Below are positions 1 through 56,454 of a stretch of 56,454 nt of DNA, piece by piece (position 1 is the first letter of the stretch; each line of letters opens with the position of its first letter). The position numbers were made by a program, and so were the translations under genes. Location: positions 1 through 56,454 of the IMG/VR virus record IMGVR_UViG_3300020477_000030; one strand, written 5' to 3'. The notes beneath the pieces are model-generated. The model had not been told where the DNA came from and ran no database searches. It saw nothing but the letters and a program-made list of their open reading frames with translations. Source of the stretch: a virus (Duplodnaviria > Caudoviricetes).

Positions 1-439
1 AGCCTTCATCAACCACATCAAACGCATCTGATGCAGCGCCACCATAAGGAACTAAATCTACAACTTGTACTGCCTCGAGAGAAGCAGAGCGTCCCTTACG
101 TTTCTGGTAAGTCCAATCATACGGACGATACAGAACATTTACAATAGACCCATTACCAACTAGTGTATTTAAGATAGGACGCTTCTGTGCATCCATAACA
201 TCTGGAGCAGAGTTAGCCTGTCCAGTTCTACGATTCTTAACTTGACGTTTCAAAGTAATGAAATCACCTCGTTCGTCATCTTTATTTTTGATACGATCTT
301 CAAGACCATCAGCAACTAGGTTTGTAATAGTAGACTCCGAAAGATTACCTACATCAATCTTCCATTCACCATCTTCATTGAAAGTGGTATTTGGTGTAGT
401 GATCGAAGCCCAATAAGCCGTGCCATTAATTACGCCCAT
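1..439 (-). CDS. single-stranded DNA-binding protein, T7 gp2.5-like (3' end outside window; not in ORF track)
   Basis: Hand translation from ATG at 439 with AAGGAG RBS: MGVINGTAYWASITTPNTTFNEDGEWKID...VGNGSIVNVLYRPYDW...LEAVQVVDLVPYGG. The GNGS and L.AVQV motifs fit the gp2.5-like OB fold, and the gene lies downstream of the DNA polymerase. Confidence 0.8.
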   Translation of the reverse strand, partial: MGVINGTAYWASITTPNTTFNEDGEWKIDVGNLSESTITNLVADGLEDRIKNKDDERGDFITLKRQVKNRRTGQANSAPDVMDAQKRPILNTLVGNGSIVNVLYRPYDWTYQKRKGRSASLEAVQVVDLVPYGGAASDAFDVVDEG

Positions 440-490
440 AGTATTTTCTCCTTACATGTTAGCAGATATCTCTGCATGGTTTCAAAACGA

Positions 491-519
491 ATTATACATG
501 GTATATAACTAGGAGTCAA
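491..519 (-). promoter_or_regulatory. sigma70-type promoter for SSB
   Basis: Minus strand TTGACT-17 nt-TATAAT. Confidence 0.75.
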
Positions 520-1033
520 CAGTTATTTTTTCAAATATCATATTCCTTTTAAAATTATTTATATCTTCCATTCGTATGCGGGTAATTAAATCTTTGTTTC
601 CTGCTCGTTGATAACATTTATATTTAGCTTCATAAGCAGAGGACACTCTATCATCTTGATCAACCCTTTCTTCACAAAAGTTTTTTAACTCTTCTCTTGA
701 AGCTAATATAAAATCTTTTTCTCTTTCAAAAGCAATATAATCAGCTTCTCCATATAACCATCCAGGATTACCTCTTACATTTTTAAACTCAATCCAATTC
801 CATACATCATCAAATGTATTATCAGACCTATTTGCTTTTTTTCTAGCTTTAACATCTACACTAAATTTAAAACGATCATGTTCTAAAAAGAAATCAACAT
901 GCTTATACATATTTTGTTCTCGACTTGCCTTACGAACTATAAAATTTTCTTGTTGTGCTGCCTTAACAAACTTCTCTTCACTCTGTTTACCTATATTAAA
1001 ACTTTTACTTCTCTTTAATGTGTTTGTAGCCAT
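509..1033 (-). CDS. PD-(D/E)xK family endonuclease
   Basis: E(19)...HVDF...VDVK pattern typical of restriction-like nucleases; sits in the replication module. Confidence 0.65.
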   Translation of the reverse strand: MATNTLKRSKSFNIGKQSEEKFVKAAQQENFIVRKASREQNMYKHVDFFLEHDRFKFSVDVKARKKANRSDNTFDDVWNWIEFKNVRGNPGWLYGEADYIAFEREKDFILASREELKNFCEERVDQDDRVSSAYEAKYKCYQRAGNKDLITRIRMEDINNFKRNMIFEKITVDS

Positions 1034-2649
1034 GTGGTTCCTACTTTGTGTTCACTATCCAAAGGACAGTTTAAGTTTAAAGTTTTTGCTGTCTTAGTCA
1101 TAGTATACTTGGTAATCTCTGTAAATCTTTTTACATCCTGGTCCGCTACTTCAAACTGATATTCATCATGAATACTCCCTACTAGTTTAACATCAAGACC
1201 TGAAGCATACACTTCAGCCATCATGTGTACAAGCCATTGCTTACATACGACTGCACCTGCACCTTGAATGAGAGTATTCAAAGCAGAGAATGAATTTCGT
1301 ATGTGCAATAACCTACCATCAAGTCCTTTGATCAAGCCTGATTCAGCAGCTTCCGTAACTTGATTACGAAGGTTACGAAGTTTAGGCATGTTCTTTAGGA
1401 AACGATTAGTAAGTTCTTGTCCTTCCTTGGCAGACCCACCTACTACAGAACCGATCTTAGCTGGACCTGCACCATACATCAATGCATAAATAAATGTTTT
1501 GGCTTGGGATCGATCTTCTAATCCAGCCATCTTCATATTAGCTGTATGTACATCACCATTAACAACTTCCTCAATGAAAGTTTGATCTTTCATATAAGAA
1601 GCTAAGACACGTAGCTCAAGACCTGAAGCATCTGTGCCTACTAACTTATGGGTGTGGGGATTACTAACGGTCCAAAGTTCACGACACTCAGCACCATAGG
1701 GAGAGTACGAAGCTGGCACCTGTGCCATATTAGGATTGTTGTGTGCCATTCTCCCTGTGATTGTTTTAAGTGTCATGACTTTTCCATGAACTCTGCCTTC
1801 ATCCCCACACTTCTCTATCCAAGATCGAATCTGGGCTATGCGCTTCTGTAATAAAAGATAGCGACTAAACATCTTAGCCTCGTCCATGTCAATCTTAGAT
1901 AAAACTTCATCATTAACTATAATGTTTCCTTTTTCTGTATATAGTTCTGGTTGCCATCCTCTGTCTTGTAGAACAGTAGCAATCTGTTGACGAGAACCAA
2001 TGTTAAAAGGAATATATTTTGTTTTAGTTTTTAATTCTACCTTAGTAGGTGGAACCATCTCTTGTGCTTTGTCACTTAATTCATTGGCTTCGTCTTCAAG
2101 TGTAGCTAAGAGTGTTTGTCCTTTCCTCATGTTAAAAGCAAAGCCATTGCGTTCCTGTTGATCAATGATAGCGCGTACTTTATATTCTAAATGTTTAGAC
2201 TTAGTAGAAAATCTTTTACCTTCTTCTTTTAAAACTTCATATACCTTAGAAGTAATATGTGTATCCTGTTTACAATACTCCAACATATCGGGAGAATAAT
2301 AATCAAAGTTATCCACATCTCCTTTAGGCATTTGTAATTTGTCACCCCATGCTTTTAGGGAATGACCTTCAGAACGAATAGGATTATATAGTTGTGACAT
2401 AATAAGAGTATCTTCGATTTGATTAAGTTGAATATTCATCTGAAGTAATTTGTTTAACCAGTACCCATCAAAGTTAATTCCATTATGCATAATAAGTTTA
2501 TCATATCTCTTTGTCCAAGCAGGAAACTTTTCGCATTCATCTTCTGCCCAGGTAAATATTTCTTTAGTCTCTGTGTCTTTAGCTACTATACAATGTAGCT
2601 TAGTAGCATCTAGTCCATCTGTTTCGATATCTACTATACAATCAGACAT
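1015..2649 (-). CDS. DNA polymerase family A (3'-5' exo + polymerase), T7-like Tyr762 type
   Basis: Exo I DIETDG, Exo II HNGINFD, Exo III YCKQD; motif A DASGLELR; motif B RSQAKTFIYALMYG; motif C HDE. Confidence 0.97.
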   Translation of the reverse strand: MSDCIVDIETDGLDATKLHCIVAKDTETKEIFTWAEDECEKFPAWTKRYDKLIMHNGINFDGYWLNKLLQMNIQLNQIEDTLIMSQLYNPIRSEGHSLKAWGDKLQMPKGDVDNFDYYSPDMLEYCKQDTHITSKVYEVLKEEGKRFSTKSKHLEYKVRAIIDQQERNGFAFNMRKGQTLLATLEDEANELSDKAQEMVPPTKVELKTKTKYIPFNIGSRQQIATVLQDRGWQPELYTEKGNIIVNDEVLSKIDMDEAKMFSRYLLLQKRIAQIRSWIEKCGDEGRVHGKVMTLKTITGRMAHNNPNMAQVPASYSPYGAECRELWTVSNPHTHKLVGTDASGLELRVLASYMKDQTFIEEVVNGDVHTANMKMAGLEDRSQAKTFIYALMYGAGPAKIGSVVGGSAKEGQELTNRFLKNMPKLRNLRNQVTEAAESGLIKGLDGRLLHIRNSFSALNTLIQGAGAVVCKQWLVHMMAEVYASGLDVKLVGSIHDEYQFEVADQDVKRFTEITKYTMTKTAKTLNLNCPLDSEHKVGTTWLQTH

Positions 2650-4283
2650 TAAAAAGGAATCTCCTCGTCTGTTTCTGTATCAGCATCAAAAGGATTATCA
2701 ATCTGATTCAGCCTTCCTGTTTCTTTATCATAGAAAAGATAACTAGCAATACCAGTATCACCTGTGTATCTGTTCTTCAGAATACGAATAACAGTTGTAT
2801 TAGATTCAACCTCATCTGTTGCTTGCTGGTTTCTTTCCAACCCAATAACACTATCACTTAGATGTGCAATACTAGCACTTCCGCGAAGATGTGACAAGGT
2901 AATTTCTTTACCATTCTCATGACCAACATCACCTGATGGTCTCCTTAGATGAGATACCAATAACAATCCACAACCTGTTTCTTCTACAAGACTACGAAGT
3001 TTAGTCATCAGAACATCAATAGACTTACGTTCATCACCAAATTCTTCTTGACCTGATACCAGGATAGACAAGTGATCAAGAACAATCCAACGACACTCCA
3101 ATGCCTTTGCCATAAACCTGACACGATTTAATATTTCATCATTTCCTATCGAGCCAAAGTGATCAAAGGCAAAGAACCTTCCTGTTCCAATAGTATTTTT
3201 CTGGAACTTAACTAAGTCTTTCTTATCAAACTGATCTCGTATTTCTTTAATGTATAATCTAGCATTGGCTTCTACTGACATGATATTAAAAGCTGTTGTA
3301 CGAATGCTTTCTTCCATAGCCAATACACCAATGTTATCCTCTGTGTTCTTTAACAAATGGTACATAAGCTCTCGAATAATACTAGACTTACCCATGCCAG
3401 CACCACTAGTAAATGTTACTAGCTCTCCTGTCCTCATTCCGTAAGTCTTTTCGTTAAGACCTGACCAAGGATAGAGACAAGTCTCAAAGTGAGCTTCATC
3501 ATATAAAGAATCTTGTAAAGAATCTAGATTAATAATACCTGCTGGTGTAAACGGTTTAGCGTTCCACCATTCTTCTGTAAATTTCTTACGCTTATTCATC
3601 TTGAGATATTCATTAGCATCTTTATATTCAAGATGAATGATACGACATTTGTTAGGCTCAAACAATTGAGCTACTTTTTCTGCTGCTTCTTTTCCAGGTT
3701 TGTCAGAATCAAAACACAGAACTACATTGTCAAAACTATTAAGATACTCATAAGCTTTTTTACAATCACGTAAAGCAGCTTGCGCTCCAGACTTTACAGA
3801 TACTGAAGGCCACTTAGAACCTAGTAATTCATAAGCAGACATAGCATCTAACTCACCTTCACAAACAGTTACATACTTTCCTCTAGGTGTAAATATATTT
3901 TGTCCAAATAATCCTGCACTTTGAATGTCACCTTCAGACCAAAACTTTTTACCTTCAACTTGCTTAACTTTATTACCAGTAAATTCTCCTTTATCATTAT
4001 AGTATTGATAGATGTGATGAGTAACAGTTGATCCTGTTGTTTTAACATATGTATTATATTTTTTACAGGTAGCTGCACTGATCTTTCGATCATCAATTCC
4101 CTTCATTTCTCCTGTTGAAAAACCTTCTTTCTTATTCTGCATTGGTACTACCACTTGTTCAACCCTCTCATTAAAATGTGTATCACAAGAAAAACAATGT
4201 GAATAACCATCTGAATGTTTTACATTAGCATCGCTTGATCCACATTCAGGACACTCTCCTCTTTCTAACCATTTACCAGACAT
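2649..4283 (-). CDS. DNA primase/helicase (T7 gp4-like)
   Basis: N-terminal Zn ribbon CPEC...CFSC, TOPRIM EGELD/FDSD, Walker A SGAGMGKS, VLDHL, LRGS, KNRYTG, acidic C-terminal tail. Confidence 0.97.
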   Translation of the reverse strand: MSGKWLERGECPECGSSDANVKHSDGYSHCFSCDTHFNERVEQVVVPMQNKKEGFSTGEMKGIDDRKISAATCKKYNTYVKTTGSTVTHHIYQYYNDKGEFTGNKVKQVEGKKFWSEGDIQSAGLFGQNIFTPRGKYVTVCEGELDAMSAYELLGSKWPSVSVKSGAQAALRDCKKAYEYLNSFDNVVLCFDSDKPGKEAAEKVAQLFEPNKCRIIHLEYKDANEYLKMNKRKKFTEEWWNAKPFTPAGIINLDSLQDSLYDEAHFETCLYPWSGLNEKTYGMRTGELVTFTSGAGMGKSSIIRELMYHLLKNTEDNIGVLAMEESIRTTAFNIMSVEANARLYIKEIRDQFDKKDLVKFQKNTIGTGRFFAFDHFGSIGNDEILNRVRFMAKALECRWIVLDHLSILVSGQEEFGDERKSIDVLMTKLRSLVEETGCGLLLVSHLRRPSGDVGHENGKEITLSHLRGSASIAHLSDSVIGLERNQQATDEVESNTTVIRILKNRYTGDTGIASYLFYDKETGRLNQIDNPFDADTETDEEIPF

Positions 4284-4285
4284 TA

Positions 4286-4501
4286 CTATTTCCTAATAAT
4301 AGAGTTGCCAAAATAATTAATAAGAACTTTTCTAGTAAAAGACTCTGTAGGTGCAGTTGGGTAAGGATATATCCAAACAATTTTGTCAGAGTCATAAACA
4401 CAAAGCATCCCTCCTTTCTTTTTACAAAACTTAAAAGAAACTACGTACTTCAAAGAGTGAAGTAAAATAATCTTATTTATAAGTTCATCAATCAAAATCA
4501 T
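4286..4501 (-). CDS. hypothetical protein
   Basis: Tightly packed ORF in the operon; start uncertain. Confidence 0.45.
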   Translation of the reverse strand: MILIDELINKIILLHSLKYVVSFKFCKKKGGMLCVYDSDKIVWIYPYPTAPTESFTRKVLINYFGNSIIRK

Positions 4502-4676
4502 CTAACGCTTGTTCATATAAGTTTTCTGCAAACTCAATCTTATCACTCATGATTTCATTTGTTTCTTCTCTGGCTAGTTTCTTAGCTTCTTTTATATCAT
4601 AACCTTCTTGTCGATATTGCCTTGTAAGAGAACGAAAAACTTGACGTTCTTCTTTCTCCCATAGATTTTTAGACAT
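4488..4676 (-). CDS. hypothetical protein
   Basis: GAGG RBS, tight packing, charged helical composition. Confidence 0.7.
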   Translation of the reverse strand: MSKNLWEKEERQVFRSLTRQYRQEGYDIKEAKKLAREETNEIMSDKIEFAENLYEQALDDFD

Positions 4677-4679
4677 TGT

Positions 4680-4922
4680 TTAATCCTCGTTGTCATTATC
4701 ATTAGTAGGTAGATCAGGAAAATAATCTTTAACAAACTCTATAATCTCTGATTGTTTATGTGGATCATATCCATTTTCTACCATGAATAAAAATAAAACG
4801 TGTACACAATCCTCCCATTCTTCTTCTGATACTAAATCAAGATAAGCATTTTTCTTTTCTTCTATAGCTTCTTTAATAGAAAGAAAATCAAATACTTGAC
4901 AAGGTTCTTTCTCTTCATTCAT
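4680..4922 (-). CDS. hypothetical acidic protein
   Basis: Overlaps the stop of the upstream ORF. Confidence 0.65.
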   Translation of the reverse strand: MNEEKEPCQVFDFLSIKEAIEEKKNAYLDLVSEEEWEDCVHVLFLFMVENGYDPHKQSEIIEFVKDYFPDLPTNDNDNED

Positions 4923-5127
4923 TTAATTTTAAATCCATTTGATTAGGGTCTGGTTTATTATCAGCCCACTTAGTATCGACTAGATGTTTTATTCTTTGAT
5001 GAGCTTGATTAAGTTGTCCTTGTAATTCTTTAATATTTTTTTGTAGTATCATATTCTCTCTTAATAAATCATCTGTTTGTCCCATGTCATATACTCCAGT
5101 GTATAGTAAGTCTTTGATACGTCCCAT
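4915..5127 (-). CDS. hypothetical coiled-coil protein
   Basis: GAGG RBS, own promoter, heptad pattern. Confidence 0.7.
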   Translation of the reverse strand: MGRIKDLLYTGVYDMGQTDDLLRENMILQKNIKELQGQLNQAHQRIKHLVDTKWADNKPDPNQMDLKLNE

Positions 5128-5147
5128 TATTACCTCGTTTCAAACGA

Positions 5148-5176
5148 ATAATATCATATTTTAAAGCCTTAGTCAA
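5148..5176 (-). promoter_or_regulatory. sigma70-type promoter
   Basis: Minus strand TTGACT-17 nt-TATTAT with extended TG. Confidence 0.65.
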
Positions 5177-5645
5177 CATAGAAAATGTGTATTCCTATTT
5201 GTCCTAGCTTTTCCATATAGTTAGCCCAGCTTGGGTTAACATAACTAGCATGGTAATGAGTGGCTCCCAAGAGCGGCATTACCATGACACCTTTTAAAGC
5301 AAGACCAGCTACATCATAAGCTGTATCTAATGCTTTCTTATCTATGTTAGTCCATTCTTTTTTACCATCACAAAAATAACTAAAGGCACAACGGTTTCTA
5401 ATTATGTTACCTTCCCATCTGTGTCCCGCATGAACTACTTTACAAATAGTATCTGGAAACTTATGTAAGTTAGTTCTTTCCAGGATAACATTTGCTACAG
5501 CTAACTGACCAACAAAAGGTTCAGATCGAGCTTCATGATAGATAGCTTCCACTAAACATTTAAGTTCGTCTGTTTCTTCTTGACTATATGCTACAGAAGA
5601 AAATAGAACTAAGATAAATATTATACTTAATTTTATGCTCGCCAT
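5169..5645 (-). CDS. cell wall hydrolase, SleB/Hydrolase_2 family, with signal peptide
   Basis: CLVEAIYHEARSE, GQLAVANVI, FPDTICKVV, FSYFCDG, GATHYHA, IGIHIFY; hydrophobic N-terminus. Confidence 0.92.
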   Translation of the reverse strand: MASIKLSIIFILVLFSSVAYSQEETDELKCLVEAIYHEARSEPFVGQLAVANVILERTNLHKFPDTICKVVHAGHRWEGNIIRNRCAFSYFCDGKKEWTNIDKKALDTAYDVAGLALKGVMVMPLLGATHYHASYVNPSWANYMEKLGQIGIHIFYVD

Positions 5646-5845
5646 GCTCCTATCTCTAACCCCACTCGTTCTCTTTGTAAAGCTGTTAGATCAGTTATTA
5701 AAGTATTTAAACTTTCAATACTTTCTTCTTTAACACTTTGTAAATAAGTAGTATTTTCTTTGCTATCCCATTCACTATTACTGTATACAAAATTTATTTT
5801 TGTACGCACATCTTGGAGAGAATGAATTAGATTAGTTAAATGCAT
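5633..5845 (-). CDS. hypothetical protein
   Basis: AGGAGG RBS, tight packing. Confidence 0.65.
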   Translation of the reverse strand: MHLTNLIHSLQDVRTKINFVYSNSEWDSKENTTYLQSVKEESIESLNTLITDLTALQRERVGLEIGAWRA

Positions 5846-5943
5846 AATAACCTCCTATATTAGTGCTTCTACAATCATTCTGATTAAGTAAATAAATAAT
5901 TCTGGTATGTCTCTTGGATAAGGTTGTCCTATAAAAAATACCA

Positions 5944-6141
5944 TCAGTGTAGTCTCCAAATATGTATATTGTTTTCTTTCTGTTCCTCCATATCAATATC
6001 CCATAACAGTTCTAACAATTTAGATGCTTCTTCTTTAGTATTAAATATTTCTACAGCGTTACCATGAGCATTAGGTAATGGATGTAGATTTTCTAAACAA
6101 GAAAATAGATTATTAGTATGTTTCTGTACGATGATAAACAT
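5944..6141 (-). CDS. hypothetical protein (likely start MFIIV at 6141)
   Basis: Trimmed from track ORF 5944..6228 to avoid a long overlap. Confidence 0.55.
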   Translation of the reverse strand: MFIIVQKHTNNLFSCLENLHPLPNAHGNAVEIFNTKEEASKLLELLWDIDMEEQKENNIHIWRLH

Positions 6142-6313
6142 TTTTAGACCTGCACTTTCTCTTATCCTCCTGCTTCTTTTTATTGGGAATAACTTGATGT
6201 TGCCTACGTTGTTTCCAATAAGGATCACGCATACCAGCTTTGTGTATACGTTCTACCTTACGTCTTCCATTAGTTATATACTTTAATGGAGTCGAGATAT
6301 CGATTGTATTCAT
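6113..6313 (-). CDS. hypothetical basic protein
   Basis: GGAG RBS; Arg/Lys-rich ORF in the operon. Confidence 0.5.
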   Translation of the reverse strand: MNTIDISTPLKYITNGRRKVERIHKAGMRDPYWKQRRQHQVIPNKKKQEDKRKCRSKNVYHRTETY

Positions 6314-6488
6314 GCTCCCATTCCTCTAACTCTCTATTTAATATCTTGTTACACCTTCTAACTGATACATCACTGATAGAAGTTGCATCACTATGCCTTA
6401 GAATAACTGTATCTAACGATTCACCACAGATAGTATCTACTGATAAGCCTATCTGAATATGGTCATGAAACTTAAATCGTTGCGACAT
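6270..6488 (-). CDS. hypothetical protein (start MSQRF at 6488)
   Basis: AAGGAG RBS and a promoter directly upstream. Confidence 0.65.
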   Translation of the reverse strand: MSQRFKFHDHIQIGLSVDTICGESLDTVILRHSDATSISDVSVRRCNKILNRELEEWEHEYNRYLDSIKVYN

Positions 6489-6510
6489 ATTTCTCTCCTT
6501 TAATTTGTAT

Positions 6511-6539
6511 ATTATACCACATAATAATGTGATGTGCAA
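6511..6539 (-). promoter_or_regulatory. sigma70-type promoter
   Basis: Minus strand TTGCAC-17 nt-TATAAT with extended TG. Confidence 0.7.
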
Positions 6540-6540
6540 T

Positions 6541-6702
6541 CTATGATCCAATAAATCCTTCTCTAATTTTTACCTTTAATTCGCTTAACGATTTAGCAAT
6601 ATGAAAAGTAGAATCAGTAGCTTTAAGATCATTGACTTGATCTATTAAGTCATTGATATCACCAAACAATTCTGGAATTAATCCTGTTCGATAGTCTGAC
6701 AT
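6541..6702 (-). CDS. hypothetical protein, 53 aa (not in ORF track)
   Basis: AGGAG RBS; MSDYRTGLIPELFGDIND...REGFIGS; fills the gap. Confidence 0.65.
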   Translation of the reverse strand: MSDYRTGLIPELFGDINDLIDQVNDLKATDSTFHIAKSLSELKVKIREGFIGS

Positions 6703-6711
6703 TTTAAACTC

Positions 6712-7401
6712 CTAATGTTGTGACAGATGTACAAACTGTTGACGTTGTAAAGTTGATGGACTGAAACATCCAGCCTTACAGATAGCGCAATGTCCTTTTA
6801 ATTTCTTGTGAGTCTTAGGACACAAGAACATTTTTATATCAGAGTCAGGAACATTAGTCAAGTCTTCATCTCCATAGAACATTATGTTCCAGCCATCTGA
6901 TCGTAACATATTCCAGTCATCTTTAGAATCTGATGGATCAAGACTGGCATTAATAGCTACATTTTTAATAGGAAATAATACTTTCTCTATTAAAGATTTA
7001 AGTAAATTATTATGCCATGCCCTTGTTGGAATCCACCAGTCTGTATTAGGATTATCTTCTACTATGTTACGTACTTTATGTACATCTATGTAGTTCACAA
7101 ACGCTTCTCCTCTAGTCATTAAGCGTACTCGCTTTGTTTGTTTACGCTTCCGTTGAAGAAAAGGTTTGATAGAATACGGATCAAGATTTTGCCAGATACT
7201 TTCTATCCTATCATCTCGATCATGCATCTTGGGATAGAGTTTATATAATTTGTTATTGAAACAAGTATCCATGCAAAACTTTGTCTTGTGTACACATGAT
7301 CCTTTATGATTTGTAGTGTCATTGATAGGACGGTCAATAGCAAACTGTCCTATGTCATCACACCAGCGAAAGAGATCGTTCAGTTCTTTAGTTGTAGTCA
7401 T
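6712..7401 (-). CDS. Gp88-like cysteine-cluster protein
   Basis: GSC-x6-C-x3-C, RVRLMTRGE, WIPTR, C-terminal CP...CAIC..GC, resembling the phage GP88 family. Confidence 0.65.
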   Translation of the reverse strand: MTTTKELNDLFRWCDDIGQFAIDRPINDTTNHKGSCVHKTKFCMDTCFNNKLYKLYPKMHDRDDRIESIWQNLDPYSIKPFLQRKRKQTKRVRLMTRGEAFVNYIDVHKVRNIVEDNPNTDWWIPTRAWHNNLLKSLIEKVLFPIKNVAINASLDPSDSKDDWNMLRSDGWNIMFYGDEDLTNVPDSDIKMFLCPKTHKKLKGHCAICKAGCFSPSTLQRQQFVHLSQH

Positions 7402-7402
7402 C

Positions 7403-7696
7403 TTATGTATCCTTAGGGTTATTTAACATCTCGTCATAGATAGTTGTTAATTCACCTATAACATCTGAAAGAAAATCTAAGTGGTATATGTTCCATCCAT
7501 AACAATTTTCAAGAGCCTTTTTATCGTGAGCCTCACGCCTCCACTCTTCAAGTCTTTTCTTTGTTGTAGGTGATGGTCGTGCCTCACCATAAACATCCGA
7601 CCACGTAAATGTTATGCTTTCACCCATTAAACTAACTCCTTTTACATTGTATCCTTTACGTAAGATAATAGTTGCAATATCCTTCCTTGTCATCAA
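7403..7696 (-). CDS. hypothetical protein
   Basis: Packed ORF in the early operon. Confidence 0.55.
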   Translation of the reverse strand: MMTRKDIATIILRKGYNVKGVSLMGESITFTWSDVYGEARPSPTTKKRLEEWRREAHDKKALENCYGWNIYHLDFLSDVIGELTTIYDEMLNNPKDT

Positions 7697-7883
7697 TGAT
7701 TGTTACATCTACGCCATCTACTTCTTCAATTTGCCAAGCATTATCAGACAGTTCACCTGCCTTATCCTCTGCCTTTCGGCGAATGTATTCTATTTCAGTA
7801 TCGTTTAGTTCTCTGTCACTTTCAATCGTGACAGTAGCACTCTGTTGAACAGTACGATACACTGTTACTTGATACTCTTTCAT
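7656..7883 (-). CDS. hypothetical acidic protein
   Basis: GGAG RBS; typical small early phage protein. Confidence 0.65.
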   Translation of the reverse strand: MKEYQVTVYRTVQQSATVTIESDRELNDTEIEYIRRKAEDKAGELSDNAWQIEEVDGVDVTIIDDKEGYCNYYLT

Positions 7884-7901
7884 CTTTCTTTACTCCAGTA
7901 A

Positions 7902-8162
7902 TTATCTTCGTATATTTTTAGGTAATGTTCCACAAGTAGGACATTTGATTTCATCAACTTTAACTTGATACTTTACTCCATACTTATGACAGATACCTCC
8001 TCTAAGAAATATCTGATGAGGTAAACGAACTTCTTTTACATGTAGTCTCCCATCTAATAAATGAATAGTTTGTAAGTTATGAATAAGATCATCATTCTGA
8101 CTTACTCCTTGAGGAATTACTGTATAATTCCAGGGCTTGTCATTGACATGTATAATATTCAT
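7902..8162 (-). CDS. hypothetical protein with C-terminal CxxC
   Basis: ATGA coupling with the upstream gene; CPTC. Confidence 0.6.
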   Translation of the reverse strand: MNIIHVNDKPWNYTVIPQGVSQNDDLIHNLQTIHLLDGRLHVKEVRLPHQIFLRGGICHKYGVKYQVKVDEIKCPTCGTLPKNIRR

Positions 8163-8935
8163 TTTCTTTTCCTTTCAATGCGAAAGATTTCCTTGGTGTA
8201 GTCTGTCTTCTTAGCTAAGATATTAAACTTATGCCTTGACCTCTTGAGATTGTCAAGGAATTTTTCAAAGTCAAAGGTAGTATTCTCAAACGCCTCCAAT
8301 AACGCTAGTTGAAAAGGCTTCCTATCTAAAACATTCTTATCCAAAGTAGGATTAGTAGGGCATCTTTGTACTCTCTTAATTTTAATCAGCGTATCTTTGA
8401 TATGTTCCCTATTAAAAGAATCATATCTTAATTTACCATCTTTAAATTCCCAACTAGCTTTAGCATATTCAACAGACTTATTAAAGATTGCAATAAGAAC
8501 ACTATTTGATACAAGATTCTCAGTTTTAAATTGTTTATAGGCGTTATATACAGAAAAAGTTTTAGGATTTTTAATCCAGAAATTTAGAAAGTCAGGTAAT
8601 CCCCACTTACGTTGATGAGTATTTAATGTTATTAAGTTTAATATATTTGAACTTGTATCATGTAAAATATTAAAAGGAACTCCTAATGCTAGTGCTGCTT
8701 CTAAACGATGTTGTCCATCTACTACAATAATAGTACCATCATCTTTAACTTGAACTATGATAGGTTGTAAGTGAAGTAGATTATTCTTTTCTATTGATTC
8801 TTTTATTTGTAATACATCATAAGGTAGAACAGTTCTGTTACCATAGATACGTTCTAATTTATGATACATGTCTTCATGAGGATAAACTTTACGTATATAA
8901 CCTGATACTTCTAGATGTTCAAAAGGTGATGACAT
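8159..8935 (-). CDS. ParB/Srx-like N-terminal domain protein
   Basis: LQPIIV...VVDGQHRLEA motif; AGGAG RBS. Confidence 0.8.
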   Translation of the reverse strand: MSSPFEHLEVSGYIRKVYPHEDMYHKLERIYGNRTVLPYDVLQIKESIEKNNLLHLQPIIVQVKDDGTIIVVDGQHRLEAALALGVPFNILHDTSSNILNLITLNTHQRKWGLPDFLNFWIKNPKTFSVYNAYKQFKTENLVSNSVLIAIFNKSVEYAKASWEFKDGKLRYDSFNREHIKDTLIKIKRVQRCPTNPTLDKNVLDRKPFQLALLEAFENTTFDFEKFLDNLKRSRHKFNILAKKTDYTKEIFRIERKRK

Positions 8936-8984
8936 TTTACTTCTCCTATAAAGGACAGTTTAAAGACATGTCCAGGTCTGTAGG

Positions 8985-9182
8985 TTAAGCTACTAGGCGA
9001 TAACGTGTGTACGTATCACCTTCTGGTGTACGTGCCATGACAGGTACAATATCATGGCCCATCTTACGCAAGCGAGAGATGGTAGCAGTCAAGTTCTCTG
9101 CCCATCCATTCTCAATTGCAGTCTTGCGAGTGACTCGATTACGCTTTTTAAGAGCGCGTAGTACCTTTGATTCTGCTGACAT
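8985..9182 (-). CDS. small winged helix-turn-helix DNA-binding protein
   Basis: KVLRAL...VTRKTA...LTATISRLRKMGHDI...YTRYRL pattern. Confidence 0.7.
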   Translation of the reverse strand: MSAESKVLRALKKRNRVTRKTAIENGWAENLTATISRLRKMGHDIVPVMARTPEGDTYTRYRLVA

Positions 9183-9194
9183 TTGGTTTCCTTT

Positions 9195-10097
9195 CTATAA
9201 AGTTTCTAACTCTTTCCACATTTTGTGATTCAACATCTTCTTAACTTGATCTTCTCTTGTTACCTTAGTTGTATGTGCTTTCGATCCCTCCTTTCCACCA
9301 TATTCTGGATGACTAGACCAGTATGTAGCTGCCTGGTATGCAGTCCATAAGGTTCCTTCATTACGTTGGGCATACTTCTCATACCTGCCTTGACCCAACA
9401 GATAACGATTCTCTTCATCGAATATCTTCATAAGATTAGATAGTTTCTTCTTGTTGGCTACCTGCTCACGCTTAACATTATCCTGACGATGGGCAAGCGT
9501 TTCTGTGAACAGATCAATAGCAGTATCACGTTTGATAGGTGTGTTATACCATTTCCGCATCTTCTCCATACCATCTCCTGCTATATATTCTACAGCGGTC
9601 CTCGCTTTAGCAGCAAACTTAGGAACAGAGAAATTCTTAGTATGCTTTCCATAAACATATGATAAAGCATTTCCTGATAGTAAAGAATTTAAACAAATAA
9701 AACGAAAGTACCCTAGATAACCTACATTAGATGTAGAACCATCGTGACTTGTTCTAAATATAAATTGAGGACAGATCATATCTCCTTCCAACATTACGTT
9801 ACTGGTTGTATTTATATTCATAGGATGATCATGAAACTTAGCAACAAGCTCTAGCTTGGCTCCATTATCATACACATTTGTTTGAAATTCTGCATTAGAT
9901 AAGTCTAAGCCTGACTGTGACAAAACTTCTTCCACTGCATCTGTAATTTCTAGATACTGTAGAGGTTCATACTTCTGGCTTACAATAGCAAGCGTCTCCC
10001 CTGTATCTACTCGACGCAGTCCTACTCCAATGTCAGAGGGTACGCCGTACAACGGGAACTTCTCTACCTGGAAATTTACTACATCATGATTAAACAT
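9195..10097 (-). CDS. DUF932/DUF945 family protein (start MFNHD at 10097)
   Basis: LAIVSQKY, TSHDGS, FRFICLN, KHT, GTLWTAYQAAT motifs; AGGAG RBS. Confidence 0.85.
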   Translation of the reverse strand: MFNHDVVNFQVEKFPLYGVPSDIGVGLRRVDTGETLAIVSQKYEPLQYLEITDAVEEVLSQSGLDLSNAEFQTNVYDNGAKLELVAKFHDHPMNINTTSNVMLEGDMICPQFIFRTSHDGSTSNVGYLGYFRFICLNSLLSGNALSYVYGKHTKNFSVPKFAAKARTAVEYIAGDGMEKMRKWYNTPIKRDTAIDLFTETLAHRQDNVKREQVANKKKLSNLMKIFDEENRYLLGQGRYEKYAQRNEGTLWTAYQAATYWSSHPEYGGKEGSKAHTTKVTREDQVKKMLNHKMWKELETL

Positions 10098-10290
10098 CCG
10101 TTTTCTCCTTGATAAAGTTGTGCCATTCATGGTCATTTTTATACAGTTTAACAGGGTTTGTCCAAAAGAGTGGTGGCATTACATCCCATTTTAATTGGGC
10201 ATGCTCCCTCCACTTCATGTAGTCAGATGTATTGATAACGGTCTTTGATTTAGGCATATCTATTATGATCCTATTCATCCTGCACGTCAT
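10090..10290 (-). CDS. hypothetical protein
   Basis: GGAGG RBS; packed ORF. Confidence 0.5.
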   Translation of the reverse strand: MTCRMNRIIIDMPKSKTVINTSDYMKWREHAQLKWDVMPPLFWTNPVKLYKNDHEWHNFIKEKTDV

Positions 10291-10450
10291 GTCTTTCCTC
10301 CTTCTCTAGCAGAGAAAGAGACTCGCTTGCTAATTTAATTAGCAATTGCAAGTCTTTCTTTTCATAGATAGGTACATACCCATCCATATGGGAGTCACTC
10401 ACATAAATGAAGTGACTTTTTTCTGCTGGTGACTTTTCTATTTTAGCCAT
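10271..10450 (-). CDS. hypothetical protein, 59 aa (not in ORF track)
   Basis: GGAG RBS; MAKIEKSPAEKSHFIYVSD...HDVQDE. Confidence 0.55.
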   Translation of the reverse strand: MAKIEKSPAEKSHFIYVSDSHMDGYVPIYEKKDLQLLIKLASESLSLLEKEERHDVQDE

Positions 10451-10616
10451 TTCGTTTACTCTCCACGTTAGTAATTACCCATCGCTTTGGTTGCCAATGG
10501 ATAATGGTTTTGTTCTTAACCTTGCTCGTATGAGCAGGGCCGTCATCAACTAAAGCCCAGGTTACAATAGATTTATCAACAGGCCTATAAGTTTTCTCTT
10601 GCTTGTAAATTTTCAT
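10443..10616 (-). CDS. hypothetical protein, 57 aa (not in ORF track)
   Basis: AAAGGA RBS; MKIYKQEKTYRPVDK...ESKRNG. Confidence 0.55.
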   Translation of the reverse strand: MKIYKQEKTYRPVDKSIVTWALVDDGPAHTSKVKNKTIIHWQPKRWVITNVESKRNG

Positions 10617-10695
10617 TACTTAGTCCTTTCTATATGCTTAACTGTTATAAAAATTATAACAGCTATTGCTATCCATAAACATAGTATTGCTTCTA

Positions 10696-10821
10696 TCAAA
10701 CCCCCCATGTTTCCATCTCTTCATATGCTTTATTAATAGCTTCTAGTTCTGTCATTCCCTCCTCAAGTAGTTCATCTACTCTAGATTCAAGCCAGCTTAG
10801 TACTCGCAAGTCTAGACTCAT
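10696..10821 (-). CDS. hypothetical acidic protein (likely start MSLDL)
   Basis: ATGA coupling with the upstream ORF; AGGAG RBS. Confidence 0.55.
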   Translation of the reverse strand: MSLDLRVLSWLESRVDELLEEGMTELEAINKAYEEMETWGV

Positions 10822-11000
10822 GATAGCATCTCCTTCCAATAAAAGTAATAAACACGGGCTTTCTCTTCTGGATACATGTCTTCCCATGCTTTGTCGTCTA
10901 CATGCCACCAATAAGCCAATGGTTTTAATTTATTTAGCTTTCTAATGGCTTTGTACCAAACCTGTATGTCTTTGTCTGCCTGCTTTTCAAAGTCAGTCAT
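10818..11000 (-). CDS. hypothetical protein
   Basis: ATGA coupling, AGGAG RBS. Confidence 0.6.
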   Translation of the reverse strand: MTDFEKQADKDIQVWYKAIRKLNKLKPLAYWWHVDDKAWEDMYPEEKARVYYFYWKEMLS

Positions 11001-11272
11001 TCTTCTTCTCCTTTTCTGTGCAGCGTGTCGATGTATTTCTTAGCAGCCTGAATGCCAACGATATAATCATCCGCATCGTTTGGCGCAGGGTAATATACAA
11101 TCTCCCATCCGTCTTTAGTTTTCACGGCGATTTCTTCAACTTGCATATCACGATCAGTTGTTGTTTGAGGGTCATATGCTTGACCACGTACCGCATAATG
11201 TTGCGCTATAGAAATTTCATAACCCATGTACGAAAGTCGGATATTGTTCATATCGTATTCAAGTTTAGTCAT
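10997..11272 (-). CDS. hypothetical early protein (likely start MTKLEY)
   Basis: Purine-rich RBS region; trimmed from track ORF. Confidence 0.6.
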   Translation of the reverse strand: MTKLEYDMNNIRLSYMGYEISIAQHYAVRGQAYDPQTTTDRDMQVEEIAVKTKDGWEIVYYPAPNDADDYIVGIQAAKKYIDTLHRKGEEE

Positions 11273-11460
11273 TTCTCTTTTCTCTCTCTCTAGTTGCACA
11301 TGAAAAAAGAGGACAAGTTTTCCCAATGAGAAAAAGTCATCCTCTCCTTTTATGTTAAACCGCTAGAACAAAAAGTTTGTAAACAAGTATGCTTATTATA
11401 AGCGTAATGGCGATAGCTCCTACCCAATTTATCGCCAGCCTTTTATCGGATTTAGTAGGG

Positions 11461-11889
11461 TTATGACGCATTTTCTTTTCTCCTTCTGATGTTACTCACT
11501 TGCTTGCGACAGAACCTAGCCTTCTGCTTGTCTGTCATTGTTGCCCACTTCTCAGCGGTCATTTCTTTATCCATTATTATTCTACGGGCGCTACTTGCTA
11601 CCTTCCTATTGTAGGCAATGCCCCTCGATTTTCCTGTACATGGGCGCGGGTTCCTAGTGTTCGCAGTACCTGCATACAGTTCCCCACGCTTATCCACATC
11701 AGCCGCGCCATTGCTCAATTCCAGGCGCTTCTTTTCCTCTGTGGAATTGCCTGAAAGAATAGCAACGGCTTGCTGCTTCTCATCATTAAGTGAAGCGCAA
11801 ACTGTGATTGGCTCACGCTTCCTGTCGGCAACGATTGACCCATGCGGCTTGCTTAGGTCATACGCCACCTTGTGATATGTATATGTCAT
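11461..11889 (-). CDS. hypothetical early protein
   Basis: GAGG RBS; GC-richer than the genome average. Confidence 0.6.
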   Translation of the reverse strand: MTYTYHKVAYDLSKPHGSIVADRKREPITVCASLNDEKQQAVAILSGNSTEEKKRLELSNGAADVDKRGELYAGTANTRNPRPCTGKSRGIAYNRKVASSARRIIMDKEMTAEKWATMTDKQKARFCRKQVSNIRRRKENAS

Positions 11890-11893
11890 CTAC

Positions 11894-11912
11894 TTTTCCT
11901 CATTGCGGAAAA
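11894..11912. repeat. 19-nt hairpin element A, copy 1 (copy 2 at 12623..12641)
   Basis: ttttcctcattgcggaaaa vs ttttcctcactgcggaaaa, 1 mismatch, same orientation. Confidence 0.85.
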
Positions 11913-11918
11913 CTATCG

Positions 11919-11946
11919 TGACATTGTGAATATTCGATTATCGCAA
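11919..11946. repeat. 28-nt inverted repeat B, arm 1 (arm 2 at 12688..12715)
   Basis: tgacattgtgaatattcgattatcgcaa vs the reverse complement of 12688..12715, tgacattgtgaatattcgattaccgcaa; 1 mismatch. Confidence 0.9.
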
Positions 11947-11990
11947 ACAGTAAAAGCCCCTAGCACGCTTTCACATGCTAGGGGCTTTCA
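11945..11990 (-). terminator. rho-independent terminator after the first early gene
   Basis: aaagcccctagca / tgctaggggcttt 13-bp stem, followed on the minus strand by TACTGTTT; lies directly after the stop at 11992. Confidence 0.8.
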
Positions 11991-11991
11991 A

Positions 11992-12588
11992 CTATGCCGC
12001 TTGTTTTACTGGCTCTGATCGTTTGGCTAATGCCGCAATCGCTTTCCCTTGTTCACAATGCGCGTGGAGAAGCGCGTCTAAAAGCTTTTGGCTGGCACTT
12101 TCAGTTCTAGTGATCGTCTCGGTTAACTTATCAACCTTGACGTATAACGGATCACCCTTTTTCTGAGGGGCTAACGCCAGTAGTTTAGAGCTTGTTAAAC
12201 CATTTGCGGCGAAGGCCTCAATCAGGTTTGACGCTGTACGCTCTTGCTTGGGATTGGCGTCGAAATGTCCGTTGACAAAAGCCCAGAACTTTTTGGCTTT
12301 CATTACTGTGCGTACGCGATCACGTGTAGACTTTGACACCTTAGCCGTTTCCATCGCTTTAGCTTGCGCCTTCGCGACCTTGCTATTGTTTTTGAAGAAG
12401 GCCTTGAAGAAATCAGCTTGCGCTACTTTGCGCGTCTTAGCGTCGGCCAGTTCGCACAAAGTGTTCGACGCTATCAAAGCAATCGCGCCAATGGTCATGT
12501 TTTCGGTTGCTTTGGTTGCTTCCGCTTCCATGCCAGAAATAACTTCACACGATTGAGACAAGGTGTAGATTTTATTTTCGATAGTCAT
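11992..12588 (-). CDS. first early gene, Ala/Lys-rich helical hypothetical protein (start MTIENK, 198 aa)
   Basis: AGGA RBS before the ATG at 12588; visibly higher GC than the rest of the genome; the track's upstream extension runs through structured leader sequence. Confidence 0.75.
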   Translation of the reverse strand: MTIENKIYTLSQSCEVISGMEAEATKATENMTIGAIALIASNTLCELADAKTRKVAQADFFKAFFKNNSKVAKAQAKAMETAKVSKSTRDRVRTVMKAKKFWAFVNGHFDANPKQERTASNLIEAFAANGLTSSKLLALAPQKKGDPLYVKVDKLTETITRTESASQKLLDALLHAHCEQGKAIAALAKRSEPVKQAA

Positions 12589-12787
12589 GATATTGATTTC
12601 CTGATTTTGAATTGCGCCTAAGTTTTCCTCACTGCGGAAAAGTCCGAAGCGAGTAGGCATGGGAGGTCGACGCTTGGCCTCCGAGCCTTGCGGTAATCGA
12701 ATATTCACAATGTCAAAAAACGGTAACTGGAGGCGGCTTTTACACCAATAAAGAGTAGACAGTACATGCGACACAATGTCGCAGGTT

Positions 12788-12800
12788 TAAGTCATTGATA
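12788..12800 (-). promoter_or_regulatory. IHF consensus site
   Basis: taagtcattgata matches the reverse complement of WATCAANNNNTTR. Confidence 0.5.
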
Positions 12801-12966
12801 TCATTGGATAATGTCTCGATTTTGACCAGGTGGTAGAGTTAAGGATTAGGCTGTTTTTAGGCTGTTTTAACATAAATGACGATTATCTCAGCTCATTTAA
12901 AAAATAAAAAGTATAACGAAAACAATAGCTTATAAGGTATTTTAGAATGGTTCTAAAAATAGGATA

Positions 12967-12979
12967 TAACTTATTGATA
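12967..12979 (-). promoter_or_regulatory. IHF consensus site
   Basis: taacttattgata matches the reverse complement of WATCAANNNNTTR; shares attgatatcatt with the 12788 site. Confidence 0.5.
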
Positions 12980-13280
12980 TCATTATAGAAAAAAATCATC
13001 ATTTGAGCCTGGAAGTAATAAGAAAAACGGCAGAAAACAAAGAGAAAGTAAAGACAAGTAAAGACAAGTGACGATTTACTTGGCGAATACTTGAGCAATC
13101 ACTGTGAATATTTGAGAATTAAAGCTTGACAAGTAAAAATGTCGAGAAAATGAAAGGTATCTGTTATTTGGAAATGATAATGATAATGGCTATTAATTAA
13201 GAGGTGGCTCAAAAAATCTGCGCTTGCCCTCGCATATATATATGAAAGGGACTAGCATAAAATTATCAAAAATACAGGGG

Positions 13281-13309
13281 TTGACATCAGCTATAAAAAC
13301 GTGTATAAT
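13281..13309 (+). promoter_or_regulatory. perfect sigma70 consensus promoter for the terL/late arm
   Basis: TTGACA-17 nt-TATAAT. Confidence 0.85.
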
Positions 13310-13408
13310 AGTATATAGAGAAAGATAATAATCTAAAATGTTCCTTACTAGTACTATTAGTATTATTAGTACTTTTATTTTTTTTATTTTTTACCCTATA
13401 GGATACCA

Positions 13409-14953
13409 ATGGAACTAGAAACATCTACAGATAATACTATAGATAACTATATTAACTTATCAACGCTATTAAAAGCTAGAACATACACAGAAGCTCAAGA
13501 TGATTTTCTTACTTTTGTTAGACTTGTGGCTCCTTCACTTGTTTCCGATTGGAAAATGGGAAAACATATAGAAGTAATATCAAATAAGTTAGATGATCTT
13601 GAGAATGGTCACATAAAAAGACTCATGGTTTTCCTACCACCTCGCTCATCCAAGTCTGTTTTATGTTCTAAGTTGTTTCCTGCTTGGTATATTGGTAGGA
13701 ATCCTGAACATGAGATCATGACAGTCTCTCACTCTGATCAGTTAGCCAGTGATTTTGGACGTTCAGTCAGGGATATTGTTACTACAGAGCAATTCCAGGA
13801 CATATTCAGGGGTGTTACCTTACGAAGTGATGTTAGGGCAGCAGGTAAATGGAAAACAAACCATAATGGAACCTATTATGCTGCTGGTGTTCGCTCACAG
13901 ATTGCAGGTCGTGGTGCTCACATAGCTATCTTAGACGATGTTATGTCAGAAGAAGATTCATATTCAGAAGCAGGTAGGAGATATGTTAAAGAATGGTATC
14001 CTGCTGGTCTAAGAACACGTATTATGCCCAATGGTGCTATTCTGATTATTAATACAAGGTATCATTTTGATGATCTTTGTGGATGGCTCTTGAAACAACA
14101 AGAAGAAATGTCAGAATACGATACACTTCCTTGGGATGTTGTTCGTATTCCTGCTTGGTTAGATGAGGAAGCAGCAGAACTTCTTGATTTACCAGAAGGA
14201 GGCTCATACTTTCCAGAATGGAAACCAGATGAAGTACTGGCTATAGATGAAGCAGAGATCAAAGCATCTAATGGTTCTCGTTACTGGAACTCTCTGTACA
14301 TGCAAGATCCAACACCAGAAGAAGGTGGATTAATAAAAAAGAAATGGATACAGGAATGGGAATATGATGAACCTCCTGTGTGTGATTTTATAATTCAAAC
14401 ATACGATACTGCTTTTTCTACCAGGACAACTGCTGACTTTAGTGTTATACAAACATGGGGAATATTTTCTCTGTATGAACAGAATGAAATGGGTATAGAA
14501 GACTTTGCTCCTAACCTAATTCTTCTGGGGAATGTCAGAGGAAGGTTTGAATATCCTGAACTACGAAGAACAGCACAGATGCTGTACACTAAACACAGGC
14601 CAGATGTATGCATCATAGAAAAGAAAGCCAGTGGGCAGTCTCTGATACAGGATATGAGGCGTAGTGGATTACCAGTAAAGGATTATTTACCTGACAGAGA
14701 CAAGGTAGCCAGAGCATATGCAGCATCTCCTATCATGGAAGCAGGTAGAGTATGGATTCCCAAGAATAAAAAGTGGGCAGATGAGTTAATAGAAGAACTT
14801 GCCAGATTTCCACATGCTGCTCATGATGATCAGGTAGATGCCTTGGTCATGGCAATTCATTATCTCAAGGAATCCTGGCATGTTACACATCCTGACGATC
14901 CAGACTGGGAAGAAGAAATAAGACATAAGAGGGTTGCATATTGGAAAGTTTAA
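13409..14953 (+). CDS. terL: terminase large subunit
   Basis: PPRSSKS Walker A variant, AILDD Walker B, TYDTAF, IEKKASG, HDDQVDA nuclease motif. Confidence 0.96.
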   Translation: MELETSTDNTIDNYINLSTLLKARTYTEAQDDFLTFVRLVAPSLVSDWKMGKHIEVISNKLDDLENGHIKRLMVFLPPRSSKSVLCSKLFPAWYIGRNPEHEIMTVSHSDQLASDFGRSVRDIVTTEQFQDIFRGVTLRSDVRAAGKWKTNHNGTYYAAGVRSQIAGRGAHIAILDDVMSEEDSYSEAGRRYVKEWYPAGLRTRIMPNGAILIINTRYHFDDLCGWLLKQQEEMSEYDTLPWDVVRIPAWLDEEAAELLDLPEGGSYFPEWKPDEVLAIDEAEIKASNGSRYWNSLYMQDPTPEEGGLIKKKWIQEWEYDEPPVCDFIIQTYDTAFSTRTTADFSVIQTWGIFSLYEQNEMGIEDFAPNLILLGNVRGRFEYPELRRTAQMLYTKHRPDVCIIEKKASGQSLIQDMRRSGLPVKDYLPDRDKVARAYAASPIMEAGRVWIPKNKKWADELIEELARFPHAAHDDQVDALVMAIHYLKESWHVTHPDDPDWEEEIRHKRVAYWKV

Positions 14954-14962
14954 TGGTATAAT
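14934..14962 (+). promoter_or_regulatory. sigma70-type promoter
   Basis: TTGCAT-17 nt-TATAAT with extended TG. Confidence 0.7.
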
Positions 14963-14994
14963 AGAGTATGGTAGAATTTTAATGAGTATAACCT

Positions 14995-15771
14995 ATGGCA
15001 AAGAAAAAGAAAAAATTAGCACCAAGACCAAAACCTAAACCAAAAGCTAAACCTGTTGATACTAGCATAGGGGATAATGAATTTATTGCAGATTTATTAA
15101 AATCTCCCATGATGAAAAATAATCCTTTAGCTAAACTAGGATTATATGGTTTGTTACCAGAAGAGCGTACTCCTCTACCAGTTGAGGCATATGATGAACC
15201 AACAAATGTAGGAGGATTTTATGTAATAAAATCTAGCGGTAAACCAAGGAAATTTAAATATGGAGCAGATGTTAAAGAAAAAGGTATGGTAGCAATAAGA
15301 AGTAAAGATGGAGATATTGAATACAGATATCCGCAAGATGTAGAACGAATGCTTATAGAAGATAAAACTTATTTAAATGTAAATCCGCTAACAAACGAGT
15401 TTTTTGCTAGAAAATTGGATAAAATGAAAGAAGTTCCAGAAGGAACAATATCTAAACTTGATTCTCAAATAAATACTATAATTCATGAATTAATGCATAG
15501 AGGATTTAAAAAAGTTCCTGCATTAAAAGATGTTAGTGGAAGACAACAACATAGATATATAAAAGAAAAAGAAAAAGTAGCTTATTCACCACGTTATCAA
15601 AATAATATATTAAGAGAAATATATGAAGAAGAATTAGCAAAAGACCCTAATATTTCTAGATATATTAAAGAACATATGCCTGAACTAAAATACACTCCAA
15701 AAGGATATAAAGAAAAAGAAAAAGAATCTGACGGAATACTAAAAAAATTTTTTATGTTATTAGGTAAATAA
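14995..15771 (+). CDS. putative zincin-like metallopeptidase (HExxH)
   Basis: TIIHELMHRG motif; basic Pro-rich N-terminus APRPKPKPK. Confidence 0.55.
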   Translation: MAKKKKKLAPRPKPKPKAKPVDTSIGDNEFIADLLKSPMMKNNPLAKLGLYGLLPEERTPLPVEAYDEPTNVGGFYVIKSSGKPRKFKYGADVKEKGMVAIRSKDGDIEYRYPQDVERMLIEDKTYLNVNPLTNEFFARKLDKMKEVPEGTISKLDSQINTIIHELMHRGFKKVPALKDVSGRQQHRYIKEKEKVAYSPRYQNNILREIYEEELAKDPNISRYIKEHMPELKYTPKGYKEKEKESDGILKKFFMLLGK

Positions 15772-15866
15772 ATGATAGAATTTTTAAACACATTACTGCA
15801 AAGTTATTATCTATATCATATAGATAAGATGACAATGGGATTTATATGTTAGAGGAGAAATAAAAA

Positions 15867-17126
15867 ATGTCTGAAGAATTTTTAGGTATACCAGATTTAG
15901 AAGTTATTGCTGATCCTGCTAGTCAAGGACTCTCCTCTTTAAATGTTGGACAAGAATTTGGTCAACCTCTTATTCCTGTTCCCCAATTCGAGCGACCTGA
16001 AGATTTTAGGGATTTCGTATCCCAGAACAGATTATTTGGCGGACCTGAGTTTGGACCTAATGATACACGCCTAGAGCAGCGAGGGGATCAATCAGTATTG
16101 GTTGATTCTGTAACAGGAGAACCTATTCTTGATCGATTTTCTAATTTCGCAATACCTAATGATGTACTCCTAGAGCAATCTCGCATTTTGCGTGACAATC
16201 CAGAATTTGGTCAAGGTCGTACTCCTATTATTGATCCTGTAACAGGAGAACCTGTTGGTCTTGTTCCCTTTGCTCCTATTATTTCTCCTGATTTATTTAA
16301 TGAAGATAGTTTTGAAAGTCAAGTTAATACGGCACTTGCTAATCAAGAATTTCAAGAAGTACCAAAAACAAGAAGCGAAATAGAAGCAGGACTAAGAGCT
16401 TTACAACAAGGAGCAGCTTCAATTAATCAATTTAGGCCACAACCAATTCCTGCGGGTGAATTACAACGTCAGGTTACTCAACAACCATCTGATGTAATAT
16501 TTGGAGGAGAGGATACTTCAGATTTTTTAATAGGAGGTGGAAGTAATGAGTTCGGAAGGACACCGACAATTGGACTATCTTCTGATTTTGATGCTATAAA
16601 TAGACGTATACAAAGTGAAGTTAGAGGTGAAAGACCCCCTCAACCACAAGAGATAATTAGAGAAGAAGCACCTAGAGAAGAAGCACCAACTCCAAGTTTT
16701 TTACGACAACTAATGGAGCAGTTTTTTAGAAATATTTTTCCAGGTCGGAAAGAAGAAGAACGAGCGGGTCTCCCATCTTTGTTCATATCTGAAGCTATGG
16801 CAGGTGAACTCCCAAAGCGAATACCTACAGAGCTACTCGCAAATCGAATACCTACAGGGCTAACTGGAATAACTACTTCTTATCCAGCCACACAAAAGAC
16901 TATACAAAATCTTACTAGGGGTAGGCCAGTATCCAGAAGAGAAAATTTAACTCCTCAAGAACAAGCAAGAGCAAGAAGGATAGAAAAAAGACGTAATGAT
17001 CCTGCATTACAGGCTGCTAGAGAAAGATTTTTAAGAGAGAACCGTTACCAAAAGAAAAAAGGTGGTCAAGTTTTAAAAGGTAGAGCTATGCGTAGTACAA
17101 ATTATAATCATCAAAAATTTATTTAA
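15867..17126 (+). CDS. hypothetical, probable internal virion protein
   Basis: GAGGAG RBS; low complexity, D(P/S)VTGE repeats, C-terminal YQKKKGGQV. Confidence 0.7.
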   Translation: MSEEFLGIPDLEVIADPASQGLSSLNVGQEFGQPLIPVPQFERPEDFRDFVSQNRLFGGPEFGPNDTRLEQRGDQSVLVDSVTGEPILDRFSNFAIPNDVLLEQSRILRDNPEFGQGRTPIIDPVTGEPVGLVPFAPIISPDLFNEDSFESQVNTALANQEFQEVPKTRSEIEAGLRALQQGAASINQFRPQPIPAGELQRQVTQQPSDVIFGGEDTSDFLIGGGSNEFGRTPTIGLSSDFDAINRRIQSEVRGERPPQPQEIIREEAPREEAPTPSFLRQLMEQFFRNIFPGRKEEERAGLPSLFISEAMAGELPKRIPTELLANRIPTGLTGITTSYPATQKTIQNLTRGRPVSRRENLTPQEQARARRIEKRRNDPALQAARERFLRENRYQKKKGGQVLKGRAMRSTNYNHQKFI

Positions 17127-17142
17127 GATAAGGAATAGTATT

Positions 17143-17217
17143 ATGTGTAAATGTGAAAATTGTAAATGTGATCCATGTGAATGCAATGATAAGTCTAACG
17201 ATGTGGACCTTCGCTGA
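17143..17217 (+). CDS. metallothionein-like micro-protein, 24 aa (not in ORF track)
   Basis: TAAGGA RBS then MCKCENCKCDPCECNDKSNDVDLR*. Confidence 0.55.
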   Translation: MCKCENCKCDPCECNDKSNDVDLR

Positions 17218-17389
17218 TAAGGTAAATTATAATCTTATACGTCCTAAGTATCAGGATTATAGATGTAAGAAAAAAAAGTGTATTTGTTCCATACCAGAAA
17301 TGTGTAAAGGTAGGTGGAGGAAATATCAAAAAGATGTAATGGAACATCTAGATTTAAAATTTAAGGATACCTATAAAAATGGCAGTTGA
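17201..17389 (+). CDS. small Cys-containing protein (likely start MWTF)
   Basis: C-x4-C-x-C-x5-C; overlaps the portal start. Confidence 0.5.
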   Translation: MWTFADKVNYNLIRPKYQDYRCKKKKCICSIPEMCKGRWRKYQKDVMEHLDLKFKDTYKNGS

Positions 17390-19913
17390 ACAAAATCCCT
17401 TTGAACAAATAAATCCTATGCAGGATAATGTTGTTCCTATGCCTAATGTAGATGAGGCTAAAGCTACCTTTGAACTTGATGATGATGGTGGAGTATTGGT
17501 AGACTTTACTGAAGAAACTACTATTGAAATGGGTGCAGAAGAATCTGTAGGAGAATGGTATCGTAATTTACGAGATGATCTAGAAGAAGACGAACTTCAG
17601 GATATTGGTCGAACTCTTTATGATAATTACGAATCTGATAAGTCTTCTCGTAATGAATGGGAGTCTATGTTTGAACGTGGCTTTGATTTACTTGGACTCA
17701 AGATAGAAGAAACATCTGAACCTTTTGAAGGAGCTTGTACAGCAGTACATCCTCTATTAATTGAATCAGCAGTCAAGTTTCAATCAAAAGCATCACAAGA
17801 GTTGTTTCCTCCTAATGGTCCTGTCAAGGCACAGATACTAGGTAAGCATACTCTTGAAAAAGAAAATCAAGCCATGAGAGTTCAGAACTTTATGAACTAT
17901 CAGCTTACAGAACAGATGCCAGAATACTTTGATGAATTTGAAAGGATGCTCTTTCATCTACCTCTGATAGGTTCCTCATTTAAGAAAATATATTATGATG
18001 CTTCTTTTAAACGCCCTATCTCAGAATTTATTCCTATTGATCAGTTTTATGTTTCTTATAATGCATCTAATCTAAGGAACGCTGATCGTTATACACATGT
18101 AATTTACAAAAGTCCTGTTGATCTTTATCGAGAAATAAAAGCAGAGATGTATTCAGACATTGATCTTCCTGAAGCAGGTATGGTTAATCCTACATCCTTC
18201 TCGGAAAAGATGGATACGATTATAGGACTGTCTCCATCTAGTGATTCTGATCCTCAATATGTTTTATTAGAACAGCATTGTTATCTAGATATAGCTGATC
18301 CTCAATCAGAAGATGGAGAATCTCTTCCTTATATTGTAACAATAGAAGAACAATCTAAACAGGTACTTAGTATTCGACGTAATTATGCCAAGGATGATCC
18401 CACAAAACAAAAGAAAGTACACTTTGTACACTATCGTTTTGTTCCAGGATTTGGTTTCTATGGTTTAGGACTCATGCACTTTCTTGGTAATCTGACTATG
18501 AGTGCGACTGCTGCAATGCGAGCATTGATAGATGCAGGTCAATTTGCGAATCTCCCAGGTGGCTTTAAGGCTAAAGGTGTGCGAATGGTAGGCAATAACG
18601 AGCCTATAGCTCCAGGAGAGTTCAAGGAGGTTGAAGCAACAGGTATTGATTTGAACAAGGCTATTATATCTCTCCCTTACAAAGAGCCTTCCTCGACGCT
18701 CTACCAAATGCTTCAGTTTGTAACTGCTGCTGGACAGAAGTTTGCAGACAGCACTGAACAGATTGTTTCAGATGCTGCCTCCTATGGACCTGTGGGAACT
18801 ACAATGGCATTACTAGAAGCCTCAAGTAAATTCTTTACAGCTATACATAAACGACTTCATAAGTCTCAAAGAGATGAATTTAAAATTCTTGCCAGCATAG
18901 ATAAAGATTATCTACCACAAGAATATCCTTATGAGGTTCCTCTGGCAGAGCGTAGTATCTTTCAATCAGACTTTGATGGTAAAGTTGATGTAATTCCTGT
19001 CAGTGACCCTAATATTCCTTCTAATGCTCATCGTATGATGCTGGCTAATATGGCATTACAAATGGCACAACAGTCTCCTCCAGGAATGTTTAATACAGAA
19101 GCTCTAAATAGAACGATCTTGAGTGCAGCTAATATGCCTAATCTAGATGAGATACTACCACCAAAACCAGAACCAAAACCTCTTGATCCTGTATCTGATA
19201 TTATGGCAGCAGTTAAGGGTATTCCAATTGCTGCTTTCCCAGGACAAAATCACGATGCTCATATTCAAGTAAAGATGGCATATCTACAAGACCCAATGAA
19301 TGGAGCTAATCCGATTATGCAAAGAGTACAGCCTGTTCTTCAAGCCAATATACAAGAGCATTCTGTTATGAAATATCAAGAACAGGTAAATGGTATCGCA
19401 CAAAAAGAACTTGGAACTGTTGCTCCAGAGTCTGCTCAGAAACCTCAAGTTATAGAACTAGCTCTAATGGAAGCAGCTAAACAAGTACAAAATGCAAACC
19501 AAGCAATGGGTATAGCACAATCTCCAGAACAACAAATGGTTTCTCTTGAACAAGCCAAGGTTGAACTAGAGAAGCAAAAGATGCAAATGGACCTTGCTGT
19601 TAATAATGCAGAAGTTGCTCTAGAAAATAAAAAGCTTGATCTTGAAGAAAATAAACAAATGATGGAAGCTACTAAAGCTGGAATTACTACAGCAATGAAA
19701 GATGAAAAAGCTGAAGCTGATAGAGCCAGTAAAGAAACCATCAAAGCTATTGAAATGTTAACTAAAATTTTAACAGCACAGATGAAAGAAGAAGGAGAAG
19801 ATAAACGATCAGTAATAGATTTAGTTAGAGATCAAGCTGATCAAAAAAATAAAACTGATATGAAAGCAGTAGATATGATTTTAAATTTAATAAAGGAGAC
19901 AACTAATGCCTAA
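17379..19913 (+). CDS. portal protein (P22-like, long C-terminal coiled coil)
   Basis: 844 aa downstream of TerL; HPLLIESAVKFQ, FVHYRFVPGFGFYGLG, PVGTTMALLE; Gln-rich barrel-like tail. Confidence 0.9.
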   Translation: MAVEQNPFEQINPMQDNVVPMPNVDEAKATFELDDDGGVLVDFTEETTIEMGAEESVGEWYRNLRDDLEEDELQDIGRTLYDNYESDKSSRNEWESMFERGFDLLGLKIEETSEPFEGACTAVHPLLIESAVKFQSKASQELFPPNGPVKAQILGKHTLEKENQAMRVQNFMNYQLTEQMPEYFDEFERMLFHLPLIGSSFKKIYYDASFKRPISEFIPIDQFYVSYNASNLRNADRYTHVIYKSPVDLYREIKAEMYSDIDLPEAGMVNPTSFSEKMDTIIGLSPSSDSDPQYVLLEQHCYLDIADPQSEDGESLPYIVTIEEQSKQVLSIRRNYAKDDPTKQKKVHFVHYRFVPGFGFYGLGLMHFLGNLTMSATAAMRALIDAGQFANLPGGFKAKGVRMVGNNEPIAPGEFKEVEATGIDLNKAIISLPYKEPSSTLYQMLQFVTAAGQKFADSTEQIVSDAASYGPVGTTMALLEASSKFFTAIHKRLHKSQRDEFKILASIDKDYLPQEYPYEVPLAERSIFQSDFDGKVDVIPVSDPNIPSNAHRMMLANMALQMAQQSPPGMFNTEALNRTILSAANMPNLDEILPPKPEPKPLDPVSDIMAAVKGIPIAAFPGQNHDAHIQVKMAYLQDPMNGANPIMQRVQPVLQANIQEHSVMKYQEQVNGIAQKELGTVAPESAQKPQVIELALMEAAKQVQNANQAMGIAQSPEQQMVSLEQAKVELEKQKMQMDLAVNNAEVALENKKLDLEENKQMMEATKAGITTAMKDEKAEADRASKETIKAIEMLTKILTAQMKEEGEDKRSVIDLVRDQADQKNKTDMKAVDMILNLIKETTNA

Positions 19914-20112
19914 TTATGCAAAGATGCATTATCCCAATGATGCGAAAGGAATCACCGATGGGAAGCCTACTCATGTAGTAGATCGAAATAAATCTTATGG
20001 TGATTTTGGAAAAGATAATGTAGTTGGAGAACGTGCCAAGCGTTCTAACTTAGATAATTTTGATCCAAAATATTGGGAAATGCCTAAACCAAGTAAGCTT
20101 AAATATTCTTAA
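19906..20112 (+). CDS. hypothetical protein
   Basis: AAGGAG RBS; overlaps the portal stop. Confidence 0.65.
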   Translation: MPNYAKMHYPNDAKGITDGKPTHVVDRNKSYGDFGKDNVVGERAKRSNLDNFDPKYWEMPKPSKLKYS

Positions 20113-20303
20113 TGGACATATTTGAAACTATAGCTCAAGTATACCAAGAAGAAATTGAAAATCAAAAGATTAGTCTAGCTCAAGGTAATCCTACAGATTA
20201 TCCTGCATATAAACAAGTAGTAGGCTATATAGCAGGAGTTGAGTGGGCTAGACAAAACCTAAGAGATATTGTACAGAAACAACTTTATATAGAAGAGGAG
20301 TGA
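20112..20303 (+). CDS. hypothetical protein preceding GroES
   Basis: TAATG coupling; DYPAYKQVVGYIAG. Confidence 0.7.
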   Translation: MDIFETIAQVYQEEIENQKISLAQGNPTDYPAYKQVVGYIAGVEWARQNLRDIVQKQLYIEEE

Positions 20304-20304
20304 G

Positions 20305-20733
20305 ATGCAACAGGCACATTTAGGAAATGCAGTAAAAAATAATCTTTGGACTACAGATGAAGATGAACATCCTGATCCAGATATATTACCAGAACTTCCA
20401 GGATTTCATGTTCTTGTAAGACCTATATCAATTAAGACAAAAACCAAAGGAGGTATTATTCTACCTGATTCTACAAAGGATGATATGGCATATCTAACCA
20501 CAGTCGGGCGTGTACTAGCTCTTGGAGATATGGCATATAAAGACCAAGATAAGTTTCCATTTGGTCCTTGGTGTGAAGAAGGTGATTATATCTGTTATGG
20601 TAAGCATACAGGTACAAAGTTATTTTATAAAAGCGTCAGGCTAATTTTAATGTTTGATGATCAAGTCATGATGAAGGTAGAGAATCCTGCATATCTCGAT
20701 CCTACATTTAATTTAACTAGTTTTTCAATGTGA
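20305..20733 (+). CDS. groES: co-chaperonin GroES (Cpn10)-like
   Basis: PGFHVLVRP, KTKGGIILPD mobile loop, GRVLALG, GDYICYGKHTG. Confidence 0.9.
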   Translation: MQQAHLGNAVKNNLWTTDEDEHPDPDILPELPGFHVLVRPISIKTKTKGGIILPDSTKDDMAYLTTVGRVLALGDMAYKDQDKFPFGPWCEEGDYICYGKHTGTKLFYKSVRLILMFDDQVMMKVENPAYLDPTFNLTSFSM

Positions 20734-20734
20734 C

Positions 20735-20763
20735 TTGAAATTTACCAAAAAATATGGTATAAT
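20735..20763 (+). promoter_or_regulatory. sigma70-type promoter for the scaffold/capsid operon
   Basis: TTGAAA-17 nt-TATAAT with extended TG. Confidence 0.75.
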
Positions 20764-20809
20764 AGTATATAACGTAAACACGATTGTTTCGTAAACAACG
20801 GAGAGAAAA

Positions 20810-21745
20810 ATGAACGACGATGAAACCTGGGAAGAAGTAGAAGTCCCTGAACAAGAAGTAAATTATGAAATAGAAGAGGAAGAGGCTCCTCAAGAAGCTG
20901 CTCCTCCTCAAGAAGAAGATAAACCTGAAGAACTAGAAGGTATTAAAACTAAAGGAGCAGAGAAAAGAATTAGGCAATTAGTTCGTCAACGTAAAGAACG
21001 TGATGAACAGATTTCTAAATTAATTGCTCAAAATGAATCATTAGTAAATAATTTACAACAGAGAGAAAATTCTTTTAATGAAGTAAGTAAACTAAATCTA
21101 GATGCTTCTGAAAAACAATTAACAGATAAAGTTACACTGGCACGTAATGCCTATATGGAAGCATTTGAAAGTGGTGAAAAAGAAAAGCTTCTGCAAGCAC
21201 AAGAAATGCTTAATGAAGCGCAAGTAGATTTAAAACATTTAAATCTTACAAAAGCACAAATGGAAGAAGTTGCTGAACAACCTGAACCAGTTCATCAGCC
21301 AACACAACAAAAGGCTGTTCAGCCTACACCTGATCCTAGAGCAGAAGAGTGGGCTACACAAAATGAATGGTTTGGTAAAGATAAAATTTTAACTGTTTCA
21401 GCTTTAACAATAGATCAAGAACTTAAATCGGAAGGATATGATCCAGATGATGATGAATTTTATCATGAAGTTGATCGGCGGCTTGCAGAAGCTTTTCCAC
21501 ATAAGTTTAAAGCCAGTGAAGTGGCTGTGGAATCAGATCAAAACCGTATGCAGGAAAATACGTCAACTCCTGCTCAAGTGGTGGGAAGCAGTTCGCGCTC
21601 TGCTCCCAATTCCTCGAAATCCAAAGTAAAGCTAACTCCAGAAGATGTTAGGCTTGCTAATAAATGGAATATACCCCTTGAAACTTATGCTGCTCAGAAA
21701 CTAAAAGTTGCTGAAGCAGACGGCGAATATACGCAAATTACTTAG
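20810..21745 (+). CDS. capsid scaffolding protein
   Basis: Acidic N-terminus, coiled coil, W...NEWFG motif, located upstream of the capsid genes. Confidence 0.75.
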   Translation: MNDDETWEEVEVPEQEVNYEIEEEEAPQEAAPPQEEDKPEELEGIKTKGAEKRIRQLVRQRKERDEQISKLIAQNESLVNNLQQRENSFNEVSKLNLDASEKQLTDKVTLARNAYMEAFESGEKEKLLQAQEMLNEAQVDLKHLNLTKAQMEEVAEQPEPVHQPTQQKAVQPTPDPRAEEWATQNEWFGKDKILTVSALTIDQELKSEGYDPDDDEFYHEVDRRLAEAFPHKFKASEVAVESDQNRMQENTSTPAQVVGSSSRSAPNSSKSKVKLTPEDVRLANKWNIPLETYAAQKLKVAEADGEYTQIT

Positions 21746-21760
21746 TGCGGAGGACATGAA

Positions 21761-22258
21761 ATGACACGCGAACAATCACGTATTGATACTCTAAGAGAAA
21801 CAAAGACCAGAGAAGAAGAGTTTGTTTTTGAGGAACCTGATGCTTTGTCTATACCTGATGCGGTACAGCAAAGATTTCAAAATGAAGGATTATCCCTTCG
21901 ATGGATTAGGATTTCTCTGCGAGGGCAAGAAGACATTATGAATGTTGGAAAGCGAGAGCAAGAAGGATGGACTTTTGTTGAACCTGGAGAAGTTCCTGAA
22001 ATGGCATCAACATCCTACGTGAGGGATGAAGGCAGATACTTGGGTACAGTCTGTCGTGGAGACGTAGCTTTGGCAAAAAAGCCAACTAACCAAGTAGAAG
22101 CACGACAAGCATTTTATCAAAAGAAAGCAAATGATATGATGGATGCTGTAAATGCACAGCTTTACAATAATTCAGATGCTCGACTTAGAAATATGCCTGT
22201 TTCTAATAGTAGTAAATCAACCACTATGAGAGGACGCACTCCAAATTTTCAGGACTAA
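21761..22258 (+). CDS. head-module hypothetical protein
   Basis: GGAGG RBS; LRWIR...EGWTFV; between scaffold and capsid. Confidence 0.7.
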   Translation: MTREQSRIDTLRETKTREEEFVFEEPDALSIPDAVQQRFQNEGLSLRWIRISLRGQEDIMNVGKREQEGWTFVEPGEVPEMASTSYVRDEGRYLGTVCRGDVALAKKPTNQVEARQAFYQKKANDMMDAVNAQLYNNSDARLRNMPVSNSSKSTTMRGRTPNFQD

Positions 22259-22287
22259 ATCCTCTCTACAATTAGGAGGAACTAGAA

Positions 22288-22890
22288 ATGAGTACAACTA
22301 AAGCATTTCGTGGGTTCATTCCTGTCCGAAAAAAAGGTAGTAACTATAACTCTGAAGGTGTAGACGTACTGCCAATTACTTCTGGTGGTCTATGTAGTAA
22401 TAATCTTTTCACTGGTGATCTGGTTGTTATGCCAGGTGCCAATCTTGCTACGATTCAACCTCATATTGCAACTACTCTCAAGCCGTCTGGTGTGTTTGCT
22501 GGTTGTCAATATGTAGAAGATGGCGAACAAAAGTTTCGTCGGCATTGGACAGGAGGTACTAGCGTAACGGATTTGAAATTCCACGTTATCACTGATCCTG
22601 ATCAGATTTATTACATTCAATGTTCTCTCTCGCTTTCTGTTGGAGAACTTAATGTAGTAAAGAATTATGCTGTTACTGTTAGCTCGACTGCAAGTTCGGG
22701 AGATACGACTACTGGTCAGTCCAGTTATTATCTCTTGGCTGCTTCTGGCGCAGAAACTGAACTAGCTGCGCGAGTTGTTAAGCGTGCAGAACTTCCTGAT
22801 GAGAAGGATAGCGATGCTTTCCCGATTGTGGAAGTTTGGCTAAACACTCACCGAGATCGGTACGTTACTGCTACCGCATCCACAGCTTAA
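22288..22890 (+). CDS. probable capsid decoration/minor capsid protein
   Basis: AGGAGG RBS; beta-rich, directly upstream of the MCP. Confidence 0.65.
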   Translation: MSTTKAFRGFIPVRKKGSNYNSEGVDVLPITSGGLCSNNLFTGDLVVMPGANLATIQPHIATTLKPSGVFAGCQYVEDGEQKFRRHWTGGTSVTDLKFHVITDPDQIYYIQCSLSLSVGELNVVKNYAVTVSSTASSGDTTTGQSSYYLLAASGAETELAARVVKRAELPDEKDSDAFPIVEVWLNTHRDRYVTATASTA

Positions 22891-22905
22891 TAAGGAAGGT
22901 GTATC

Positions 22906-23826
22906 ATGGCTATAAATCGTTCAAGTATTGCTAAAGAACTCCTTCCTGGCCTTAATGCTGTTTTCGGTCTAGAGTATGGTGATGTTAATAATGAGCATGA
23001 AGCTCTTTATGAAACGGAAAACTCTGATCGGGCATTTGAGGAAGAAGTTCTATTTACAGGTTTTGGTACTGCCCCAACCAAAGGTGAGGGTGCTGCTGTA
23101 ACCTATGATGACGCGCAGGAAAGTTACACTGCACGTTATACGATGGAAACCGTCGCTCTGGCCTTTGCCGTTACGGAAGAGGCTATGGAAGACAATCTGT
23201 ATGACACGTTTGCGAAGCTACGTGCCAAGGGTCTTGCAAGGGCAATGGCAAATACGAAGCAAGTCAAAGCTGCTAATCTATTCAATAATGGTTTCTCTGA
23301 TACCATTGGCGATGGCGTAGCATTCTTTGCTTCGACACACCCAACGATCAGTGCAGGTAATCAGTCTAACTTGATTGCTGCTTCTGATCTTTCAGAGTCT
23401 ACTCTGGAAACTGCTCTAACGAATGTACAAAAAATTGAAGATGATCGTGGTATCTTGATTGGTGCCAGTTCTGTATCTCTTCATATTCCTGTAGATTCAT
23501 GGGCAATTGCGGATCGTGTTCTGAACAGCCCTGGAACTACTCAGGTTAGTGCTGCTCAGAAAGACCCGAATACAAACGCTATCAATGCAACGCGCCATAT
23601 GGGTATGTTGCCTGATGGATTCTATGTCAACCGTCGATTTACCGATACGACTTCTTGGTTCATTAAAACGGATGTTCCGAATGGCACCAAGATGTTTGTT
23701 AGGACTCCTCTTCAAACGAAGATGGAGCCTGATTTCGATACTGGTAATCTTCGTTTCAAGGCGCGTGAGCGTTATGCTTTCGGTGTCTCTGATTGGCGTG
23801 GATGGTTCGGTTCACAAGGATCGTAA
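22906..23826 (+). CDS. major capsid protein
   Basis: MAINRSSIAKELLPGLNAVFGLEY, SDRAFEE, EEAMEDNLY, DFDTGNLRFKARERY; size and position fit. Confidence 0.92.
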   Translation: MAINRSSIAKELLPGLNAVFGLEYGDVNNEHEALYETENSDRAFEEEVLFTGFGTAPTKGEGAAVTYDDAQESYTARYTMETVALAFAVTEEAMEDNLYDTFAKLRAKGLARAMANTKQVKAANLFNNGFSDTIGDGVAFFASTHPTISAGNQSNLIAASDLSESTLETALTNVQKIEDDRGILIGASSVSLHIPVDSWAIADRVLNSPGTTQVSAAQKDPNTNAINATRHMGMLPDGFYVNRRFTDTTSWFIKTDVPNGTKMFVRTPLQTKMEPDFDTGNLRFKARERYAFGVSDWRGWFGSQGS

Positions 23827-23836
23827 TTATAATTGA

Positions 23837-24031
23837 TAAAGTCAGGGAGGATTATGGTATTCGTGTGAAATATCATTATAAACTCCTTTTTAAAATATTG
23901 CTGAGGGAACTGATACCTCGGCTGTTAAGACGGGATGATTTTGCTCCCGACTATGTAAATGCACTTCTTTGTGAGCATCGTTTCCGATGATCATTAGATA
24001 CCGTGGAGAAATACAGTTCTCCCTGACTTTA
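23837..24031 (+). ncRNA. candidate structured RNA/cis-regulatory element
   Basis: 13-bp perfect closing inverted repeat (taaagtcagggag / ctccctgacttta) enclosing at least four local hairpins; no credible ORF. Confidence 0.6.
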
Positions 24032-24046
24032 CTTTAGGAGATAAAT

Positions 24047-24313
24047 ATGGCAAATAATTATAATTCACTTTTTCAGGCAGGTGCAGGAGTTATTTCTACA
24101 GCAGCTAAAACTCGCATTATTGCGGTCCATGCTCATAGTACAGTAGCAGGTTCCTTTGATATCAAGGGAGCAACATCAGGAGTTTTAAAATTCTTTGTAG
24201 CAGCCAATGAAAGTGCAGATATTTATATTGGAGATATGGGAGTTCCAATGGTAGGAAGTGTAAGTGTTTCGGTTCCTGCTGATGGGGCTGCTTTAACATT
24301 GATAGTAGGCTAA
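24047..24313 (+). CDS. small virion structural protein
   Basis: AGGAG RBS; beta-rich, follows the MCP. Confidence 0.65.
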   Translation: MANNYNSLFQAGAGVISTAAKTRIIAVHAHSTVAGSFDIKGATSGVLKFFVAANESADIYIGDMGVPMVGSVSVSVPADGAALTLIVG

Positions 24314-24317
24314 TAAA

Positions 24318-24998
24318 ATGCCTAACTTTTCGTTTTTAAAAAATGATTTGATTAATACAACTGAGAATGACTCAACTGAGTTTTCAGATCAAATACCTTT
24401 TTTTGTAGAAAAAGTAGAGAACAGACTTGCAAATGATCTAGACGATTTTGGTCTAGATTTTTTTGCTACTGTATCTTGTTCAATAGGAAATCCTATTGTA
24501 TCTCTTCCTGTTGATACAAAAATTGTAAGAAATGTAAATGTAATATCAAGTGCATCATCTACAAGAACTAATCTATTACCTAGAACTTATGAGTATGCAA
24601 TAGATTATTGGCCTCATGCAAGCGCATCCGTAGGCGATCCTAGATATTATTCACGTAAAACAAACACAGAGATTTATATTGTACCCACTCCTGCATCAGC
24701 AGTCGATATAGAAGTACAATTTGTTCGTAAACCTTTAGGTTTAGCTTCTGCAACTGGAACCAGTGTAACAACTTCTAATTATTTTAGTGAGTTCTGTTAT
24801 AATGCTTTATTCTATGGTTGTATGATCGAAGCTACCATGTATATGAAAAGTTGGAATGATCTTCAGATATGGGAAGGTCAATACCAAAACGCAATTAATC
24901 AACTTAGAAACCAGGCTCGTCGGACCCGACAAGATGACATGGCACAAGCAGCAAGTCCTGCTGGTGGTCCTGATACTGTTATTATGGGTTCAACTTAA
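24318..24998 (+). CDS. probable head-tail adaptor protein
   Basis: GDPRYY, IYIVPTP, ALFYGCMIEA pattern; position. Confidence 0.65.
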   Translation: MPNFSFLKNDLINTTENDSTEFSDQIPFFVEKVENRLANDLDDFGLDFFATVSCSIGNPIVSLPVDTKIVRNVNVISSASSTRTNLLPRTYEYAIDYWPHASASVGDPRYYSRKTNTEIYIVPTPASAVDIEVQFVRKPLGLASATGTSVTTSNYFSEFCYNALFYGCMIEATMYMKSWNDLQIWEGQYQNAINQLRNQARRTRQDDMAQAASPAGGPDTVIMGST

Positions 24999-25201
24999 TG
25001 GCTATTGGTAGAAGTAAAGTTTCAAAACAAGTATCTAAACCTAAACTAGGTTCAGGTAAAAGATTTAAAAGTTTAACAAAAAAGTTAAAAAAGAAGGGAG
25101 CTAAGAATCCCAAAGCTCTTGCAGCCTATATAGGACGAAAAAAATATGGGAAGAAAAAGTTTCAAAAATTAGCATCTAAAGGAAAAAGGAGAAAGTCATG
25201 A
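24998..25201 (+). CDS. small highly basic protein
   Basis: LGSGKRFKSL...PKALAAYIGRKKYG; TAATG coupling. Confidence 0.7.
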   Translation: MAIGRSKVSKQVSKPKLGSGKRFKSLTKKLKKKGAKNPKALAAYIGRKKYGKKKFQKLASKGKRRKS

Positions 25202-25362
25202 AAGATTTTGTATCAGGTGCAGCAGCACGAAAGCTTCCCAATCTTGATCCAGATTTGAATGAGATCGTAGGTCGTCCTACAGGTCAGGGATTTGGTGCAG
25301 CTAGGAAAGGACCGAGTGTCGTAGCTTCTTCTGACAAAGACCTCATGAAAGAGGAGGACTAG
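25198..25362 (+). CDS. hypothetical protein, 54 aa (not in ORF track)
   Basis: ATGA coupling, AGGAG RBS; MKDFVSGAAARKLPNLDPDLNEIVGRPTGQGFGAARKG...EED. Confidence 0.7.
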   Translation: MKDFVSGAAARKLPNLDPDLNEIVGRPTGQGFGAARKGPSVVASSDKDLMKEED

Positions 25363-25364
25363 TC

Positions 25365-26330
25365 ATGGCTGAACCTAAAAGTATTTCCCAAGCCCGTAAA
25401 ATGGGTAAAAGCTATTTTATAGGAAAAGACGGGAAACGAAAAGCTGCGGTTACAAAAGAAGAACTTGATGAGTCAAGATTATCTTTGCGTGATTATTTAA
25501 ATAAACAACGTAAAGCAAGGAGGACAGGTGCTGATCTTAGTGCGTCTAAACCTACAGCAAAGAGTGAAGGTAAAAAAGAACCTTCACCTACTCTTAAATC
25601 TAAATCTAAAAAGTATGTAGGTTCAAGTCAACGTCCTGATAATCGTCCTGTTAAATCTACTCCTAAATCTAAATATAGACCAAGAGGATCATCTGCTCCA
25701 CTAGGAGGAAAAGCTGATCCATATAAATATGTAGGTACAGGCCCAAGAGGACAAAAAGGTCAAGCTCCTGTTCCTACAACGGAAGAAAAAATAGCAATGG
25801 GTGGGCTTCTTATTGGTAATTTAGGCGGTCCAGGAGCAAAGGTTGCTATTAAAGCAGCTACAACATATGGAAAACCTTTTATAAATCAGCTAATAAGAAA
25901 AATTAAAGATTTATCTAATAAAGAACAAGAAGATATATTAAAGTCAGTTTCTCGAAGTAAGCTATCTAAAAAAGAAGTTACTGAAGCTATCAAAAATGCT
26001 GAGTCTCCACATAATATACTAGCAGAGGTAGCTCGACAAAAATCAGCAATATCTGTACAACGCGCCTCAGGAGAACCTCTTTTTAAAAGTACTGTAAGAC
26101 AAAAAAACCAAGCAGCTCGTAATAGAAAGAGGCGTCAAGAAACTAAAAGAAAAAAAGAATTAGAAAAAATGAATGAACAAGCAGCAGGTTCTACAAGGAT
26201 TCCTGGTGCTAAATTACGTAAAAAAGGCGGTCCTATTAAAAAATATAATGAGGGTGGTAAAGTTGTAAACCGTAAAGGCGGTGGACAGGTTATGTCAGGT
26301 TCTGATCTTGTTTCATCATTGTATGATTAA
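25365..26330 (+). CDS. basic putative internal head protein with GG motifs and SLYD tail
   Basis: GGAGG RBS; ends RKKGGPIKKYNEGGKVVNRKGGGQVMSGSDLVSSLYD. Confidence 0.75.
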   Translation: MAEPKSISQARKMGKSYFIGKDGKRKAAVTKEELDESRLSLRDYLNKQRKARRTGADLSASKPTAKSEGKKEPSPTLKSKSKKYVGSSQRPDNRPVKSTPKSKYRPRGSSAPLGGKADPYKYVGTGPRGQKGQAPVPTTEEKIAMGGLLIGNLGGPGAKVAIKAATTYGKPFINQLIRKIKDLSNKEQEDILKSVSRSKLSKKEVTEAIKNAESPHNILAEVARQKSAISVQRASGEPLFKSTVRQKNQAARNRKRRQETKRKKELEKMNEQAAGSTRIPGAKLRKKGGPIKKYNEGGKVVNRKGGGQVMSGSDLVSSLYD

Positions 26331-26341
26331 GGAAAAGTTAT

Positions 26342-26536
26342 ATGGCTATTTATTCTAAAGGTTTACAACGTCCTCAAAGAAAACCAGCAAAAGAAAGGCG
26401 TCAACGACAAATATCGTTTAAAAAACCTAGAATACGTAAAGGTAAACGTCCTCGTCCTTTTTCTGTTAAAAAGGGAGGACAGATAATAAATAAAAAAATG
26501 GGTGGAACTTTTTTTGTTGCATCTTTATATGATTAA
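26342..26536 (+). CDS. small basic protein with GG motifs and SLYD tail
   Basis: Ends VKKGGQIINKKMGGTFFVASLYD. Confidence 0.7.
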   Translation: MAIYSKGLQRPQRKPAKERRQRQISFKKPRIRKGKRPRPFSVKKGGQIINKKMGGTFFVASLYD

Positions 26537-26547
26537 GGAGAATTAAA

Positions 26548-27180
26548 ATGCCAGGACCAGCAGCTATACCTATTATTATGGCAGGAATATCAGCAGCAAG
26601 ATTAGTTGGACCTAAACTAGCTGAGTCTTTAATAAGTAGAGGACTAGCTAAAAAAGCAACAGGAGAAGCTGCAAAATTAGCTAAAAATAAAGTTCGATCA
26701 GGTACTACAAAAGAAATTAATCAAGTTAAAGACTTACCTGCTACTGTTCAAAATAAAATGCAATTTGGAATAAAAAAAGCACAACAAAAACCAAAATCAT
26801 CTTCATCTAAAATATCACAAGAATCTAGTACTGCTGCTCAAAATAGAGCAAGATTAAAACAAATGCAAGAACGAGAAGCACAACAAGAAGCAGCTAAACA
26901 AGCAGCTAAAAAATTAAAACCTAAAAGTGAAAGACAACGTGATCCACATATATCCTTAAAAGAAATAAGAAAAAGGAAGTTACTAGGTAATCGTTCATAT
27001 GAAAATTATTTAAATAAAGCTTTGAATAAAGAAAAAAATCAAGCTAGAGTTACTGAAAGTCCTACAACTCCACGTTCACAAAAAGATATGCGTCTTCCTC
27101 GTAAAGGTGAAACTATGAAACGTAAAGGTGGAGGTACGATAGGATCAGGTAATGATCTTGTTGCATCTCTGTACGATTAA
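26548..27180 (+). CDS. basic protein with GG motif and SLYD tail
   Basis: Ends MKRKGGGTIGSGNDLVASLYD. Confidence 0.75.
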   Translation: MPGPAAIPIIMAGISAARLVGPKLAESLISRGLAKKATGEAAKLAKNKVRSGTTKEINQVKDLPATVQNKMQFGIKKAQQKPKSSSSKISQESSTAAQNRARLKQMQEREAQQEAAKQAAKKLKPKSERQRDPHISLKEIRKRKLLGNRSYENYLNKALNKEKNQARVTESPTTPRSQKDMRLPRKGETMKRKGGGTIGSGNDLVASLYD

Positions 27181-27191
27181 GGAGAAGTTAT

Positions 27192-27401
27192 ATGTCTAAA
27201 GAAAAAGTACATACTGAATCAGATCGCACTTATAATCCTATGAATCAACCAACGGCACCTCGTCCAAAACCAAAACCAAAATCTACAAAGAAAAAAATTT
27301 CTAAGCGTGGTGGTGGAGATTTTAAGATTGAAATGAAAATTCCTAAAGAAATGGTTAATCAAGGTGTAATGTATGGTTACAAAAAAGGTGGTCAAGTTTA
27401 A
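27192..27401 (+). CDS. small basic protein with GG motifs
   Basis: APRPKPKPK, KRGGG, ends YGYKKGGQV. Confidence 0.7.
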   Translation: MSKEKVHTESDRTYNPMNQPTAPRPKPKPKSTKKKISKRGGGDFKIEMKIPKEMVNQGVMYGYKKGGQV

Positions 27402-27424
27402 TATAATTATTATTAGGAAAAATA

Positions 27425-28099
27425 ATGGCAACTAGTGGTACATTTAATTTTAACCTTGATATAGACGAGGTTATACAAGAAGCAAGTGAAATGATCGGAG
27501 GAGAAAATACTCTTGGTCATGAACCTGCTTCTGCCAGACGTTCTATAAATCTGATGCTAACTGATTGGCAGAACAGAGGTGTTCTTCTATGGTCAACAGA
27601 AGTAACAGCCGTTACTGTTGCTGCTAGTGTTACATCTTATGCTTTAAGTAGTTCGACTGTAGATGCTTTAGAAGTAGTTGTAAATAGAGATAATACTGAT
27701 CTTCAATTAACTCGTATTTCATTTGAAGAATTTTTAATTATTCCTAATAAAACTCAAACAGGTAGGGCAACTCAATATACTATTAAACGAGATCGAGATA
27801 ATCCTACATTAAGTATATGGCCTATTCCTGATAACAGTACAGATATTTTAAAAATAGAGCGAATTAGTCAGTTACAAGATGTGAATAAATCAGCAGATCA
27901 AAATGCTGATCTTCCAAAAAGATTTTTACCTCCGTTGACTTGTGGTTTATCTTATTACATGGCAATGAAAAGACCTAATGTACCAAATGAAAAAATTGCA
28001 ATGTTAAAAGGAAACTATGAAGAACTTCTTTTACGAGCAATGGAAGAAGATAAAGAACGTGCAAGTATTTTCTTTAAACCTAAAATTAGGACTGTGTAA
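27425..28099 (+). CDS. probable tail adaptor/tubular protein A-like
   Basis: MATSGTFNF, ARRSINLML.DWQNRG, IWPIPD, P.RF.P.L..GL.YY.A pattern. Confidence 0.7.
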   Translation: MATSGTFNFNLDIDEVIQEASEMIGGENTLGHEPASARRSINLMLTDWQNRGVLLWSTEVTAVTVAASVTSYALSSSTVDALEVVVNRDNTDLQLTRISFEEFLIIPNKTQTGRATQYTIKRDRDNPTLSIWPIPDNSTDILKIERISQLQDVNKSADQNADLPKRFLPPLTCGLSYYMAMKRPNVPNEKIAMLKGNYEELLLRAMEEDKERASIFFKPKIRTV

Positions 28100-28401
28100 T
28101 GGCAACAGATCGTAAAGCTTTAGCAGTATGTGATATTTGTAATTTTAGATATCCACATAGATTAATGAAGCTTAATAGCTTTGGTTTATTAGTTTGTCCA
28201 GAAGATTATGAAGGTTCTTTTGATTTAAAGAATCATCCTCAAAATAAAATTCCTGATGTAAGAGATGATACAAAAATAAATAATCCTAGACCTGATTCAG
28301 GAGGTCGTAACCTAGTGTGGAATACAGCAAACTTACTTTGGGAAGGAACTCCCAATAATATGAGTGATCAAGTAGTTTCACCAGTTTGGAATAGCGCATG
28401 A
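28099..28401 (+). CDS. small tail-module protein with CxxC motif
   Basis: CDIC...VCPED...HPQ...PRPD. Confidence 0.7.
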   Translation: MATDRKALAVCDICNFRYPHRLMKLNSFGLLVCPEDYEGSFDLKNHPQNKIPDVRDDTKINNPRPDSGGRNLVWNTANLLWEGTPNNMSDQVVSPVWNSA

Positions 28402-30413
28402 GTGATTTTGATTTAACAGGTAAAAGAATAGCAGATACTTACAAAGGTTTACTTAAACTAGCTGTAAGTGGTAATGGTGCAGTATCTTCATCTTTAACTC
28501 AAGTTGAAGGAGGAGATGGAACTAATACAGCTTTACTTGTAGCTACTAGTGCTATACGAGTTGGAGGTGCTTTTGCAGTATCTTCTAGCACATCTATAGG
28601 TGGTTCTTTAAAAGTTAATGGAGATGTATGTGCAAGCTCTTACTTTGGCAGTGGGCGTCATCTTACTAGTATTATAGCAAGTGGAGATACATCTGTTAGT
28701 TCTCTTATTGTAGCTAATACTGCTACAATTGGAGGAACTCTTTCGGTAGGTGGAGCAGTTAATTTTTTAAGTACAGCGACTGTATCTGGTAATTCAGGAT
28801 TTCTAGGAACAGTACGTGTAAGCGGAGCTACATCACTTGAAGGTGCTGTTAAGATGAACAGTACAGCTACTGTAAGTGGAGCTACAGGATTTCTTGGAAC
28901 GGTTAGAGTAAGTGGTAATACAACTGTAGGCGGAACTCTGGATGTAGCAGGTAATACGTCAGTAGGAGGAACACTTATTACAACTGGAGCAGCAACATTT
29001 GATGATGATGTTTCAGTTTCAGGTAATGTTAATATAGGCGGTACAGCAACTGTTGCAGGAGCAGCATCTATTGGTGGGGCTGTATCAATTGGAGGAGCCG
29101 TTAATTTATTAAGTACTGCAACAGTATCAGGCGCAGCAGGATTCTTGGGATCTGTTCGAGTTAGTGGAGCTACCTCACTTGAAGGAGCTACAGTACTAGG
29201 ATCAACTGTTACTGTAGCAGGAGCAGGACATTTTAAAGACGATGTTTCTGTAAGTGGTAATCTTAATATTGGAGGTACAGTTACAATAGCAGGAGCAAAT
29301 GTACAAGCAACTAATGCTAAAGTATGTGCCAGTGCTTTCTTTGGTGATGGTTCTAATTTAAGTAATGTCCCTGCTGTTATTACAGGTAATATATCTGTTA
29401 GTAATATATTAGTAGGAGGAACTGCCACAGTATCTGGTGATGCTACATTTAAAACTAATGTATCTGTAAGTGGTAATTTAGTTGTAGGAGGAACTACAAC
29501 AATAGTAGGTGCAGCTTCTATAGGAGGGGCTGTATCAATAGGAGGTGCAGTTAATCTTCTTAGTACAGCCACAGTATCTGGTGCAACAGGTTTCCTTGGA
29601 ACTGTAAGAGTTAGTGGTAATACTACAGTAGGTGGTACATTAGATGTAGCTGGTAATACCTCAGTAGGTGGAACATTTATATCTACTGGTGCAGCCACAT
29701 TCGATGATGATGTATCTGTATCAGGTAATGTTAATATTGGTGGAACAGCTACCGTAGCAGGGGCAGCTTCTATAGGAGGAGCAGTATCTATAGGAGGTGC
29801 TGTAAATCTTTTAAGTACAGCTACTGTTAGCGGTGCTACAGGATTTTTAGGAACAGTACGTGTAAGCGGTAATACAACTATCGGAGGCACGTTAGATGTA
29901 AATGGTAATACTTCTATAGGAGGTACATTCCTAGCTACAGGTGCAGCTACTTTTGACGATGATGCTTCTGTATCAGGAAATTTAAATGTTGGAGGTACAG
30001 CTACTATAGGAGGAGCAGCATTAATTACAGGTAATGTAAGTCTTGGTGGTCAATTCTTTTTAGCTAAGTCAGGAGCAGCAGCTATATCAGCAACAGCTAT
30101 TAATGGTATTACTTCTGTTTCATTAAACTTTTCTAATGCTCAAAATTTTCTTACAACAGTTACAGCCGCACATACATTAGCTAGACCAACAAACGCAACT
30201 AAGGGACAAACAGGAAGTATTTTCTTTGTACAATCAGGAGGTAGTGGAACATTAGCATATAATACTTGTTGGAAATTTATTGGAGCTAGTGTTCCTACTT
30301 TTGCTACAAGTAATGGAGCAGTATCTAGATTAGATTATATTGTTGTATCAATATCTAGTGACAGTACTGGTGAAAATATACATGCAATTTTAACAAATGA
30401 ATATGGACGTTAA
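28398..30413 (+). CDS. tail fibre with hexapeptide beta-helix repeats
   Basis: G/S/T/V/A-rich 6-residue periodicity with an 84-aa super-repeat; C-terminal GQTG...WKF.G..P adaptor-like domain. Confidence 0.8.
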   Translation: MSDFDLTGKRIADTYKGLLKLAVSGNGAVSSSLTQVEGGDGTNTALLVATSAIRVGGAFAVSSSTSIGGSLKVNGDVCASSYFGSGRHLTSIIASGDTSVSSLIVANTATIGGTLSVGGAVNFLSTATVSGNSGFLGTVRVSGATSLEGAVKMNSTATVSGATGFLGTVRVSGNTTVGGTLDVAGNTSVGGTLITTGAATFDDDVSVSGNVNIGGTATVAGAASIGGAVSIGGAVNLLSTATVSGAAGFLGSVRVSGATSLEGATVLGSTVTVAGAGHFKDDVSVSGNLNIGGTVTIAGANVQATNAKVCASAFFGDGSNLSNVPAVITGNISVSNILVGGTATVSGDATFKTNVSVSGNLVVGGTTTIVGAASIGGAVSIGGAVNLLSTATVSGATGFLGTVRVSGNTTVGGTLDVAGNTSVGGTFISTGAATFDDDVSVSGNVNIGGTATVAGAASIGGAVSIGGAVNLLSTATVSGATGFLGTVRVSGNTTIGGTLDVNGNTSIGGTFLATGAATFDDDASVSGNLNVGGTATIGGAALITGNVSLGGQFFLAKSGAAAISATAINGITSVSLNFSNAQNFLTTVTAAHTLARPTNATKGQTGSIFFVQSGGSGTLAYNTCWKFIGASVPTFATSNGAVSRLDYIVVSISSDSTGENIHAILTNEYGR

Positions 30414-30415
30414 TT

Positions 30416-33400
30416 ATGGTTTTTTCTAATAATTTACTTTTTGCAGCAGCAGCAGCAGCTTCAGACGATTCTGGATTTAATACTTCATTAATTAGTAATT
30501 CAGTTTGGTTTGACTCTGGCGATTTCCTAACGCAAGATACAGCAGAAGCTAATTCTGGTCGTAAAGAAGCAATATTTTCAACATGGATACAAAGAACAAA
30601 ACTTGGCGAACAAGGCATGATGATGTGTGTCAACGGTAGTAATTCTAATGATTATCTAGTATTAGATTTTCAGGCAGATGACACTTTACGGTTGCTTGCC
30701 TATGCAACAACGATTTTAGTTACAACTCAAGTTTTCCGAGACATTGGTTGGTATCACATTCTTGTTACAATTGATACCTCACAAAACGGCAATGACAGTC
30801 AAAAGATTTTTGTAAACGGTACTGAAATAACCACCTTCTCAACTCGTAATAATTTTGGCTCAAGTGCCGACATTGCTTGGGGCAGGAACGCTACTCATTT
30901 GGTAAATAGTTCTCCAACATCCGTTGGATCAAATCAAATGATTGGGTATATGGCACAAACGGCGTTGATTACCGATAAGTCATTTCAACAAGGTGATTTT
31001 AGTATAACAGATTTTTTAGATACGTTTACATTGGGTACAAATGGCTCCCAGTTTATTCCAAAAGCTGATGGTGACATTGCAACTATTGCAGGTACTGGAG
31101 GTAATAATTCTTTTTCTTTTGACTTTTCAAATAGCTCTGATCTTGGAAACGATACTAGTGGAAATAATAATGATTTTACAGCTACCAGTATGGCAGCGGC
31201 GAATCAAACAGAACATACTCCAAGTTTGTCATATCCAGTCTTCAATGTGCTTTGTCCTAAGTTTATAGACGGTGGAACATGGACTGTAGGTAATACAAAA
31301 ATGGTTTCAACTAGCGAACAAACCAATGCAATTGGAACTTTACCGCCAGTATCAACTGGAAAATATTATTATCAGTGGGTCTTTACAGACAATGCTACCA
31401 GTGGAAATTGTAGACTTGGAATGACTCCAATTGATAATTGGGACGGCGAAACCATTGATCCAATTGCTTCTGGTGATATATTTATGGCGGATCATCGAAA
31501 CGCATTATTTAGAAAAGGTTCGACAACGGTAACTAGTATTTTAGGGTCGTCAGGTACGTATGCTTTAGCTTTTGACCTTGATGCGGGCAAGGTGTGGGTT
31601 GGATCGGTTGACACAAGTGATGGTAGTATTGACTGGTTTAATTCAAGCGGTGGGACAGATGGTGACCCCGCAAACGGCACTAACCCAACGGCGACTTTTA
31701 CAGCAAATACTGTGATGATTCCTTTCGCCATGTTGGGCAAAGCTTCTGGAACTAGTTGGACTATCGAATGGAATTTTGGTCAATTTGGATTTGGCAATAG
31801 TGATGTGCCGACTGGATTTAAAAAGCTTAATTCTAAAAATCTAACCGCTCCAGAGTTTCAAGGAATAGACTATTTTGATACTACTCTTTATGAGGGTAAT
31901 GGCAAAGGTCAACGAGTAGGTGACTTTGTTCCGTTCACTGACTCAGAGACTGTGGCAAATTCAATTATATTTAATGATGATGACGGTGCTTTTCTTAATC
32001 GTACCTACGGCACTGCAACAGCAGCAACTAAGTTCACATTTTCATGTTGGTTTAAAGTTGGTAGTGGCACAGGTGATCAGTATCTTATATCAACAGGAAC
32101 AGATAATGCTTCTGAAGGATACATTGCTCTCAATTTCAGTACAGGTGGTGGTCAAATCTGGATAGCTGACCCTAACGATGGTGCTGGTTTTGGTGCAAGA
32201 ACTAATGCATTATTTATAGATCCTAGTCAGTGGTATCATCTCTGTGTAGGAGTTGATACTACGGCAGGTAGTGGATCAAGAGTTAAACTTGAAGTCAATG
32301 GTATTGAACACACACTTCTTACTCTTTTTGGATCTGCTACAGAACCATCATCTTCTCAATCTATGAACCTAAATGAAGGCAATGCTTTCAATATTGGCAG
32401 ACGGCTAAGAACATCTGGTGACTTATTTGATGGCTATCTTGCAAATGTATTTTTTATAGATGGTCAAAAGAAAGCTGCATCTGATTTTGGACAGTTAGAT
32501 ACAAGTACTAACCGTTGGATACCAAAAGCCTATACTGGTACTTTTGGTAATAACGGATATAAACTGGCATTTGGCACTGCACCTGGAACTGGAAGCGGTG
32601 CTGGAACTGATACATCTGGCGAAGGTCATAACTGGACAGAAAATAATTTTACTGCCAGTGACCAGATGATAGATACCCCTACTAAAAACTTTACAACATT
32701 TGATCCAGGATATTCTGGTGGTGGTAGTAATGTTTGGACTGAAGGCAACACAAAAGTAAAAGGTACAGACGGTTCTCTTTCAGATGCTTCAACAACAACA
32801 TTCGGAATGACAGGTAAAGTTGTATTTCAATTTCAAGTGAATACAGTTGCTAACGATTATCCACAGTGTGGATTTATAACCAGTCAAGCGGGATTAGAAG
32901 ATATAAATGCTACCTCTGGTTCTATTCAGTTAGGAACCTCTTCTGTTGCTGGTAGTTTTAAGTATGATGCTATTGGTAACTTTTTTATACCAGCTGGGCC
33001 AGAAGCTACTATATTTGATTCAGTATCAAGTTTACAAGCTTTAGATGCTGACGATGTTCTTCGTTATGAAATAGACACTGACGCTGGCACTGTAAAAGTA
33101 TTTTTCCAAAATGAAGGCTCTGGTTCTTTCACAGAAATTACTGGAGCAAGGGTAACTAACTTTCCTTTTGATCCAATTTTTGGAGTACGTCCTGCTGTTT
33201 CAAACTACAATAATAGTATAGTAACTTTACAAACAGGTGGACAGACAACATTATCAAGCGTAACAACAGACTTTAAAGAAATTAATCAAGATAACTTAGA
33301 TGATACTGCTTCTAAAATTACAGCACTAGCATGGATAAAAAACAGGGATTCTACTGACTCACATGTTTTAGTAGATCGAATTAGAGGGGTCGGCGAAGTA

Positions 33401-34303
33401 CAGCATTCTAACGAAGCTGTCGCTGATGCAACCGAAGTTAATACTATAAAAAGGTTTTTCCAAAGAGGTGTGCAAGTTGGTAGTGATGTACAAGTAAATA
33501 CTGCTACTGAAAGCTATGTTCTGTGGCAGTGGCTTCTTGGTGATAGCGCGACTACAGGAGCAACGCTTAGTGGTGGTAGCCCAGATATCACTTCGACAGG
33601 AATTGTTGCGGATACAGGCCATTTTTCGGTTGGTGTATACGAAGGATCAGGGACTGACGATGACGACATTTCGCATGGTTTAGGTGGAACAATTGAGATG
33701 TTACTCGTCAAGCATTTTGCTGCCGACACAGATGATTGGATGGTTTGGCATAAAGATTTATCCAGTAACTCTCACCAATTACATCTAAATGAGGCTAATG
33801 CTGAAGATACCACAAAAAATGCTTGGGGTAGTAATCCAGTTTTTGATGCAAATGTTTTTCGGGTTGGAGCTACGGATGAAACAAATAAAGACAGTACGGG
33901 AAATTCGCATGTTTTTTACGCATTTCGTTCAATTAATGGTGTGTGTAAGGTAGGAAGCTATACTGGAACTGGTAGTGCCACCGCAGGACCATATGTTCCA
34001 CTTGGTTTTAAACCTAGATGGATCATGTTAAAAAATGCTTCTGTCGCTCGAGATTGGGTTATTGTTGATACAGCAAGAACACCCATAAACACTGCTGAAA
34101 AATTCTTGTTCCCTAACTTAAATATTGCAGAAGCTGCAAGAGGATCAGCGAGTGGGAGTGATTATGATATAGATATATTATCAGATGCTTTCCGTCCCTT
34201 AACAGGAGATAGCGCACCTAATGGTGACGGCAATACGATTATATATATAGCAATGGCAGATATAGGTGGTAACGGGACACTACCTCCTATATATAGTAGA
34301 TAA
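30416..34303 (+). CDS. receptor-binding/adhesin protein with duplicated LamG (ConA-like) and SPRY-like modules
   Basis: FSTW..R / FSCW.K and WYH..V..DT (LamG); TGKYYY, AFDLDAGKVW, NFGQ (SPRY-like); C-terminal GSYTG.G...LGFKPRWIMLK domain. Confidence 0.8.
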   Translation: MVFSNNLLFAAAAAASDDSGFNTSLISNSVWFDSGDFLTQDTAEANSGRKEAIFSTWIQRTKLGEQGMMMCVNGSNSNDYLVLDFQADDTLRLLAYATTILVTTQVFRDIGWYHILVTIDTSQNGNDSQKIFVNGTEITTFSTRNNFGSSADIAWGRNATHLVNSSPTSVGSNQMIGYMAQTALITDKSFQQGDFSITDFLDTFTLGTNGSQFIPKADGDIATIAGTGGNNSFSFDFSNSSDLGNDTSGNNNDFTATSMAAANQTEHTPSLSYPVFNVLCPKFIDGGTWTVGNTKMVSTSEQTNAIGTLPPVSTGKYYYQWVFTDNATSGNCRLGMTPIDNWDGETIDPIASGDIFMADHRNALFRKGSTTVTSILGSSGTYALAFDLDAGKVWVGSVDTSDGSIDWFNSSGGTDGDPANGTNPTATFTANTVMIPFAMLGKASGTSWTIEWNFGQFGFGNSDVPTGFKKLNSKNLTAPEFQGIDYFDTTLYEGNGKGQRVGDFVPFTDSETVANSIIFNDDDGAFLNRTYGTATAATKFTFSCWFKVGSGTGDQYLISTGTDNASEGYIALNFSTGGGQIWIADPNDGAGFGARTNALFIDPSQWYHLCVGVDTTAGSGSRVKLEVNGIEHTLLTLFGSATEPSSSQSMNLNEGNAFNIGRRLRTSGDLFDGYLANVFFIDGQKKAASDFGQLDTSTNRWIPKAYTGTFGNNGYKLAFGTAPGTGSGAGTDTSGEGHNWTENNFTASDQMIDTPTKNFTTFDPGYSGGGSNVWTEGNTKVKGTDGSLSDASTTTFGMTGKVVFQFQVNTVANDYPQCGFITSQAGLEDINATSGSIQLGTSSVAGSFKYDAIGNFFIPAGPEATIFDSVSSLQALDADDVLRYEIDTDAGTVKVFFQNEGSGSFTEITGARVTNFPFDPIFGVRPAVSNYNNSIVTLQTGGQTTLSSVTTDFKEINQDNLDDTASKITALAWIKNRDSTDSHVLVDRIRGVGEVQHSNEAVADATEVNTIKRFFQRGVQVGSDVQVNTATESYVLWQWLLGDSATTGATLSGGSPDITSTGIVADTGHFSVGVYEGSGTDDDDISHGLGGTIEMLLVKHFAADTDDWMVWHKDLSSNSHQLHLNEANAEDTTKNAWGSNPVFDANVFRVGATDETNKDSTGNSHVFYAFRSINGVCKVGSYTGTGSATAGPYVPLGFKPRWIMLKNASVARDWVIVDTARTPINTAEKFLFPNLNIAEAARGSASGSDYDIDILSDAFRPLTGDSAPNGDGNTIIYIAMADIGGNGTLPPIYSR

Positions 34304-34324
34304 TCCAAGAAAGGAAAACAGACT

Positions 34325-34861
34325 ATGTGGGCAAGAATTATGGGTAATCAATTGGTGGAAATTATTAATCGTCCAAAACCAATGGTTATAAATAATGTTC
34401 AATATTCTACAGCAATTTTTAGTTCTGCTTGGTCTAATGAAGATCGTAAAGCTATTGGTATTGTTCCTTATGAATATATTGGTTCAGGAGTAGACAATAT
34501 GTTTTATTCTTCTTCTGAATCTTCTCCAGAAGTTCAAGCAGATAAAGTTGTAGTTACTAAAACAAAGACTGCTAGAGATATAGATGAGATTAAAACTACA
34601 ATGAAACAACATGTAGTTAATATTCTTAAAAGTTATTTAGAACAAACTGATTGGATTATTATTAGAGAAAAAGATAATGGTACTGCAAAACCATCAGACC
34701 TTGCCAAGTGGAGAGATGATCTTAGAGTCAAAGCTAAAGCTTTAGAAACTGCTATTGATAGTAAAGGAGATGTAGCTAGTCTAGAAGCTATGACTATAAG
34801 TGCAGAAGAGGGAAAAATAGCAGAGTTTAATGATTGGCCTTCTAATCCAAGAGCAGGATAA
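34325..34861 (+). CDS. tail fibre assembly chaperone-like protein
   Basis: LEQTDW...WRDDLR...DWPSNP motif; follows the adhesin gene. Confidence 0.7.
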   Translation: MWARIMGNQLVEIINRPKPMVINNVQYSTAIFSSAWSNEDRKAIGIVPYEYIGSGVDNMFYSSSESSPEVQADKVVVTKTKTARDIDEIKTTMKQHVVNILKSYLEQTDWIIIREKDNGTAKPSDLAKWRDDLRVKAKALETAIDSKGDVASLEAMTISAEEGKIAEFNDWPSNPRAG

Positions 34862-35289
34862 TGAAGTTTTTAACTATTATAATAATAGGATTTTTATTAA
34901 CTATATTACCTAGTTGTGCAGCATCTAAAGATACTATTGTTAATACAGTTCCTGTAAATAATAAAAAGATAAAGCAGGAAACATGGAAACAAGGAGATAT
35001 AGTTGCAGCGTTTATTGTATGTAAAACTGAAAAAGATATTATGGAAATTGCTTTTGCAGATTCACTAGGGGAACCAGAAATTTTAAATAAAATTCTTGAA
35101 AAGAAAGTTTCAAAAAAATGTATTCAGTTTCAACCACCAATTCCCTTTTTAGTAATAGATGTATTAGGTAGTTATTTAGACTATAAAAAAATAGAGACAA
35201 GTATATTAAAAATAAAAAGCAAATGGAATGAACAACTAGTAGGTTATGTTATAGTTGCAGGAAAACCAGCGAAGGATAAAGGAATTTAA
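34861..35289 (+). CDS. putative lipoprotein
   Basis: MK + hydrophobic stretch + LPSC lipobox-like motif. Confidence 0.55.
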   Translation: MKFLTIIIIGFLLTILPSCAASKDTIVNTVPVNNKKIKQETWKQGDIVAAFIVCKTEKDIMEIAFADSLGEPEILNKILEKKVSKKCIQFQPPIPFLVIDVLGSYLDYKKIETSILKIKSKWNEQLVGYVIVAGKPAKDKGI

Positions 35290-35291
35290 TA

Positions 35292-36215
35292 ATGGCGAGT
35301 ACATTTACAACCAATATACGCCTTAATAAACAAGGGGATGGTGATAATCCTAATAGTTGGGGGCAAGTATTAAATGATGGCGTTATTAGTTTAACAGATC
35401 AGGCTATTGCAGGAATAGCTACGATTAGTGTAGGCGCTACAACATCTGTAACTTTAACGTCTAATAATGGTTCAGGAGATCAAGCACGATCTGCTATTCT
35501 TCATATTAAAGGAACGGTAGGAGGAAGCCATAATACTATCTCTCTTGTTATTCCAGGTAATACCAAACACTATTTAATTAATAATGCAGTTTCTGCTAAT
35601 ACAACGGCAAGTGACATTATTAAAATTAAAACTGCTGCTGGTGATGGTTTTGATGTGCCTCTAGGAGGTATAGGATGGGTTTATTGTGATGCTACTTCTG
35701 TTCGACCTACTAATACTAAAGGATTTAATTTAGGTACAGCAGCAAGTGCAGACATTGGTGTTTGTGCTACTAATATACCTGATACATCTTTAGCTGATCT
35801 TAGATATCTTAGAACTTCTGTAACGGTTAATACAACGCTATTAGGAACAAAGACTATACGAGATGGACAGTTTGTTATTGGTACATCTGCTAGGGCTGTA
35901 AATCCAATAACAACATTAACTGATGCTACTTCTATTGCTGTTGATTTATTAGGAGGTAATAACTTCTTGGTAACTCTTGGAGGCAATAGAACTTTAGCTG
36001 CTCCTTCTAATGCAACAGCAGGACAGACAGGGCTTATCTATGTTATTCAAGATGGTACAGGTAATCGAACTCTTGGATATAATACTGTTTATAAATTTGT
36101 AAGTGGATCAATTCCTGTTTTAACAACAACTTCAGGCGCAGTTGATATGTTAATATATAGTGCAAGAAGTGCTACTACTATTGATGCTGTAATGCTTCAT
36201 GACTTTAAGAGATAA
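35292..36215 (+). CDS. tail fibre/spike protein
   Basis: N-terminal G.N.NSWG anchor motif; C-terminal domain similar to that of 28398..30413. Confidence 0.7.
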   Translation: MASTFTTNIRLNKQGDGDNPNSWGQVLNDGVISLTDQAIAGIATISVGATTSVTLTSNNGSGDQARSAILHIKGTVGGSHNTISLVIPGNTKHYLINNAVSANTTASDIIKIKTAAGDGFDVPLGGIGWVYCDATSVRPTNTKGFNLGTAASADIGVCATNIPDTSLADLRYLRTSVTVNTTLLGTKTIRDGQFVIGTSARAVNPITTLTDATSIAVDLLGGNNFLVTLGGNRTLAAPSNATAGQTGLIYVIQDGTGNRTLGYNTVYKFVSGSIPVLTTTSGAVDMLIYSARSATTIDAVMLHDFKR

Positions 36216-36218
36216 CTC

Positions 36219-38060
36219 ATGACAGGAAAACTAGTTAAACTTGATTTTCCTCCTGGTATATTCAAAGAATCAACTGAATATGCTGAAAGCGGAAAATGGT
36301 TTAATGCAGATAGAGTTCGTTTTCGTGATGGAAAACCTGAATGTCTTAGAGGATACGAGCCTAAGATAGCAGATACATATGATGGTAATGCAAGAGATTT
36401 GTTAGTATGGATTGATAATAGTCAAACAAAACGAGCAATGTTTGGTACAGATAAAAAATTATTTGAATTTCATGGTGACACAATATTTGATGTAACTCCT
36501 CTAGCATCTACAGTTACACTAGCAAATTGCTTTGGAACATCAGCAGGAACAAATCGAGTATGTGTTTCAGATAATGGAAGTAATACAGCAGTTGGAAATT
36601 TTGTAAACTTTACATCAGCAAGTGCTAATCTTGGAGGTAATATTAATTTAACAGGGAACACTTATGAAATCACTTCTGTTGTTGATGCCAATGTTTATGT
36701 AATTAGTGTTACTGATGCAGCAGACGCAACTAGTTCACAAGCAGGAAATGCTACTTTAAATTATTTAATATCTACTGGTACATCAACAGCCGTTGAAGGA
36801 CTTGGATACAGTGCTGCTAAATATCAAGCAACTGTATGTGCCTCTCAAACAAGAGCTTGGGATGAGCCAGCATCAGCAGGATCATCAGGTCTAGTACGAC
36901 AGATTACACAATGGAGTCTAGATAATTATGGTGAAGATGTTATAGCTAATAGAAGAAAAGGTCCAATTTTCTTTTTTGATACTGATGCTTCGACATCTCC
37001 TATAAGATTAACAACAGTTACTAACTCTCCTGCTACTGTCGATTCGGCTCTTGTTTCTCCTAATGATAGACACATTATTGCTTTAGGTTCTAATGATCTT
37101 GCAGGAAATTATAATCCTATGTTAGTACGCTGGTGTGATACAAATCGAAGAGATAATTGGACTCCATCAGTTAGTTCTAATGCTGGGGATAATTTATTAA
37201 CTGATGGTACTAGAATTGTTGGAGGTGTTCGTTCTCGTAATGGAGTAAACATTTGGACAGATAATGCTTTGTGGAATATGAGTTTTGTTGGTCCTCCTTT
37301 TGTATTTAAGTTTCAACAGCTAGGATCAAACTGTGGATTAATAGCACCTCATGCTGCTATAGATTATAATGGAGCATCTATTTGGATGGGACATGATAAT
37401 TTTTATACTAACGATGGTCAGGTAAGAGTTTTACCTTGTACTGTTAGGAAGCATGTTTTTGATGATTTAAATTTAAGCCAAGCAGATAAAATTTATACAG
37501 GAATCAATTCAGAGTTTAATGAAATTATATGGTTGTATCCTTCTAATAATACAACAAATAATGATTGTGATAAATATGTTATCTTTTCACCAGAAGGAAA
37601 TTATTGGACTATAGGTACAACTTTATTTACAACTTTTGAAGATCAATATGTTTTTGGAAATACTATCACAACAGGAACATCTGTATCAGGAAGCAATCTT
37701 TATGATAATGAACCTGTAGGTTCTAATTTACAAACAGGATCAGGTGATCCTTTAACATCTTTTATTGAATCTGCTGACTTTGATATTGATGATGGTAATC
37801 AGTTAATGTTTTTAAATAGAATGATTCCTGACTTTGATCTTACAGACGGTAATATTAAATTTTCTATTACCACTAGAGATTATCCTGAAAGTACAGAGTC
37901 AGTTACAAAAGGACCATTTACAATTACTAAGTCTACTAAGAAAATAGATTTTAGAGCTAGAGGAAGGCAAGCCAGTATTAAAGTATCAACTAATTCAACT
38001 GAAGCTAAATGGAGATGGGGCGCAATACGTGTAGCCTTTCAACCTGATGGAGGAAGATAA
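36219..38060 (+). CDS. tail nozzle/DNA stabilisation protein (P22 gp10/T7 gp12-like)
   Basis: 613 aa beta-rich; PGI...W...DRVRFR, WSLDNYGE, VRWCD, FRARGRQ, WRWG. Confidence 0.75.
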   Translation: MTGKLVKLDFPPGIFKESTEYAESGKWFNADRVRFRDGKPECLRGYEPKIADTYDGNARDLLVWIDNSQTKRAMFGTDKKLFEFHGDTIFDVTPLASTVTLANCFGTSAGTNRVCVSDNGSNTAVGNFVNFTSASANLGGNINLTGNTYEITSVVDANVYVISVTDAADATSSQAGNATLNYLISTGTSTAVEGLGYSAAKYQATVCASQTRAWDEPASAGSSGLVRQITQWSLDNYGEDVIANRRKGPIFFFDTDASTSPIRLTTVTNSPATVDSALVSPNDRHIIALGSNDLAGNYNPMLVRWCDTNRRDNWTPSVSSNAGDNLLTDGTRIVGGVRSRNGVNIWTDNALWNMSFVGPPFVFKFQQLGSNCGLIAPHAAIDYNGASIWMGHDNFYTNDGQVRVLPCTVRKHVFDDLNLSQADKIYTGINSEFNEIIWLYPSNNTTNNDCDKYVIFSPEGNYWTIGTTLFTTFEDQYVFGNTITTGTSVSGSNLYDNEPVGSNLQTGSGDPLTSFIESADFDIDDGNQLMFLNRMIPDFDLTDGNIKFSITTRDYPESTESVTKGPFTITKSTKKIDFRARGRQASIKVSTNSTEAKWRWGAIRVAFQPDGGR

Positions 38061-38341
38061 TGGCTCGTTATCCTAATCTTCCTTCTTTACTAAATGTAGT
38101 TGAACCTGAAACTAAAAGAATTTATAATACTTTAGAAAAATGGGGAGCAGCTTTAATTAATCAACTTGATTTAAGAGATCAAGAAATTGAAGCAGCACCA
38201 ACTACAAACATTTATACAGTTGTTACCATAACTAATATTGGGCGTCCTAAAGGGGGAGATATTGCATACTCAGCAAGCAGTGGTAAGTTTAAAGGATATG
38301 TTAGTACCGCTGCATCTACAACATGGAAAGATTTGAATTAA
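38060..38341 (+). CDS. hypothetical tail protein
   Basis: AATG coupling; GDIAYSASSGKFKGY...W motif. Confidence 0.65.
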   Translation: MARYPNLPSLLNVVEPETKRIYNTLEKWGAALINQLDLRDQEIEAAPTTNIYTVVTITNIGRPKGGDIAYSASSGKFKGYVSTAASTTWKDLN

Positions 38342-38535
38342 TGACTAATGAAGAATATTTTAAGTTTATTAACGATAGTACTTTGATAGGTAATTTGAAT
38401 CAAGGTCAGATTATGTTGCCTGAGTTATATAATATTCAACAGAAGTTTCATCCAATTCAAAACGTATCTAGCATAAATAATAATCCACAATCTAATTATG
38501 CTTCTTTTGGAGACAGATATGCTACCAACAAATAG
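38341..38535 (+). CDS. hypothetical protein (likely start MTNEE)
   Basis: TAATG coupling. Confidence 0.5.
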   Translation: MTNEEYFKFINDSTLIGNLNQGQIMLPELYNIQQKFHPIQNVSSINNNPQSNYASFGDRYATNK

Positions 38536-40432
38536 AAAATTTGAAGACTTTATGGATTTTAGAGATATGATTCAAGGTAATTCTTTGAATGACCGTAGAG
38601 AAATGGTTCAGTATATATCTAAAAAGCCTAGAATTGGTAGAGCATTAGGTGGACAAGCAACGCCAGCATCAAGACAATCTGTAGAAAAATCTATGGGAGA
38701 TAAGAGAATAGCAAAACCAGGAGATTCTTTAGCTGAAATATTTGTAGAATCAGCATTAGCTAAAAATCCAAATCTATTTGATAAATTTTATAAACAACAA
38801 TCTAAAATATCTGATGGTACTGAAATAATAAAAAGAGGTCTTACAAGTTTACCTGTAGTTGAAGCAAGTTTTGGTGGATTTCTAAAAGACTTTGGTATAG
38901 GAATTGCAAAAAGTGTAGTAGGAGATATAGCAGGAGAAGTTGTTGGAAGTGCGTTTGAAGGTTTTGCTCCTGGTATAGCAGATGCATTAGGAACTACAGC
39001 AGGGAAAGCATTGTTTGGAGCAGGTACAAATGCTTTGTTTGATTATGGAGCTAAAGAAGTTTTTGGTTATGGTCAAGGACCAAGTTTTGAAAATTTTGCT
39101 ACAGACGCTTTATTTAGAGGAGTAGCAGATTATTATTCTACACCAGAAGATGAACGTGCTTTTTTTGGTGAATTAGGTTTAGATGAAGAAGAAGATGCTA
39201 AAAAAATAAAAGCTATACAAGATGCTAGGAAAAAAATTAGAGCTTCTCGTTTAGGTGAATTAGAGTTTGATACGAAAGGACCAAGAGGAGGTTCAAGAAG
39301 AGAAGAACCTGCACCATTTATGGATCGTGTTAAACAATATGGTAGATATACAGGACCATCTGGTGGATTAAATTTAAAAAATCTAGCAATACGAGCCTAT
39401 CCTGCTGCTGCTAGTGCTATAATGAAAGCATCAGCAGTACCTGCACAACCTCAAGGTATAGGACAACAGCAGATTCAACCTAGTAGAGTAGCACGGTTAA
39501 GTCGTGAAGTAGGTGGCTTACGAGGTATTACTGTTCCTGCTAAAGTAGATAGAAATGAACTAAACCAAAGACAAATTACAGAATTATCTACAAAAGGATT
39601 TACTATTCATAAGGGAAAACGAATTACTCGTCAAGACTTAATAGGTCGTACAGAATATGCTAGACGTACTAAACCTCTTGCAACATCAGCTACAGGTGGT
39701 CTTGTTTCTTTAAAAGATAATGGTGGTCCTGTAGTTAGTGATGCTCAAAAGGCTTATATGAATTGGTTAGATTCAGTGGGTGGTCCTGGTGCATTAAGTA
39801 AAAGAGGTTTACAAAGTAGACGTATAGATGAAGTTATAGAGGAGGGTGAAGCTGGTCCTCAATATTTTAGTTACCATCATCAAGGAAATGAAAGAGGTGT
39901 AGGAATGTATGATGATATTCCACAAGACTATCATGACTTTCCTTTTGCATATCCTGAACATCCAGCTTTTAGAAGTTTAAATGTTTTAGGTGGTGGACCT
40001 GGAGCAGTTCCACCTAGAGTATTTCGATCTTTACAAAAAATAGCTCCTTCAGATTCTAACAGAGAATTTGTTTTAAGATTATTAGGACTTCAAGAGGATG
40101 ATGATCTTATAGAAGCAAATCAAGGTGGTTCTCTCATGGGAAATCAATTCTCAGGAATGGTAGGTGGAGATGGGCATGGTATGGAAGATAATGTCCAAAT
40201 GCCTATTGTATCAGATGGAGAACAGGTAGCTACTCTAGCTGTAAGCCCAAAAGAATATGTAGTTGATGCATATACAATGTCAGCATTAGGTAATGGTAAT
40301 GCTGATGAAGGTGCAAAGATTATGGATGAAACAATTAAATCTATCAGACGTAATGCATACGGTACAAGTAAACAACCTAATGAAATTAATGGTACAAAAG
40401 CCCTGAGATCAGGATTAAGTAGTTTAGGATAA
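38519..40432 (+). CDS. internal virion/ejection protein (likely start MLPTN)
   Basis: GGAG RBS; Gly/Ala-rich segment, several xxGG motifs, C-terminal G.G.G.ED.V...VSPKEYVV.A...LGNG..GA domain. Confidence 0.7.
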   Translation: MLPTNRKFEDFMDFRDMIQGNSLNDRREMVQYISKKPRIGRALGGQATPASRQSVEKSMGDKRIAKPGDSLAEIFVESALAKNPNLFDKFYKQQSKISDGTEIIKRGLTSLPVVEASFGGFLKDFGIGIAKSVVGDIAGEVVGSAFEGFAPGIADALGTTAGKALFGAGTNALFDYGAKEVFGYGQGPSFENFATDALFRGVADYYSTPEDERAFFGELGLDEEEDAKKIKAIQDARKKIRASRLGELEFDTKGPRGGSRREEPAPFMDRVKQYGRYTGPSGGLNLKNLAIRAYPAAASAIMKASAVPAQPQGIGQQQIQPSRVARLSREVGGLRGITVPAKVDRNELNQRQITELSTKGFTIHKGKRITRQDLIGRTEYARRTKPLATSATGGLVSLKDNGGPVVSDAQKAYMNWLDSVGGPGALSKRGLQSRRIDEVIEEGEAGPQYFSYHHQGNERGVGMYDDIPQDYHDFPFAYPEHPAFRSLNVLGGGPGAVPPRVFRSLQKIAPSDSNREFVLRLLGLQEDDDLIEANQGGSLMGNQFSGMVGGDGHGMEDNVQMPIVSDGEQVATLAVSPKEYVVDAYTMSALGNGNADEGAKIMDETIKSIRRNAYGTSKQPNEINGTKALRSGLSSLG

Positions 40433-40443
40433 AGGATAAAAAG

Positions 40444-42498
40444 ATGGCATCATCATTTTTAGGTACAGGATTTTTTCAACCACAGGCTCGTCCAGGTGGA
40501 GTAACTGTTGCAACAGAACGCCTTGCGGAGGAAATTGCTCCTTTTATGCAAGACTATCTGGAGCGAGAATCTGCTCTTGCTACACTGCGTTCTGAAGGAT
40601 TACGAGATGAGGTAACTGGAGAACTGGTTCTTGATCCTGTAACAGGAGAACCTATTGATCCAGGTGGATATAAAGCATTTACAGGACCAACTATTGCAGA
40701 TTTTACTGGTGAACAACTGGCTGCTCAACGAGGATTAACTAGTCTTGCTGGCTTTGAAACTACAGTTGATCCTGTTACTGGTGAGCGTACTGTAACTGAG
40801 ACAGGCCCAGGTATAGCTGGGACTCGTTTTGCTGATGCTGAAGCTTTAATACGAGGACAGCAAGAAGAATTTACAGCAGATACTGCTGAAAAGTTTATGT
40901 CTCCTTTTCAACAAGCTGTTGTAGATATAGAAAAAAGAGAAGCACAACAAAAGTTTGAACAAGATGTTTTACCTAAAGTACAAGCTGCTGCTATTCAATC
41001 AGGATCGTTTGGTGGGAGTCGTGGTGCTTTACTAGAAGCAGAAGCTTTAAGAGGACAACAGCAACTTCTAGGAGATATACAATCTAAAGGATTACAATCT
41101 GCTTATGATCGAGCTAGGCAAGATTTTGAAGCACAGAAATCTAGAGAACGTGGACAGGCTCAAGCATTAATAGGATTATCTCCTGCTGAAACTGCTCAAC
41201 GTACTAGAGAACTTCAGGGATTAGAACGTGTAGGTGCAGCACAACAAGCACAAACACAAACTGCTCTTGATGAAGCGTATAAAGAATTTCTTGAAGAACA
41301 AGCATTTCCTGAAACTGTTCTTGATCGTATGCAATCAGCAGCATTTGGTTTTCCTGCTCTTAGACAAGAAGTTAGGCAATCTCCTACTACCTTTGGTCCC
41401 TCTCCTTTTGCTACTTTAGCATCTGGTGTAGGTGCTATTGGAACAGGTGTTGGTAGTCTCTTTGGTCAGCTAGGTGGTAGTAGGGCAGGGAAACGTAAGC
41501 ACGGTGGGATTGTGTCTCGTCGTGATGGTGGACTTGTACCTTTAGTATCAAGACAAAATGGTAATGTAGTCTATGAAGGAGAACGTCCAGACTTTAGTAT
41601 TCCAACTACAGAAGATACTCCTGAAAATGCAATGTTAGCCTTACTTAGAGCAAGAAAAACTGCACAAGAACGTGCTGCTATACAAAGAGAAGCATTGAGA
41701 AAAAAACAAGCTGCAAGAATAGAAGCTCGAAAAGCTAGGCTTGATGAGAGAGCAGACCCTTTAAAATTATTTTTTAGAGGATTAATGCAAGCAGATAAAA
41801 TGCCCGCAAGCGGAGATTATCGTGATGCTGGTATGTTTGGAGGGTTAAATCTTCCAGCTATTGCACAAGATATAGATACAAGAAAAAGTACATTAGAAAA
41901 AGAATATAAAACTTTAGAAGAAAGAGATGAAGATACTCGAATTGCTGCAATGCAAGCAGATATTGATCGTATGGAACAACAAGCTGAACAAGATATAAAA
42001 GATGAAGAAAGGTTACAACAATTTAACATAAGAGAAAGAACCGCAAATTTAGCAGAACTAACTCAAAAAACTAATGAAGAACTAAAAAGACAAGAGTTAT
42101 CAATACTTAGTGATGCAGAACTTAATAAATTAACAATAGCAAGGCTTGAAAGAGCTAGAAAAAATAGAAAAGACGAAAAAGAGTTTGATTTAAAAGTTAC
42201 TAGGTTAGGTGTAGAAATTGGAAAATTAAAACAAAGTATAGGTGAAGCACAGGCTAAAATTTTAAATAGTAACGAATTTAAAGATTTACTTGCTAATAGT
42301 GAGTTTAGATTAGCTGAAGAAGCGGCGCGACGAGCAGGTATAGATGTAGATACTATAAAATATTTAAGAAATATTTTAACTCAAGAAAATAAAACTAAAG
42401 TAGAATCAGCGTCTCAAACCTCACCGCCAACAGACCCTGTTGATATGGAAAAAACTATTAGAAATCTAGAAGAACAAGCAAAAAGATTAAGAAAGTAA
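40444..42498 (+). CDS. DNA transfer/ejection protein
   Basis: FMSPFQQAVVD, GSFGGSR, Gln/Ala coiled coil, Gly-rich hydrophobic segment followed by RKHGGIV/RRDGGLV. Confidence 0.75.
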   Translation: MASSFLGTGFFQPQARPGGVTVATERLAEEIAPFMQDYLERESALATLRSEGLRDEVTGELVLDPVTGEPIDPGGYKAFTGPTIADFTGEQLAAQRGLTSLAGFETTVDPVTGERTVTETGPGIAGTRFADAEALIRGQQEEFTADTAEKFMSPFQQAVVDIEKREAQQKFEQDVLPKVQAAAIQSGSFGGSRGALLEAEALRGQQQLLGDIQSKGLQSAYDRARQDFEAQKSRERGQAQALIGLSPAETAQRTRELQGLERVGAAQQAQTQTALDEAYKEFLEEQAFPETVLDRMQSAAFGFPALRQEVRQSPTTFGPSPFATLASGVGAIGTGVGSLFGQLGGSRAGKRKHGGIVSRRDGGLVPLVSRQNGNVVYEGERPDFSIPTTEDTPENAMLALLRARKTAQERAAIQREALRKKQAARIEARKARLDERADPLKLFFRGLMQADKMPASGDYRDAGMFGGLNLPAIAQDIDTRKSTLEKEYKTLEERDEDTRIAAMQADIDRMEQQAEQDIKDEERLQQFNIRERTANLAELTQKTNEELKRQELSILSDAELNKLTIARLERARKNRKDEKEFDLKVTRLGVEIGKLKQSIGEAQAKILNSNEFKDLLANSEFRLAEEAARRAGIDVDTIKYLRNILTQENKTKVESASQTSPPTDPVDMEKTIRNLEEQAKRLRK

Positions 42499-42525
42499 CA
42501 TGGTAAAAGGTAGTGAGTAAAATAT

Positions 42526-45500
42526 ATGGCTCAAAAAAATATTACATATGAAGGATTACAAAAAGATTCTGATTTTTTATCTTCTGCTTATCATAGTTTA
42601 ATAGCATTAGGAGAAAATCCTTCAACTAATCCTAAAGAAATTGTAGATACTTTTTTAACTAAACGTCGATGGTTTAATGCTAATTTAGGCGCTACGGTTA
42701 ATCAATCACGTACAATTCTAAATGATTTTTCTCCTGATTTATTAACTGTATATCAACATGCTGTTGATAAAGTAGACGCTATGCCTAATTTTGGAGACGG
42801 TGCTGCACCTGAATGGGAAGCTGCTGGTGATTATATATACGCTGGTATTACTGATCCTTTAAATATTCTTTCAGGTTTAGCTTCTTTCTTTACTTTTGGA
42901 GGAGCAGGTGCCGCTGGAATTGCCACTAAAGAGGCGGCTAAGTTAGGATTTAAAAAAGGATTAGAAGCTAAAATAAAATCTTTAATATCAAAAGAAGGTA
43001 GACAACGGTTAGCTCAGACAGGAAAGGTTTTAGCTGTAGAAGGATCAACAGCAGGTGCAGGAGAAGCTTATCGTGAAAATTTAAATCAAGATGTAGAAAT
43101 AGCTACTGGCAAAAGAACAGAAAAAGACTATGGAAATATAGCTTTGCATGGAGCTATAGGAACTGTAGCTGCTCCTGCAATAGGAGCTACTGCTAGTCAA
43201 GGGTATAAAGTAGTAAAAAATGCATTAGGTTCTGAAATACTTAAACAGGTATCTTCAGAAGTTGCTGAAAGTGTAGGTACTCAACTTAGTAAAACTGGGT
43301 TAGGCGAAAAATTTGTTGATAACATAAGTCAGATTCCACAAGTTACTAATACATTAATTAATAATATTATACCTGCTGCTCAACGTGATGAACTAAGCAC
43401 TAGAGTTTTTGAACGTGTAACTGGAGAAACAAAACCTTTAGAAGAAGTTGCTGAAAAAATTTCTATTAAAATGGATAAAGAAATTAAAGCTAATTTTCAA
43501 GAAGAAGGAGATGTAGCTTTAATAAATAAAGCAATGGAAGGTGATAGGCAAGCTTTAACTACAATAGGAAATAGAAGCGTTGAATTACAAAATACTATTA
43601 AAGAATGGCAAGAAACTGTAGGGCAGCTTCAAGATATTGCTGGTGTTGGAAAATTTATTAGTGCAAAAATTAAAGGGCAATATAAATATAATCCTGATAA
43701 GCCATATGCTAGAGATATTTATGATAGATATATATCTTCAAGAAAAGAACCCTTTAATAAATTTATTGAAAACAATCCTGATTTACTGCAAGAATTACAA
43801 GAAGAACTATTAGCTGATGCTGCAACTAAAGATAAAAAATGGGCAACAAAAGCTAATTTAATAAGAGATGATGAATTAAAACCTGAAATTGATATTGATA
43901 AATATGTAGAAGAATTTGCTAAAAAACAATATAATCCTGTATTAAACAGGAGAAAAAAACTTGGTCCTTTAGATAAAAGAAAAGAAATACCTAAAGCAAT
44001 ACAGGCTATTTGGGGGAAGAATAATCAACCTGCTATTCGAGCTTTAGAAACTGCTAAAGGTATTGTAGACTCTTCTACTCAAATGAGACTTGCTTCTTCA
44101 TTAGCTGAAAGTTTATTAGCTAGAGGAGTTGCTAAAAAATTTACAGATGCAGATGGGCCAGTACCTCAAGATATGGTTAAATTAGTATCAGGATTTGATC
44201 CAGAGGGTAAAATATCTGATGCTTTATCTCCATTTGCGTTGTCTAAAAACATTTTAACTAAAGATATTAATGAGATTTATATTGATAAAAATCAAGCATC
44301 TATAATTAAAAATTTAGTAGAAGGTTTTGATTCTAGACTTTTTGACAAATACGAAGGATTTGGGTCTGGATTTTTACAAAGCGCAACTAATGTTTTATCA
44401 GCAGCACAAGGTCGGTTAAAAAAAGCTAAAACTATTTATAACCCTTATGCTCATATTCGTAACGCTACAGGTGCTGCTTCATATGTTATTGGTAGTGGTA
44501 ACTATGGAGGACTAAAAGATGTTGTTGAGTTTTATGGAAAAAATATAAGAAATCCTGAAGCTAGACAAGAGATGTGGAATATGATGTCTCGTATGGGTTT
44601 AAAAGGAAGTCAAGTAGAATTAAATCAAATATTTACTAGACTTGCTGAATTAGATAAAGGTCGTGGAAATATTGCTGAAGAATTTGCTCTTGCTGTAGGA
44701 ACAGGCGGGCAAAATTATGTTGAAAAAATTCCTGGTATAGATAAAACAATTAAAGGTCTGGAAAACATGTATATGTTTACAGACGATTTTGCTAAAATGG
44801 CAACTTTTTTTCGAGAAAGAAAACGAGCAGATACGATATGGAATAATTCTTCTGATGAAATAAAACAACAAAAAAGAAAAAATTTTAGTAATGCTTTTTT
44901 AGGTGGTAAAATAATTCCAGGTGAACAAAATGCGTTAGCTAAATTTGATAAAGAATTATTGGATGAACAAGCTGTTGCGAAAGCTATGCAACTTGTTCCT
45001 GTTTATTCAAGAATACCTGCTCTTGTTGAAAAAATGAGAGGTCTTCCTGTTCTGGGAAACTTTGCTGCTTTTCCTGCTGAGAACTTACGTAATAAATATA
45101 ATTTATTTAAAATATCAGGACAAGAAATACAAGAAGGAATTGCTACAGGAAATAAATCATTAGTTAATGCAGGGTTAAATCGATTAGCTTCTCAATCAGT
45201 TGTTGCAGGTTCAGCTTATACTGGTGCTTACTTTTATAATTTATATAATGATACACAAAAATATATGCCATCAGTTAGAAATACTTTACCTGAGTGGGAA
45301 AGAAACGGAGCTATAACAATTAGAAAAGATAATAAAGGTAAAATTTATTATCAAAATCATAGTTATTCAAACCCTGATCAATATGTATTAGATTTTATTA
45401 TGCCCTTTATTTTGGACATGGGAGAAGGGAGGAACATAGATGAGTCTTTATTTGATACAATAACAGGCATTGCCTCAAGACAATTAGAACCTTTTTTTGG

Positions 45501-46368
45501 ACCATCCTTAGCTGTACAAGGGGCAAAAGATTTATATGATTACGCTGATGCTAGTGATTTGCAAAAAGCAATGGCGGCTTTAGGTGCTTATTATAAAACA
45601 GTGGAGCCTGGATTTCTAAAACCTATTAGAGAGTTAGCTTTTGAAGCTGGCTTTGCAGATTCCAATGAATATTTATCAACATTAGATAGAACTTTAAAAA
45701 GAATACTCCCAGGAGAAAAACAACTACGTCTTACAGATACTACATTAAGAGAAGATTTACGTAGACTAGGAGTTCCTGGTGCTGATTTAGCTGCGGGAAA
45801 AGGAGAAAATGTTTCTGCTTGGGAAATTATGGCGCAAATAAATCCGTTTTCTTGGGGAATTAAAGAAAGGGAATTTGATCCTAAAAAACAAATTACTTAT
45901 GCAACAAGAACTTTAGCTAGAAATTCTGAAAATGATTATAACGATGTTGTAAGAGAAATTAATACTATACTTAATGCTTCTGCTCAAAAACCTAATTTAA
46001 AATCTATAGGAAAAATGTATCGTGAAGCTATTGAAGAAAAATTTGGAGCGGCGCAACAAATATATACACTTCATACTTCTTTTAAAGGATTTATGTCTCA
46101 ACGTGAGTTAAGAGGTTTAGCTATGAATAAAGTTGCTAGGGGGCAGCTATCTAAACAAGACATGAGATATATATTAAGAAATCAATTTAATACTCCAAGA
46201 TTATCTCGTAATAAAAATTTAATTTCTACAATGCGCGAAGCTAATAAAAATAGAGAAGGTGAAGATCGAATTGATATTGTTGATGTACGTAAGATTTTAA
46301 GTAAAGTTGAAAGCGATTTTGGTGGTCGTTCTTTATCTCGTAATGTAGAAGAGAAAGAAGAAGACTAA
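42526..46368 (+). CDS. large internal virion/ejection protein
   Basis: 1280 aa, helical, last large gene of the structural arm. Confidence 0.7.
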   Translation: MAQKNITYEGLQKDSDFLSSAYHSLIALGENPSTNPKEIVDTFLTKRRWFNANLGATVNQSRTILNDFSPDLLTVYQHAVDKVDAMPNFGDGAAPEWEAAGDYIYAGITDPLNILSGLASFFTFGGAGAAGIATKEAAKLGFKKGLEAKIKSLISKEGRQRLAQTGKVLAVEGSTAGAGEAYRENLNQDVEIATGKRTEKDYGNIALHGAIGTVAAPAIGATASQGYKVVKNALGSEILKQVSSEVAESVGTQLSKTGLGEKFVDNISQIPQVTNTLINNIIPAAQRDELSTRVFERVTGETKPLEEVAEKISIKMDKEIKANFQEEGDVALINKAMEGDRQALTTIGNRSVELQNTIKEWQETVGQLQDIAGVGKFISAKIKGQYKYNPDKPYARDIYDRYISSRKEPFNKFIENNPDLLQELQEELLADAATKDKKWATKANLIRDDELKPEIDIDKYVEEFAKKQYNPVLNRRKKLGPLDKRKEIPKAIQAIWGKNNQPAIRALETAKGIVDSSTQMRLASSLAESLLARGVAKKFTDADGPVPQDMVKLVSGFDPEGKISDALSPFALSKNILTKDINEIYIDKNQASIIKNLVEGFDSRLFDKYEGFGSGFLQSATNVLSAAQGRLKKAKTIYNPYAHIRNATGAASYVIGSGNYGGLKDVVEFYGKNIRNPEARQEMWNMMSRMGLKGSQVELNQIFTRLAELDKGRGNIAEEFALAVGTGGQNYVEKIPGIDKTIKGLENMYMFTDDFAKMATFFRERKRADTIWNNSSDEIKQQKRKNFSNAFLGGKIIPGEQNALAKFDKELLDEQAVAKAMQLVPVYSRIPALVEKMRGLPVLGNFAAFPAENLRNKYNLFKISGQEIQEGIATGNKSLVNAGLNRLASQSVVAGSAYTGAYFYNLYNDTQKYMPSVRNTLPEWERNGAITIRKDNKGKIYYQNHSYSNPDQYVLDFIMPFILDMGEGRNIDESLFDTITGIASRQLEPFFGPSLAVQGAKDLYDYADASDLQKAMAALGAYYKTVEPGFLKPIRELAFEAGFADSNEYLSTLDRTLKRILPGEKQLRLTDTTLREDLRRLGVPGADLAAGKGENVSAWEIMAQINPFSWGIKEREFDPKKQITYATRTLARNSENDYNDVVREINTILNASAQKPNLKSIGKMYREAIEEKFGAAQQIYTLHTSFKGFMSQRELRGLAMNKVARGQLSKQDMRYILRNQFNTPRLSRNKNLISTMREANKNREGEDRIDIVDVRKILSKVESDFGGRSLSRNVEEKEED

Positions 46369-46715
46369 TGGAATTAGACGCAAGACTATTAATAACATTA
46401 GGAGGTATGCTTATCTCAGTGATAACTAGCTTTATTGTTACTCGTCAAAAATGTATTGAATTAGAAGATGATGTTAAAACAATTCAAAAAAATATTAATG
46501 AGTTGTATGATAACCTAGAGAAAAATAATATTAGTACACAAGTAACAGAAAATAAAATTGGTGTGTTATCTGATATTCTATCTCCTACTAATCGAGAGAA
46601 GTTACATCGTTCTTTAGAACGTCTAGAAACTAAAGTAGCACAACTTGAAGATTTTTCTTCCAAGATTTATCACATGCATAATGGCAAACACCCTAGCGTA
46701 GAGGATCAAAAATGA
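46368..46715 (+). CDS. membrane-anchored coiled-coil protein (possible lysis accessory)
   Basis: N-terminal TM helix + coiled coil; coupled to the endolysin gene. Confidence 0.55.
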   Translation: MELDARLLITLGGMLISVITSFIVTRQKCIELEDDVKTIQKNINELYDNLEKNNISTQVTENKIGVLSDILSPTNREKLHRSLERLETKVAQLEDFSSKIYHMHNGKHPSVEDQK

Positions 46716-47092
46716 TTGACAATCCTTATTTTTCTGAAGATGAACTTCGATGTAAAGGTACTGATGAATGCAGTATGAATGACTCATTTATGGAAAAATT
46801 AATTAACATTAGATCAGAACTAGACAGACCTATGATTATTAATTCAGGATACCGCCATCCTGCTCATAACAGCGCCATAGGAGGCGTTAAAGATTCTCCT
46901 CATGTATTTGGTAGGGCTGTAGACATAGCAGCCATTGGTGAAGTTGCCTATGAGATTGTAAGACTAGCTATGAAAAATGGTATGACAGGTATAGGTGTAG
47001 CTCAGAGAGGCTCACATGATCGTAGATTTATACATCTAGATGATATGTCATCTGATACTCACCCTCGTCCTTGGATATGGAGTTATAAATAA
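46712..47092 (+). CDS. peptidase M15 family endolysin
   Basis: YFSEDELRC, INSGYR, SPHVFGRAVD, FIHLD. Confidence 0.9.
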   Translation: MIDNPYFSEDELRCKGTDECSMNDSFMEKLINIRSELDRPMIINSGYRHPAHNSAIGGVKDSPHVFGRAVDIAAIGEVAYEIVRLAMKNGMTGIGVAQRGSHDRRFIHLDDMSSDTHPRPWIWSYK

Positions 47093-48090
47093 TGTTTGCA
47101 GTTCCAATAGATCAATCTGGTTTAGCTGGCTTTGTACCTGTTCGTAGGCAAAGCGGTAGTTCTATTGGGCTGCAAGATTTAGGCTTTGATATTTTTGGCC
47201 GACCTATTGGAACAGGTACTACAGATATAGGTAGTACTGATATAGGCGGTACTGATATAGGACAAATAGAACAACCTGTAAAATTTTCTCCTAGAATTGA
47301 TATAGATCAGCATGGTATTGATCCAGATGCTGATCCACCAGGAATACCTACAGAAGGCCCAGAAGTATCATTTCCTGATTTTGTTGATGCTGCTAGTAAA
47401 GGTTTACAATCACTTCCTGAAGCTGTTACAAGTTTTGTATCCGATATTTTTGATGAAGATAAATATAGTTATAATCCTGAAGAAGGATTTTTTGGAACCG
47501 CTGAAATAGCAGGAAAGTCTTTTGATGTTTTAGGTAAAGGTGCAAATTTTATTACATCAGGATTACTAGCTACAACTAAGGCTGCTCCTTTTGCTTCTTT
47601 ATTTGGTGATATGGTTGAGGGAGCTGTTACTGGAAAAGGTTTAAATGCTACCAATGTTGCATTTAGTCTTGCAAAAGCGGCTGCTGCATTTGTTGCTCCT
47701 CCTTTAGTTCCTATACTTACTCTTGTTAATTTATTTGCAAATATATTTGGTGATGATGATGTTGATGATGCAGGTCCAGGTCCAGGAGGTTTAGGCTCTA
47801 CTCCTGGTGATCCTGTAGATACTGCTATGGCAGGGTTAGGTATAGGGTTTGGTCCAGGAGCAGAATATGGCTATGATAATCCATATGGAGACCTAACTAT
47901 AGATGAACATACTGATTTTGGTACTATTGCAAATAATATAAATAATGCTATAGCAGAAGCAGCGCAGCAAGTAGCAGAAGAAGAAGCAGCAGCTACACCT
48001 GTAGCTTCGGATGATCAAGGTGATCCATCAGGAGGAAGTGATCCTAGTGATCAAGCAACTGATTCAGATGAGAGTGGAGATGTATGGTAA
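47092..48090 (+). CDS. highly acidic protein with a hydrophobic segment
   Basis: D/E/G/P-rich; hydrophobic AAAAFVAPPLVPILTLVNLFANIF. Confidence 0.65.
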   Translation: MFAVPIDQSGLAGFVPVRRQSGSSIGLQDLGFDIFGRPIGTGTTDIGSTDIGGTDIGQIEQPVKFSPRIDIDQHGIDPDADPPGIPTEGPEVSFPDFVDAASKGLQSLPEAVTSFVSDIFDEDKYSYNPEEGFFGTAEIAGKSFDVLGKGANFITSGLLATTKAAPFASLFGDMVEGAVTGKGLNATNVAFSLAKAAAAFVAPPLVPILTLVNLFANIFGDDDVDDAGPGPGGLGSTPGDPVDTAMAGLGIGFGPGAEYGYDNPYGDLTIDEHTDFGTIANNINNAIAEAAQQVAEEEAAATPVASDDQGDPSGGSDPSDQATDSDESGDVW

Positions 48091-48099
48091 TAAAATATA

Positions 48100-48507
48100 T
48101 TAAAACTTACACTTCTTAATTAACTCATCTATCTTATCTTTACCAAGAGCTTGCATATAACCTACGATCTCTTGTTCAATTGTTTCTGTAGATAAATGTG
48201 TAGTTCTATCAGACTTTGCGCCTCTAACTCTAGATAATAATTCCAGTGCTTTGATTGCACTATTGGTATGACCATGAGTAGCAGCAAAGGTATACTGAGA
48301 TTCCAGTTCATCTACAACATCAATATCAGTAACAAGTTCGTTCTCCAGTTCCTCAATTCTGGTTACGACTTCATCAATCTGTAATAATCTATACCCTTGA
48401 TTATTAGCAGACTTCTCAGAATACCCTGCTGCTTTTGCAGCCTCTGTTGCATTACGATGCAGGACATAGGCTTGTGCAAATTTTTCTTGTTTACCATTAA
48501 GAGACAT
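48100..48507 (-). CDS. terS: terminase small subunit
   Basis: LNGKQEKFAQAY...NATEAAKAAGYSEKSA...RLL and AIKALELL: Terminase_2-type HTH pattern. Confidence 0.88.
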   Translation of the reverse strand: MSLNGKQEKFAQAYVLHRNATEAAKAAGYSEKSANNQGYRLLQIDEVVTRIEELENELVTDIDVVDELESQYTFAATHGHTNSAIKALELLSRVRGAKSDRTTHLSTETIEQEIVGYMQALGKDKIDELIKKCKF

Positions 48508-48544
48508 AGTATTGTATTAATCCGTTTGTTAAGTAGGATAAATA

Positions 48545-48991
48545 TTATTGCTTGTCAGCAACATCCCTACTAGTAAAATCAGGAAAGCTGCCCATTTGAT
48601 ATATCAATCCTTGGTGTGCAGTGGTGTCATCTTCTTCAATGTACTTTCGTGGTCCTTTTCCAACGCTTTCCCTTTCTATATCATCATGATTAAATTCAGC
48701 CCAGTATAACTCAAAGGCTACTCCTTCATCTAACCCTTTAAACTGGTGATACTCTCCAGGTTTTACCTTGGTAAAGTCTCCTGCCTTGAGAATTGTCTGA
48801 TCAACTAGATCATAGGAATTTTTCCATACTCTGATAAGAAGTTGACCACGTTCTACAAAGAAACCATTCCATTTATATTGGTGCTTATGTTTACTACATT
48901 CACTGTCTTTTTTAAATTCAATACGATGAAATTCAAAAGAACTATTTGAAAATACATTTTCTGTATTTCCCCATATCTTCCCTTCTTTCAT
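48545..48991 (-). CDS. cupin-domain protein (sugar isomerase-like); start MKEGK
   Basis: KIWG, CSKHKH..K...F.V..G, V.PGEYHQF...E; GGAGG RBS. Confidence 0.8.
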   Translation of the reverse strand: MKEGKIWGNTENVFSNSSFEFHRIEFKKDSECSKHKHQYKWNGFFVERGQLLIRVWKNSYDLVDQTILKAGDFTKVKPGEYHQFKGLDEGVAFELYWAEFNHDDIERESVGKGPRKYIEEDDTTAHQGLIYQMGSFPDFTSRDVADKQ

Positions 48992-49015
48992 ATTAACTAT
49001 CCTCCACAAATTAGA

Positions 49016-49162
49016 TTAATTTTGTTCAAGTTCTTCTAATCTCTTTTCTATTTTATATTTTTCATATCTATCTATAACAGAAGAAAACACAGAAGCACCT
49101 ACAGTTAAAACTGTACAACCATTTAATAATAAAATAGCTGCACATAATACTAGTATCTTCAT
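49016..49162 (-). CDS. small lipoprotein, 48 aa (not in ORF track)
   Basis: GGAGG RBS, TAATG coupling to the holin; MKILVLCAAILLLNG/CTVLTVGASVFSS... Confidence 0.7.
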   Translation of the reverse strand: MKILVLCAAILLLNGCTVLTVGASVFSSVIDRYEKYKIEKRLEELEQN

Positions 49163-49566
49163 TACCTCCTCATGCTATTCCTAGCAACTCCTTTAGATTT
49201 TTCATATGAGCGAGCTGCTCCCAATCCAAGTAAAGCCATAATCAATCCAGTAAGTTCCTCTGTACCTAATGCAGGGAGAGTTATAACAGGATACCAGATC
49301 GCTAATCCCCATGATGCCATTGGAGCTAGGATATACTGCCATGCCAAAGCAAAGGCGCATATCCACATGATAGCAGGTCTAGCACCAGCCACAAAAATAG
49401 AATCATGTTTGGCTTGTTCTAGATTTGTTTGTGCTTGAAGTGCATCTAAATTAATTAACTGTGCTTGAAGTTCTGCATTAAGTTTAGTTTTTAAATCTTT
49501 ATCTTCTACAAATTTATCAAGCACTTTACCTGCTACACCAATAACACTTTCTGCAATTCCTAGCAT
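49162..49566 (-). CDS. holin, GTA 3TM family
   Basis: KVLDKFVEDKD, SIFVAGARPAIMWIC, LLGLGAARSYEK.KGV. Confidence 0.85.
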   Translation of the reverse strand: MLGIAESVIGVAGKVLDKFVEDKDLKTKLNAELQAQLINLDALQAQTNLEQAKHDSIFVAGARPAIMWICAFALAWQYILAPMASWGLAIWYPVITLPALGTEELTGLIMALLGLGAARSYEKSKGVARNSMRR

Positions 49567-49567
49567 A

Positions 49568-50203
49568 TTATTCTCCTCCTCTAATTGTATAGTCTGTTAA
49601 GTGTCCTACCTTTTCACATAACAGATATGTTGTAATTCCAGGGTAATTTTTCATTATATCTGATACAAGAATAAACCACCATTCAGGATTAAATACACTT
49701 ATGTGTACGTTTTCTCCATCTTCAAAATGTTTAGCAGCTTTAAAACAAGCTACGTTTAGAAAGACCATCTTTTCTGAATAAGAAAATATTTCATTTAAGA
49801 CCCATTCAAGATCAGGCTCATGAATATGTTCTAATACATCAATAGAAATAACTGCATCAAACTTTCCTTCTGGTTTTTTAGAATGTTCTGGATATGCAGG
49901 ATCATAACATTGATGATGTGTTAAATTCCATAGCTCTTGTAAAGGACGGCTAATACCTTTACCTTTATTTACTAAGGGTACTACCATATCACATTCTTCT
50001 GTATACAATAGTCCTTTACCTGAACCATAATCTAATAAAGATTTACATTCATGTACTATAATTTTTTGATGTACATTAGTAACGTATTTTAATAAACTTT
50101 TACCATTAAAATATCCCTTACCTTTATTATGAATTTTTTCATACTTTGTAACAAGTTCATCATAGCGTTCAGATGGGTTCTCTCTAGAAAAATCAGTCAT
50201 CAA
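49568..50203 (-). CDS. class I SAM-dependent methyltransferase
   Basis: LLDYGSGKG, YDPA, FDAVISIDVLEHI. Confidence 0.88.
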   Translation of the reverse strand: MMTDFSRENPSERYDELVTKYEKIHNKGKGYFNGKSLLKYVTNVHQKIIVHECKSLLDYGSGKGLLYTEECDMVVPLVNKGKGISRPLQELWNLTHHQCYDPAYPEHSKKPEGKFDAVISIDVLEHIHEPDLEWVLNEIFSYSEKMVFLNVACFKAAKHFEDGENVHISVFNPEWWFILVSDIMKNYPGITTYLLCEKVGHLTDYTIRGGE

Positions 50204-52631
50204 ACACCTCCTTAAATGTGGGCAGAGGTCGTTCTGATTCTATAATTTTCCATAACTCTGCAACCATTGTTCCTTCACCATGATAGGTAAAGTTAATTGA
50301 TGAGTTCTCATCTCTAAAACTACGCTCACAATCTTGAGCCATTGCTAAGAGTTCTCCTGTAGTCCAGAAGTCTTTGTCATTAACAGTAACCTTCATATAC
50401 TTAGGTTTAGGTTCTTCATCTTCAGCACCTGTAGTTTCTTTCATTTGTTCTTCAGTTGGTTCTTCCATTGAACAATCAAAACCAAACAAGTGCATTTCTC
50501 GAAAGCCCATTGTATTCATAATACCAATAGCTCTCATAGCTGCACATGTACCACCTGTAATTAAGGTAGAACCTTGAGGTATACCTAATTCACCTACCAA
50601 ATGTACTTGGTTGTTTACGATCTGTACGCCACGTTCATCTTCTTCTCTAAGAGATTCAGTAAAGGCGTGCCATCCATAGATATCAGCTTTCTTTTCTATA
50701 AGATGTTCTGTTACAGAAGGATCAGTCATAGAAGCTACAAAGAATTTTGTACTAGGATCAACGTCTTTAAATAAATCTTTACGTACAATACCATGTGTGC
50801 TTGTACCTGTAATAGGACGAGGATCAAGAAGAACACATGCCCAAGGTTTAATACCATTGGTTAATAGTTTATTATAACTATGTTTAACACATACTACTTT
50901 ACATCCTGGATTATCTTTAATAGTATCTTTAAGTTCTTTGATATCAAGATAAGGACCACCTGATACAATCAAAGCTGTTTTATTATGGGGGCTAATACGA
51001 TGCATAAATCGATTATGCTCAATCATTTTAAGATTAGACTTAATGTTATCTCTGATATAATCTTTTGATACACAATCTCTTGGATTAACTATAATAGGAA
51101 CTTGTCTAAATTTTTTAGGAACTTGAGGAAGTTCAGGATCATTTAAAATTAATGACAGATGTGCAATCCCTCCACCTCTTACATCATCTGAAGAAGGCAG
51201 TATAAGTTTTCTTATACCTGTATCTTCATCATCAAAAGAAGTCCATCCTTCTTCGTCTTCTTTACCTTCTTTAACTTTTGTTTCTTGAATAGATTCATAT
51301 ACTTTATTTACACCTTGATACTTTTCAATAACATTTCGTTCTGAACTATCTTGCATATAATAATTATCAAAGACAATAACTTTATTATGTTTTAGTTTTT
51401 TATATTCATTCTGTACTGTTTCAAAACTATTACCTCCTCCGAGCAAAACAAAATCAGCGTCTTTTTTAGTTAATGTATTACGTGTATTACCTTTAAATAA
51501 TTCAAAAGTAAAATATTTAGATTTACGTTTTAACATAATGTTAGCAAAATCAGTAAGCCTTGTTTCAACTGCACTCATTTTATTGTGAGCTTTAACATTA
51601 AATTCTTCTTCATCAGTTTCTGGAGTGGCTTCTTCAAATAAATCATAACCAATATAGTGAACAGTATCTGAATGCTCAAACATAGTCATAGCCATTTGAA
51701 TAGCCCGTCCACCATTCCAGGTTCCTGTTTCTAAAATAGTTTTTTCAGGCTTATAATGTTTCATTACATCAGATAGAAGTGTATACCGACTAGGTAGTAT
51801 ATCATGCGTGGTATCTTCTGATAAAGAAATAAATCGTTCACCTTTTTCATCTCGAATGTTTTTTAAAGAAGAAGCGTCTGCTCCTTGGAAATGTAAAAAC
51901 ATAGAAGATAAAGGAGATTGTTCAAAGGCAGAGAAGTTTTTTGTATCTGCATTCATTCCTAAGTTAAGAACTTTTAAACCATGCGCTTTATAAATAGTAA
52001 GTAGCCTGGTAAAGATAAAAGAATCATGCCACTCCCTATAATTAAATACTTCACCTGAAATATAAGCACCTCGTAAATCACCTAGTAAATCTTGAGTAGC
52101 TTTACTCTTTAAATTAAAGGCTATGAATGCACCTTCATGATACTCTTGATCAGATCGTTCTAGACAAACTACATCAGCACCTTCTGGAAGAAGAGCCAAT
52201 ACATCTTTAGTTGTCATACGTTTTAAAGTATAGGAATCTGCATCAATCCAAATAAGCCAACCAAGACTTGTTGTTGCTGGCAACATATCATGTTCAGCTA
52301 CTAGATTAAATGCAGATTCCGTTAAGGCAAATACCTTATGTGACCAACGTAAAGCATCAAGCTTCCAATTATAGTCTACTGTTTTTCCTTCTGTACCGTT
52401 ATGTTTAGTAAAAGTTTTTTGAAATGTATTGTAGTCTGGTACATCATGAAGAGATTTAAAATCAATTTGTTTAACATCAGGTACTACATAATTTTTTAAA
52501 TCCAGATCATGTGTATAACAGGTTAGATTAATATTAGGTTCCCATTTATCCAAGACTGATTCTAAAAACTTATATGAAGTATCAACAAATAAACTTTCAT
52601 TGAAAGAAGTTACAAAATTAATATTGGTCAT
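50193..52631 (-). CDS. tri-domain glycosyltransferase + SAM methyltransferase + Maf/MptE-like (DUF115) protein
   Basis: N: RWSHKV, WIDAD, EWHDSF (GT-A-like); middle: ILETGTWNG, GYDLFE, KGNT, VFDNY; C: ALIVSGGP, GGTCAAMRAI...MGFREMHLFGFDCS. Confidence 0.8.
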   Translation of the reverse strand: MTNINFVTSFNESLFVDTSYKFLESVLDKWEPNINLTCYTHDLDLKNYVVPDVKQIDFKSLHDVPDYNTFQKTFTKHNGTEGKTVDYNWKLDALRWSHKVFALTESAFNLVAEHDMLPATTSLGWLIWIDADSYTLKRMTTKDVLALLPEGADVVCLERSDQEYHEGAFIAFNLKSKATQDLLGDLRGAYISGEVFNYREWHDSFIFTRLLTIYKAHGLKVLNLGMNADTKNFSAFEQSPLSSMFLHFQGADASSLKNIRDEKGERFISLSEDTTHDILPSRYTLLSDVMKHYKPEKTILETGTWNGGRAIQMAMTMFEHSDTVHYIGYDLFEEATPETDEEEFNVKAHNKMSAVETRLTDFANIMLKRKSKYFTFELFKGNTRNTLTKKDADFVLLGGGNSFETVQNEYKKLKHNKVIVFDNYYMQDSSERNVIEKYQGVNKVYESIQETKVKEGKEDEEGWTSFDDEDTGIRKLILPSSDDVRGGGIAHLSLILNDPELPQVPKKFRQVPIIVNPRDCVSKDYIRDNIKSNLKMIEHNRFMHRISPHNKTALIVSGGPYLDIKELKDTIKDNPGCKVVCVKHSYNKLLTNGIKPWACVLLDPRPITGTSTHGIVRKDLFKDVDPSTKFFVASMTDPSVTEHLIEKKADIYGWHAFTESLREEDERGVQIVNNQVHLVGELGIPQGSTLITGGTCAAMRAIGIMNTMGFREMHLFGFDCSMEEPTEEQMKETTGAEDEEPKPKYMKVTVNDKDFWTTGELLAMAQDCERSFRDENSSINFTYHGEGTMVAELWKIIESERPLPTFKEVFDD

Positions 52632-52646
52632 GTGTATTATTATTCC

Positions 52647-53426
52647 TTATAAAAAGTATTTATGTACTTCGTCTTTAAGTACACCTATTGTTTGAAGATA
52701 TATAGCATCGTTGTTCCACTCTGCTGCATACTTACCGTCCATTTCTCTTTTACATTTCCAGTTGTAAAACCAAGGACCACCTGTAGTAAAGTGAACATTC
52801 TTAGCTTCAAGTTCTTCAGGTGAATGACCATCAAGCCAGTTCCATTCTTCATTAATAGAACCTATATCTGCTGGCTTATCTGGCAACCAACCAAACTTAT
52901 GTAGATATTGTCCTGTCTGTGTGTTTACAACATACGGAGTAAGCATTTGATTTTGAGGATGTTCACAATTGAACAGCATGAGGCTTGACCAATTCTTTCG
53001 GTAATACTGCTCCTGTTTTTGATTATCCATCTTCGTATTATCTTTAGGTGCGTACTCATGTTTAACGCAATAAATAGCATGAAAAGGATCGTTGTATTCT
53101 TCAAACAATTCACAGATGTCACTCCTTGGATACATGTCACAGTCCATATATAATGCCCACCCTTGATACATATTCAAGGCAGGTACTAGAAAACGAGAGA
53201 AAGAAAACTCAGAGGAGAAAGGTTTACCATCAATCTTGTCAATCTTCTGTCCATTCTCTACTGTATACTCTCGATTATACATACCTATTTTTTCCAAGAT
53301 ACCTTTCTTTAAAGGAAAAATATTCAGAGGATTTTTTGCAATGCGTTCTAAGTTCCATTTAAGAATACGATATGCAATCTCTTCTTTAGAATCATAACCA
53401 ATATATATGTTATATGTTTGTGACAT
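52647..53426 (-). CDS. glycosyltransferase, GT8/CDI-like (GT-A fold)
   Basis: IYIGYD, SEFSFSRFLVP, YMDCD, RKNWSSLMLFN, WNWL, HFTTGGPW. Confidence 0.88.
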   Translation of the reverse strand: MSQTYNIYIGYDSKEEIAYRILKWNLERIAKNPLNIFPLKKGILEKIGMYNREYTVENGQKIDKIDGKPFSSEFSFSRFLVPALNMYQGWALYMDCDMYPRSDICELFEEYNDPFHAIYCVKHEYAPKDNTKMDNQKQEQYYRKNWSSLMLFNCEHPQNQMLTPYVVNTQTGQYLHKFGWLPDKPADIGSINEEWNWLDGHSPEELEAKNVHFTTGGPWFYNWKCKREMDGKYAAEWNNDAIYLQTIGVLKDEVHKYFL

Positions 53427-53428
53427 AC

Positions 53429-53869
53429 TTACTCCTCAATTTTAAATATCTGTGGTTGCTTCTCTTCAGGCAAAACTATATTTAATATAATAGTAAGTAT
53501 ACCATTCTTCAAAGCTACCTTATCAACTACAGCATATTCATTTAAAGAAAATGATTTATTAAATTTACGAGAAGCAATTCCTTTTACGACATAACTGTTT
53601 TCATCTTCATCTTTAATCTCTCCTTTAATACTTAGAATATGATCTTGATGTTTAACCTCAATATTATCAGCAATAAATCCTGCAACAGCTATTGAAATTT
53701 CATAAGACGAATCTGTTTTCTTAACAATATTAAATGGAGGATAAGAATTATTATCTCGACGCCCATTGTGACTAAGTTCAATCTTGTTTAAAAGTTTTTC
53801 AAAACCAATTGACTGTTCAAAAAAACTATTCCATACATGAGATGGAAAATTAGGTGGAATTGTGGTCAT
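53429..53869 (-). CDS. small heat shock protein Hsp20 (IbpA-like)
   Basis: SYPPFNI, IAVAGF, KGIASRKF, ALKNGILTI, PEEKQP. Confidence 0.95.
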   Translation of the reverse strand: MTTIPPNFPSHVWNSFFEQSIGFEKLLNKIELSHNGRRDNNSYPPFNIVKKTDSSYEISIAVAGFIADNIEVKHQDHILSIKGEIKDEDENSYVVKGIASRKFNKSFSLNEYAVVDKVALKNGILTIILNIVLPEEKQPQIFKIEE

Positions 53870-53925
53870 AGTATTCTCCTTTCGTTAGCAAGAAAAATAG
53901 AGAACCTTTATAGCATTCCCTATTT
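53867..53925 (-). promoter_or_regulatory. ROSE-like RNA thermometer in the hsp20 5' UTR
   Basis: UUCUUGCU-aacgaa-AGGAGAA hairpin with bulged G over the SD, preceded by a 10-bp hairpin. Confidence 0.75.
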
Positions 53926-53931
53926 CAAGAA

Positions 53932-53960
53932 AGTATAGCATATTTTTTATCAAGTGTCAA
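53932..53960 (-). promoter_or_regulatory. sigma70-type promoter for the hsp20/glycosylation operon
   Basis: Minus strand TTGACA-17 nt-TATACT with extended TG. Confidence 0.8.
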
Positions 53961-54055
53961 CAAAAATCTTTAATTAAACGTAACCCTATCTAGGAAGCTC
54001 ACTGGTAAGTTTTAGTATACTTCTGGTGGGTAGGTAGCCAAGCATGTCTTTAACC

Positions 54056-54772
54056 CTACTCAGCAGCCTTCTCAGAGAGAAAATTTTTAGAATTTACTAG
54101 AAATTCCCAAGATATGGGGAATAATTTCTGACATTCCTTATCAATCTCTCTTGCAATAAATCTTGTCTCTTCTTGTGCGTCTTTTTCTAATCGAAGATTA
54201 CAAATCCTACTAAATGCTATTAAGCTTCCTGACCAATACCATTCTGTGTACATACTTTGTGGAAGAACCATGCGTGCCATTTCAGGAGCAACACCTTTTC
54301 GTAAGAGTTGTTGATATGTCCATTTACATTTATGTATTGCTTGATAGTAATCATCTACCATAGAAGGACCAGTTCCTGAAGCAGGATTAATCTCAATAAT
54401 ATTTTCTGAACTACCTTGTTTTTTATTATCAGGTTTTCCTCTCCAATAACCAGGATAATAAAATTCGGGTTCATAGTCTACATATCTACGACTAATCTCA
54501 TTCCATACTAAACCTATCTGATGTTTACCTAGCTGTCTTGCAACAAACAGTGGAGCCTTAATTCTAAATTGAACAGAGCAATGAGCAAAGGGAGTCCAGT
54601 GATTATGTTTAGCTAAGTAAGCTATAAGTCGTTCATCATTTTCACGTAATAAATTTCTTACAGGACCAGCTTCAGGTATAGCTTCCCATTCAGATTCTTT
54701 ATCAAACGATACTCTTGCAGCATTAACAACGGTTAAGTCTGAACCCATGTGATCTATTAAAGTTACTTTCAT
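54056..54772 (-). CDS. thyX: FAD-dependent thymidylate synthase
   Basis: VVNAARVSF, HWTPF, RQLGKHQ...WNEISRRY, EMARMVLPQ, AQEE. Confidence 0.95.
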   Translation of the reverse strand: MKVTLIDHMGSDLTVVNAARVSFDKESEWEAIPEAGPVRNLLRENDERLIAYLAKHNHWTPFAHCSVQFRIKAPLFVARQLGKHQIGLVWNEISRRYVDYEPEFYYPGYWRGKPDNKKQGSSENIIEINPASGTGPSMVDDYYQAIHKCKWTYQQLLRKGVAPEMARMVLPQSMYTEWYWSGSLIAFSRICNLRLEKDAQEETRFIAREIDKECQKLFPISWEFLVNSKNFLSEKAAE

Positions 54773-54879
54773 TTAAAGCATAATCCTATTCTCTTAAAAA
54801 AAGATTTAATATAAAAGGTAAAGCTTTCTCTTTCAATAGGAGTACCTCCTAGATATCCAGGTATTCTTTGTTTCTTCAT
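54769..54879 (-). CDS. hypothetical 36-aa protein (not in ORF track)
   Basis: ATGA coupling at both ends; MKKQRIPGYLGGTP... Confidence 0.45.
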   Translation of the reverse strand: MKKQRIPGYLGGTPIERESFTFYIKSFFKRIGLCFK

Positions 54880-55055
54880 TCCATATGAATCCCAAAGTCA
54901 TCAGTAAATCCTGAATCTTTAAACTCTTCTATAGGTTTATCCACATCACTACCCATATAACGTATAAGTAAATCAATAGCTTCCAATATATTGTCATCAC
55001 CTTTAGGTACACTCTCTCGATATTTTTTTAAATCGTTAATTAATATATGATACAT
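54876..55055 (-). CDS. hypothetical 59-aa protein (not in ORF track)
   Basis: AGGAG RBS; MYHILINDLKKYRESVP...DDFGIHME. Confidence 0.6.
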   Translation of the reverse strand: MYHILINDLKKYRESVPKGDDNILEAIDLLIRYMGSDVDKPIEEFKDSGFTDDFGIHME

Positions 55056-55056
55056 T

Positions 55057-55281
55057 TTATACTCCTGTTAACTTTTTAAAACAGTTAATACTTTTAATAG
55101 GTATATCAGAGCTAAAATTTAAATAAGCAAAAGCTTTTAATTCTTCTAAATTATTATGTATATGTTCGTAGCAATGTTCTATTTTAGAAAACTCTAAAAG
55201 CTTGTTATTTTTAAAATTAATTTCTAATGCATCATCAGCAGAAGGATCAAGAAGAAACATTATAATAACTATTTTATACAT
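55057..55281 (-). CDS. hypothetical protein
   Basis: GGAGG RBS; hydrophobic N-terminus, two Cys. Confidence 0.6.
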   Translation of the reverse strand: MYKIVIIMFLLDPSADDALEINFKNNKLLEFSKIEHCYEHIHNNLEELKAFAYLNFSSDIPIKSINCFKKLTGV

Positions 55282-55286
55282 TTTAA

Positions 55287-56454
55287 TTATCCTCCAATAT
55301 CTACTATCTCACATACACCTCCAGTACAGGCAAGCTCTTGTGAGCCGCTAGTTGTATCTCCCTTTTCATACTGTTGAAGCTCTGCCCAATTAATAATAGG
55401 AGGCATATCAGAGATCATATTAGTATAATGTACTTCATCTATATCCTGATAAGGCGCTTGCTTATAGGTGTGATCTGAGAAAGGTAAGAAAGAAATACCA
55501 GACAACGAATCAAAGTGATCCCAACACCAGGAGCCTACCTGAAACCATTCATGTTCTTTAACAGAAATTGTAACAGATGGTTTATGTTCACAGTAATTGT
55601 CAGCTATCTTTAGCCATAGCTCAAGCTGTTCAATTGCTGACATATCATTTCGACATACTGCATTGTCTGGACTCTTCATGGGAAAAGAAAATACAGTTAC
55701 ACTATCAGGTGCTGTAAAGTCTGGTTCAGAAGGAATACCCTTGTCTTTCATAAACATTGTCAAAGGGTCTTTGTTGTCTCCTCTGACTGTTCTAACAAAG
55801 AATGGATTATGTCTAGCATGTATACCAGATGCAGCATCAACTAACTGTGATACTGTACCTGAAGGTTTTACACAAGTAACAGCAGCACTTTGTTTGATGC
55901 CAATCTTCTCTGATAACTTCTTATTTGTTTTAACTGCTATATTACGAAGCTGTTGTAGAGCTTGAGGTGTTGCATTATAAACAGCAGGACAATCCATAAT
56001 GCCTGTTAAAGATACACCAAGAAGACGTTCTTCTTCTGTAGTATTTTTCCAACGCTTACGAATATAGCCAAAGTCAGTCAAGGTAGCCTGAAAAGTTCCA
56101 AGAATTGTTGCTAATCTAATTTTATTTTTCAAATCCTCCATTGTATCATCTGCTCTACATATAACTTCAGATAGATTACAGAACTGATAAGGTCTAAGAA
56201 TAATTTCACAACAAGGATTAGTTCCAAAGTCAATACTGCTATCTCGTCTACCGTTAGACTCTGCTTTATCTTGAGCAGATACTCGATTAAAGATACCTCG
56301 TTCTCCACTTTTACTTTCATATAGAGATAACCATTCTCTCATAAAGATACCCATGTCAGGTTTTTCTGTATAACAAACAGAGTTGTTAGCCAAAGCGCGT
56401 TGTTGATTATCTACCCACCACTCACCACTCTTTGCCATACGCATACGTTCATCA
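55287..56454 (-). CDS. nrdJ: class II adenosylcobalamin-dependent ribonucleotide reductase (5' part outside window)
   Basis: RALANNS, GTNPCCEI, QFCNLSE, TCVKPSGTVS, YKQAPY, C-terminal ACTGGVCE. Confidence 0.93.
   Translation of the reverse strand, partial: DERMRMAKSGEWWVDNQQRALANNSVCYTEKPDMGIFMREWLSLYESKSGERGIFNRVSAQDKAESNGRRDSSIDFGTNPCCEIILRPYQFCNLSEVICRADDTMEDLKNKIRLATILGTFQATLTDFGYIRKRWKNTTEEERLLGVSLTGIMDCPAVYNATPQALQQLRNIAVKTNKKLSEKIGIKQSAAVTCVKPSGTVSQLVDAASGIHARHNPFFVRTVRGDNKDPLTMFMKDKGIPSEPDFTAPDSVTVFSFPMKSPDNAVCRNDMSAIEQLELWLKIADNYCEHKPSVTISVKEHEWFQVGSWCWDHFDSLSGISFLPFSDHTYKQAPYQDIDEVHYTNMISDMPPIINWAELQQYEKGDTTSGSQELACTGGVCEIVDIGG

Follow-up and report, generated by a model that had tools for sequence, protein, structure and literature searches.

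The window, i.e. the whole stretch of DNA analysed here, is a virus genome record of 56,454 nt that is rated 97% complete; the capsid gene and the genes and features between it and the adaptor gene, as described below, lie on the + strand. The gene for the major capsid protein (306 amino acids) occupies positions 22906-23826 and was recognised by its matches to phrog_371 (major head protein; E 3.5e-21) and to the Pfam families Phage_capsid_4 (50.7 bits) and Mu-like_gpT, the last of these being a weak match (25.9 bits, with a cut-off of 20.1). The capsid gene is followed by an intergenic region of 220 nt, by an ORF of 88 amino acids and unknown function (24047-24313), and by a gene for a head-tail adaptor of 226 amino acids (24318-24998), which matches Pfam SU10_adaptor with 67.3 bits as well as phrog_2941. 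A Shine-Dalgarno (SD) motif, AGGAG, can be read off the sequence ahead of the 88-amino acid gene at 24036-24040. The 88-amino acid protein matches no PHROG or Pfam family and does not align with Gp60 of Pelagibacter phage HTVC027P; homologues of its gene lie directly 3' of the hairpin described below in related phages. The nearest named phages are HTVC027P and HTVC023P, both infecting Pelagibacter, with about 66-67% nucleotide identity across part of the capsid gene. A search of the window for tRNA and tmRNA genes returned none.

The 220-nt intergenic region contains a long-range inverted repeat, the arms of which (TAAAGTCAGGGAG at 23837-23849 and CTCCCTGACTTTA at 24019-24031) are 13 nt long, 100% complementary and separated by 169 nt. 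Further inward, the helix gains the pairs G.U, A-U, U.G and U-A, giving 17 bp including wobble pairs; the SD motif begins 4 nt beyond the 3' arm. Four smaller hairpins are found between the arms (23854-23876, 23900-23922, 23931-23949, and 23976-23989), and the GGAG of the 5' arm can instead pair with CTCC at 23883-23886, which is followed by TTTTT (23887-23891), to give an alternative hairpin at 23846-23891. An earlier note on this DNA had reported these features and proposed that they form a 195-nt RNA; a check of the sequence confirmed the presence and position of every one of them. When folded as a whole, the intergenic region reached -61.8 kcal/mol (z -3.79; 0 of 200 shuffles were equally stable), with a z of -4.82 for the minus strand. 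The interior by itself (23856-24012) gave a z of -1.34, and 21 of 200 shuffles were equally stable. Because the interior alone is near shuffle level, the fold signal of the region can be attributed to the closing stem. We note that the 56-kb window has three perfect inverted repeats of at least 13 nt with arms at most 400 nt apart, so a 13-bp repeat is not rare per se, and that the 13-nt arm with up to two mismatches occurs 3 times in the window compared with an expectation of 1.69. It is therefore the comparative evidence, and not the statistics of this single sequence, that leads us to accept the closing stem as real.

To obtain that evidence from relatives, IMG/VR was scanned with the capsid protein, which returned more than 600 matching stretches, of which the best 80 (67-97% amino acid identity) were used. 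The intergenic region was defined as the sequence from the capsid stop codon to the next ORF of at least 40 amino acids starting with ATG and could be read in 74 of the 80 loci; the remaining six (L023, L039, L053, L056, L069, and L076) were left out, having no such ORF, or no sequence, past the capsid gene. In most of these loci, the region measures 52-75 nt. Combined with the metagenome contigs described below, they yielded 48 distinct regions of this short class, and a single hairpin dominates the fold of each. Its 5' arm is rich in purines (GGGAGG-like) and its 3' arm in pyrimidines, the loop between them is short, and the SD motif comes next. These regions had a median z of -4.23; none of 100 shuffles was equally stable in 43 of the 48, and at most 3 were in all 48. 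RNAalifold, run on a MAFFT alignment of 47 of the 48 regions, predicted eight pairs, all of which had changed on both sides. In the same 47 regions, 86.9% of the cells were paired (74.6% in shuffles), 73 cells had changed on both sides (26.8 in shuffles), and the covariation score was 0.602 (0.364 in shuffles), none of 500 shuffles reaching the observed value in any of these comparisons. Because the aligned sequences are related, 0 of 500 is not to be read as a probability, but controls with slid partners, which preserve this relatedness, scored clearly lower (0.19-0.34). The + strand was more stable than the - strand in 48 of the 48 regions (median difference -5.65 kcal/mol), and 116 of the 792 predicted pairs were G.U, so the suggestion in the earlier note that the closing helix functions in the + strand RNA is borne out. 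A cultured phage, HTVC027P, also has such an element, with a predicted 12-bp hairpin (z -5.34) within a post-capsid region of 57 nt. We conclude that the hairpin, as predicted from these alignments and folds, is a conserved element of the sense-strand RNA after the capsid gene throughout this phage group.

Several variations on this layout were seen among the relatives. In a distant branch (L033-L038, L042, L044, L046, L048, L052, L054, L057, L058, and L072), the hairpin is followed by six or seven T and then by a GTATAAT box, a layout that reads as a predicted terminator followed by a promoter ahead of the next gene. Further, extra small ORFs are present between the post-capsid hairpin and the adaptor gene in L022, L026, L043, L066-L068, L073, and L078-L080, including a Lys-rich ORF of about 36 amino acids in L043 (1101-1330); the slot between hairpin and adaptor gene is a hot spot of gene gain. 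Finally, L018 (3916-3996) carries a 15-nt mini-hairpin, GGGTGAAAGCCCCCA, which is added in the hairpin loop when compared with L017, L019, and L020, and which, judged by this comparison, is a second and independent case of insertion at the hairpin apex.

The window itself departs from the short hairpin of its relatives, and a scan of metagenomes with a pattern consisting of the 3' arm and the SD motif (CTCCCTGACTTTACTTTAGGAG) indicated how. The scan returned 14 contigs (L085-L098), and in all 14 the window's own arms enclose a short loop of 4-6 nt within an intergenic region of 55 nt (L088 begins inside the hairpin); an example of this allele is AAAGTCAGGGGGGAT-TACG-GTTCTCCCTGACTTT. In the window, the 5' arm of this ancestral hairpin, AAAGTCAGGGAGGAT, lies at 23838-23852 and corresponds to a matching 15-nt arm in L085-L098, in which A/G variants give G.U pairs. 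It is followed by TATG (23853-23856), a remnant of the tetraloop that reads TACG or TAAG in most of these contigs. The 3' arm, GTTCTCCCTGACTTT, lies at 24016-24030 and is identical in the 14 contigs and in all contigs with a long interior. By comparison of the two forms, the short-loop form in the 14 contigs is the empty site of an insertion, and we refer to the two forms as empty and filled alleles.

The empty form resembles an intrinsic terminator. Behind the G+C-rich part of the stem runs a T-rich tail, TTTACTTT (24028-24035; 6 T in 8), so that the U-rich tract expected directly past the stem of such a terminator is present in the window too. The expected short loop of 3-8 nt is seen in the empty alleles (stem of 13-15 bp, loop of 4-6 nt); in the window, the arms enclose 163-169 nt. 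When a rule combining stem and T-run, a script version of the rule of the terminator scan tool, was applied, 5 of 5 distinct empty alleles passed (contiguous stem of 12-13 bp, loop of 4-6 nt, tail TTACTTTAGG), and 0 of 4 filled alleles did. Across all distinct regions, 42 of 77 passed (26 of the 49 short regions and 16 of the 28 long ones) and 35 failed, and the scan tool itself flagged the empty L096 but not the empty L085. The ancestral form, with its predicted 15-bp stem, tetraloop and TTTACTTT tail, looks like an intrinsic terminator in the clade of the window, for which the predicted position of the 3' end in the empty alleles would be directly beyond GACTTTACTTT, at about 24031-24035.

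The insertion in the window, which we term type A, is 159 nt long, is lineage-specific and occupies 23857-24015 (with limits accurate to 1-2 nt). Each pattern scan of IMG/VR, with the right end of the insert or with its flanks, retrieved the same three further contigs with a filled site, namely L082, L083, and L001 (which is also L081), so that among the contigs found in this clade, including the window, 4 of 18 are filled and 14 of 18 are empty, although records almost identical to the window may have been missing from the scanned set. L082 and L083 carry type A and are 97.0% and 97.6% identical to the window, respectively, over the 169 nt between the arms. L001 carries a different insertion of about 134 nt, type B, in the same place. 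The two types resemble each other at their ends only, over 9 nt on the left and about 26 nt on the right (about 36 nt by alignment with one indel), and their middle parts of about 110 nt are unrelated. The common left end, TATTCGTGT (23858-23866), forms nine consecutive identical columns in the alignment of the window with L001, and the common right end, ATTAGATACCGTGGAGAAATACA (23993-24015), was retrieved by blastn-short as a match between A144-169 and B119-144 (92.3% over 26 nt; E 0.001), the sole similarity of the two types in that search. We note that the GGAGAA of the right end is able to pair locally with TTCTCC of the 3' arm. In addition, the filled alleles share the flank TA(A/G)TTATAATTGATAAAGTCAGGGAG, with six extra nucleotides (TTGATA) just upstream of the 5' arm, and this flank is absent from all empty alleles. 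Type A is widespread: 18 sequencing runs from 10 listed studies contain at least half of the sampled words of a 1.2-kb stretch around it. Of two DNA runs that were aligned, one gave a single contig across the whole stretch with 3 differences and the other covers the insert in pieces. Because of this spread, we consider the insert to be at least tolerated, and it may be of some benefit.

The existence of empty alleles bears directly on the proposal, made in the earlier note, of a functional 195-nt multi-hairpin RNA, acting either as a processed or decoy RNA or as a termination switch that engages the 5' arm now in the long helix, now in the CTCC hairpin with its five U. Some observations agree with it: the alternative pairings do exist and exclude each other, type A persists over many runs and studies, none of the four filled contigs has lost the closing helix, and types A and B have kept a similar right end. 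The remaining evidence makes it very unlikely. First, all four inner hairpins sit in the insertion, which is missing from the 14 contigs of the same clade, as the structure is from 74 more distant relatives, and L001 holds unrelated sequence at the same place. Second, the stability of the interior is at the level of chance, as is apparent from the z of -1.34 given above. Third, the alternative terminator-like fold (23834-23895) is weak (-11.7 kcal/mol; z -1.71; 14 of 200 shuffles equally stable) and does not exist in the type B sequence, which has no U-run there. Fourth, the interior changes as if its pairs did not matter. Among ten variable sites in the interior, collected from L082, L083, and the two DNA runs, six are paired in the minimum-energy fold of the window; five of these changes break the pair, one turns G.U into A-U and none is compensated, and no covariation was found. 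Further, a contig of 83 nt from DNA run X6 skips 23971-24002, i.e. 32 nt including the fourth hairpin, which is weak evidence given its depth of 2.5. Mismatches to the window are also concentrated here: 5 of the 17 mismatches of L082 (in 4,568 aligned nt) and 4 of the 19 of L083 (in 2,605) fall within the 169 nt between the arms. By these counts, the insert is evolving faster than its flanks, and we conclude from the comparison of alleles that it is not a conserved RNA and that its predicted hairpins are at chance level.

Two further points of the earlier note were examined. It had assigned the structure to no known RNA family, and a permissive Rfam search of 23000-25000 and of five relatives indeed gave no match close to a gathering score, which also counts against a functional 195-nt RNA. 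It had also allowed for translation of an ORF at 23793-23990 across the structure; tblastn matched this ORF in 1 of 80 loci, with residues 1-26 only, which overlap the end of the capsid gene. Types A and B do not have the same mini-ORFs either, and we rejected the ORF as coding. The suggestion of a switch that sets the capsid:tail expression ratio survives in part: a role in expression is plausible, but it would belong to the ancestral terminator-like hairpin and not to the 195-nt RNA.

The genetic backgrounds of the alleles suggest how the filled site has spread. Between the filled L001 and the empty L086 and L092, the difference amounts to 0.6-0.7%, whether the 900 nt upstream or the downstream genes are compared. 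In the 88-amino acid gene, the window and the empty L096 are 0.7% apart, but over the final 290 nt of the capsid gene they diverge by 13% (23500-24320 compared). The backgrounds of the window and L001 differ by about 9%. On the strength of these differences, the intergenic region is a joint of recombination. The 6-nt flank marker, which is present in both filled types and in no empty allele, together with these background distances, implies that homologous recombination moved the filled region between backgrounds. Overall, we conclude that the hairpin apex and the slot behind it are hot spots of insertions and recombination joints.

As to the origin of the insert, our best guess is an event of illegitimate recombination or filler-DNA insertion at the hairpin apex, which would have separated the loop from the 3' arm by about 159 nt of foreign DNA, so that the old arms now close a 195-nt structure, and which would have been followed by internal replacement. 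Simple decay does not account for conserved ends on either side of a middle part that is unrelated. We considered two other origins. The insert might be a small non-autonomous mobile element (MITE-like, or in the style of IS200/IS605 or IS110) that homes to the loop of the terminator hairpin, with its ends as recognition sites and its interior as free cargo. This would account for the conserved ends with their unrelated interior, and for the occurrence of filled and empty alleles 0.6-0.7% apart in background, in two different backgrounds; the second, independent loop insertion of 15 nt in L018 is in keeping with it. An imperfect duplication of 5-6 nt is possible at the junction (TATGG on the left and TACAG on the right, with TACGG at the empty site). 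Further, when the 19 nt ahead of the 3' arm are compared with the ancestral 5' arm and loop, type A agrees in 9-11 of 19 positions (empirical p 0.0025-0.036), a weak signal from a post-hoc comparison in fixed register; for type B, with 7-9 of 19 (p 0.03-0.2), the duplication signal is weak.

Other findings argue against a mobile element and make it, in our estimate, unlikely. Inspection of the alignments showed no terminal inverted repeat that belongs to the insert itself. The insert was seen at this locus only: searches of the window genome, of 98 loci (blastn-short) and of IMG/VR by pattern scans (with the right end and both flanks) returned none, 185,579 species genomes gave 0 matches, a phage collection searched in distant mode gave matches of at most 35 nt with E values of at least 0.03, and the complete relative G001 gave only chance matches of 14 nt. 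The 56-kb genome had 0 matches to Y1 transposase (PF01797) and TnpB (PF07282), the controls for which matched, and likewise 0 to reverse transcriptase (PF00078) and HNH. Moreover, the 6-nt flank marker lies outside the hairpin and points to transfer by homologous recombination and not to fresh insertion. If the insert were nevertheless an element that targets loops, it would represent a new kind of mobile DNA in phages. A more specific form of this idea, which we regard as distinctly improbable, is that both inserts belong to a so far undescribed kind of tiny cassette residing in the loop of a phage terminator hairpin. The ends of such a cassette would be fixed (9 nt on the left; about 30 nt on the right, where half of the target hairpin would be present as a degenerate copy) and its interior exchangeable, and it would spread among co-infecting marine phages via flanking homology and retune how far transcription of the capsid gene reads through into the genes for head completion.

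The other origin that we weighed, and for which we see hardly any likelihood, is decay: what is now the insert would once have been a small gene or a sequence duplicated locally, such as the start of the 88-amino acid gene. Extra small ORFs between capsid and adaptor genes in relatives make such a source conceivable, and, besides a likeness seen by eye, two short direct similarities connect the flank or insert with the start of the 88-amino acid gene (D1, 74% over 27 nt; D2, 75% over 20 nt). Against this, local alignment to the downstream 389 nt gave type A a score of 35, compared with a mean of 32.4 for shuffles, 147 of 500 of which scored as high; for type B, 264 of 500 did. On these shuffle-level alignments we rejected the insert as a decayed duplicate of the start of that gene. 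Nor is there any ORF common to types A and B, and the ORF at 23793-23990 is not conserved, as noted above. Two other candidates were rejected as well. A retron ncRNA would require (as judged here) an adjacent reverse transcriptase, and the genes downstream encode the 88-amino acid protein and the adaptor; the right end is not a repeated phage promoter, since GTGGAGAAATACAG with up to three mismatches occurs 4 times, with 5.65 expected, and no sigma-70-like boxes were seen by eye.

With regard to function, the most likely role of the hairpin on the sense transcript would be that of a leaky terminator and/or of a hairpin that protects the 3' end. There would then be more mRNA for the capsid protein than for the 88-amino acid protein and the adaptor, the genes of which start 16 nt later. 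Because 35 of the 77 regions fail the terminator rule and L085 was not flagged, the hairpin could also be mainly a stabiliser or a processing site. In the filled allele, the helix can still close thermodynamically, and the centroid fold retains the pairing of the arms in both the window and L001, so we assume that the old function is probably kept, perhaps weakened; with a structured loop of about 165 nt, however, an intrinsic terminator may not work at all. Type A offers a weak substitute hairpin with five U, and type B has none. As for transcripts, RNA run X19 gave one contig of 152 nt (23702-23850), the end of which coincides with the branch point of the alleles at 23850, and RNA run X20 gave one contig within the capsid gene with less than 90% identity; such contigs show neither transcript ends nor transcript levels. 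Taking structure and role together in one judgement, we think it probable that the window carries an apparently unconstrained, lineage-specific loop insertion inside a conserved post-capsid hairpin, and that a leaky terminator or 3'-end hairpin is the best explanation of the latter.

Hairpins in this position have precedents. The T-phi terminator of phage T7 is a hairpin just downstream of the major capsid gene. Similarly, in phage LUZ100, passages of the published account describe a terminator after the capsid gene and a higher level of capsid transcript than of transcripts from downstream genes (PMC10134795). The hairpin described here is like both in being a strong hairpin after the gene that is expected to be the most highly expressed structural gene, on the same strand, with downstream genes reached via read-through; it is unlike them in that its sequence is unrelated to theirs, that a T7-type design seems to be lacking in the phages here, and that termination is predicted only. 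The 159-nt loop insertion of the window had no counterpart among the descriptions of post-capsid terminators that literature searches brought up. Within Rfam, the closest likeness is to Mu-gpT-DE (RF03012), which is likewise conserved at the RNA level and likewise lies immediately 3' of a capsid gene of the gpT type. The two differ in that the covariance model scored 16.7 bits (E 1.3), with a gathering score of 49, and matched 24021-24049 only, and in that it matched none of five relatives, including empty alleles; with a score below the gathering score, membership of RF03012 was rejected.

The insertion has its own partial parallels. Correia and ERIC elements are bacterial MITEs that fold as long RNA hairpins. 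These elements and the MPME elements of mycobacteriophages are, like the insert, small, non-coding, intergenic and co-transcribed, with filled and empty sites in close relatives. They differ from it in having terminal inverted repeats of their own and many copies; here, the inverted repeat is that of the target hairpin, and one site is known. At this locus, then, an element of a known kind, the terminator-like hairpin after a capsid gene, occurs in an unusual form: its loop holds a large, polymorphic insertion of which there are two unrelated versions. What newness remains lies in the origin of the insert.

This result has consequences beyond the locus. A long-range helix with inner hairpins can mimic a new ncRNA when it is really an ordinary post-capsid hairpin split by an insertion, and the false lead is hereby removed; for scans of this kind, the lesson is to seek the allele with the empty site before calling a long-range helix an RNA. 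Further, a covarying hairpin on the sense strand in an abundant group of marine phages (relatives of HTVC023P and HTVC027P) is usable as a marker of transcript architecture in uncultured phages.

Three other features of the window were noted in passing. Among the perfect inverted repeats with arms at most 400 nt apart, the longest has arms of 17 nt (GAAAAGCTTCTGCAAGC at 21182-21198 and GCTTGCAGAAGCTTTTC at 21481-21497), which are separated by 282 nt and lie inside the ORF at 20810-21745 (phrog_28737, unknown function). The hairpin at 11953-11988 (AAAGCCCCTAGCA and TGCTAGGGGCTTT), with 13 bp free of mismatches and a loop of 10 nt, resembles another terminator. Finally, the ORF at 28398-30413 (671 amino acids) contains at 29487-30019 a tandem repeat with a unit of 252 nt (84 amino acids), present in 2.1 copies with a 77% match, which shows up as offset BLAST matches to relatives.
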